NCBI GenBank assembly: GCA_946965045.2
Contig: OX459761.1
Span: 1 to 64,000, forward strand
DNA: 64,000 nucleotides
Direction: 5' to 3'
Source of the DNA: Epithemia pelagica
Taxonomy: Eukaryota; Protista; Bacillariophyta
Shown: piece by piece, positions 1-64,000 of the stretch
Position numbering within the stretch: position 1 is the first letter of the stretch
How the letters are laid out: every line of letters starts with the position of its first letter
Position numbers and translations under genes: made by a program
Notes under the pieces: generated by a model
What the model saw: only the letters and a program-made list of their open reading frames with translations
Database searches by the model: none
Told to the model about the DNA's origin: nothing

Positions 1-25184: not shown

Positions 25185-27839
25185 ATGTTAAACAATCCCT
25201 TAAATACCTTTAAGACTAATCAGCTAACAGATTATCAAAATTTAGTTAGTCAAATTAATATCTTAGAAGATAAAGTTAAAATATTAACTGATAGTGAATT
25301 AAGGGCCAAAAGCTTGACATTAAAAAAACAATATGAAACAACGCAAGATTTAAATCGTTTAATTCCAGAATCTTTTGCAATTACACGCGAAGCAAGTCGT
25401 CGAACGTTAGGATTAAGGCATTTTGATGTTCAATTATATGGTGGGCTTGTCTTGAATGATAACAAAATTGCAGAAATGAAAACTGGAGAGGGGAAAACAC
25501 TTGTAGCCACTTTACCAGGATTTTTAAATGCATTAACAAAAAAAGGGGTCCATATTGTTACAGTGAACGATTATTTAGCTAATCGTGATCAGGTGTCAAT
25601 GGGTCAAATTTATAAATTTTTAGGATTAAATACAGGATTAATTCAGGAAGGGATGTCAACTGTTGAACGAAAAAAGAACTATGCAGCTGATATAACATAT
25701 GTAACAAATTATGAAGTTGCATTTGATTTTCTTCGAGATAATATGGCATTAAACACCAATGATCTTGTTTTAAGACCTTTTAATTATTGTATTATTGACG
25801 AGGTTGATTCAATTTTAATAGATGAAGCTCAAACGCCTTTAATTATATCAAATAATATTTCAACATCAGTTGAAAAATATATTGTTGCTGCCGAAATTAC
25901 AGAATACTTAGAATTAAAGACTCATTATCAAATTGATGAAAAAAATAAGAATGTAATTTTAACTAATGAAGGTAGTAAACAAATTGAAAATATTTTAAAA
26001 ATTAAAGATTTGTATGATATACGAGACCCTTGGATACCGTATATTATTAATGCGATTAAAGCAAAAGCACTTTATTTTAATAACGTTCATTATATTATTC
26101 AAAATAATCGAATAATAATTGTTGATGAGTTTACAGGACGTATTATGCCAGATCGCCGTTGGGGTGATGGGTTACATCAGGCAATGGAAGCAAAAGAAAA
26201 TTTGCCAATTCGTCAAAAGACAGAAACAGTAGCAACGATAACATATCAAAATTTCTTTTTATTGTATCCAAAATTGTCAGGAATGACCGGAACGGGAAAA
26301 ACTGCAGAAATTGAATTTGAAAAAATTTATAATTTATCTGTAAAAACTATTCCAACGGCTAGACCAACTCAAAGAAAAGATTTACCAGATTTAATTTATA
26401 AAGATCAATTTTCAAAATGGAATGCGATTGCTAAAACTTGCAACGAAATACATTCAACAGGTCAACCTATTTTAATTGGAACAACTACCGTTGAAAAATC
26501 TGAGATGTTAGCACAATTATTAAGTGAATATAATTTATCTTATCAAATTTTAAATGCAAAACCAGAAAATGTAAGAAGAGAATCTGAAATCGTTGCGCAA
26601 GCTGGAAAAAAAAATAGCATAACAATTGCTACTAATATGGCTGGTCGAGGTACAGATATTATCCTAGGTGGGAATATTACATTTCAAATTCAGAAGAAAT
26701 TATATGATATTCTAACGCTAGCTAAAAACTTTCAACTATCAAAACAAAAAAATATCCTGAAATCAACTATTCTAAATCAGTTTCAGGGAAGTTCTCAACG
26801 ATTTTTAAGTGTTCTGTTATCACTACTAAATGATAAGAACTTTATGAAATTATCTGATCTTGATATTCTTCGACTTTTACAGGAAAATGATCGAGTTTCT
26901 ATTCCAGTTTTTTCTTATCAATCTTCTATTCGATTTTTAATAAATGAATTAATTTTATTTAATAAAAAATCTCAAGCACAAGAAAATAAAATTGTTAAAA
27001 ATTTAGGTGGATTATACATTATTGGAACAGAACGGAATGACTCAAGACGAGTTGATAATCAATTACGAGGACGATGTGGACGCCAAGGTGATCCAGGTAT
27101 TTCAAGATTTTTTTTAAGCTTAGATGATAATTTATTACGTCTTTTTGGTGGTCCTCAAATTCAAACGTTAATGCAAACTCAACTTCCAGATGATTCACCT
27201 TTAGAATCAAACTTAATTACAAAAAGTTTAGACTCAGCCCAGGCACGTGTAGAAGAAAGAGCTTATCAACAACGAAAAAATTTATTTGACTACGATGATG
27301 TATTAAATAAACAACGAAATATTATTTATTCTGAAAGAAGACGTATCTTAGAGAGTCTTTCAGTAAAAAAAAATATTTTGGCTTATGGAGAACAAATTAT
27401 TACCGATCTTCTTTTAGAATTTGAGAAAAATCAATATCCTAAAGACAAGTTAATTGACTTAATTGCAAATTTATTTGGACGAAATCAGATTCAAGACACA
27501 TATTCTGTTCTAAATAATTTTGATTTCTATGAATTGAAATTATATTTATTTGAAGAATTTTGGTTAACTTATCAATTAAAAACCATGGAATTATCGGTTT
27601 ATGGTGACGGGGTTATTGAAAATTTAGAACGTAGTATAATTTTAATTAATACTGATAAAATTTGGCGCGAACATCTACAAAAAATGACTCTATTACGTGA
27701 AGCTGTTGGATGGCGAGGGTATGGACAACGAAACCCGTTATTCGAATATACACGAGAGGCATATGCTATGTTCCAAACTCGGGAAAAATTATTAAGACAC
27801 TTAGTAATTTATGATTTATTAAGATCATCAATCTTATAG
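25185..27839 (+). CDS. secA: Preprotein translocase SecA
   Basis: MKTGEGKT, DEVDSILIDEA, ATNMAGRGTDI, QLRGRCGRQGDPG. Confidence 0.98.
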   Translation: MLNNPLNTFKTNQLTDYQNLVSQINILEDKVKILTDSELRAKSLTLKKQYETTQDLNRLIPESFAITREASRRTLGLRHFDVQLYGGLVLNDNKIAEMKTGEGKTLVATLPGFLNALTKKGVHIVTVNDYLANRDQVSMGQIYKFLGLNTGLIQEGMSTVERKKNYAADITYVTNYEVAFDFLRDNMALNTNDLVLRPFNYCIIDEVDSILIDEAQTPLIISNNISTSVEKYIVAAEITEYLELKTHYQIDEKNKNVILTNEGSKQIENILKIKDLYDIRDPWIPYIINAIKAKALYFNNVHYIIQNNRIIIVDEFTGRIMPDRRWGDGLHQAMEAKENLPIRQKTETVATITYQNFFLLYPKLSGMTGTGKTAEIEFEKIYNLSVKTIPTARPTQRKDLPDLIYKDQFSKWNAIAKTCNEIHSTGQPILIGTTTVEKSEMLAQLLSEYNLSYQILNAKPENVRRESEIVAQAGKKNSITIATNMAGRGTDIILGGNITFQIQKKLYDILTLAKNFQLSKQKNILKSTILNQFQGSSQRFLSVLLSLLNDKNFMKLSDLDILRLLQENDRVSIPVFSYQSSIRFLINELILFNKKSQAQENKIVKNLGGLYIIGTERNDSRRVDNQLRGRCGRQGDPGISRFFLSLDDNLLRLFGGPQIQTLMQTQLPDDSPLESNLITKSLDSAQARVEERAYQQRKNLFDYDDVLNKQRNIIYSERRRILESLSVKKNILAYGEQIITDLLLEFEKNQYPKDKLIDLIANLFGRNQIQDTYSVLNNFDFYELKLYLFEEFWLTYQLKTMELSVYGDGVIENLERSIILINTDKIWREHLQKMTLLREAVGWRGYGQRNPLFEYTREAYAMFQTREKLLRHLVIYDLLRSSIL

Positions 27840-27867
27840 GGAAAAACTTACAATTAATTAAATTTTT

Positions 27868-28014
27868 ATGTCAAAACGAACACTTTCAAATAAAGGTCGC
27901 TATTCAGTATTGAAAGTTTCAGGTTTTCGAGCTCGAATGTCGACTCCTCAAGGTAGAAAAACAATCCGCAATCGACGCAAAAAAGGCCGAAAAACTTTAA
28001 CATTACAGAAATAA
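27868..28014 (+). CDS. rpl34: 50S ribosomal protein L34 (not in ORF track)
   Basis: MSKRTL...[27 protein letters not shown], 48 aa. Confidence 0.95.
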
Positions 28015-28121
28015 AGTAATTATTAGAGTGAGTTATTTTAATTCCTCTAATAATAAATAATTTTTTATTTAAAGTTAATATAATACTAAGTTAGAAAACT
28101 ACCTTTTTTAATAAGTACTCT

Positions 28122-29615
28122 ATGAAATTTAATGATGAATTGGCTCTTTTTTTAAAAGCTCGTTATCCAATAATCTATATTAATACCATTGAAGAAGATC
28201 GAGTTGAATATGTAATTAGAAAAAACATTAAAACTAATTTAAATCGTAGTATGTATAGTTGGGATTTCGTGGATGGCTATACAAATAATCCAAATAATGA
28301 AGGATTTGCAAAACGAAATCCTTTACAAGCTCTAGAACTTGTAGAACGATTGAATGCTGAAACTCCAGCATTATTTCTATTAAAAGATTTTAACCGATTT
28401 TTAACAGATCTTTCCATTTCACGAAAATTAAGAAATGTTAGTCGAATTCTTAAATTGCAACCAAAAACTATTATTATTATTGGTTCAGATTTAACTATTC
28501 CTAGAGAATTACAAGATTTAGTTACGGTTTTACAATTTCAATTACCATTAGAAAATGAAATTAACCAAGAATTAAATCGCTTAGTAACGTCTTTAAATCT
28601 TAAGATTGATCCTCAATTATTTGAGACTCTTACTCGAGCATGTCAAGGCCTTTCTTTAGAAAGGATTAGACGTGTCTTATCAAAAATTATTGCAACTTAT
28701 AAAACTATTGATGAAAATAGCATTGCTGTTTTACTTAGCGAAAAAAAACAGATTATAAGTCAAACTGAAATATTAGAGTATATATCAGTGAACGAAAACA
28801 TTGCAAACTTAGGTGGTTTAGCTAACTTAAAAAGCTGGTTAAAAAAGAGAAAAACTGCATTTAGTATACAAGCTTCAAAGTATGGTTTACCAACACCTCG
28901 TGGACTATTATTAGTTGGAATTCAAGGAACTGGAAAATCTTTAGCAGCTAAAGCAATTTCTACTGACTGGCAATTACCATTATTAAAATTAGATGTAGGT
29001 AAGTTATTTGGGGGTATAGTTGGGGAATCAGAATCACGTCTTCGTCAAATGATAAATGTTGCGGAAACTATTTCTCCTTGTATTCTTTGGATTGATGAAA
29101 TTGATAAAGCATTTAGTAACACAGAAAGTCGTGGGGATAGCGGAACTAGTAATCGTGTACTTGCTACTTTTATTAGTTGGTTATCTGAGAAAACTAAACC
29201 TGTTTTTGTAATTGCTACAGCTAATAATATTGATCTTTTACCATTAGAAATTATTCGAAAAGGGCGATTCGATGAAATATTTTTTTTAAATTTACCTCAA
29301 AAAGAAGAACGTGAAGAAATTTTTAAAATTCACCTTCAAGAATTTCGACCAAAAAGCTGGACATCTTTTGATTACCCCAAATTAGCTCAATCATCAGAAT
29401 CATTTTCAGGAGCAGAAATTCGTCAAAGTATTATTGAAGGTATGTATCAAGCATTTTATGAAAAACGTGAGTTTACAACGAAAGATATTTGTATCGCTTT
29501 AAATGATTTAATTCCATTATCACAACTCGAAAGTGAGCAAATGATAAGATTACAAGATTGGGCTTCCTCTGGTCGACTTCGTTCTGCTTCTTCCAAAGAT
29601 ATATATTCAAGATAA
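28122..29615 (+). CDS. ycf46: Ycf46 AAA ATPase
   Basis: GIQGTGKSL, WIDEIDK, RKGRFDEIFF. Confidence 0.97.
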   Translation: MKFNDELALFLKARYPIIYINTIEEDRVEYVIRKNIKTNLNRSMYSWDFVDGYTNNPNNEGFAKRNPLQALELVERLNAETPALFLLKDFNRFLTDLSISRKLRNVSRILKLQPKTIIIIGSDLTIPRELQDLVTVLQFQLPLENEINQELNRLVTSLNLKIDPQLFETLTRACQGLSLERIRRVLSKIIATYKTIDENSIAVLLSEKKQIISQTEILEYISVNENIANLGGLANLKSWLKKRKTAFSIQASKYGLPTPRGLLLVGIQGTGKSLAAKAISTDWQLPLLKLDVGKLFGGIVGESESRLRQMINVAETISPCILWIDEIDKAFSNTESRGDSGTSNRVLATFISWLSEKTKPVFVIATANNIDLLPLEIIRKGRFDEIFFLNLPQKEEREEIFKIHLQEFRPKSWTSFDYPKLAQSSESFSGAEIRQSIIEGMYQAFYEKREFTTKDICIALNDLIPLSQLESEQMIRLQDWASSGRLRSASSKDIYSR

Positions 29616-29623
29616 ATAATTTT

Positions 29624-30889
29624 ATGAAACAAAAAATGTTTAGATTAATAGCAGATCTTCGATTTGCTATTTTTATTTTATTATTAATTAGTTTTTGTAG
29701 TATTATTGGAACAATAATTGAACAAGATCAATCTGTCGAAATATATAAAACTAATTATCCTTTAACAAATCCAATTTTTGGAATTTTAGCATGGGATCAG
29801 ATTTTAAGACTTGGATTAGATCATGTTTATAAAACTTGGTGGTTTTATACATTATTGCTTTTGTTTGGCTTAAGCTTGATTACATGTACAGTTCTACAAC
29901 AATATCCATCTTTAAAAATTGCCCGTCGTTGTCAATTTTTTAGAACAACAAGACAATTTTATCGTTTAAAAATTTTTACAATATTAAATAATTTTTCACT
30001 TAGTAAAATTATTTTTAAGATTCAACAAAATAAATATTCAATTTTTCAACAAAAAAAGACTCTTTATTGCTATAAAGGATTAATTGGTCGAATTGCTCCT
30101 ATTCTAGTTCATTTAAGCATGATTCTCGTATTAGTGGGTACAATTTTTGGTTCATTATTTGGATTTAAAGCACAAGAGATTGTACCAAAAACTGAAAATT
30201 TTCATATTCAAAATATATTAGCTACAGGACAATTAACAGTTATCCCAAAAGTATCGGCACGTATAAATGATTTTTGGATTACATATACAAAGAATAAAAC
30301 TATCTCTCAGTTTTATTCGGATATTTCTATTTTAGATAAACAAGGGAATGAGAGTTCGCGAAAAACAATTTCAGTAAATTCGCCTTTAATTCATAAAGGC
30401 GTCTATTATTATCAAACTGACTGGAGTTTAATTGGATTACGATTTCAGAATCTAAATAATGAAATTCTAGAATATCCATTATTGAATTTTTCAAATACAC
30501 AGGAAAAAGTTTGGTTAACTTGGGTTTCAAAAAATTCTTCTGTTTTTGAAGGACTTATTCTAATAATTGATAATCTGGAAGGTTACTGTTCTATTTATAA
30601 CGAAAAGGGGCAATTTTTAGGAAATATTGAATTAAATGAAATAATAGATTTTGCTGATTCCTTTACATTTTTAGAAATTATTAGTTCAACTGGGTTACAA
30701 ATTAAAACAGATCCAGGAATTCCTATTATTTATAGCGGATTCTTTTTCCTAATGCTTAGTACATTAATTAGTTATACTACTTATTCACAAATTTGGATGA
30801 TTGAAAAACAACAGAAATTATTTATTGGTGGAACAACTAATAGAGCAGTTTTTGATTTTGAACTAGAATTTTTTAAAATTATTAATTAA
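29624..30889 (+). CDS. ccs1: Cytochrome c biogenesis protein Ccs1 (ycf44)
   Basis: SIIGTIIEQDQ, GLQIKTDPGIPIIY; start moved to MKQKMF (29624). Confidence 0.95.
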   Translation: MKQKMFRLIADLRFAIFILLLISFCSIIGTIIEQDQSVEIYKTNYPLTNPIFGILAWDQILRLGLDHVYKTWWFYTLLLLFGLSLITCTVLQQYPSLKIARRCQFFRTTRQFYRLKIFTILNNFSLSKIIFKIQQNKYSIFQQKKTLYCYKGLIGRIAPILVHLSMILVLVGTIFGSLFGFKAQEIVPKTENFHIQNILATGQLTVIPKVSARINDFWITYTKNKTISQFYSDISILDKQGNESSRKTISVNSPLIHKGVYYYQTDWSLIGLRFQNLNNEILEYPLLNFSNTQEKVWLTWVSKNSSVFEGLILIIDNLEGYCSIYNEKGQFLGNIELNEIIDFADSFTFLEIISSTGLQIKTDPGIPIIYSGFFFLMLSTLISYTTYSQIWMIEKQQKLFIGGTTNRAVFDFELEFFKIIN

Positions 30890-30975
30890 TAACTGATAAT
30901 AAAAGTATATTTGTTTTATAATTGTAATTAACAAGTGAAAGACTTGGGAAGAATTATTATTACAAAAACTTTTTT

Positions 30976-32058
30976 ATGACAGCAACTTTAGAAAGACGTC
31001 AAAGCGTTTCTTTATGGGAACGTTTCTGTGGTTGGATTACTAGCACTGAAAACCGTTTATACATCGGTTGGTTTGGTTGTTTAATGTTCCCTACATTATT
31101 AACAGCTACTTCTTGTTACATCATCGCTTTCATCGCAGCTCCTCCAGTTGATATTGATGGTATCCGTGAGCCAGTAGCAGGTTCTTTATTATACGGTAAC
31201 AACATCATTTCAGGTGCAGTTGTACCTAGTTCAAACGCTATCGGTATGCACTTCTACCCAATCTGGGAAGCAGCTTCAATCGACGAATGGTTATACAATG
31301 GTGGTCCTTACCAATTAATCGTAATGCACTTCTTCATCGGTGTATGTGCATACATGGGTCGTGAATGGGAATTAAGCTACCGTTTAGGTATGCGTCCTTG
31401 GATCTTCGTAGCTTTCTCTGCTCCAGTAGCAGCTGCAAGTGCAGTATTCGTAGTATACCCAATCGGTCAAGGTTCATTCTCTGATGGTATGCCTTTAGGT
31501 ATCTCTGGTACTTTCAACTTCATGATCGTATTCCAAGCTGAACACAACATTTTAATGCACCCATTCCACATGGCTGGTGTTGCTGGTGTATTTGGTGGTT
31601 CTTTATTCTCAGCTATGCACGGTTCATTAGTAACTTCTTCTTTAATTCGTGAAACAACTGAAAGCGAATCTACTAACTACGGTTACAAATTCGGTCAAGA
31701 AGAAGAAACTTACAACATCGTTGCAGCACACGGTTACTTTGGTCGTTTAATCTTCCAATACGCTTCATTCAACAACTCACGTGCTTTACACTTCTTCTTA
31801 GCTTTATGGCCAGTTGTAGGTATCTGGTTAACTGCTATGGGTGTAAGTACAATGGCGTTCAACTTAAATGGTTTCAACTTCAACCAATCAGTTGTTGATT
31901 CTCAAGGTCGTGTTATTAACACATGGGCTGACATCATCAACCGTGCTGATTTAGGTATGGAAGTAATGCACGAACGTAATGCGCACAACTTCCCATTAGA
32001 TTTAGCTTCAGGTGAAGTATTACCAGTTGCTTTAACAGCTCCAGCTGTTAACGGCTAA
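30976..32058 (+). CDS. psbA: Photosystem II D1 protein
   Basis: 360 aa canonical D1, no introns. Confidence 0.99.
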
Positions 32059-32067
32059 TTCTTAGTT

Positions 32068-32105
32068 TTTCTAAACCTTTAATTTTAAAATTAAAGGTTT
32101 AGAAA
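32068..32105. terminator. 38-bp perfect palindrome after psbA
   Basis: TTTCTAAACCTTTAATTTT|AAAATTAAAGGTTTAGAAA. Confidence 0.7.
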
Positions 32106-32404
32106 TCTAGTAACTAGTATTGGTATTAAGTTTTTTGTAGATCTTATCCTAGAATTTTTTCTTTTATCCTAATATTAGAGTTTTCTTGTAGAGAACTTTA
32201 AAAACCTCCTGGTTCCAACAATTTTGTCACTAGAAAAGAATTAGTAGACAAAAATATATCTCATAACACTTTTTGGAAGAGAATAGAAGTAATTAAAATC
32301 CATTCTAAAAATAAAAATTAGAATACTAATTTTTATTTTCATCTTCCTACTGGGAATCTTTTATATCCTATAACCTAACTTTGAGCTTTCAAACTTTTTT
32401 TTAA

Positions 32405-32490
32405 TGGGAACGGAGGGACTTGAACCCTCACGCCTATCACTAGGCAACGGATTTTAAGTCCGTCGTGTCTACCAATTTCACCACATTCCC
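32405..32490 (-). tRNA. trnL: tRNA-Leu(UAA), intron-less
   Basis: GGGAATG... ACGGA-CTTAAAA-TCCGT anticodon arm, long variable arm. Confidence 0.95.
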
Positions 32491-32558
32491 AAGGATTCCT
32501 ATAAAATAAGGATACTTAACTATCAGATTTAGTACAATACTATAGTTCTATTTTTATA

Positions 32559-32629
32559 AGGCGGCACTCAGATTCGAACTGAGGGTCGAGGATTTGCAAT
32601 CCACTGCCTTACCACTTGGCCATACCGCC
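32559..32629 (-). tRNA. trnC: tRNA-Cys(GCA)
   Basis: GGCGGTATGGCCAAGTGGTAAGGC...TTGCAAA...TGCCGCCT. Confidence 0.96.
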
Positions 32630-32756
32630 ATATTTGACTACTATATTTCGGCTAGTATAGTACATTTGACAGTTCCAGTAAAATAAAAATTAAAATTGTG
32701 TATAATATAACAAAAGTGAATAGAATCAATATATTGTAGATTTAGCGGAAAAATCT

Positions 32757-35516
32757 ATGTTTGAAAAGTTTACTGAGGGTGCCATAAAAGTTATCATGTT
32801 ATCTCAGGAAGAGGCTCGTAGAATGGGTCATAATTTTGTAGGAACAGAACAACTTTTATTAGGAGTTATTGGACAACGACATGGAATTGGGGCTCGAGCA
32901 CTTAAAAAATTAAAAGTAACACTTAAAAAAGCTCGAAAAGAAATTGAATTGTATATTGGTCGTGGTACAGGTTTTGTAGCTTCCGAAATTCCTTTCACTC
33001 CAAGAGCAAAACGCGTTTTAGAAATGGCTGTCCATGAAAGTAAAGATTTAGGTCAAAATTTTGTAGGAACAGAGCATATTCTATTAGCACTTATTGCTGA
33101 ATCAGATGGTGTTGCTATGCGAACTTTAGATAAATTAAATGTCGATATTCATAAATTAAGAAATTTAATTTTAACTTATATTGAAGAAACGCAGGAAGAA
33201 ATTTTACGACCATTAACACAAGCTGAAAAATTCTTATTGGAACGTGAGAAAAAAGGTAGTCCAACTCCAACGTTAGATGAATATGCAGAGAATATTACCA
33301 AGGAAGCGATTGACGGAAATTTAGACCCAGTAATTGGGCGTGAGAAAGAAATTGATGATGTTATTGCTGTTTTAGCACGTCGAACAAAAAACAATCCTGT
33401 TTTAATTGGTGAACCTGGGGTTGGTAAAACAGCTGTTGCTGAAGGATTAGCCCAATTAATTTTAACAGAGAAAGTACCAGATTTCTTAGATGGTAGTTTA
33501 ATTATGGCTTTGGATCTTGGCTCAATTTTAGCTGGTACCAAATATCGAGGTGAATTTGAAGAAAGATTAAAACGAATTGTAGAAGAAGCTCAAAATGATT
33601 CTGCTGTAATTATTGTAATTGATGAGATTCATACGTTAGTTGGTGCTGGGGCTGCTGAAGGTGCAGTAGATGCAGCAAATATTTTAAAACCAGCTTTAGC
33701 TCGTGGAAAATTCAGATGTATTGGGGCCACAACTAATGATGAATATCGAAAATATATTGAACGGGATCCTGCGTTAGAAAGACGTTTTCAACCAGTGCAT
33801 GTTGAAGAACCTAGTGTAGGAACAACTATTGAAATTTTACGTGGATTACGTTCGAAATTTGAACAACATCATACTTTAAGTTATCATGATAAAGCATTGG
33901 AACAAGCTGCTATTCTTTCAGACAAATATGTAGCAGATCGATATTTACCAGATAAAGCAATTGATGTATTAGATGAAGCGGGAGCAAGAGTTCGTTTAGA
34001 AAATCGTCGTCTACCTTTAGGCTTAAGAAGTTTAATGCATGAATTGCAAGAAACAATTAAAGACAAAGAAGATTGTATTAAAGAACATGATTTTGAAGCG
34101 GCGAAACAATTATTAGATCATGAAATGGAAGTTCGAACGCATATTCGAATTATGAAACAATCTGCGTTAACAAATGAATCACGTGGGTTTAGCCGTCGTG
34201 ATGTTGACATGGTAACAGAAAACGATGTAGCAGATGTAGTTTCAAATTGGACTGGTATTCCTGTAACAAAAATTACTGGATCAGAATCAGCCCGCCTATT
34301 AAAAATGGAAGATACTCTTCACGAACGTATTATTGGCCAAAAGCATGCAGTGATAGCTGTTTCAAAAGCAATTCGCCGTGCTCGTGTAGGGTTACGAAAT
34401 CCAAATCGACCTATTGCAAGTTTCATCTTTGCTGGACCTACTGGTGTTGGAAAAACAGAATTAACAAAAACCTTATCAGATTATATGTTTGGCAGCGAAG
34501 ATAGCATGATTCGCTTAGATATGTCTGAATATATGGAAAAACATACGGTAGCAAAATTAATAGGTTCACCTCCAGGATATGTAGGTTACAATGAAGGTGG
34601 TCAATTAACAGAAGCCGTTCGATCAAAACCATATTCTGTTGTATTATTTGATGAAGTAGAAAAAGCTCATCCTGATGTTTTTAATTTATTGTTACAAATT
34701 TTAGACGATGGCCGTTTAACAGACTCAAAAGGACGAATTATTGATTTCACAAACACTTTAATTATTATGACAACTAATTTAGGTGCAAAAATTATTGAAC
34801 GTGAAAGTGGAATTAAACCTAAATCTGAGCAAGGCGAAGGAAGCTTTAAAATAACACCAGATGCTGTTATTGGATGGCAACCTGCTCCAGAGCCAATAAA
34901 AGATCCAGAAATTTTCCAACGTGTTACAAAATTAGTAAATGATGAATTAAAGAATTTCTTCCGTCCAGAGTTCTTAAATCGTATTGATGAAATTATTGTA
35001 TTTAATCATTTAACAAGAATTGATATTTGGGAAATTTGTGAGTTAATGATTAAACAAGTTCAAAATCGCTTAAAAGATAAAGGTATCAATTTAATTGTAG
35101 AATTATCTGTTCAAGCGTTTTTAACAGATGAAGGTTATGATCCAATTTATGGTGCTCGTCCATTACGTCGTGCAATTATGAAATACTTAGAAGATACACT
35201 TGCTGAACAATGTCTATCAAAAACTCTTTATCCGAATACAAAAATTTATGTTCGAAGAAAAAAAGTTGAAGGAACATTGATGACTTATACAAATGAGTTA
35301 GAGGTAGAAATTGATTTTAGTGATGTTGATCCTATGTTATTAAAAAATGCAACTGAAAACGATAAGGAACCTGTTGCAGCATTAGTTAGTTCAGATACAG
35401 AATCAAGTTCAGATCAAAACTTTGAATCATCTGGTAATAATGTAAATTTAGGTTTAGGAGCAGATAAACCAAAACCAAATAAAGTAGGAACAAATGAAAA
35501 GTTCTTTAAACGCTAA
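32757..35516 (+). CDS. clpC: Clp protease ATP-binding subunit
   Basis: Two AAA modules, GEPGVGKT and GPTGVGKT; [14 protein letters not shown]-terminus. Confidence 0.98.
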
Positions 35517-35621
35517 AAAATTTAATCAATTCTCAATACGACAATTAGATTTAATTGTTGGAAATAATTAAATTTGTGTATAATATATAGTGTATAGAAT
35601 ATTTCAAAAGGATTATTACTT

Positions 35622-35732
35622 ATGGATACTCGTTTAGTAGTAATTGCTGCACCGTTATTAATCGCAGCATCATGGGCTTTATTTAACATTGGTCGTTTAG
35701 CAATTCAACAAATTCAACGCTTAACACGTTAA
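35622..35732 (+). CDS. psbY: Photosystem II protein Y (not in ORF track)
   Basis: [36 protein letters not shown]. Confidence 0.95.
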
Positions 35733-35768
35733 TTTAAGAAAGTCAATATACTAATAATAAAATTATAA

Positions 35769-36020
<252 letters not shown>

Positions 36021-36032
36021 GTTTAAAATAGA

Positions 36033-36078
36033 ATTTTAATTTATTCCACTTTCTTAGATTGTTGGAATAAATTAAAAT
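36033..36078. terminator. 16-bp inverted repeat between convergent psaC and thiG
   Basis: ATTTTAATTTATTCCA / TGGAATAAATTAAAAT. Confidence 0.65.
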
Positions 36079-36090
36079 GATAATATTTTT

Positions 36091-36912
36091 TTATTTGGTT
36101 AAATTGTTAACTTTGCTAATTTGATTTAATGGAGAACTTGCACTTGCATAATATTTTTTTTCCATTCGACCTGATAAATAAGCTAAACGACCAGCTTTAA
36201 CACCTAATTTCATGGCTAAAGCCATTTGTTGTGGATTTTTTGATTGAGCAACTGCCGTATTCAATAAAACTGCATCTGCACCAATTTCCATAGCTTGATT
36301 AGCTTCACTGGAAGTACCAATTCCAGCATCAACAATGACAGGAATATTCGCATTTTCTATTATAATTTGAATATTACTTAAATTATTTAATCCTTGCCCA
36401 GATCCAATAGGGGATCCTAAAGGCATGACTGTTGCACAACCTAAATCCTCTAAATGTAATGCTAACATAGGATCAGCATTTATATATGGCAAGACAGTAA
36501 AACCTTTTTTAATTAAAAATTCCGCAGCTTTTAAAGTTCCAATAGGATCTGGTAACAAATATTTAGGATCCGAAATAACTTCTAATTTGACAAAAAAATT
36601 TTCTTCTTGTCCGATTTGACATGCTAACTCATGACCCAAAAATGCCATTCGGATTGCTTCTTCAGCGGTTTGAGAACCTGCTGTATTTGGTAATAACCAA
36701 AGCTTTTTCCAATCCAATTCATTTAAGAAATTTGTGCTATCATTTTTTAAATCTGTGGGTAGTCTTCGGATTGCAACTGTTACAATTTCACATTCACTAT
36801 TTTTAATACTATTAATTGCATCGTTTGGTGTTCGATATTTTCCTGTGCCCAACATTAAACGAGAAGTAAAAAATTTGTTGCCAATTTTTAATGTATCTAA
36901 TTCTTCTTTCAT
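36091..36912 (-). CDS. thiG: Thiazole synthase
   Basis: [34 protein letters not shown]. Confidence 0.98.
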
Positions 36913-36934
36913 CGATCTTTAATTTTACTAATTA

Positions 36935-37006
36935 CTCCCCAGGTAGGACTTGAACCTACGGCCAATCGGTTAACAGCCGATTGCTCTACCACTGAGCTAC
37001 TGAGGA
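36935..37006 (-). tRNA. trnN: tRNA-Asn(GUU)
   Basis: TCCTCAGTAGCTCAGTGG...CTGTTAA...TGGGGAG. Confidence 0.97.
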
Positions 37007-37079
37007 TAGAATAACTAAATACATGTTATCATAGTTTTTCGATAATGACAAATAATTTTATTAAAATATTTTAATAAAA

Positions 37080-37370
37080 TTATAGTTGTTTATTAAAAAC
37101 TAAAAATCGTAAAACATTTGAATCCATTTTCAAAATAGTTGCAAAATTACTGATATATTTTGGCATACTTGAAAAATTAAGTTGAATATAGTTGCCTTTT
37201 GTTTTATTGGAAATTGGATAAGCTAAATTATGTTTTCCACGCGAAATTACAGAAATATCGCAAACACTGAATTTCCGTAAATTCTTTGCATAATTGAAGA
37301 CCCAAGTTTTTAATTCGCTATCATTAAATTCTTCTGTCAAAAGAATCATTATTTCATATTTTCTTAACAT
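37080..37370 (-). CDS. rps6: 30S ribosomal protein S6
   Basis: RKYEIMILL, LAYPI, VLRFL. Confidence 0.94.
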   Translation of the reverse strand: MLRKYEIMILLTEEFNDSELKTWVFNYAKNLRKFSVCDISVISRGKHNLAYPISNKTKGNYIQLNFSSMPKYISNFATILKMDSNVLRFLVFNKQL

Positions 37371-38092
37371 AATAGGTAATAGTTTTAACTTCTCAAAATT
37401 AAACTTATACTACTTGTAAATAGAAATGAATGTCAATTAGAATTTTTGTTTCTTTTTATCCTAAACTTAAATAGTATATAGTGAATGTAGCAATCAAAAA
37501 AAAATGGAACGTTAATAAATTAAGAAACATGAATAAGAATGAACCTGAAAAAAAAATATCCTACGAAGAATAAGAGAATCCTATCAAAAAAAAAGTCTTG
37601 ATACAACAGAAAGACAGCTTAAAGGCATAAAAAATAAAGAAAGATCGCGAAATTCGTAAACAACAAGCTCAAATGTGCAAAAGAATAAGCGAAAAAACAA
37701 TAGTACTACATGTACATCTATTACAAACGGATTAAAAACAATTCGAAAGAATACAAAAAAAATCTTAGAAGAAGGGTTAGGATTCAACAGCTTTGGAATA
37801 AAAAAATAGAAAAAAAAACCTATCTCGATTTACAACAAAGATAGTGCAAAATGAAATATACTCAATCTGACTCTGTCGCATTTTGAATCGAAATTGGCAT
37901 AGAATGTTTCTGGATCACCTTTAATTAATCGAATAATTGGTCTCCTAACTATCTTAAATCGCGTTGAGATCGAAAATTAGTTAATTAGAGTCTAAATTCA
38001 CATAGTAAACAAAATTCTTAGATATTAGACTATAATGATATATTGTATATTAGAATATAATTTATAGAAAAAAAATTTGTTGGAGAAATTTA

Positions 38093-39031
38093 ATGGATTG
38101 GAATGAAATTCAAAACTTTTCATCAAACATAGTTTTTGGAATTTTACTATGTGCTATGATAATTTATTGGGTTAACTTATCATTGTTCAGTGATTCAAAG
38201 TTATTAGCAAAAATTGGTCGATTTAGTACAATTACAGCTAATATCATTTTAGTTTTTATTCTTTCTTCCCGATGGGTAGTAGCTGGTTATTTTCCTTTAA
38301 GTAATTTATATGAATCATTATTGTTTTTGACATGTATGTTATTGACAGTTTATTTATATATTGAAACAAAAACAAAAAGTAAACTAATTGGATCTATTCT
38401 AATTCCAGTTACGTTATTAATAAACGGATTTGCCAATTTAACACTTTCCCCAGAAATGCAAAAATCAAGTCCATTAGTTCCTGCGTTACAATCAAATTGG
38501 TTAATGATGCATGTTAGCATGATGTTATTAAGTTATGGAACATTAATAATGGGTTCATTGCTTTGCATTTTATTTTTAGTTATTTCAAGGTTTAAAGAGG
38601 TTGAATTAAAAGTTATCGATAATTCTTCATTACCTTTATATAATATAATGCTAGATTATTACGAAGCCAAATTATTATCTCCATCAACCGAAATTTCAGA
38701 ATTAGGAAAACTTAAACTTTTACAAAGTATTGATAATTGGAGTTATCGAATCATTGGATTAGGATTTCCATTTTTAACCATCGGCATTATTTCAGGAGGC
38801 GTTTGGGCTAATGAAGCGTGGGGTTCTTATTGGAGTTGGGATCCAAAAGAAACTTGGGCATTAATAACATGGCTAGTTTTTGCTACGTATTTACATGCTC
38901 GTATTACAAAAGGATGGGAAGGGAAAAAAACTGCTATTTTAGGTAGTTTAGGTTTCTTTGTTATTTGGGTTTGTTATTTAGGTGTGAATTTTTTAGGAAA
39001 AGGTTTACATAGTTATGGTTGGTTATCTTAA
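38093..39031 (+). CDS. ccsA: Cytochrome c biogenesis protein CcsA
   Basis: WANEAWGSYWSWDPKETW motif. Confidence 0.98.
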   Translation: MDWNEIQNFSSNIVFGILLCAMIIYWVNLSLFSDSKLLAKIGRFSTITANIILVFILSSRWVVAGYFPLSNLYESLLFLTCMLLTVYLYIETKTKSKLIGSILIPVTLLINGFANLTLSPEMQKSSPLVPALQSNWLMMHVSMMLLSYGTLIMGSLLCILFLVISRFKEVELKVIDNSSLPLYNIMLDYYEAKLLSPSTEISELGKLKLLQSIDNWSYRIIGLGFPFLTIGIISGGVWANEAWGSYWSWDPKETWALITWLVFATYLHARITKGWEGKKTAILGSLGFFVIWVCYLGVNFLGKGLHSYGWLS

Positions 39032-39288
39032 AAAGGATAAGTTTTTTTTTAGGTAAGAGAAGAAAGATCTTATCTAAAAATTAAATAAAATATCAAAAAC
39101 TAAAAATACTAACTAATCTTAATCTCCTATCTTATTTTTCATGATTTTAGAATCATATATGTATATATATATGAATCAATCCAATATTACTAGTAATAGT
39201 TTTTGAGTTGGATCGATTTCTCAATACTCAATAAGTGTTTTTTAGATTTCTTTTGTCTAGTCACCATTCAGTTTGTATCAAAATAAAT

Positions 39289-39528
39289 TTATTTTGATAC
39301 AATTTCCGCTTTTACTAATAAATTAAAAACAGTCTCGGTTGGCTTAACTCCATAACTTAACCATTTTTTAATTTTCTCAGCGTCAAATTTATAATCTTTA
39401 GTCATTGGATTATAATAACCAACTTCATCAATTGGGCGTCCATTTCTTCTAAAAGTATTCTCCATGATTACTAATCGATATGAAGGATAACGTTTTTTAC
39501 CTAATCTTTTTAATCTTAGTTTCAACAT
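39289..39528 (-). CDS. rps16: 30S ribosomal protein S16
   Basis: MLKLRLKRLGKK, EVGYYNP. Confidence 0.97.
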   Translation of the reverse strand: MLKLRLKRLGKKRYPSYRLVIMENTFRRNGRPIDEVGYYNPMTKDYKFDAEKIKKWLSYGVKPTETVFNLLVKAEIVSK

Positions 39529-39616
39529 AGATTATTGTAATATATAAATTAATTATTTTTTTTTTATGAAAAATTCAAACTGATTCTAGGAATAAATATT
39601 AAATTAGTTAGTAATA

Positions 39617-40234
39617 TTAACGACGTGAATAATATTCAATTACAAGTAATTCATCTAACTGTAAAGAAACATCAGATCTTTCACAATAATCTAAAACACG
39701 TGCTTCTAATTTAGAAGAATCTAATTTTAAATGATTAGGAATTTCAGTAACCTGATTGTTTTTAATATTATTCGCAATTAACGTATTAGAACTAGTTTTT
39801 TCTTTAATTCCAATCACATCATTCAAGCGACATTGAAAACTTGGTATGCTTACAACTCTTTTATTTACAGTGATATGACCATGATTTACTAATTGTCGAG
39901 CTTGAGCAATGCTCTTTGCAAAACCTAGAGTAAAACAAATAGTATCTAGTCTCATTTCTAATAACTGAAGCAAAATTAAACCAGTAACACCTTGTCGACG
40001 ACGTGCTTCTTTTACATATCTGAATAATTGGCTCTCAGTTAAACCATAATTAAATTTTAATTTTTGTTTTTCTTCTAATCGAACTCCATACTCAGTTAAT
40101 TTTTTCCCTGTTTCTGCATTCACATTTCCATCTTTTCCAGGTCGATTAAGCTTATTTGACTTTTTTGTTGTTAAGCCTGGTAAAAATCCTAATCGTCTGG
40201 TAATTCTTAATTTAGGACCTCTGTAACGTGACAT
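39617..40234 (-). CDS. rps4: 30S ribosomal protein S4
   Basis: [23 protein letters not shown]. Confidence 0.98.
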
Positions 40235-40298
40235 AAAAATATATTAAATATAATTGTTAATTTTTAAAACGCTTAATTTTGAAGAAATTTGAAACAAG

Positions 40299-40372
40299 GG
40301 CGAGTGACCGGACTTGAACCGGCGAATGGTGGAACCACAACCCACTGCCTTAACCACTTGGCTACACCCGCC
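40299..40372 (-). tRNA. trnH: tRNA-His(GUG)
   Basis: G(-1)GCGGGTG acceptor, TTGTGGT anticodon loop. Confidence 0.97.
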
Positions 40373-40389
40373 AAATTCTCTTTTGCTCG

Positions 40390-40419
40390 ATTGTATCAGA
40401 TAATACCGAGTTCCGTCTA
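40390..40419 (-). promoter_or_regulatory. Candidate trnH promoter
   Basis: Minus strand TAGACG, 18-bp spacer, TACAAT, ~18 nt before trnH. Confidence 0.45.
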
Positions 40420-40493
40420 TATTTTTATTGAAACAATCAAACATATTGATAAAATAGAATTAGACGGTGAAACAAAGATGGAAAAAAATAATT

Positions 40494-40507
40494 ACTAATA
40501 ATACATT
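40494..40507 (+). repeat. Left copy of 14-bp direct repeat (attL-like)
   Basis: ACTAATAATACATT, identical to 43516-43529. Confidence 0.9.
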
Positions 40508-40568
40508 TCAGAGTTTAATTGGGATTCCTCGTGTGACCTTTGAACGATCTCTTAAATTAAAATATTTA
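40494..40568 (+). pseudogene. 3' continuation of the split rep gene
   Basis: TNNTFQSLIGIPRVTFERSLKLKYL begins with the same TNNTF codons that end ORF339, in the same frame. Confidence 0.65.
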
Positions 40569-40984
40569 CCTATCAAGGTGGGACAAATCAGGAAGTTAAA
40601 TCAATTAATATATATAATGAAGAAGAAAATCGAATTGCAATCTTCAAACGATCTACAGGTGAATTTATGACATTTTGTGAGCCTAATGATGACGAACGAG
40701 AGGATCTACTAGAAACAGGAAACTTTGGAGGTCAATTTGGATGGTTCAGCGGTCAAGCGAAAAATGTTCCTCCAAAGGTTAAAGCAGAACAAAATGTTGC
40801 CGATGAAATTACGCCAATCGATAGCTTTGAGAGCCATGTGATGGGTATAACGCCTGCTCCTGCGTATGAATTTTCAAGCGTAGACGAAGGACAAAATCCA
40901 GGATTTACTCCACTGAATAGTTTCGATAGCGACGTTATGGGAATAACACCGTTAGATTCTTCATCATCGGACTATCAAATTTAA
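40568..40984 (+). pseudogene. Colicin D-like tRNase toxin, C-terminal half only, plus repeat tail
   Basis: TYQGGTNQEVKSINIYNEEENRIAIFKRSTGEFMTFCEPNDDEREDLLETGNF aligns by eye with the colicin D C-terminus (GTY...FN...VVIIKSNGEFLSGW...YLETGEL); includes the 105-aa ORF 40667-40984. Confidence 0.65.
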
Positions 40985-41004
40985 TTAACCTCAAGAAATA
41001 ATGT

Positions 41005-41472
41005 ATGATCAATATTAATTATAATCTAAAACGCCATATTGAATTATTAAAACAGGAAAAAAAAATTCTAAATGAAAAAAAATCTTTTTTGAAAGAAAAT
41101 CCAAAAGAAGCTTTAGAATTAATTAAATACGGCGCGAAAGTTAGTCAACATATTGTGTGGGAAGATCGATTTGAAATTGCTTCAATAATGGAAGACTTTT
41201 TGAGTAAAAAGATAAATGCGCATGAATTTCATGATAGTGTGTTTGGACTTCGTCGTAAGCATTCAGAGAAATGTAAAAGATTTCTATCAAAATTAGTTTC
41301 GGAAGAAATAAAAGATTTTTGTCCGAACAAAAATGCACATAAATTAAAAGGATTTTTATCGGCCTTGTATTTTGAATGCGAGCATTTTGAAACGAATTTC
41401 GATGAAGCCGAATTATATACTTCTATTGAAAATGGATTTTTTAAATTTCAAATAATTTTGAATGAAGAGTGA
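41005..41472 (+). CDS. Colicin D immunity (ImmD)-like protein, 155 aa
   Basis: FLSKKINAHEF...LRRK and LYFECEHFE match ImmD [11 protein letters not shown]...ERRR and LFMAAERFE; lies directly downstream of the toxin remnant. Confidence 0.65.
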   Translation: MININYNLKRHIELLKQEKKILNEKKSFLKENPKEALELIKYGAKVSQHIVWEDRFEIASIMEDFLSKKINAHEFHDSVFGLRRKHSEKCKRFLSKLVSEEIKDFCPNKNAHKLKGFLSALYFECEHFETNFDEAELYTSIENGFFKFQIILNEE

Positions 41473-41503
41473 TAAATTATATTACTCTTCATTCAAAATT
41501 ATT
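41451..41503. terminator. 20-bp inverted repeat at the end of ORF155
   Basis: AATAATTTTGAATGAAGAGT / ACTCTTCATTCAAAATTATT. Confidence 0.7.
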
Positions 41504-41785
41504 TTATTTTTATCTTAACCACTAAAACCCGACCATTTTAAGGCCAGAATTTCATTGAGGCATCAGAGCTTTAAAAGACCCTCTCAGAGCATATTTGAAA
41601 TTACTTCCTTGGCTTGATTTGATCCCCGATTAAACCCTTCAATATTTCCCACCAACATTGTTCATCTGGGGTAAACCCTAAATGAACCTCTATATTTTGT
41701 TTTTTATTTATTATTTTTAAACCCTTTACAAATAAATTTCTAAAATGCATACTTAATAAACAAATGTTAAAGAAGGAGTAAAAAG

Positions 41786-42430
41786 ATGTTTGAAGAAATT
41801 CCAAAAAATTGTAAATATGCGTATGCACGCGTAAGTTCGAAATCACAACAAGATAATTCTTCTTTGGAATTTCAGAAACAAGAGTTTCTGAAACTCGGGG
41901 TTCCTGAACAAAATATCCGAGTTGAAGTTGGATCTGCTGCGGATCCCATCAAGGATCGGCCAATTTTCTACAGTTTGATTGATAATGAATTAACTCAGAA
42001 TGACCTCTTATTTGTTACTAAAATTGATCGTTGCAGTAGAAATACACTTGAATTTTTAAAATTACAAGAACGTCTCCATAAAAAAGGTGTTACCTTTATT
42101 TCATTGGATTTACCATATTCCAATGATATGGCTGTTAATAAGTTAATCAGTACTAATCTAGCAGCTATTGCTACCTTTGAGAATGAAAGAAGAAAAGAAC
42201 GTCAACGTCAAGGAATTAAAGCAGCCAAAAAAGCTGGTAAATATTTAGGAAGAAAAACTGTTATTACTAAAAAACTAATTGCACAAGTTCAGGATCTAAA
42301 AGAAAATAAAAATTTATCCATTACCGAAATAGCTAAAATTACGGGTCGGGGTCGAAATACCATTTATAAAGTTTTAAAAGAGGAATTAAAATATATTCCT
42401 TACAATCGATTAGTTAAATCAGATAAATAA
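41786..42430 (+). CDS. serC: Serine recombinase, resolvase/invertase family (called serC in diatom plastomes; not phosphoserine aminotransferase)
   Basis: YARVS with catalytic S17, DRCSR, GKYLGRK, C-terminal HTH (SITEIAKITGRGRNTIYK); AGGAG SD. Confidence 0.95.
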   Translation: MFEEIPKNCKYAYARVSSKSQQDNSSLEFQKQEFLKLGVPEQNIRVEVGSAADPIKDRPIFYSLIDNELTQNDLLFVTKIDRCSRNTLEFLKLQERLHKKGVTFISLDLPYSNDMAVNKLISTNLAAIATFENERRKERQRQGIKAAKKAGKYLGRKTVITKKLIAQVQDLKENKNLSITEIAKITGRGRNTIYKVLKEELKYIPYNRLVKSDK

Positions 42431-42516
42431 ACTATAAAATGTTCTCTTATCGCCCTCTCAGGAGCTCAATAATCAATTTTAAATCATTTTACGTATAAAC
42501 CTACAGGAGGTAAAAA

Positions 42517-43536
42517 ATGGATCCAAAATCCTTAAATTTTCATTATCAAAATTTAGTTGTTGATTGGATATCTTTTAAGTTTCAAGATTCACAGTGTGAT
42601 CAAAATAAAATTGCAAATTATTTTTTTAATCTTGGATTTAACTCTTATCAACAATCTGGAAAATTATCAAGACCAATTCAAGAAAAGATTTTAGAGAAAT
42701 CTAAAAATCAATTTCAGATTTTTTTTCTTAACGATCATCCGTATTGGAAAGGTACGATTCTTCAATTATCAGGCTCAAATGCTAGTAGATTTTATTTTCT
42801 TGCAAAAAGAAACAAAATCGATTGGCAAATTCTTGAAAAAGCTACACTAAGTCGTTTTGATATAAATTACTGCCGAGAAAATAAAAGAGATAAAATCTCT
42901 TCATCTGATTTTATTGAAAATTGTTATACTAAATTAAAACGAACAAATTATAAAGTTCAGCTTGAGAAAAATAGAAAAGGTTCTATTCTAAGAATAGGAA
43001 ATCGAAAAGCTAATCATTACGGACGTATTTATCAACAAAACAATTCTTTAAAATTCGAGTATGAGATGAAAGGTAGATTTCTTCAGAAATTTCATAAATT
43101 ATTGGTTTCAAATAATTTTGAAGAAATCGAATCTAAGTTAACAAAACAATTTCTATTTTATTTTGGAAAATTATTACCTCTTCAACATTCTTATCTTGAT
43201 TGGTTGGTGCTGCAGTTACGTCCTATTCGAAAGCAAAAGACTTTTCAACTTGGTTTACAATCCGATTATATAAAATCTGAAAGCAGCATAAATTCAGAAA
43301 CTCTAATTCAATTTATCCAATTTTTGAATTATGCTCAAAATTTAGATTACACAATTCAAAATTTGGATGAAATTTCTTATAGAAAAGTTACTTTTATAAT
43401 TAGAGATTTTATAACCTATCAAAATCCTACAATTAGTTCCAAGAATCGTTATCAATTACAAAAAACAAAAGATTTTTTTCAACGTCTTCAAACTGGAGTA
43501 TTAATAACTTCATTCACTAATAATACATTCAAATGA
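42517..43536 (+). CDS. Plasmid replication initiator, Rep_trans-like, C-terminally truncated
   Basis: VDWISF, SRFD (R113/D115), IGNRK...RIY (Y172), KFEYEMKG; AGGAGG SD at 42505-42510. Confidence 0.7.
   Translation: MDPKSLNFHYQNLVVDWISFKFQDSQCDQNKIANYFFNLGFNSYQQSGKLSRPIQEKILEKSKNQFQIFFLNDHPYWKGTILQLSGSNASRFYFLAKRNKIDWQILEKATLSRFDINYCRENKRDKISSSDFIENCYTKLKRTNYKVQLEKNRKGSILRIGNRKANHYGRIYQQNNSLKFEYEMKGRFLQKFHKLLVSNNFEEIESKLTKQFLFYFGKLLPLQHSYLDWLVLQLRPIRKQKTFQLGLQSDYIKSESSINSETLIQFIQFLNYAQNLDYTIQNLDEISYRKVTFIIRDFITYQNPTISSKNRYQLQKTKDFFQRLQTGVLITSFTNNTFK
43516..43529 (+). repeat. Right copy of 14-bp direct repeat (attR-like)
   Basis: ACTAATAATACATT, ending 3 nt before the thiS ATG. Confidence 0.9.
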
Positions 43537-43736
43537 AATATTTTTATTTAAATGGGAAAACTTACAAAACACATTACCCTTTAACATTATTAAATTTACT
43601 AGTTTATTTCAACTATAATCAATCGTTACTTGTGTTAGAGTATAATAACCGAATTTGTAACAAAAAAAGTTGGGATAAAATTTTTATCCAAGATAGAGAT
43701 AAAATTGAAATTGTAACTATTGTTGGGGGTGGCTAA
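43533..43736 (+). CDS. thiS: Sulfur carrier protein ThiS (ycf40)
   Basis: Ubiquitin-like fold ending DKIEIVTIVGGG. Confidence 0.95.
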   Translation: MKYFYLNGKTYKTHYPLTLLNLLVYFNYNQSLLVLEYNNRICNKKSWDKIFIQDRDKIEIVTIVGGG

Positions 43737-43804
43737 AATTCAAAGAGAAACCAATCCTATTTATAATAGTCATATGAATATTAGAAATAGTAATTTTAGA
43801 GAAT

Positions 43805-45898
43805 TTAATTTCGAATAAGCGCATCAAATTTTTGAGTAAGAAGTAATTCTAAATTTTTAATAATTATTTCAATATCTTTCGTTTGTAATGTTCTTTCATT
43901 TGACTGAAAAACTAGTTGCAAGCATAAACTAATATGTTGCTCAGGAATAGATTGACCACGATATTCGTCTAATAAATTAATTTCTGATAAAAATTGAGTT
44001 CCGTTAACATATATTAATTTTTTCAATTCAGCAAATGATACATCTTGATGGATAATAAACGATATATCTTTAACAATTTTAGGATATAAAACATAAGATT
44101 TGTAAATTGCTAATTGATTTTTTTGAATTTGATTTTGAATTTTTCCAAGGTCAAATTCAAAAATATACATTTCATTATCAATATTTAACTGACTTGATAA
44201 AATTGGTGAAATTTGACCAAAGAAACCTAATTTTTGTCCATTAATTAAATAGAGTTCACTCGTTTTATAAGGATGAAATATAGGATTTGAACTAGTTAAT
44301 TTTTTCCAATCTATGAATAAGTTTAATTGTTCAAATAATTGCTCCATTTTTCCTTTTGCTTCAAACCAACTCATAGAAATTAGGTTTTCCGACCAAGATA
44401 ATTTTGTTTTTGTTCCACCAAATATACCTGCGACATTCTCGGTTTCCTGAACTGTCCCATTTTCATCTGCCGAAAAAACATGCCCATATTCAAATCCTTC
44501 AATTATAGAATTTCCTTGTTTTAAATTCTCTTCAATTGTTTGAATTAAATTAGGTAACAAACTTGATCGTAAATTTCCATAATCTGCTAAAAGTGGATTA
44601 ATTAATTTTATTTTATTAGGTAAAAAAGTTATTTCATTAACTAAGGAATAATGAGTTAATTCATTAAAACCAAGATTTAATAAGCAAGATGTAATTTTTT
44701 TACGGGTTTGATAACTTAAATCTTCATGACCAATTTTTTTTAATTTTGGTAAAGTTGTTAAAAAATTATTAAAACCATGTAATCGACCAATTTCTTCAAT
44801 AAGATCAATTTCACGGGTAATGTCATCGCTTCGCAAATGTGGAATTTGAACTTTCCAACTTAAATCTTGATAAGAGAACTTGAAATTTAATCTATTTAAA
44901 TAACTGTTAATTAACTCGGTAGAAATATAGTCATTGGTTTTAGTTGGACCAAGAATTTTATTTATCATTTCATATCTTAATACCACCGATTTTAATGGCT
45001 CTTGCTCAGCTTTCATAAATTTAAGCAATTTACATTTTAACGTAGGATTATTTATACGTAATAAAGAAATTAAACGGTATGCCGATTCAATTAAATATGT
45101 GTTCTTTAAAGATTTTTCATGTCTAGCGGATTGTTCTGTTCTTAATCCTAATTCTCTAGATTGTTGACGTATTTTCGCTGCATTAAAAATGCTTCCTTCA
45201 ATTAATAACGATTTTGTACTATTTAAACACATAAATTCCTTGGTTTCAATCAAACCAGCTATACTAATGGGAATATTATTTATTGTGATTAACTCAGTAA
45301 ATTCATTTAATTTATAATTTTTATCATTACTTGCCTCAAATTTTGTATTCGTTTTTGGATTTGAAATTGATATTTGAAGTTCAGAATTATCTAATTTAGA
45401 AGAAATTTTTTCAAGATCATAAAAAACAAAAGGATAACCAGTCTCTAACAAAATATAGTTTTGAAAATCTAATAAATTATTAGTAGGTATTATACCTGCG
45501 CTAATCAATTTTTCTTTTAACCATTTAGGGGCATTATTATCATTTAGATTTTCAATTGAGAGAGCTAAAAATGTATTACAAGTTGTTTCTTCTGGGAAAG
45601 AGACTGCAAAATTTTCAATTTGAGTTTTCCAAGCTTTACTACTTGTTAAATATGAAACATTTTTAATTGGTTTATTTACTAATGTTGCAATTTCAGCTGA
45701 AATTCCCTGAACAGATAAACTGTCTGAACGATTTGCTGTTGCCGAAATATCTAATACAATTTCTTTTCTATTATCTATCTCTAATTCTAAAACTTCTTCA
45801 ACTTCAAAACCTCCAAGTGTTAATTTATCAATTAAATCATCTAAATTAAGTTTTTCAATATCTACTAATTCATTTATCCATTTTATTGATATTTGCAT
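43805..45898 (-). CDS. syfB: Phenylalanyl-tRNA synthetase beta subunit
   Basis: SATANRSDSLS, DLIEEIGRLHGF, C-terminal FDX-ACB domain. Confidence 0.96.
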   Translation of the reverse strand: MQISIKWINELVDIEKLNLDDLIDKLTLGGFEVEEVLELEIDNRKEIVLDISATANRSDSLSVQGISAEIATLVNKPIKNVSYLTSSKAWKTQIENFAVSFPEETTCNTFLALSIENLNDNNAPKWLKEKLISAGIIPTNNLLDFQNYILLETGYPFVFYDLEKISSKLDNSELQISISNPKTNTKFEASNDKNYKLNEFTELITINNIPISIAGLIETKEFMCLNSTKSLLIEGSIFNAAKIRQQSRELGLRTEQSARHEKSLKNTYLIESAYRLISLLRINNPTLKCKLLKFMKAEQEPLKSVVLRYEMINKILGPTKTNDYISTELINSYLNRLNFKFSYQDLSWKVQIPHLRSDDITREIDLIEEIGRLHGFNNFLTTLPKLKKIGHEDLSYQTRKKITSCLLNLGFNELTHYSLVNEITFLPNKIKLINPLLADYGNLRSSLLPNLIQTIEENLKQGNSIIEGFEYGHVFSADENGTVQETENVAGIFGGTKTKLSWSENLISMSWFEAKGKMEQLFEQLNLFIDWKKLTSSNPIFHPYKTSELYLINGQKLGFFGQISPILSSQLNIDNEMYIFEFDLGKIQNQIQKNQLAIYKSYVLYPKIVKDISFIIHQDVSFAELKKLIYVNGTQFLSEINLLDEYRGQSIPEQHISLCLQLVFQSNERTLQTKDIEIIIKNLELLLTQKFDALIRN

Positions 45899-45923
45899 TT
45901 TTAACTTACTGTAAATTTTGTTC

Positions 45924-46271
45924 TTAGTTTGCTTTTGTAAAAACTAAACCATTTGTCTCACCATATCTTTCCATAAATCTCATAAATCGATCCCAAGCTT
46001 CTGGACTTTTCATGATATATATTGATTCAATTGCTTCTGGTTTTCCATTGACAAATCTAGCATTAACATCTCTTGTTTCTAATGTACCTTCTTCATCAAT
46101 GAGATACATTCCAGTAATTTCTCCTTCTTTTGCTGTATTTTTATCTAATATATTTGGATTTTTAAATCGAAATGTTGCTGTACCAGTACTTCCATCACGT
46201 GAACGTGTTAAACGTACATCAGGCAATACTTTTTCATCAAGACCTTTTATAAATTGAATTTTAGCTTCCAT
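45924..46271 (-). CDS. psb28: Photosystem II Psb28
   Basis: Start moved to [10 protein letters not shown]; [19 protein letters not shown]. Confidence 0.96.
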
Positions 46272-46356
46272 AACTCTATTCTGATTCAAATGATACCAAC
46301 TATATTTTACTTCAAATCTAGAAGTAATGAAAGACAACTTTTTCTCAGTCCTCTAA

Positions 46357-46428
46357 CTGGGGTGGCAGGATTCGAACCTACGAATGGCGGAGTCAAAGTC
46401 CGCAGCCTTACCACTTGGCGACACCCCA
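46357..46428 (-). tRNA. trnQ: tRNA-Gln(UUG)
   Basis: TGGGGTGTCGCCAAGTGG...CTTTGAC...CCCCAG. Confidence 0.97.
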
Positions 46429-46459
46429 TGAATATAGAAGTAATTTTGATTTTTATAAT

Positions 46460-46533
46460 TGGGCAAGAAGGGATTCGAACCCCTGACACCGTAGTTCGTA
46501 GCCACGTGCTCTAGTCCACTGAGCTACAAGCCC
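46460..46533 (-). tRNA. trnR: tRNA-Arg(ACG)
   Basis: GGGCTTGTAGCTCAGTGG...CTACGAA...TTGCCCA. Confidence 0.97.
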
Positions 46534-46666
46534 AAAATTTATCATCTTCTAAATATACTATAATAAAATACTGAAATTTAGTAAAGGGAAAAACTGATTT
46601 TAATATTGCAAGAAAAACAATTATTAAATTAATATTTGAATTATCTCTTATTAAATTCTTAAATAT

Positions 46667-48268
46667 ATGGCTAAAAAAATTTTATATCAAGATAATGCGC
46701 GACGTGCTTTAGAAAAAGGGATGGAAGTGATGGTAGAAGCTGTTTCAGTTACTTTAGGACCTAAAGGACGAAATGTTGTTTTAGAAAAATCTTATGGCTC
46801 ACCGCAAATTGTAAATGATGGTGTAACAATTGCAAAAGAAATTAAATTACCTGACCATATTGAAAATACAGGTGTTTCATTAATTCGTCAGGCAGCTTCA
46901 AAGACAAATGACGTAGCAGGTGATGGTACAACAACTGCTACTGTTTTAGCTTACGCTATGGTAAAAGAAGGATTAAAAAATGTTGCGGCTGGTGCAAATC
47001 CGATTTCAATCAAGTTAGGAATGGAAAAAGCAGCTCAATATTTAGTAACACAAATAAATGAATTTGCTCAACCTGTAGAAGATCTTCAATCCATTCAACA
47101 AGTAGCCTCAATTTCAGCTGGAAATGACGAAATAATTGGATCTTTAATTGCTGATGCTTTAGCAAAAGTTGGAAAAGAAGGTGTAATTTCTTTAGAAGAA
47201 GGGAAAGGAATTGTTACAGAATTAGAAATTACTGAAGGTATGAAATTAGAAAAAGGATTTATTTCACCTTATTTTATTACAAATACCGAAAAAATGGAGG
47301 TCGCTTATGAAAATCCATACATTCTTTTAACAGATAAAAGAATTACCCTAGTTCAGCAAGACTTATTACCAATTTTGGAGCAAATTACAAAAACTAAAAG
47401 ACCTCTTTTAATTATTGCTGAAGATGTTGAAAAAGAAGCATTAGCAACATTAATTTTAAATAAATTACGTGGCATTATCAATGTTGTAGCTATTCGAGCT
47501 CCAGGTTTTGGTGAATTAAGAAAACAAATGTTAGAAGATATTGCTATATTAACTAATGGAACTTTGATTACCCAAGAGGCTGGATTGAGTTTAGATAACA
47601 TTCAAATAAATCTTTTAGGACAAGCTCGTCGAATTATAATTAATAAAGATACAACCACAATTGTTGCAAATGGTCAAACATTAAATGAAATTAATGTACG
47701 TTGTGAACAACTTCGAAAACAGGTAAATATTGCTGATACGTCGTATGAAAAAGAAAAATTACAAGATCGAATAGCAAAATTATCCGGTGGGATTGCTGTT
47801 ATTAAAGTTGGTGCAGTTACCGAAACTGAAATGAAAGATAAAAAATTACGATTAGAAGATGCAATTAATGCAACTCGAGCAGCAGTTGAAGAAGGAATTG
47901 TTCCAGGTGGTGGTGCAACCTTAACTCATTTATCTGAAAATCTTGTAACATGGGCAAAAACAAATTTAAAAGAAGATGAACTTATTGGAGCTATGATAAT
48001 TTCAAGAGCTATTTTAGCCCCATTACGACGAATTGCTGAAAATGCTGGGATAAATGGAGCCGTTATTATTGAAAAAGTTCAACAACAAGAGTTTGAAGTT
48101 GGTTATAATGCAGCCAAAAATACTTTTGGAAATATGTATGAAGAAGGGGTTGTTGATCCAGCTAAAGTAACTAGATCTGGGTTACAGAATGCGACATCAA
48201 TTGCAAGTATGATTTTAACTACAGAATGTATTATTGTGGATGATAACAAAATTTTGAACGAATCTTAA
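46667..48268 (+). CDS. groEL: Chaperonin 60
   Basis: [21 protein letters not shown]. Confidence 0.99.
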
Positions 48269-48331
48269 AATTTGTTCAAAATTTTGTTAGTTGAAAGTCC
48301 AAATCTAAAAATCTAAAAATCTAAGAAACTA

Positions 48332-50179
48332 CTAGAAATCATTTAAATCTGACATTGGATCTGAATTTGAATCATTATCATTTATTTGATTGGCAGTAAC
48401 TACCTCTTTCATGCTTAGTTTTAATTCTTCAACTTTAGATTTTAATAATTCAAAGTTATCATTTTGAGTCTCTTGTCGAATTGTTTCAATAAGTTTTGTA
48501 ATAGTTTGTTTTTTATCGTCTGAAATATTATCCTTGAATAACGATAATTCTTTCTCAGCTTCTAAACATAAGGCTTCTGCTTGATTTTTTAAATCAATAT
48601 TTTCTCGTTTTTCTTTATCTGCAGAAGCAAATTTTTCTGCTTCCGCTAACATTTCTTCAACTTCTTTTTCATTTAAATTAGAAGCACCTTGAATTGTTAC
48701 AGATTGTTCTACCCCAGTTTCTTTTTCTCGAGCTTTTACTGATAAGATTCCATCAACATCAATATCAAATGTAACTTCAATTTGTGGAGCACCTCTGTCT
48801 GCAGCTGGTATTCCATCTAATCGGAAATTCCCCAAACTTTTATTCCCAGTAACTAATTCACGTTCACCTTGTAATATATGAATTTCTACATTTGTTTGAT
48901 TATCAACCGCCGTTGAAAACATTTCAGATTTTTTAACAGGAATAGTGGTATTTCGAGCAATAATTTTTGTCATAACACCACCCAATGTTTCTACACCTAA
49001 AGATAAAGGAGTTACGTCTAATAATAAAACATCTTTAATTTCACCTGCTAAAATACCTGCTTGAATTGCTGCACCAATAGCAACCACTTCATCTGGGTTA
49101 ACAGATTGATTTGGTTTTTTATTTGTCAATGACTCCACTAATTTTTGAATAGCAGGAATTCTAGTAGAACCACCAACTAAAACAACTTCATTAATATCAG
49201 ATTTATCTAATCGTGCGTCATTTAATGCTTTTTCTACTGGAATACGGCAGCGATCAATTAAATCTTTGCATAAGTTTTCAAAAACGTCTCTTGTTAATTC
49301 TTGTTCAATATGTTTTGGTCCTGTTTGATCAGCTGTAATAAATGGTAATGAAATTATTGTTTTTTCAACTGTTGATAATTCAATTTTTGCTTTTTCTGCC
49401 GCTTCTGTTAAACGTTGTAATGCTTGAATATCTGTTGTTAAATCGATTCCTTCTTTTTCTTTAAAATCGTTCATTAACCATTTTACTAGAACATTATCAA
49501 AGTCATCACCACCTAAATTTGTATCACCTGCAGTAGATAAAACTTCAAAAATTCCATCACCAACTTCTAAAATAGAAACATCAAATGTTCCTCCCCCTAA
49601 ATCAAAAACTAAAATAGTTTCATTTTGTTTTTTGTCTAAGCCATAAGCTAATGATGCTGCTGTTGGTTCATTAATAATTCTTAGAACTTCAATGCCAGCA
49701 ATTTTACCAGCATCCATAGTTGCTTGTCTTTGAGAATCATTAAAATAAGCAGGTACTGTGATAACAGCTTGTGTTACCTCTTGACCTAAATAATCTGTTG
49801 CATCATTTATTAACTTTCGTAAAACTTGCGCAGAAATTTCTTCTGGACTAAAGTCTTTATTTAAAGCTGGGCATTTGATCTTAATATTATCATTTTGATC
49901 TTTGTCAACTTTATAAGGTAATTTTTTAGATTCATCCGAAATTTCTCCTTCTTTTGACCCGATGAATCGTTTAACAGAGAAAAATGTATTCTCAGGGTTA
50001 AGAACCGATTGACGTTTAGCAATTTGTCCTACTAACAATTCTTGTTTTTTAGTATATGCAACAATAGAAGGGGTTGTTCGTAAACCTTCAGCATTAATAA
50101 TTACACTAGGTTGTCCACCTTCAATTGCAGCTACTACAGAGTTTGTTGTTCCTAAATCAATTCCTACAACTTTTGCCAT
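48332..50179 (-). CDS. dnaK: Hsp70 chaperone
   Basis: [19 protein letters not shown]. Confidence 0.99.
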
Positions 50180-50428
50180 TTTAATTTAATTTTTTCTATA
50201 TTTTATATATTTAATTAAAGTTTAAATAATAATTGGAGAAATCTCTAACCTAATAATACGTAATTAAGTTTGAAGTATTAATAACATTGTTAATATTTCT
50301 TATGTAGACAAAATTTAGCAAATTTTTTAGACTAGTGAAAACAATCTACTAATATTAATTAGTTTATTTTCTACTCAAAAATAAAAAAAAGTAGCGTTAC
50401 TATTAAAAAAAAAGTTTGGAGAACTGTT

Positions 50429-51052
50429 GTGACTATAGGTTTATTAGGAAATAAAATTGGGATGACTCAAATTTTTGATGAATCTGGCAATGTTATTCCA
50501 GTTACAATTTTAAAAGTGGGTCCTTGTGTTGTTACACAAATAAAAACTCAGTTAAATGATGGATATGATTCCATTCAAGTTGGATATGGTAATACTTCAG
50601 ATAAAAAATTAACTCAACCAGAATTAGGACATTTAAAAAAATATAATCTTCAGCCTTTGAGATATTTAAAAGAATTTAGAGTTCAAAATCATCAGGATTT
50701 TGAAATTGGTCAAATTTTAAATGTGGACTCTTTCTCATTAGGTCAACTGGTAAATATTCGAGGAAAAAGTATAGGTAAAGGTTTTTCGGGTTTACAAAAA
50801 CGTTATAATTTTTCTCGAGGTCCTATGACTCATGGTTCAAAAAATCATCGAGCACCTGGTTCAATTGGTATGGGTACTACTCCTGGACGTGTTTTGCCTG
50901 GGAAAAAAATGGCGGGTCAATTAGGTAATAAAATTGCGACCATTCAAAAACTGAAAATTGTTCAGATAAATTGCCAAGAAAATATTCTAGTTGTAAAAGG
51001 ATCTGTCCCAGGGAAACCTGGAAATTTAGTAAGTATTGTTCCCTCAGAATAA
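50429..51052 (+). CDS. rpl3: 50S ribosomal protein L3 (GTG start)
   Basis: [21 protein letters not shown]. Confidence 0.98.
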
Positions 51053-51084
51053 AATAACCAAAATTATAAAGAAATTAGTAAAGT

Positions 51085-51732
51085 ATGACAGTTCAAAAGT
51101 TTATAACATATACTCCATTTGATATAGATGGAAATAAATTAGATATTAATCACGAACTAACGTTAAATGTCTCAGATACAGCAGGGAATTATTTATTACA
51201 TAGAGATCTTATAAGACATTCTAGTTCTCAACGACAAGGAACTGTTTCAACTAAAACTAGAAGTGAAGTTCGCGGTGGGGGTCGAAAACCTTGGAAACAA
51301 AAAGGAACGGGACGAGCTCGAGCAGGTTCAAATCGTTCACCTTTATGGAAAGGTGGGGGTGTTATTTTTGGTCCAAAACCAAAAAAAATTTTCTTAAAAG
51401 TTAATAAGAAAGAACGACAATTAGCTTTGAGAACTTTACTATATAACAAAAAAAGTAACATTCTAATTATTGAGAATTTAGAAACTGAACTAATTGAACC
51501 AAAAACAAACAGTTTTTTAAAAATCTGTCAAAATTGTTCGATTAATTTGGATCAAAAAGTATTAGTTATTGTTTCAAAAAAAACAATGCCATTAAAATTA
51601 TCAACACAAAATTTAAAAAATGTTGAACTAATTTCTGCATCAAATTTAAATACGTTTAGCTTATTAAAAGCAAACCAAATAATATTAACACCATTAGCAA
51701 TAAATGATATAAAGGAGATTTATTGTGACTAA
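51085..51732 (+). CDS. rpl4: 50S ribosomal protein L4
   Basis: [14 protein letters not shown]. Confidence 0.98.
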
Positions 51733-52033
51733 TTCTTCTGATTTCACTACTAGTAATGCGCAAATTATTAAATATCCAATTATTACAGATAAAGCTACAA
51801 GACTTCTACAAAATAATCAGTACAGCTTTATTGTCGATCGTTATTCAGATAAAATTAAAATTAAAAATGTAATTGAATATTTATTTAATGTAAAAGTTAT
51901 TAAAGTTAATACATGTCGTCTTCCACGCAAGCAAAAGCGTGTTGGTAAATATATTGGATGGAAACCACAATATAAAAAAGCAATTGTGACTTTATCTGAA
52001 GGCGATGTAATAAACTTATTTACCGATAGTTAA
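51725..52033 (+). CDS. rpl23: 50S ribosomal protein L23 (GTG start)
   Basis: [16 protein letters not shown]. Confidence 0.96.
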
Positions 52034-52055
52034 GAAATAAAAAATAATTTAGTTT

Positions 52056-52883
52056 ATGAGTATTCGTCTTTATAAATCGTATACACCTGGCACAAGAAAT
52101 CGTGCTTTATCAAGTTTTAGTGAGATTACAAAAGGGAAACCTGAAAAAAGTTTAATAAAAAAAAATCATCGTAAAAAAGGGAGAAATAACCGAGGGGTTA
52201 TTACAATTCGACATCGTGGTGGTGGTCATAAAAGGCTTTATCGAATTATTGATTTTAAACGACAAAAATATGGTATTCAAGGAGTTGTTGCTGCAATCGA
52301 ATATGATCCAAATAGAAATGCTCGAATTGCTTTAATTCATTATCTTGATGGAGAAAAGCGTTATATCTTACAACCAAAAAACTTAAATGTTGGTGATAGT
52401 ATTCTTTCTGGTTCTGGATCACCGTTAAACATTGGAAATTCCTTACCATTAGAACAAATTCCATTAGGTACATCAGTTCATAATATCGAGTTAATTCCAA
52501 ATCGAGGTGGTCAAATTGTTCGTGCTGGTGGAACGTCAGCTAAAATTCTAGCAAAAGAAGGAAATTATATAACATTACGATTACCTTCTAAAGAAATTCG
52601 ATTAGTACGTAAAGAATGCTTCGCTACAATTGGTGAAGTTAGCAATAATGATGCTTTTTTAGTTCAAAGTGGAAAAGCTGGAAGAACACGTTGGTTAGGT
52701 CGTCGTCCGGTAGTTCGAGGATCCGTAATGAATCCATGTGATCATCCTCATGGTGGTGGTGAAGGAAGAGCTCCAATTGGTCGAACACGTCCATTAACAC
52801 CTTGGGGAAAACCTGCTTTAGGAATGAAAACAAGAAAACGAAAAAAATTAAGCGATGCATATATTCTTCGTCGTCGTTCTTAA
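52056..52883 (+). CDS. rpl2: 50S ribosomal protein L2
   Basis: [25 protein letters not shown]. Confidence 0.99.
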
Positions 52884-52918
52884 TTATACTAAAATAAGTA
52901 CTCAAAAAATTTATTAAG

Positions 52919-53197
52919 ATGCCAAGATCATTAAAAAAAAGCCCGTTTGTTGCTTATCATTTATTAAAAAAAATTAATCAAATGAATAAGGCTGATAAAA
53001 AAGATACAATTACAACTTGGTCTCGTGCTTCCACTATTTTACCTAGTATGGTTGGTTTTACCATTGCTGTTTACAATGGAAAACAGCATGTACCAGTTTT
53101 TATTTCGGATCAATTCGTAGGCCATAAATTAGGAGAGTTTGTATCAACAAGAAATTTTAAAACACATATTAAAGCTGATAGAAAATCAAAACGCTAG
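52919..53197 (+). CDS. rps19: 30S ribosomal protein S19
   Basis: [18 protein letters not shown]. Confidence 0.98.
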
Positions 53198-53209
53198 ATA
53201 AAAGAACTA

Positions 53210-53731
53210 ATGCAGCCTAATCTATATGAAGATCGATATGAAGAATTCTCAATAGAAAAAGAAAAAAAAAAAGAAAAAACATCAGTAATTCTCCCAAGTG
53301 AAGGAAAACCACTTAAGTATCCCAATTCTAATGAGATTCTATCGCCATCTAAAAGATTTCAAATAAAATCTAAAACATTTCAAATAAAATATGAAAAGAA
53401 GCTGTCATTAATAGCTAAACTCGTTTTAAATAGTTTTCAAAATAAATATATCTATTATGCGATTGATGATATTTTATATTTATTTGAATTAAATAAAAAT
53501 GAACGCGAAAATCTCTTAGCAATTTTATATTCTCCGATTCTTTCATTACAGAATAATTATTCAGTTAATTTTTTTGATATTTGGGTAAAGGAAATTTATA
53601 TTGATGAAATTTCTAAAAAGAATAAATTTCTTTTCACAGATTCTCTAACTTCGAATCAATTCAGTTATATAACAATTAAACTTTTTTATAAAACTCCATT
53701 ACCATTGAAAAAACAAAAATTATTATGGTAA
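53210..53731 (+). CDS. ycf88: Ycf88, diatom-specific protein
   Basis: IYYAIDDILYL, VNFFDIW; position between rps19 and rpl22. Confidence 0.85.
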   Translation: MQPNLYEDRYEEFSIEKEKKKEKTSVILPSEGKPLKYPNSNEILSPSKRFQIKSKTFQIKYEKKLSLIAKLVLNSFQNKYIYYAIDDILYLFELNKNERENLLAILYSPILSLQNNYSVNFFDIWVKEIYIDEISKKNKFLFTDSLTSNQFSYITIKLFYKTPLPLKKQKLLW

Positions 53732-53831
53732 TCCAATTAATAGACTAGAAATATTAGTTAAGAAGTGTAAAAAAATTGAAATTTGAACCTACCAATTTAA
53801 TAATCGAAATTTAGAAATAATTACTTAATTT

Positions 53832-54179
53832 ATGTCAAATACTCAAGCTGTTAAAGCAGTAGCAAAATATATTCGAATGTCCCCTCACAAGATTCGACGA
53901 GTTTTAGATCAAATCCGTGGACGTTCTTATCAAGAAGCATTAATGATATTAGAATTTTTACCTTATGATGCTAGTGGACCTATTTGGCAAGTTGTTCATT
54001 CTGCAGCAGCAAATGCAAAACATAATTATGGACTAGATAAGAAAAAGCTAATCATTGATCAAGTTTTTGCTAATGAAGGTCCCAAATTAAAACGGATTCG
54101 TCCCCGTGCACAAGGAAGAGCATATAAAATTTTAAAACCAACCTGTCATATTACAGTGGTTATGAAAGAAGTTACTTAA
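53832..54179 (+). CDS. rpl22: 50S ribosomal protein L22
   Basis: [17 protein letters not shown]. Confidence 0.98.
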
Positions 54180-54205
54180 AAAAATAATAGTGAAGGATTA
54201 ATTAT

Positions 54206-54850
54206 ATGGGTCAGAAAACACATCCTTTAGGATTTCGATTAGGTATTACACAGGATCATAAGTCGACATGGTATGCGAATTTAAATCAATATGCTAATAT
54301 TTTAAAAGAGGATGATCAAATTCGAACTTATATCGATACAATTTCAAAACTAAATAGTATTGCAAATGTTAAGATAGACCGAAACGGATTAAATGATCAA
54401 ATTCAATTAAATATTGAAACTGGAAAACCAGGAATTTTAGTAGGTGATCTTGGAAGCGGACTGGAAAACCTTTTAAATAATATTAAAAAACTATTACCTT
54501 CAAATCGACAAGTAACAATTAATGTTTTAGAAATTGAAAAAGTTGATTTAAATGCAAGTTTATTAGCTGATTTAGTAGCAGAACAATTAGAAAAACGAAT
54601 TGCTTTTCGAAGAGCTATCAGGGAAGCATTACAACGCGCACAAAAACAAAATGTTAATGGTATTAAGATTCAAGTTTCAGGACGTTTAAATGGAGCTGAG
54701 ATTGCCCGAAGTGAGTGGATTCGAGAAGGTCGTGTTCCTTTACAAACACTTCGAGCTGATATTGATTATGCTACAACAGAAGCCAATACAATTTATGGTG
54801 TATTAGGAATTAAAGTTTGGTTGTTTAGAAGTGAAATTTTATCGAAATAA
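54206..54850 (+). CDS. rps3: 30S ribosomal protein S3
   Basis: [27 protein letters not shown]. Confidence 0.98.
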
Positions 54851-54905
54851 CAAAGAAATGGTTTCGGTAAAAAGAAAAATTATAAGTTTATTAAATTAAC
54901 TAGTT

Positions 54906-55322
54906 ATGTTAACTCCAAAAAGAACAAAATATCGAAAATATCATCGTGGTCGTATGCGAGGTACAAAAACTCGTGGAAATGAAGTTTGTTTTGGCAACTT
55001 TGGCCTACAAGCATTAGAACCGAGTTGGATTACATCAAGACAAATTGAAGCTGCGCGTCGAACAATCACTAGATATACAAAACGTGGTGCAAAATTATGG
55101 ATTAGGATTTTTCCTGATAAAACTGTTACTGCTAGGGCTGCAGAATCAAGAATGGGTTCAGGTAAAGGTGCTGTTGATTATTGGGTAGCTGTTGTGAAAC
55201 CTGGAACAATTTTATTTGAAATTGGTCGAGTTCCCCAAGAAGTTGCGCAAGCAGCTTTTAAATTAGCATCATATAAGTTGCCAATTAAAACAAAATTTAT
55301 TATTAAAGATAATATAAGTTAA
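54906..55322 (+). CDS. rpl16: 50S ribosomal protein L16
   Basis: [15 protein letters not shown]. Confidence 0.98.
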
Positions 55323-55326
55323 AAAT

Positions 55327-55560
55327 ATGGGTCTAGCTAAGTTTACTGAAATTGCTTCGCTTTCAAATAATGAAATTTCAGAAGCAATTCTTGAAGCCGA
55401 AACTGAATTATTTAATCTTCGATTTAGACAAGCAACAAGACAAAGTTTTAAATCACATCAAATAAAGAATACAAAACGCCGTTTAGCTCAACTGAAAACA
55501 CTTTTAACATCAAGATTACAAAATCTTGAACAAGAAGATAATAATTTAATTTCAAATTGA
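55327..55560 (+). CDS. rpl29: 50S ribosomal protein L29
   Basis: ELFNLRFRQAT; operon position. Confidence 0.94.
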   Translation: MGLAKFTEIASLSNNEISEAILEAETELFNLRFRQATRQSFKSHQIKNTKRRLAQLKTLLTSRLQNLEQEDNNLISN

Positions 55561-55584
55561 TAAAAAATAATTAAGGAGTTGAAA

Positions 55585-55839
55585 ATGCCAGTAAAACAAG
55601 AAATTGGTATTGTAATCAGCAATAAGATGGCAAAAACTATTGTAGTAAAAATTGAAAATAGATATCCACATCCAATCTATTCAAAAACATTAATTAAAAC
55701 AAAGAAATACGTAGCTCATGATGCATTAGAAGAATGTAATATTGGTGATCAAGTTTTAGTGCAAGAATGTCGTCCATTAAGCAAACGGAAACGCTGGAAA
55801 TTGATTAAGATTCTTTCAAAATCATCGTTAATAAATTAA
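55585..55839 (+). CDS. rps17: 30S ribosomal protein S17
   Basis: Start at ATG of MPVKQ; [10 protein letters not shown]. Confidence 0.96.
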
Positions 55840-55850
55840 ATGATATTTTT

Positions 55851-56216
55851 ATGATTTATCCTCAAACAATGTTAACAGTAGCAGATAATACTGGTGCTAA
55901 AAAAGTTATGTGTATTCGGGTATTAGGCGGAAACAAAAAGTATGCCCAAATTGGTGATACAATTATTGCCGTAGTTAAAGAAGCTATTCCAAATATGCCT
56001 GTCAAACGATCTGATGTAGTCAGAGCAATTATTGTTAGAACTACAAAAAGTATTCGTCGAAAAGATGGAATGTATATTCGATTTGATGATAATGCAGCTG
56101 TAGTTGTAAACATGGAAAATAACCCTCGAGGAACTCGTGTTTTTGGTCCAGTTGCAAGGGAAATTCGTGATAAAAATTACTCAAAAATTGTCTCATTAGC
56201 ACCGGAGGTTTTGTAA
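55851..56216 (+). CDS. rpl14: 50S ribosomal protein L14
   Basis: [19 protein letters not shown]. Confidence 0.98.
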
Positions 56217-56465
56217 ATGGGAAAACAAAAAAAATTACATGTAAAAGTTGGTAATTTTGTAACAATTATATCTGGTTTTCATAAAAATGAAACTGGAGAA
56301 ATTATTAAAGTCAACAAAAAAACTGGGAAAGTAGTAGTAAAGGGAATTAATTTTAAGTTTAAACATATTAAACCCAATACTGAAAATGAAGTTGGTGAAA
56401 TTAAACAATTTGAAGCACCTATTCACCATTCAAATGTCAAATTAAATTTAAAAGAAATATCTTAA
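56217..56465 (+). CDS. rpl24: 50S ribosomal protein L24
   Basis: KOW motif, EAPIHHSNV. Confidence 0.96.
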   Translation: MGKQKKLHVKVGNFVTIISGFHKNETGEIIKVNKKTGKVVVKGINFKFKHIKPNTENEVGEIKQFEAPIHHSNVKLNLKEIS

Positions 56466-56466
56466 T

Positions 56467-57183
56467 ATGCTAAACCAACATTCGTTAGAAGAAATTGCTG
56501 ATATTCATAATCTTCTTTGCGATATCAAAAAAGAATATGAAGAAGGAATTAAACCTATCTTAATGAAAAAGAGTTCAAATTTATTTAAAAATCCTCATAC
56601 GGTACCGAAATTAAAAAAAATTCAAATTAACCGTGGTCTTGGTGCTGCGGCTCAGAATACTAATATTTTAAAAAAAAATATTGAAGAATTTGAAAAAATT
56701 ACTGGTCAAAAACCTTTGATAACAAAAGCAAAAAAAGCAATTGCAGGGTTTAAAATTCGTGAGGATATGGAATTAGGTTTAAGTGTAACATTACGCGGTG
56801 AAAAAATGTATGCATTCTTGACTAAATTGTTATTCTTCACATTTGCCCAAATTCGTGATTTTCGTGGTTTATCATTAAGAAGTTTTGATAAAGCCGGAAA
56901 CTATACTTTAGGTTTAAAAGAACAATTAATATTTCCTGAAATTGAGTATGATGACGTTGATCAAGTTCAAGGTTTTACAATTACAATTGTTCTCGAGCAT
57001 GGTTCACCAAAATATAGATCTAATTCAATTGATAAAATTTTAAATGGAATGATTTTATTTAAATTTTTACGATTTCCATTAAATGATTGTGGTTATTATG
57101 ACAAATATGAATCCTTTTCAGATGTAAATAGAGCATGGGATAAAAAACGTCATTTAAAACGAAAACGTTGGTCACAAGAATAG
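56467..57183 (+). CDS. rpl5: 50S ribosomal protein L5
   Basis: VPKLKKIQINRGLG, QIRDFRGL, FPEIEYD. Confidence 0.97.
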   Translation: MLNQHSLEEIADIHNLLCDIKKEYEEGIKPILMKKSSNLFKNPHTVPKLKKIQINRGLGAAAQNTNILKKNIEEFEKITGQKPLITKAKKAIAGFKIREDMELGLSVTLRGEKMYAFLTKLLFFTFAQIRDFRGLSLRSFDKAGNYTLGLKEQLIFPEIEYDDVDQVQGFTITIVLEHGSPKYRSNSIDKILNGMILFKFLRFPLNDCGYYDKYESFSDVNRAWDKKRHLKRKRWSQE

Positions 57184-57222
57184 AAATAAAAAAAGTATTA
57201 TCGAAAATCTAAGGAGAGAATT

Positions 57223-57621
57223 GTGGTAAATGATACTATTTCAGATATGTTAACACGAATTCGAAATGCTAGTATGGTAAAACATCAAATTGTTCAAGTT
57301 CCTTTAACAAAAATGTCACTTGCAATTTCGAAAATATTAAAAGAAGAAGGATTTATTGAAGATTTTGAAAGTTATACCGAAAATAAAAAGAATTATCTAT
57401 TAATTTCACTTAAATATATTGGAAAATCTAGAAAATCTGTAATTTCTAAAATTCAACGAATAAGTAAACCTGGTTTGCGGATTTATGCAAATTCAAAAAA
57501 ATTGCCAAGAGTTTTAGATAATTTGGGAATTGCCATTATTTCAACATCAAAAGGAGTTATGACAAACTTGAAAGCAAAGGAACTTGGCATTGGTGGTGAA
57601 GTTTTATGTTATATTTGGTAA
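57223..57621 (+). CDS. rps8: 30S ribosomal protein S8 (GTG start)
   Basis: [21 protein letters not shown]. Confidence 0.98.
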
Positions 57622-57639
57622 TCATAAGGAGTTTCTAAA

Positions 57640-58176
57640 ATGTCACGTATTGGAAAATTACCTATTAATGTACCGGAGAATGTAGATATTAACTATACAA
57701 ATTCAGAAATGACTGTAAAAGGACAGTTTGGAACATTGCAAACAAAAATTCCTGATGTAATTAATATAACACATGATAACGGTGAATTAAGGGTTAGTTT
57801 AAAAGAAGACAAAAAAGATATAAAAGCATTGCATGGGTTATATCGAACATTAATAAATAATATGGTTGTAGGAGTTTCAAAACAATTTGATATAACTCTT
57901 ATTTTGAAAGGAGTTGGTTATCGAGGAGTTGTTCAAGGAAATGAACTAGTTCTAAGTTTAGGATATAGTCATCCAGTAAAAATAGAAATTCCAAAAGAAA
58001 TTTCAGTAGAAGTTGTCCAGAATACAACAATAAATATTAAATCGTGCGATAAGGAGTTATTAGGTAGGTTTGCAGCAAATATACGATCTTGGAGACAGCC
58101 TGAACCATATAAAGGGAAAGGGATTTTATATAAAGATGAACAAATTATTAGGAAAGCTGGAAAATCTGGAAAATAA
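57640..58176 (+). CDS. rpl6: 50S ribosomal protein L6
   Basis: MSRIGKLPI, PEPYKGKGI. Confidence 0.98.
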   Translation: MSRIGKLPINVPENVDINYTNSEMTVKGQFGTLQTKIPDVINITHDNGELRVSLKEDKKDIKALHGLYRTLINNMVVGVSKQFDITLILKGVGYRGVVQGNELVLSLGYSHPVKIEIPKEISVEVVQNTTINIKSCDKELLGRFAANIRSWRQPEPYKGKGILYKDEQIIRKAGKSGK

Positions 58177-58253
58177 TAAATTGTTAGTTATTTATTCTCA
58201 ATAATTTCAAATTAATAACGAGACTAGTTTTAGAAAAATAAAAAATTATACTT

Positions 58254-58661
58254 ATGAAATTTTCACCAAGAACTTTGTTGAAATTAAAAAACAAAAATAA
58301 AAAATTAAAACCTAGTAGATATAAAAAATTAAAACGGGAAGCATTGCGTGGACGAATTAAAGGTACAATTGAAAGACCTAGATTATCAGTCTATCGCTCA
58401 AATGAAAATATTTATGCACAAATTATTGATGACACTAATTCAAAAACATTAATTTCTTGTTCAACTCTAGATCGTTCAATCAAACTTGCACTTTCAAATG
58501 GTAGAACATGTGAAGCTTCAAGATTAATGGGAGAAAAGTTAGCTAAATTAAGTCTAAATAAAAATATTACAAAAATTGTATTTGATAGAGGTCCATATTT
58601 ATATCATGGACGAATCAAGGCACTTGCAGATGGCGCAAGAGCTGGTGGATTAGAGTTTTAA
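58254..58661 (+). CDS. rpl18: 50S ribosomal protein L18
   Basis: [22 protein letters not shown]. Confidence 0.97.
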
Positions 58662-58689
58662 ATTAAAATTTGGAAAGAAATATTCAACT

Positions 58690-59214
58690 ATGAGTAGTGA
58701 TTTAAAAAAAATAAATAAAAAAAACACTCGACCTAACTTCAATCCACAAGAACCTAAATTTGTGGAACGATTAATTAAAATTAGTCGGGTTTCGAAAGTA
58801 ACAAAAGGTGGTAAAAAATTAAGTTTTCGAGCAATTGTAGTTATAGGTGATGAAAATGGAAAAGTAGGTGTTGGAGTTGCAAAAGCTGATGATGTAGTTA
58901 ATGCATTTAAAAAAGCAAAAACTAATGGTAGAAAGAATTTAATTAAATTACCAATTACAAAATCTTTAAGTATTCCACATAATGTCATAGGAAATTTTGG
59001 AGCTTGTAAAGTAATTATGAGACCATCCATTGAAGGTTCAGGAGTTATTGCAGGTGGAGCTGTAAGAATTGTATTAGAAGTTGCTGGTGTTAAAAATGTC
59101 ATTGCGAAACAATTAGGGTCCAATAATTTATTAAATAATGCTCGGGCGTCGATTTGTGCTTTAGAAAATTTAACAACAAAATCTCAAGTTTTAAAAAAAC
59201 GAAATTTAGATTAA
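58690..59214 (+). CDS. rps5: 30S ribosomal protein S5
   Basis: SRVSKVTKGGK, GSGVIAGG. Confidence 0.98.
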   Translation: MSSDLKKINKKNTRPNFNPQEPKFVERLIKISRVSKVTKGGKKLSFRAIVVIGDENGKVGVGVAKADDVVNAFKKAKTNGRKNLIKLPITKSLSIPHNVIGNFGACKVIMRPSIEGSGVIAGGAVRIVLEVAGVKNVIAKQLGSNNLLNNARASICALENLTTKSQVLKKRNLD

Positions 59215-59237
59215 TTAAAATAACTAAAAATAAAGTT

Positions 59238-60497
59238 GTGAAATTTAATACTGAAATTACAGATAAATTATTCAAACGTTTCGTTATAACAATCGGAATT
59301 ATATTATTTCTTCGATTAGGAACATTTCTTCCTGTCCCTCAAATTGACCTTGTTGAACTTGCCTATTATATTGAAAGTCATCCTACTACTCAAAGTATCA
59401 TTAGTACATTTTGTGGAGATAAGACGTTAATTATTGGATTATTTAGTTTAAATATTTTTCCGTACATTAATGCTTCTATTATTGTGCAAATACTAGTAGG
59501 TTTATATCCTGAATTTTCAAAACTTCAAAAAGAAGGTGATTTAGAAGGGAAAAGAAAAATTAATCGATTAACTCGCTTCATTACTTTAATTTCTGCTATT
59601 GGTCAAAGTTTAGCTGCAGCGAATTATCTTAAACAAATTTCATTTGATTGGAACCCTATTTTAACTCTAAATATAGTTCTTTGGTTAACTACTGGAGCAA
59701 TGATTATCTTATGGTTAAGTGAAATAATTACTGATTATGGATTAGGAAATGGTGCTTCTTTATTTATTTTTATAAACATCATTTCGAATTTACCTAATCT
59801 TACTAAAGCGTTACCTTTTATAAATCAAACAGCTTCACCTATTGCATATGATATTGCAATTAGTTTTTCAATTGTTGCAGCTTTATATGGGATTGTTTAC
59901 TTGCAAGAAGGGGTTCGCGTTATTCCATTAATATCTTCAAAGCAGCTTAATCAATTTTCTGCACAAGAAGGTTTACGAAGTGACAATTTTCTTCCATTAC
60001 GTTTTAATCAAGCAGGTGTAATGCCAATTATTTTAACAACTGCGGTTTTAATAGCTCCTACTTATGCAAGTAATATGGGTTTATTGCCTAGGTTACCTGA
60101 TTTTTTAATCGATAGTAAATTTTTATCAGTTTTTTATTGGGTTGGTTATTTCTCGTTAATTTTGATTTTTAGTTCATTTTATTCCTCAATTGTTTTGAAT
60201 CCAAAAGATATCTCGGATCAATTACAAAAAACGTCTGTGACAATAGCAGGCATTCGACCTGGTATTCAAACTACATTTTATTTAAAACAAGTAATGAAAC
60301 GAACTACTTTAGTTGGAGCAATTGCTCTTGCTACATTAGTAACGATTCCAAATTTTATAGAATCAAGTTTAAGCATTACTAATTTCAAAGGATTAAGTAG
60401 TACCTCTTTATTAATTCTAGCAGGTATTGTATTAGATTTAAGTCGAGAAGTAAGAAATATTTATTTCTCAAATATTTATAAGAATATGTATCAATAA
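59238..60497 (+). CDS. secY: Preprotein translocase SecY (start uncertain; GTG at 59238 chosen)
   Basis: LNIFPYINASII, GLGNGASL, AGVMPII, GIRPG. Confidence 0.93.
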   Translation: MKFNTEITDKLFKRFVITIGIILFLRLGTFLPVPQIDLVELAYYIESHPTTQSIISTFCGDKTLIIGLFSLNIFPYINASIIVQILVGLYPEFSKLQKEGDLEGKRKINRLTRFITLISAIGQSLAAANYLKQISFDWNPILTLNIVLWLTTGAMIILWLSEIITDYGLGNGASLFIFINIISNLPNLTKALPFINQTASPIAYDIAISFSIVAALYGIVYLQEGVRVIPLISSKQLNQFSAQEGLRSDNFLPLRFNQAGVMPIILTTAVLIAPTYASNMGLLPRLPDFLIDSKFLSVFYWVGYFSLILIFSSFYSSIVLNPKDISDQLQKTSVTIAGIRPGIQTTFYLKQVMKRTTLVGAIALATLVTIPNFIESSLSITNFKGLSSTSLLILAGIVLDLSREVRNIYFSNIYKNMYQ

Positions 60498-60521
60498 GAA
60501 AAAATTATTATTTAAATTCAA

Positions 60522-60635
60522 ATGAAAGTTCGTCCATCAGTAAAAAAAATGTGTGATAAATGTCGTGTAATTAAAAGACATGGAAAAATTATGGTAATTT
60601 GTCCTAATCCAAAACATAAACAACGTCAAGGATAA
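60522..60635 (+). CDS. rpl36: 50S ribosomal protein L36 (not in ORF track)
   Basis: [37 protein letters not shown]. Confidence 0.98.
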
Positions 60636-60656
60636 TAATGCAAAGGAGTACAAAAA

Positions 60657-61028
60657 ATGGTTAGATTAGTGGGTGTTGATTTACCTAGAAATAAAAAAAT
60701 TGCATATGCTCTTACTTATATTCATGGAATTGGTCTTACTTCTGCAAAGAAAATTGTTGAACTAGCAAATATTAATTTTGATGTAAGAACTAATGATTTA
60801 ACAACAGAGCAAACCGTTGCATTACGACAAACATTAGAAGAAAGCGATTTAAAACTTGAAGGTGATTTACGAAGATTTAATGGTTTAAATATTAAACGAT
60901 TAAATGAAATTAATTGTCATAGAGGAAAACGTCATCGAAATAATTTACCAGTTCGGGGACAACGAACTAGAACAAATGCACGTTCACGCCGTGGATCTAA
61001 AAAAACTGTAACTAATAAGAAAAAATAG
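60657..61028 (+). CDS. rps13: 30S ribosomal protein S13
   Basis: LTYIHGIG, PVRGQRTRTNAR. Confidence 0.98.
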   Translation: MVRLVGVDLPRNKKIAYALTYIHGIGLTSAKKIVELANINFDVRTNDLTTEQTVALRQTLEESDLKLEGDLRRFNGLNIKRLNEINCHRGKRHRNNLPVRGQRTRTNARSRRGSKKTVTNKKK

Positions 61029-61031
61029 TAA

Positions 61032-61424
61032 ATGATACAAATAAAGAAGAAATTAAATACTAAAAAAGATAAAAATAGTTTTACTAGTGGTGTTGTTCAT
61101 ATCCAATCAACATTTAACAACACAATTGTAACGATAACCAATTTAGCTGGTGATACTGTTTCATGGGCATCCGCTGGAAGTTCTGGATTCAAAGGCGCTC
61201 GAAAAAGTACACCTTTTGCTGCACAGACTGCAGCTGAAAAAGCTGCATTAGATGCTTTAGGAACTGGTATGAAAAATGTTGAGATTTTAGTAAAAGGCCA
61301 AGGATCGGGTCGTGAAACAGCTATTCGAGCAATTGAAGGTGCTGGGTTTGACATTACTTCAATTCAAGACATTACATCAGTTCCACACAATGGCTGTCGT
61401 CCATCAAAAAGACGACGCGTTTAA
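61032..61424 (+). CDS. rps11: 30S ribosomal protein S11
   Basis: [15 protein letters not shown]. Confidence 0.98.
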
Positions 61425-61450
61425 AATTTTTAGTTTTAATATTTAACTAT

Positions 61451-62386
61451 ATGAATAATATTTCTATTAGATGTTTAAAGTCAGAGAAAATTGAATCTGG
61501 AGCTTGTCATGGTCAATTTTTGATAAATTCTTTAAAATCTGGACAAGGAATAACTATTGGAAATCAACTAAGACGAGTACTTCTGGGAGATTTGGGGGGT
61601 ATAGCTATATCGGCAGTTCGCATTGCGGGTGTTACTCATGAATTTTCTATAATACCAGGAGTTCGTGAAGATATTCTAGAAATTTTATTAAATTTAAAAG
61701 GTGTTGTTTTACGTAGTAAAACAAAAGACGTTCAAGTTGGTCGATTAAAAATTCAAGGTCCGACGGTTATCACAGCTGATTTAATTCAATTACCTCCAGA
61801 TATGGAAATTATTAATCCTAATCATTATATTGCTACTCTTTCTACTTCCAATATTATTGAAATTGAATTTAAATTTGAATATGGAACTGGATATAAATTA
61901 GCAACTCAAACATTTTCTGAAGAATTAAACAATTATTTACAACTTGATACGGTATTTATGCCAGTTCAGAAAGTTGATTTTAAAATAGAAAATGTTTATG
62001 AAATAGGTAACAATAGCAGTGAACGATTATTTTTAGATATTTGGACAAATGGAAGTATTTCACCAACTGAGGCTCTAGAGTCTGCTTCGAAGATTATTAT
62101 TGACTTATTCACTGCATTAACTAAAAATACAATTAAGGATGAAAATAATCAATTTGAACAACAATCTGATTCAATACTGATGGAACCATATACTAATATT
62201 GCAATTGAAGAATTGCAATTATCCGTTCGAGCATACAATTGTTTAAAAAAAGCTCAGATAAACACTGTAGGTGATTTATTACAATATTCTCCGGAAAAAT
62301 TACAAGAATTAAAAAATTTTGGACGAAAGTCTGCTGATGAAGTTTTTTCTACTTTAAAAACAAAATTAGGAATTATTCTTACTTAA
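61451..62386 (+). CDS. rpoA: RNA polymerase alpha subunit
   Basis: GITIGNQLRRVLL, LSVRAYNCLK, NFGRKS. Confidence 0.97.
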   Translation: MNNISIRCLKSEKIESGACHGQFLINSLKSGQGITIGNQLRRVLLGDLGGIAISAVRIAGVTHEFSIIPGVREDILEILLNLKGVVLRSKTKDVQVGRLKIQGPTVITADLIQLPPDMEIINPNHYIATLSTSNIIEIEFKFEYGTGYKLATQTFSEELNNYLQLDTVFMPVQKVDFKIENVYEIGNNSSERLFLDIWTNGSISPTEALESASKIIIDLFTALTKNTIKDENNQFEQQSDSILMEPYTNIAIEELQLSVRAYNCLKKAQINTVGDLLQYSPEKLQELKNFGRKSADEVFSTLKTKLGIILT

Positions 62387-62414
62387 TTAGTTCTTCATTA
62401 AACAAATAAAAACT

Positions 62415-62873
62415 ATGAATTCATTAAATAAAACATTTTTACCAACTAAAGATTCTAAGAACCAAAATTGGTTTCTTATAGATTGTAAAGAACAAAAATT
62501 AGGTCGATTAGCAACTATATTGGTTGCGTTACTGAAAGGAAAATTAAAACCGCATTATTATCCCTCAATTGATACAGGTGATTATATTATACTTTTAAAT
62601 GCGGAGTCGATTATTTTCAATCCAGAGGCAAAACAATATATTGTTTCCAATCCGGGACGTCCAGGTCATGCGTTAAAAATTAAAAATGTGTCAGACTGTC
62701 TTCCTAAATTTATTATTCAAAGAGCAGTCAAGGGAATGCTTTCAGAAACTGAAACAAAACGTCTAATGAGACGTTTACGTATTTATAATAATCAGACTCA
62801 TGATCATGAGTCTCAAAATCCAATAAAAATTGATATTGACAATTTTTATTCGCATCCAAGTTTTAGTAAATAA
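62415..62873 (+). CDS. rpl13: 50S ribosomal protein L13
   Basis: LGRLAT, DTGDY, AVKGML. Confidence 0.96.
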   Translation: MNSLNKTFLPTKDSKNQNWFLIDCKEQKLGRLATILVALLKGKLKPHYYPSIDTGDYIILLNAESIIFNPEAKQYIVSNPGRPGHALKIKNVSDCLPKFIIQRAVKGMLSETETKRLMRRLRIYNNQTHDHESQNPIKIDIDNFYSHPSFSK

Positions 62874-62918
62874 AACTTATCAAATTCAAACTTATAAAGA
62901 ATCTTAATTAGTAAATTC

Positions 62919-63335
62919 ATGAAGTCTCAAAAAGAATTAGTATTTCAAAAATCTAATATCGGGCTTGGAAAACGAAAACAAGCTATTGCACGAGTGTTTT
63001 TAATGCCAGGAGAAGGAAACCTTATTATTAATAAGGTTAACGGTGAAAAATATTTACAGTATAATGATACTTATTTAAAAACAGTTTTTGCACCTTTAGA
63101 AAAATTAACCTTAGAAAAACAATTTGATATTATAGCAATTGTTAATGGAGGTGGGCTTACTGGACAAGCCCAAGCAATTCAATTAGGAATAGCAAGACTA
63201 CTATGTAATATGGATTCAAAAAATCGTATAATTTTAAAACCATTTGGTTTTTTAACTCGTGATGCACGAATTAAAGAAAGAAAAAAATATGGTTTACGAA
63301 AAGCAAGAAAGGCTCCACAATATTCAAAACGTTAA
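62919..63335 (+). CDS. rps9: 30S ribosomal protein S9
   Basis: GGGLTGQA, ERKKYGLRKARKAPQYSKR. Confidence 0.98.
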   Translation: MKSQKELVFQKSNIGLGKRKQAIARVFLMPGEGNLIINKVNGEKYLQYNDTYLKTVFAPLEKLTLEKQFDIIAIVNGGGLTGQAQAIQLGIARLLCNMDSKNRIILKPFGFLTRDARIKERKKYGLRKARKAPQYSKR

Positions 63336-63360
63336 ATTTTCAAATTATTTATTATATAAT

Positions 63361-63579
63361 ATGCCGAAATCTGATATACATCCACAATGGTTTAAAGCTA
63401 CACCAGTTTTATGTGATGGAAAACCGCTTTGTTCAACTGGTTCCACAAAATCTGAATTAAATTTAGATATTTGGTTAGCAAATCATCCATTTTATACTAA
63501 ATCACAAGTTATGATTGACAGTGAAGGTCGAGTTGAAAAATTCATGAAAAAATATCGATTAGATATGCCTGAACAATAA
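63361..63579 (+). CDS. rpl31: 50S ribosomal protein L31
   Basis: Start moved to MPKSDIHP; NHPFYT, GRVEKF. Confidence 0.96.
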   Translation: MPKSDIHPQWFKATPVLCDGKPLCSTGSTKSELNLDIWLANHPFYTKSQVMIDSEGRVEKFMKKYRLDMPEQ

Positions 63580-63638
63580 TTTACTAGAAGTAAATTTGTT
63601 AAATTATATTAAAGAGAACTTATTAATCAATACTTTTT

Positions 63639-64000
63639 ATGCCAACTATTCAACAATTAGTTCGTTCACAACGTATACAAATAAAAAAAAAAACAAAATC
63701 ACCAGCATTAGTAAATTGTCCACAAAGGCGTGGGGTTTGCACACGTGTTTATACAACCACTCCAAAAAAACCAAATTCAGCAATTAGAAAAGTAGCCCGG
63801 GTACGATTAACTTCTGGTTTTGAAGTTACAGCTTATATTCCTGGAATTGGACATAATTTGCAAGAACATTCAGTAGTGTTAATTCGAGGAGGTCGAGTGA
63901 AAGATTTACCTGGTGTTCGATATCATATTGTTCGTGGTGCTTTAGATACTGGGGGAGTAAAAGATAGAACACAAGGTCGTTCAAAATATGGTGTTAAGAA
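63639..64000 (+). CDS. rps12: 30S ribosomal protein S12, runs off the window end
   Basis: MPTIQQLVR...[12 protein letters not shown]...[10 protein letters not shown]; no stop before 64000. Confidence 0.98.

What the first reader, a model, noticed from the sequence alone, without database searches (positions are those of the whole stretch)
41005..41472. Intact ImmD-like protein with an extra N-terminal domain
Seen: residues 65-85 (FLSKKINAHEFHDSVFGLRRK), 121-133 (LYFECEHFETNFD) and the C-terminal helix (DEAELYTSIENGFFKF) line up with recalled ImmD segments [34 protein letters not shown] and DDNGLKVEVRSILEKF. It has ~55 additional N-terminal residues and a ~20-aa insert. It has no lesions although its neighbours are truncated. 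Inference: it is either recent or retained as protection against free plasmids carrying the cognate toxin.
Basis: partly seen in the sequence, partly recalled or inferred. Interest (0 to 1): 0.8.

Follow-up and report, generated by a model that had tools for sequence, protein, structure and literature searches.

The report
Toxin-immunity gene in diatom chloroplast
This intact 155-residue gene in a diatom chloroplast genome is the antidote half of a bacterial-style tRNA-cutting toxin/antidote pair carried by small chloroplast plasmids; here the plasmid has integrated and lost most of its toxin gene, leaving the antidote whole.

Summary
The ORF at 41005-41472 (+, 155 aa) is real and intact. Its C-terminal ~100 residues are a diverged Colicin_immun (ImmD-like) four-helix bundle. 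ImmD is the top hit of 48,161 solved chains (Z 8.5, rmsd 2.6 A, 77 of 86 residues). 20 of 62 family members touch Pfam PF09204, and one passes its cut-off. The window protein itself does not hit the HMM.

The decisive evidence is the neighbour. In intact relatives, on about 4.6-kb serC plasmids of pennate diatoms, a 445-aa gene ends 21 nt upstream. Its folded domain matches the colicin D tRNase (Z 11.8, rmsd 2.0 A; Foldseek E 1.5e-5). A complex model supports binding (0.90, best control 0.44). The extra N-terminal ~54 residues are conserved across the family and lie in the predicted interface.

In this window an L014-like plasmid integrated between 14-bp repeats and lost 1,575 bp. Only toxin residues ~307-445 remain, without the invariant K...HG motif. 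Across the family dN/dS is about 0.3. Intact antidote genes without a whole toxin recur at several chloroplast sites. For this particular copy, selection cannot be told from recency.

I found no paper describing such a pair in a plastid. The scan had already noted this same stretch, in this same genome.

The parts
41005..41472 (+). Intact 155-aa immunity (antidote) gene. Residues ~1-54 are a two-helix N-terminal extension. Residues ~55-150 are an ImmD-like four-helix bundle.
   Evidence: ORF. AF2 model with pLDDT 94.3. ImmD is the top structural hit. Link to PF09204 through relatives. Predicted to bind the toxin domain.
40565..40984 (+). Remnant of the colicin-D-fold toxin gene. It matches only residues ~307-445 of the 445-aa relative (match 40565-40981, stop codon to 40984): the last beta-strands, the C-terminal helix and the repeat tail. 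The frame opens just after an in-frame stop (about 40556). The first ATG is at 40667. The part carrying the invariant K256/H260/G261 motif is missing.
   Evidence: BLASTP 87% identity to L001 ORF445 residues 341-445. tblastn and genome search cover residues 307/308-445. Translation. Fold of the intact relative.
41450..41504 (+). Perfect 25-bp hairpin spanning the stop codon of the immunity gene, followed by a T-rich run. It looks like a terminator or a 3'-end stabilising stem-loop.
   Evidence: Fold energy -29.8 kcal/mol, z -10.6. Terminator-like scan. A GAAGAGTGA...TCACTCTTC hairpin is kept in most related loci examined, with stem changes on both sides.
40494..40568 (+). Left end of the integrated plasmid. 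These 75 nt are identical to an internal piece of the rep-like gene of plasmid contig L014. Their first 14 nt recur at the right end of the insert. The deletion joint lies at 40568.
   Evidence: blastn: window 40494-40568 = L014 2698-2772 at 100%, then a jump to L014 4348.
41786..42430 (+). Intact plasmid-type serine recombinase gene (serC), part of the same integrated plasmid.
   Evidence: Pfam Resolvase 1.9e-27 and HTH_7. Same gene order as the plasmid contigs.
42517..43536 (+). Truncated rep-like plasmid gene of 339 aa, which aligns to residues 1-347 of a 486-aa relative. The plasmid-derived DNA ends at about 43529, beside thiS.
   Evidence: BLASTP E 4e-33 to L001 ORF486. blastn: window 40848-43529 = L014 1-2711.

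Best explanation
ORF 41005-41472 encodes the immunity (antidote) protein of a colicin D/ImmD-type toxin-immunity pair. The pair belongs to small circular plasmids of about 4.6 kb found in pennate-diatom chloroplasts. Their gene order is serine recombinase, rep-like gene, toxin, immunity.

The toxin is about 445 aa. It has an N-terminal part with two hydrophobic helices, then a colicin-D-fold tRNase domain (residues ~222-362), then a repeat tail. By analogy with colicin D it would cut tRNA anticodon loops and stop translation in the chloroplast.

The 155-aa protein would bind the tRNase domain one-to-one and block it. Its ImmD-like bundle lies next to the invariant Lys/His motif. Its family-specific N-terminal helices clamp the toxin's C-terminal helix.

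In this chloroplast genome an L014-like plasmid recombined into the chromosome between trnH and thiS, through a 14-bp sequence inside its own rep gene. It then lost 1,575 bp: the rep 3' end and the first ~307 toxin codons. That left a dead toxin stub, followed by an intact immunity gene with its 3' hairpin.

Shown: homology, fold, synteny, the integration and deletion map, and family-wide purifying selection.
Inferred: tRNase activity, neutralisation by binding, and that the surviving gene still serves, most plausibly to protect the chloroplast against related toxin-bearing plasmids.
For: 1. Family: 154 close homologues, mostly 155 aa, and 508 clusters at E<=1e-3, mostly about 150 aa and matched end to end.
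2. PF09204 is hit by 20 of 62 diverse members, the next family by 4. P0255 scores 26.1 bits against a cut-off of 22, over profile positions 4-85 of 88.
3. The A2 profile's two best PDB sequence hits are ImmD.
4. The AF2 model has pLDDT 94.3. ImmD 1tfk_B ranks first of 48,161 chains: Z 8.5, rmsd 2.6 A, 77 of 86 residues, 22% identity. Foldseek gives 1v74_B probability 0.92. An ESM Atlas cluster with 14% PF09204 members matches at TM 0.83.
5. Partner: the 445-aa gene ends 21 nt upstream in plasmid contigs. The two genes are adjacent in about 40 of 71 loci and diverge together, 31-100% and 37-99% identity.
6. The partner's domain matches colicin D: Foldseek top five hits, E 1.5e-5, probability 1.00, TM 0.75. 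VIA gives 5znm_B Z 11.8, rmsd 2.0 A, 100 residues, 26% identity, covering ColD 596-697. The next entry that is not colicin D scores Z 7.8.
7. A distant pair, L074, points the same way. Its toxin matches the domain profile (hhalign 99.5%, E 4e-22). Its only Pfam hit is Colicin_D (E 0.024). Its only PDB sequence hit is colicin D (E 0.23). Its downstream gene is P0255.
8. Complex model: ipSAE 0.90, best of three controls 0.44. That mark was reached by 51 of 78 solved complexes and 2 of 108 mismatched pairs. The runs agree in at least 95% of contacts and the partner's pLDDT is at least 90.
9. dN/dS: median 0.33 over 388 pairs, and 0.27 among copies without an intact toxin.
10. Integration and deletion map.
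11. Contigs from RNA libraries of two studies cover the gene.
Against: - The window protein itself does not reach any Pfam or PDB sequence threshold. The link is transitive plus structural.
- Z 8.5 for a helical bundle is within the range that unrelated bundles reach (8.2 and 7.9 follow).
- The toxin domain has no significant sequence hit to colicin D or PF11429.
- I could not align the catalytic histidine residue by residue.
- A complex model can score high from memory of the solved ColD-ImmD complex.
- No intact toxin gene is in this assembly, and the copy is too young to show selection.
- Contigs from RNA libraries do not prove transcription, and some come from relatives rather than this organism.
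Confidence: 0.8

Rival explanations
1. Young relic. The gene is a true ImmD-like immunity gene by descent, but in this chloroplast genome it does nothing. It is intact only because the plasmid integrated and lost its toxin recently.
For: Its DNA is 98% identical to a plasmid contig over the toxin tail, and the protein differs from that plasmid's copy by three residues. Against the near-identical L012 copy it has 3 non-synonymous and 0 synonymous changes, and against L015 6 and 2. Both fit neutrality. The two neighbouring plasmid genes are already broken. No cognate toxin is in the assembly.
Against: Intact 155-aa copies beside truncated or absent toxins recur in independent chloroplast settings: L006-L009 (near rps6 and a Cytochrom_C_asm gene), L010, L015, L038-L041 and L021. 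Pairs among such copies give dN/dS of 0.27. The 3' hairpin is also intact. RNA-library contigs cover the gene.
Confidence: 0.35
2. The pair is real, but it works as a plasmid addiction module (post-segregational killing inside the chloroplast) and not as protection against foreign plasmids. The chromosomal orphan copy would then act as an anti-addiction gene that lets the chloroplast lose the plasmid.
For: The toxin has no colicin-type translocation or receptor domains. It has two hydrophobic helices that would keep it in the producing compartment. The pair sits on small multicopy plasmids next to replication and recombination genes.
Against: Nothing is known of the relative stability of the two proteins. 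Several diverged pairs and lone immunity genes sit on the same contigs (L001, L010, L012, L027, L039). That pattern is usual for competition systems with immunity arrays.
Confidence: 0.3
3. The 155-aa protein is an unrelated helical plasmid protein, for example a regulator or partition factor. On this view the likeness to ImmD is the common four-helix-bundle arrangement.
For: The window protein has no direct HMM hit. Unrelated bundles score Z 7-8 in the same search.
Against: PF09204 is the only family hit repeatedly by relatives, and one relative passes the curated cut-off. The adjacent gene independently matches colicin D, ImmD's natural partner. The complex model passes its controls.
Confidence: 0.05

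Closest known systems
ImmD, the colicin D immunity protein of E. coli (PDB 1TFK/1TFO/1V74 chain B; Pfam PF09204 Colicin_immun)
   Same: The four-helix bundle superposes over 77 of 86 residues at 22% identity. It shares the 'FL..KI.A.EF' helix. It is encoded just downstream of, and in the same direction as, a colicin-D-fold tRNase gene. It is predicted to sit against the toxin's catalytic face.
   Different: It is 155 aa where ImmD has 87. It has a conserved two-helix N-terminal extension that contributes about half of the predicted interface, and a longer loop at about 99-116. It falls below the Pfam threshold. It is found on eukaryotic organelle plasmids and in chloroplast genomes, not on an enterobacterial Col plasmid.
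Colicin D C-terminal tRNase domain (PDB 5ZNM, 1TFK chain A; Pfam PF11429), the partner of ImmD
   Same: The upstream 445-aa protein of intact relatives has a domain that superposes on ColD residues 596-697 (rmsd 2.0 A, 26% identity). It carries an invariant Lys...His-Gly motif in the region where, from published work that I recall and did not check here, colicin D has its catalytic Lys/His. A distant relative of the toxin (L074) shares a GTYR motif with colicin D.
   Different: It has no colicin translocation or receptor-binding domains. Its N-terminal part instead has two hydrophobic helices. The tRNase domain is followed by an ~85-residue tail with two 'NSFESDVMGITP' repeats, so it is not at the very C-terminus. 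There is no significant HMM hit.
CdiA-CT/CdiI and other polymorphic toxin-immunity pairs of the BECR fold, with orphan immunity genes
   Same: A toxin domain followed by a small cognate immunity gene. Toxin and immunity diverge quickly and together. Extra diverged pairs and lone immunity genes sit on the same DNA.
   Different: Those systems are bacterial and deliver the toxin between cells. Here the carrier is a chloroplast plasmid, and no delivery machinery is evident.
Diatom chloroplast plasmids (pCf1/pCf2 of Cylindrotheca, pHSC/pHSM of Haslea silbo) and their integrated copies
   Same: The size class (about 3.5-4.6 kb), the serC gene and the habit of integrating into chloroplast genomes are the same (PMC3971590, PMC8070900).
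   Different: In those papers the genes other than serC are listed as hypothetical ORFs. I found no assignment as toxin or immunity.

Membership tests
Pfam PF09204 Colicin_immun (ImmD family) | The protein itself scores above the curated HMM cut-off of 22 bits | tested here: not met
   hmmscan of the window protein gives no PF09204 hit at E<=1. A six-frame search of the whole assembly with PF09204 finds nothing at E<=10.
Pfam PF09204 Colicin_immun (ImmD family) | Homology to bona fide family members, shown through intermediates | tested here: met
   The A1 profile finds P0255 at E 3.3e-11 over its full length. P0255 scores 26.1 bits on PF09204, profile positions 4-85 of 88. 20 of 62 relatives hit PF09204. 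ImmD is the best PDB sequence hit of the A2 profile, though only at E about 0.7.
Pfam PF09204 Colicin_immun (ImmD family) | Four-helix-bundle fold superposable on ImmD | tested here: met
   1tfk_B ranks first of 48,161 chains: Z 8.5, rmsd 2.6 A, 77 of 86 residues, 22% identity. Foldseek gives 1v74_B probability 0.92 and TM 0.61 by target. The margin over unrelated bundles is small.
Pfam PF09204 Colicin_immun (ImmD family) | Encoded directly downstream of a colicin-D-type tRNase gene | tested here: met
   Met in intact relatives, with a 21-nt gap. In the window only the last ~139 codons of that gene remain.
Pfam PF09204 Colicin_immun (ImmD family) | Binds the tRNase domain and blocks its active site | tested here: inconclusive
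   Prediction only: ipSAE 0.90 against a best control of 0.44, with an interface that includes toxin-domain residues 31-38, next to the invariant K35/H39. No measurement exists, and the score may come from memory of the solved ColD-ImmD complex.
Pfam PF09204 Colicin_immun (ImmD family) | Small single-domain protein of about 85-90 aa | tested here: not met
   155 aa, with ~54 extra N-terminal residues that are conserved in the family.
Colicin D tRNase domain (PF11429), for the upstream partner | Colicin D tRNase fold | tested here: met
   5znm_B: Z 11.8, rmsd 2.0 A, 100 residues. 1tfk_A: Z 10.7. The next entry that is not colicin D scores Z 7.8. The Foldseek top five hits are all colicin D, at E 1.5e-5 to 7.7e-5.
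Colicin D tRNase domain (PF11429), for the upstream partner | HMM score above the curated cut-off | tested here: not met
   None of 40 full-length or 31 domain sequences hits PF11429. Only the distant L074 toxin hits it, at E 0.024 and 15.5 bits against a cut-off of 25.
Colicin D tRNase domain (PF11429), for the upstream partner | Catalytic histidine with flanking lysines in the equivalent position | tested here: inconclusive
   K256, H260 and G261 are invariant in 40 sequences and lie inside the superposed range, model 252-360 on ColD 604-697. I had no residue-level structural alignment. The window remnant lacks this segment altogether.
Colicin D tRNase domain (PF11429), for the upstream partner | Cleaves tRNA anticodon loops | not testable with these tools
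   Needs an in vitro or in vivo assay.
Colicins (whole-protein architecture) | N-terminal translocation domain and central receptor-binding domain for import into another cell | tested here: not met
   The N-terminal 220 residues have no Pfam hit, low model confidence and two hydrophobic helices at 46-62 and 156-179.

The most novel reading that the evidence does not exclude
Pennate-diatom chloroplasts host a large, fast-diversifying population of bacterial-type tRNase toxin/immunity pairs on selfish plasmids. Chloroplast genomes repeatedly capture the immunity genes as standing protection. That would amount to an immune-like arms race between an organelle and its own plasmids, acting on organellar translation.
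Probability: 0.35. Interest if true: 0.85.

Novelty: new variant of a known kind. Interest (0 to 1): 0.72.

Why it matters
Toxin-immunity pairs of the colicin and polymorphic-toxin kind are known as weapons and addiction devices of bacteria. Here the same kind of pair appears as a regular cargo of plasmids that live in a eukaryotic organelle.

That gives a function to two of the 'hypothetical ORFs' long listed on diatom chloroplast plasmids. It also offers a reason why these plasmids persist and why pieces of them keep turning up intact in chloroplast genomes.

It makes testable the idea that organelle genomes keep orphan immunity genes against their own parasites. The pair could also serve as a selection or containment tool for chloroplast engineering in diatoms.

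Tried and rejected
**Direct searches with the window protein found nothing usable.**
- Pfam, NCBIfam and PDB sequence searches.
- The close-family profile against PDB sequences.
- The PF09204 HMM run over the whole assembly.

**Searches with the toxin also failed at sequence level.**
- The full-length and domain-only profiles gave no PDB sequence hit.
- Pfam gave only weak PBECR2 hits, 5 of 31 sequences, best E 0.015.

**Attempts to fetch a genuine ColD/ImmD plasmid for a direct profile-profile test failed.**
- Accession Y10412 is not held.
- tblastn of P0255 against the plasmid collection found nothing.

**Selection and expression.**
- Testing selection on this copy alone gave no power, with only 3 to 8 differences from its nearest relatives.
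- All read evidence came from assembled contigs, some of them from relatives. It shows presence in RNA libraries, not transcription.
- The promoter scan was no better than shuffled sequence.

**Rejected:** the idea that the N-terminal part is an extra domain peculiar to this copy. It is family-wide.

Full report
**What is there**

The window is part of a diatom chloroplast genome. It is contig 23 of a 60.5-Mb assembly of 23 contigs. Chloroplast genes surround the region: ccsA-like, rps16, rps4, trnH, thiS and pheT-like.

Between trnH (40298-40371, minus strand) and thiS lie four plus-strand ORFs:
- a 105-codon ORF (40667-40984)
- the 155-codon ORF of the finding (41005-41472)
- an intact serine recombinase gene (41786-42430; Resolvase 1.9e-27)
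- a 339-codon ORF (42517-43536)

The ORF of the finding has no lesion.

**The family**

The protein has 154 homologues at 55-99% identity in the word-indexed search. Most are exactly 155 aa. They come from marine metagenomes and from diatoms (Nitzschia ovalis, Amicula).

A profile of 39 of them found 508 clusters at E<=1e-3 among 1.84 billion representatives. Most of the full-length ones listed are about 150 aa and are matched from residue ~4 to the end.

**Is it ImmD-like?**

Direct tests fail. The window protein gets no Pfam, NCBIfam or PDB sequence hit. The PF09204 HMM finds nothing in the whole assembly.

Indirect tests succeed.
- Of 62 diverse family members scanned one by one, 20 hit PF09204 Colicin_immun. 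No other family is hit by more than four.
- One member, P0255 (148 aa), matches the A1 profile at E 3.3e-11 over its full length. It scores 26.1 bits on PF09204, above the curated 22, over profile positions 4-85 of 88. That region corresponds to residues ~54-139.
- The profile of the 62 has ImmD (1tfk_B, 1v74_B) as its two best PDB sequence hits.
- An AlphaFold2 model built on the alignment is very confident (pLDDT 94.3, pTM 0.84) and all-helical.
- When the model was aligned to every one of 48,161 solved chains, ImmD came first: Z 8.5, rmsd 2.6 A, 77 of 86 residues, 22% identity, model 55-150 on ImmD 3-87.
- Foldseek gave 1v74_B a probability of 0.92.
- An ESM Atlas cluster in which 14% of members carry PF09204 matched at TM 0.83.

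Taken alone, a Z of 8.5 for a helix bundle would not be enough, since unrelated bundles reach 8.2 and 7.9 in the same list.

**The neighbour settles it**

On metagenome contigs that read as circular plasmids of about 4.6 kb, the gene order is serC, a 486-aa rep-like gene, a 445-aa gene, then the 155-aa gene. The last two are 21 nt apart, as in the window.

The window's 105-codon ORF is 87% identical to the last 105 residues of that 445-aa protein. The in-frame match reaches back to residue ~307.

Across the 71 fetched loci the two genes are adjacent in about 40. They diverge together, 31-100% and 37-99% identity.

The 445-aa family has no Pfam hit. Its model has one confident domain, residues ~220-360 at pLDDT about 90. 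That domain matches the colicin D tRNase:
- The Foldseek top five hits are all colicin D: E 1.5e-5 to 7.7e-5, probability 1.00, TM 0.71-0.75 by target for the three domain-only chains, 23% identity.
- VIA-align gives 5znm_B Z 11.8, rmsd 2.0 A, 100 residues and 26% identity, covering ColD 596-697. It gives 1tfk_A Z 10.7.
- The next entries are CdiA-CT toxins of the same broad fold, at Z 7.8 or less.

K256, H260 and G261 are invariant in 40 sequences and lie in the superposed range. I could not make the residue-level match to colicin D's catalytic histidine, so that point is an inference.

A distant pair gives independent pointers. The gene upstream of P0255 (L074, 267 aa) matches the toxin-domain profile (hhalign 99.5%, E 4e-22). 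Its only Pfam hit is Colicin_D (E 0.024). Its only PDB sequence hit is colicin D (E 0.23, sharing a GTYR motif).

**Predicted binding**

I folded the toxin domain and the immunity protein of the same contig (L001) together, with controls. The model supports binding but does not show it.
- Score 0.90, best of three controls 0.44.
- That mark was reached by 51 of 78 solved complexes and 2 of 108 mismatched pairs.
- The runs agree in at least 95% of contacts, and the partner's pLDDT is at least 90.
- Since ColD-ImmD is a solved complex, the pass may reflect likeness only.

The interface covers toxin-domain residues 31-38, beside the invariant K35/H39, and the C-terminal helix 124-135. On the immunity side it covers residues 18-51 of the N-terminal extension and residues 74-94 and 115-130 of the bundle. 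This suggests what the extension is for: a second grip on the toxin.

**How the window came to look like this**

blastn against plasmid contig L014 maps the event. L014 is circularly permuted: its toxin gene wraps across the contig ends.
- Window 40848-43529 matches L014 1-2711 at 90.6% identity.
- Window 40494-40568 matches L014 2698-2772 at 100%. So the same 14 bp (L014 2698-2711, inside the rep-like gene) stand at both ends of the insert.
- At 40568 the match jumps to L014 4348. This is a 1,575-bp deletion that removed the rep 3' end and the first ~307 toxin codons, including the Lys/His motif.

This agrees with other first-stage notes on this genome. I describe the break only and propose nothing to mend it.

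The assembly holds no other copy of either gene.

**Selection and expression**

Pairwise Nei-Gojobori dN/dS was computed on 29 distinct full-length coding sequences.
- The median is 0.33 over 388 pairs (range 0.13-0.93).
- It is 0.27 for the ImmD-like part and 0.40 for the N-terminal part.
- It is 0.27 among copies whose toxin is truncated or absent, and 0.33 among paired copies.

Intact 155-aa copies without a whole toxin recur in different chloroplast neighbourhoods.

The window's own copy differs from that of L012, L013 and L014 by I61V, S78N and E101Q. At DNA level that is 3 non-synonymous changes, with 0 synonymous changes against L012 and 2 against L013/L014. This says nothing either way about selection.

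- Contigs of two metatranscriptome studies cover 40568-41472 at 90-100% identity.
- One of them runs on upstream into intact toxin sequence.
- A contig of 'organism A' (recorded kind uncertain) covers 40773-41457 with two differences.
- One run holds the whole stretch unchanged and is probably the source.

This is presence in RNA libraries. It is not proof of transcription.

**A conserved 3' hairpin**

A perfect 25-bp hairpin spans the stop codon (41450-41504; -29.8 kcal/mol, z -10.6) and is followed by a T-rich run. Most related loci examined keep a GAAGAGTGA...TCACTCTTC hairpin there, with stem changes on both sides.

**Literature**

Papers on diatom chloroplast plasmids describe serC and list the other genes as hypothetical ORFs (PMC3971590; PMC8070900). 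Searches that combined diatom, plastid or plasmid with colicin, immunity protein or tRNase found nothing relevant. The library does not hold most subscription journals, so earlier notice elsewhere cannot be excluded.

**Verdict**

The finding is better described as the surviving immunity half of a colicin D/ImmD-type pair carried by chloroplast plasmids. It is a new variant of a known kind.

Its function as an antidote is likely: about 0.8 for identity and about 0.75 for neutralisation by binding. Whether this particular copy is still in use is even odds.

Noticed in passing
window 41450-41504: A perfect 25-bp hairpin overlaps the last codons and the stop of the immunity gene and is followed by a T-rich run. 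Most related plasmid and chloroplast loci examined keep a hairpin there, with changes on both sides of the stem. This may also constrain the conserved C-terminal 'NEE'.
   Followed up: partly
window 40494-40507 and 43516-43529: The same 14 bp of the plasmid's rep-like gene stand at both ends of the integrated plasmid. A 1,575-bp internal deletion has its joint at 40568.
   Followed up: yes
window 15263-16219 (+): A 318-aa ORF without any Pfam hit has relatives at 47-66% identity on six metagenome loci that also carry members of the immunity family (L018, L023, L048, L050, L052, L070). It may be another plasmid-derived gene in this chloroplast genome.
   Followed up: partly
L012:8442-9901; L001:6757-7176; L010:3932-4300 and 5913-6368; L027:933-1427; L039:5727-6164: Second, strongly diverged toxin-immunity pairs or lone immunity-family genes (24-43% identity) lie on the same contigs as the main pair. 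This resembles the immunity arrays of bacterial polymorphic toxin loci.
   Followed up: no
L001:2840-4174 (445-aa toxin), residues 363-445; window 40730-40981: Behind the tRNase domain the toxin has a conserved, predicted-disordered tail with two copies of an 'NSFESDVMGITP' motif. Colicin D has nothing like it, and its role is unknown. The window keeps this tail.
   Followed up: no
L001:2840-4174, residues 46-62 and 156-179: Two hydrophobic helices precede the tRNase domain. An Ala-x-Ala-like motif follows the first in many homologues. This suggests a membrane-anchored or exported toxin.
   Followed up: no
window 40773-41457 versus run X3 (organism A): A 2,474-nt contig of another organism carries the same toxin tail and immunity gene with only two differences. 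It has different flanks: an A-run before 40773 and a diverged serC. This suggests recent spread of the same module between hosts or sites.
   Followed up: no

Follow-up and report, generated by a model that had tools for sequence, protein, structure and literature searches.

The window analysed here is a stretch of 64,000 nucleotides from Epithemia pelagica (contig OX459761.1, positions 1 to 64,000). An open reading frame of 339 residues with an ATG start, referred to as rep, is located at 42517..43536 on the + strand. It is part of a plasmid that is integrated here with a copy of a 14-bp repeat on each side. The features of the locus are as follows, in order of position.

40298..40371, − strand: tRNA-His, the chloroplast gene to the left of the insertion (ARAGORN).
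40494-40507: left copy of the 14-bp repeat, the left junction of the integrated plasmid.
40508..40568, + strand: QSLIGIPRVTFERSLKLKYL, the detached continuation of rep, which is permuted.
40569..41503, + strand: plasmid cargo ORFs of 105 aa and 155 aa, with no Pfam match.
41786..42430, + strand: serC, a serine recombinase (Resolvase and HTH_7, Pfam E 1.9e-27), the constant partner of rep, ending 86 bases upstream of it.
42505-42510, + strand: AGGAGG ribosome-binding site, six bases upstream of the rep ATG and the same in the metagenome plasmid contig L001.
42517..43536, + strand: truncated rep, corresponding to residues 1-338 of a putative plasmid initiator of ~480 aa.
43516-43529: right copy of the 14-bp repeat, ACTAATAATACATT, the right junction, inside rep codons 334-338.
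43533..43736, + strand: thiS, the chloroplast gene to the right of the insertion (Pfam ThiS, E 2.4e-9), with its ATG overlapping the rep stop.

The rep frame exits the plasmid sequence within the right copy of the repeat (43516-43529). Its last residue, Lys339, and the TGA stop belong to the chloroplast flank and overlap the start codon of thiS (ATGA). A free circular plasmid, of another organism, is present in run X3 and shows 2 differences in 2,948 bases from the window (99.9% identity); the same run also holds the empty chloroplast site. Runs X3 and X10 both contain the joint from 43515 to 40494, with 14 shared letters. The match to the free plasmid ends at 40568/40569, where ~1.5 kb is missing, a stretch that takes in the remainder of rep, the origin-like DNA and some of the cargo. 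Loose ends on either side of 40568 are found in run X3. A small circular plasmid (~4.5 kb) would have inserted between tRNA-His and thiS of the chloroplast genome by recombination, presumably through 14 bp of identity within its own rep gene. A fixed attachment site inside rep was considered and rejected, as the ends of truncated chloroplast copies are scattered (profile positions 244-410, many of them at contig ends).

Diatom plasmids have been known since 1991, and their large ORF continues to be listed as hypothetical. In the descriptions of pCf1/pCf2 and of the Haslea silbo plasmids, the large ORFs are merely hypothetical proteins (PMC2873285, PMC8070900). By sequence comparison, the 339-residue ORF is a member of the family of pCf1 ORF482 and pCf2 ORF484 from Cylindrotheca fusiformis (both described in PMC2873285), to which orf480/513/515 of Haslea silbo plasmids also belong. 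There are 284 homologues, ~480 aa in full length, with E values down to 2e-193. The homology spans the whole retained length of rep, with 48-98% identity to the aligned relatives, the nearest being P0001 (98%), and the ESM Atlas cluster that matches rep bears the name of C. fusiformis pCF1 ORF482. A large profile search of environmental data expands the family to 1,392 clusters at 50% identity; bridging bacterial relatives were not found in it, the best 150 of the 1,392 clusters all being of the same family. Many diatoms have members of the family, and several chloroplast genomes carry them as insertions. The C. fusiformis and Haslea silbo plasmids show the same rep-serC pairing as the window element and likewise insert into chloroplast genomes as fragments. 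The window copy, unlike their ORFs, is a 339-aa fragment.

The features within rep are listed below, with the residue equivalences taken from profile alignments.

42517..43221, + strand: predicted Rep_trans-like (TBP-fold) catalytic domain, residues 1-235 (AlphaFold, Foldseek, VIA-align, ESM Atlas).
42562..42564, + strand: codon of D16, the hhalign counterpart of the RepDE metal ligand D46 (motif N′).
42853..42861, + strand: R113-F-D115, the RxD of motif I, with D115 matching metal ligand D142 in hhalign and hmmsearch alignments.
43024..43032, + strand: R170-I-Y172, with Y172 matching the nucleophile Tyr191 of RepC/RepD and R170 matching R189.
43051..43071, + strand: K179-F-E181-Y-E183-M-K185, the hhalign counterpart of RepC R212-V-E214-I-E216-L-K218, with E181 matching metal ligand E214.
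43288..43506, + strand: predicted first winged-helix domain, residues 258-330 (secondary structure of the model, and winged-helix matches over 258-330).

A first-pass annotation of this DNA had described the ORF as a Rep_trans-like rolling-circle initiator, quoting its motifs and residue numbers, an AGGAGG Shine-Dalgarno sequence and a C-terminal truncation. All of these are present as given. The motifs are VVDWISF at residues 14-20 (including Asp16), SRFD at 112-115 (Arg113, Asp115), LRIGNRKANHYGRIYQ at 158-173 (Gly161, Arg163, Arg170, Tyr172) and KFEYEMKG at 179-186 (Glu181, Glu183, Lys185). The AGGAGG is located before the ATG, at 42505-42510, and the truncation is real, with 339 aa here and ~480 aa in the relatives.

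The same annotation had made its reading depend on Tyr172, Arg113 and Asp115 being conserved in homologues, and they are. Among 159 full-length relatives, down to 26% identity in the catalytic domain, Tyr172 is found in 158/158, and Arg113 and Asp115 in 158/159 each. Arg170 (156/159), Glu181 (157/159), Glu183 (158/159) and Asp16 (145/152) are also maintained. Tyr172 is the only Tyr of the catalytic domain that is kept in all relatives. The Arg of motif IV is Lys179 in the window copy, and this position is Lys or Arg in 147 of the 159. A motif match by chance is excluded, because the residues are kept in relatives as distant as these.

The AlphaFold model of the window protein has pLDDT values mostly of 85-97 over residues 1-235. 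A search with this model by Foldseek, a check that the annotation had proposed, finds the expected structural similarity to Rep_trans: the best six matches are RepDE and RepSTK1, with probability 1.00 and E about 1e-6. In an exhaustive alignment against 48,161 chains, only RepSTK1 (4cij) has a Z score of at least 8 (Z 10.6 over 202 residues), followed by RepDE (Z 6.9), and a separate comparison of the model to 4cij with VIA-align gives Z 10.7. Rep_trans clusters in the ESM Atlas match by features, at 0.95, and by fold.

The similarity is much less apparent at the sequence level. Pfam and NCBIfam scans of the window ORF gave no relevant match and none above threshold. A PDB sequence search, with the single protein and with a 28-sequence profile, gave zero matches even at E 10, and seven family members have no match in PHROGs. 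Weak matches to Pfam PF02486 are found in 11 of 28 relatives (best E 0.0038), and among divergent family members E values of 5e-5 and 2e-4 are reached for Rep_trans and of 0.0035 for Rol_Rep_N; the highest scores of relatives, 23.4 and 21.5 bits, are below the PF02486 gathering score of 29.6 bits. The family HMM matches RepC with p about 4e-6. Alignment of the family with pT181 RepC by hhalign has a moderate probability of 78.5% (E 1.7e-5, 242 columns), and the Rep_trans side of this comparison is shallow, a word search with RepC having given only staphylococcal proteins at least 86% identical. It pairs D16/D46, R113/R140, D115/D142, G161/G180, R170/R189, Y172/Y191 and E181/E214, the D16/D46 pair falling in a low-confidence stretch of the alignment. 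The roles of these residues in RepDE/RepC, including the D-D-E metal ligands, are described in PMC4797284.

Model and sequence together support the identity of the window ORF as a Rep_trans-like enzyme. What stands of the annotation's claim on the catalytic residues is the fold, together with the Tyr, the D-D-E ligands and the RxD Arg in register with RepC/RepD. The motif list that it quoted, on the other hand, is only partly canonical. By the published definitions (PMC5714925), motif II is T/SxY/ExG and motif III is YxKxxE. The window has I157-L-R-I-G161 for motif II, where only Gly161 fits, and Y172-Q-Q-N-N-S for motif III, where only Tyr172 fits. Ala144 and Asp146 of rep are not conserved among the 159 relatives. 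Position 174 is Gln in the window lineage and Lys in 41 of the 159 relatives, and position 177 is mostly Ser. In RepD, Lys193 is required for religation, and its counterpart is absent from the window lineage (Gln174).

A comparison can be made here with the bacterial enzymes, RepSTK1 of pSTK1 (4cij) and the pT181-family proteins RepC, RepD and RepDE (4cwc, 4cwe; PF02486 with PF18106). The predicted catalytic fold is the same TBP-like one (Z 10.6), and RepSTK1/RepC/RepD share with the diatom protein the order of the motifs, the RxD Arg and the nucleophilic Tyr on a β strand in R-I-Y. In the model, Tyr172 is on the strand formed by residues 167-174, and the D-D-E ligands are likely to be placed on three separate strands, as in RepSTK1/RepDE. 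In contrast, identity to bacterial Rep_trans is only 12-17%, below the Pfam threshold, motifs II and III are degenerate, and there is no Lys at Tyr+2 in the window lineage. The DNA-binding part also differs: it is predicted to be a two-winged-helix module of ~235 residues, where RepD has a helical DNA-binding domain and RepSTK1 has loops. Moreover, the host is a eukaryotic organelle, whereas Rep_trans is described as a bacterial family, a 2026 paper restricting it to bacteria with distant archaeal kin (PMC13107129). The diatom protein would extend the family to a eukaryotic organelle.

The C-terminal half was analysed in a model of a full-length relative (P0002). Residues 247-482 of this model match RepE of F (RepE54 entries, 2z9o), RctB domains 2-3 (5tbf, 5ubf) and Rep-iteron complexes (8aan) with Z scores of 7-8.2 over 166-194 residues, in alignments that cover the whole target chain at an rmsd of about or above 6 Å, which the tool rates as borderline. 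ESM Atlas features for this half match Rep3_N, RepC, RepA_C and TrfA clusters at 0.89-0.91. No match to the sequence models of Rep_3, TrfA or RepC came from Pfam scans that covered 28 + 10 + 9 proteins, family members as well as neighbours. In RepE/RctB-type initiators there is no nicking domain, whereas in the diatom protein the predicted winged-helix module is fused to a putative one. The window copy differs further from these initiators in having the first winged helix only, and no repeats.

The DNA just after rep has repeats with a period of 22 nt at 37 of 64 related loci, while each of the other periods from 16 to 29 is found at 0-2 loci. This origin-like DNA is located 20-310 nt downstream of rep. 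It consists of a conserved motif, TATGGGGTWAGAC, followed by 22-bp repeats, of which one is inverted and two to six are direct; the inverted copy precedes the direct array. Iteron initiators likewise have periodic direct repeats and one inverted copy beside the gene. The hairpin loop of the inverted repeat was examined as a nick site and rejected: the loops are 3-9 nt long and unrelated in sequence, and such variability is unlike a conserved nick site.

A further group for comparison is Rep-Arvir (RepSNJ2) of archaeal pleolipoviruses and plasmids (PMC13107129), whose Rep_trans-like catalytic domain is recognisable mainly by structure, as in the diatom protein. In both, a winged-helix DNA-binding region, predicted in the case of the diatom protein, comes after the catalytic domain, with another domain on its C-terminal side, and Rep-Arvir has an essential DNA element directly downstream of its gene, which resembles the placement of the diatom origin-like DNA. 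Rep-Arvir is a different lineage, with DUF7845, KHYYM around the Tyr and archaeal hosts, and the cis element reported for it is a hairpin instead of an array of 22-bp repeats. With its sub-threshold Pfam matches and its RIY context, the diatom family stands nearer to bacterial Rep_trans.

The reading that we favour, with a probability of close to 0.8, is that the ORF represents the N-terminal 338 residues of a two-module initiator, Rep_trans plus winged helix, of a pCf1/pCf2-type chloroplast plasmid of ~4.5 kb, that the intact protein would nick its origin for rolling-circle replication, and that the window copy is most likely a relic. Residues 1-235 would form a divergent Rep_trans nicking-joining enzyme, with Asp16, Asp115 and Glu181 as the metal site, Tyr172 as the nucleophile, and Arg170. 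Residues ~247-482 would form two winged-helix domains like those of the iteron-binding RepE and RctB. This winged-helix half may bind the 22-bp repeats and place the Rep_trans domain on nearby DNA. Tyr172 would then cut one strand and remain joined to its 5′ end, and chloroplast enzymes could extend the 3′ end in rolling-circle fashion. Rolling-circle replication of the diatom plasmids, also proposed in the annotation, is what we infer from these features. This reading gives the first concrete idea of how diatom plasmids replicate; with the catalytic residues named and a candidate origin beside the gene, the mechanism is directly testable.

There are points against this explanation, among them that 22-bp iterons and RepE-like modules are typically found with theta, not rolling-circle, replication. 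The plasmids could instead be driven by iterons in the manner of F, pPS10 and Vibrio chromosome 2. The winged-helix half would bind the repeats and open the origin, and the Rep_trans-like domain would serve for DNA binding, origin bending or copy-number control. The resemblance of residues 247-482 to RepE, RctB and the Rep-iteron complex, the ESM Atlas features pointing to Rep3_N, TrfA and RepC clusters, and the exact 22-bp periodicity are as would be expected for such a system. We consider it unlikely, since the near-invariance of the Tyr, the three acidic ligands and the Arg in 159 relatives is hard to explain without catalysis. Moreover, some rolling-circle initiators, such as pMV158 RepB, geminivirus Rep and f1 gpII, have repeated binding sites next to the nick site. 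The chances are about even that the protein is, more specifically, a previously undescribed chimera, in which a Rep_trans nicking domain is joined to a RepE-like reader of iterons with two winged helices and acts at an origin made up of the conserved motif and the inverted and direct 22-bp repeats. If so, it would be the first replicon of Rep_trans lineage in a eukaryotic organelle, and a hybrid of rolling-circle and iteron plasmids.

Some Rep_trans enzymes act as relaxases in integrative and conjugative elements (PMC5714925; see also PMC6499999). A relaxase of the MOBT type, as in ICESt3 and Tn916, would serve transfer or mobilisation of the plasmid between compartments or cells instead of its vegetative initiation. 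The distribution of the family over many diatoms and several chloroplast genomes indicates that the plasmids do move. Nevertheless, this function is highly improbable. The loci consist of recombinase, rep and cargo, with no transfer genes at any of them, and no HTH precedes the catalytic domain, the HTH_3 of Rep_trans clusters in the ESM Atlas being absent. We know of no conjugation apparatus in plastids. The smallest circles contain only rep, a recombinase or an ORF of similar size, and the repeats, which leaves rep as the sole candidate initiator. The smallest of all (L082, 2,649 bp) has nothing but rep, the repeats and, at the place of serC, an ORF of 208 aa. The serC-rep pairing holds down to 40% identity (L080, L083), and the recombinase is confirmed by Pfam in L080 and L083, not in L082. 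With rep as the initiator, a minimal replicon of this kind, ~2.6 kb long and made up of a recombinase-sized ORF, rep and repeats, might serve as a chassis for vectors that replicate themselves in diatom chloroplasts.

The annotation had also suggested that the truncated copy might retain the ability to nick plastid DNA, and this is doubtful. An active nuclease would have a complete catalytic domain with all the conserved residues, as found here, and a strong ribosome-binding site; rep also runs into thiS, so that the two are probably co-transcribed. RepC can cut single-stranded DNA that bears its nick sequence. On the other side, the first winged helix is the sole part of the RepE-like DNA-binding half retained in the window copy, the second being missing. 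For Reps of the pT181 type, origin specificity is determined by the C-terminal part, and both fragments are unstable by themselves (PMC4797284). The integrated element has lost its iterons, along with the inverted repeat and the conserved motif downstream of rep. Over the entire 64 kb, the post-rep motif has no match, and the cognate repeat of L001 has only three matches, each with 3 mismatches and all outside the element. Assembled metatranscriptome contigs barely cover rep, too little to show expression. An active nickase at this locus is quite improbable.

The window copy is most likely a very young, non-functional relic, because it lacks the second winged helix and has none of the origin-like DNA left. 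Its intact catalytic residues reflect this youth and not selection, since it differs from the free plasmid at only 2 of 2,948 bases. As a very recent insertion whose free-plasmid counterpart survives, it is useful for studying the entry of foreign DNA into plastid genomes.

The truncated rep ORF in the window, a copy of the large diatom-plasmid ORF (pCf1 ORF482/pCf2 ORF484 family), is located among the following features.

Features of the rep region in the window
40298-40371, minus strand: tRNA-His
41786..42430: serine recombinase gene (serC; Resolvase, E 1.9e-27)
42505-42510, plus strand: AGGAGG ahead of the rep ORF
42517..43536, plus strand: truncated rep ORF, 339 aa
43533..43736: thiS

With rps4 also among the neighbors of rep, the serine recombinase, thiS and tRNA-His identify the region as chloroplast genome carrying plasmid-type genes. 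Reading of the sequence confirmed the ORF, the AGGAGG and, at their residue numbers, all four sequence strings quoted in the first-pass annotation. The stop codon of rep shares bases with the start codon of thiS (ATGA, 43533-43536). Since a 3-kb insertion has cut thiS off from its former upstream DNA, its expression probably depends on transcription through rep. An inverted repeat at 41442-41512 (33-nt arms, 88% complementary, 5-nt loop) covers the last ~30 nt of a 155-aa cargo ORF, at its extreme end, with no 22-bp repeats after it, and may be a transcript-end stem-loop.

No match at curated thresholds was found for the window protein or its family in Pfam, NCBIfam, PHROG or PDB sequences. 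Below threshold, PF02486 (Rep_trans) is the most frequent match (11 of 28 relatives), and divergent members match Rep_trans (E 5e-5 and 2e-4), Rol_Rep_N (0.0035) and Phage_CRI (0.07). At the sequence level, these matches all point in the direction of Rep_trans. An AlphaFold model of the window protein was calculated from 28 sequences, with a mean pLDDT of 78 (about 85-97 over residues 10-220). The best six matches of this model in the PDB, with Foldseek, are RepDE (4cwc, 4cwe) or RepSTK1 (4cij), with probability 1.00 at E about 1e-6, and TBP comes next. This order, as obtained from the model, agrees with a TBP-like fold as described for Rep_trans (PMC13107129). Among 48,161 representative chains, 4cij_A is the sole one with a Z score of at least 8 (Z 10.6, with 202 residues aligned between 10-236 of the model and 3-257 of the chain), and RepDE ranks second (Z 6.9). 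Language-model features of residues 1-240 fall among the Rep_trans, Rol_Rep_N, RepD-like_N and Phage_CRI clusters at 0.95. The structural matches are clearer than the sequence scans, which by themselves do not reveal the relationship, and support the Rep_trans-like identity proposed earlier.

In pT181 RepC, rebuilt across the start of its record, the tyrosine of the RIY motif is at position 191. Carr et al. describe Y191 as the nucleophile, D46, D142 and E214 as metal ligands, R189 and K193 as required for religation, and R140, A144, D146, R212, G180, T176 and Y178 as conserved (PMC4797284). A profile of 159 family members matches RepC with p about 4e-6 (hmmsearch) and, by hhalign, with a probability of 78.5% (E 1.7e-5, 242 columns). 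The central block also aligned with a single RepC sequence.

Window residues paired with RepC by hhalign, with the number of relatives keeping the residue where counted (159 relatives, identity down to 26%)
D16: RepC D46; 145/152
R113: RepC R140; 158/159
D115: RepC D142; 158/159
G161: RepC G180
R170: RepC R189; 156/159
Y172: RepC Y191; 158/158
K179: RepC R212
E181: RepC E214; 157/159
E183: RepC E216; 158/159
K185: RepC K218

By residue correspondence and conservation, the catalytic residues are in place, as noted in the first-pass annotation. Some positions differ from RepC. K193 is replaced by Q174 in the window protein, with Lys at this position in only 41/159 relatives, and neither A144 nor D146 is matched by a conserved residue among the 159 relatives. 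Just the Gly of Rep_trans motif II (T/SxY/ExG) is retained. Compared with the five Rep_trans motifs of Wawrzyniak et al. (PMC5714925), the window protein carries N′ and I, has the Glu of motif IV with Lys replacing Arg, and matches motifs II and III only at Gly161 and Tyr172. We therefore file it as a divergent branch of the Rep_trans superfamily, not as a member of Pfam Rep_trans.

A model was also obtained for a full-length relative, P0002 (79% identical, pLDDT 81.7). Its residues 10-234 again match RepSTK1 (Z 10.5). Residues 247-482 match dozens of RepE54/RepE entries, RctB domains 2-3 and a Rep-iteron complex (Z 7-8.2, 166-194 residues aligned), with essentially full coverage of the targets. 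Language-model features of residues 245-482 fall among the Rep3_N, IncQ RepC, RepA_C, TrfA and RPA clusters at 0.89-0.91. These predictions for the C-terminal half are borderline singly, but are consistent with each other and with the 22-nt repeats in the DNA.

Direct repeats with an exact 22-nt period are located 20-310 nt past the rep stop codon in 37 of the 64 related loci having enough downstream sequence; other periods from 16 to 29 are found in 0-2 loci each. Elsewhere in the loci such arrays are absent, except for an extra or differently placed array in three (L022, L056 and the contig start of L080). The array consists of two to six copies in direct orientation, with a single inverted copy ahead of them at a distance of 3-9 nt, and the repeat has a common core of about GGA-N3-TTTT and a variable outer part. 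In about 25 loci, TATGGGGTWAGAC is found between the stop codon and the repeats.

Twelve contigs with terminal overlaps form circles of 2.6-4.9 kb. The smallest, L082 (2,649 bp), has nothing besides rep (482 aa), the repeats and, at the serC position, a 208-aa ORF; by elimination, this makes rep the replication initiator. The 208-aa ORF is a putative recombinase: in two ~40%-identity relatives (L080 and L083), Pfam confirms the ORF adjoining rep as a Resolvase-type recombinase. A 6.9-kb contig (L004:113-5348) has a single resolvase gene flanked by rep paralogues of 484 and 520 aa, the latter with a weak Rep_trans match (E 0.006), and may represent a cointegrate of two plasmids. In L005 (3189-3689), a 4.4-kb circular plasmid of the family, a pentapeptide-repeat protein is encoded as cargo (Pfam E 1e-15).

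Beyond the computed fold, residue correspondence and conservation, two-module architecture, repeat array with its motif and minimal replicon, a mechanism can be proposed. The winged helices would bind the 22-bp repeats, the Rep_trans domain would cut nearby DNA with Tyr172 making the 5′ link, and rolling-circle replication would follow this cut. The main alternative, iteron-type theta replication with a re-purposed N-terminal domain, is unlikely, as the catalytic residues are near-invariant. Rep_trans enzymes have been described as occurring only in bacteria, apart from distant relatives in archaea (PMC13107129), whereas the rep family is found in eukaryotic-organelle plasmids. The predicted fusion of a Rep_trans domain to a RepE-like iteron reader in such plasmids is new here.

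A word-based search finds 284 relatives of the window protein, mostly 478-490 aa and with no Pfam annotation. An exhaustive profile search gives 1,392 clusters at 50% identity, of which 287 reach E <= 1e-30. The nearest ESM Atlas cluster by fold carries the name of C. fusiformis plasmid pCF1 ORF482. The family has long been known, yet is without functional annotation in the literature that could be searched: pCf2 ORF484, pCf1 ORF482 and their chloroplast-genome fragments were described in a study of dinotom plastids with no function assigned (PMC2873285), Haslea silbo plasmid orf480, orf513 and orf515 are given as hypothetical (PMC8070900), and a search for Rep_trans or rolling circle combined with diatom plasmids found nothing relevant. 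In other organisms, full-length or near-full rep is found in chloroplast gene contexts, with rpl20 and rpl35 (L003) or psaF and rpl27 (L007); L003 also has a perfect 21-nt hairpin (5213-5261) ahead of a tyrosine recombinase gene. The family may reach beyond diatoms, because the source of relative P0023 names the raphidophyte Fibrocapsa japonica. Several members, including P0059, are entered in public databases under bacterial bins (Ignavibacteriota and Bacteroidota MAGs); their DNA is probably of diatom organelle or plasmid origin and was placed in the wrong metagenome bins.

The integration and deletion history of the window copy was also computed. A 14-bp string, ACTAATAATACATT, is present at both 40494-40507 and 43516-43529. 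Past the right copy, the last codon of the ORF (K) and its stop come from the chloroplast flank, and past the left copy (40508-40568) the rep frame runs on exactly as in L001, a metagenome plasmid contig 99.7% identical to the window rep over the N-terminal part. Public contigs were aligned onto window 40200-43800. In another organism (organism B), a 4,538-nt contig spans 40568-43515 with 2 differences and joins 43515 back to 40494 with 14 letters in common; unmatched sequence flanks 40568 on either side. This contig represents the plasmid in its free form, in which rep is intact. A 682-nt contig of the same run, roughly 11-fold deeper, joins 40381 to 43529 and is the empty chloroplast site. 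The 14-bp repeat, the split rep frame and these two contigs show that a plasmid is integrated in the window and that its entry was by way of 14 bp within the plasmid's rep gene. By word depth, a crude measure for contigs, the free plasmid (78.9) is at about one-eleventh of the chloroplast contig (858) and does not look like a high-copy plasmid. In L001:1-520, the serC part is clearly more divergent from the window (41990-42430; roughly 85% by eye) than rep is, so that these plasmids are mosaics exchanging modules.

The integrated element is without about 1.5 kb: rep is missing from about codon 358 on, together with the motif, the repeats and some of the cargo, and no further rep fragments are found in the 64 kb window. 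The first-pass annotation had suggested that the nicking core survives and could still nick plastid DNA. The catalytic domain is indeed complete, but an active nickase is very unlikely. The window protein lacks the second winged helix; the origin specificity of pT181-type Reps is determined by their C-terminal part, and the fragments are unstable alone (PMC4797284). Moreover, the element has lost the cognate repeats and the motif following rep, neither of which is present in the window, and the intact residues are uninformative on selection, given 99.9% identity to the free plasmid. The window copy is most likely a relic. Metatranscriptome contigs barely cover it. The cognate 17-nt repeat of L001 has three 3-mismatch matches in the window (33848-33864, 49932-49948 and 50235-50251), where chance would give 0.2; none of the three lies within the integrated element.
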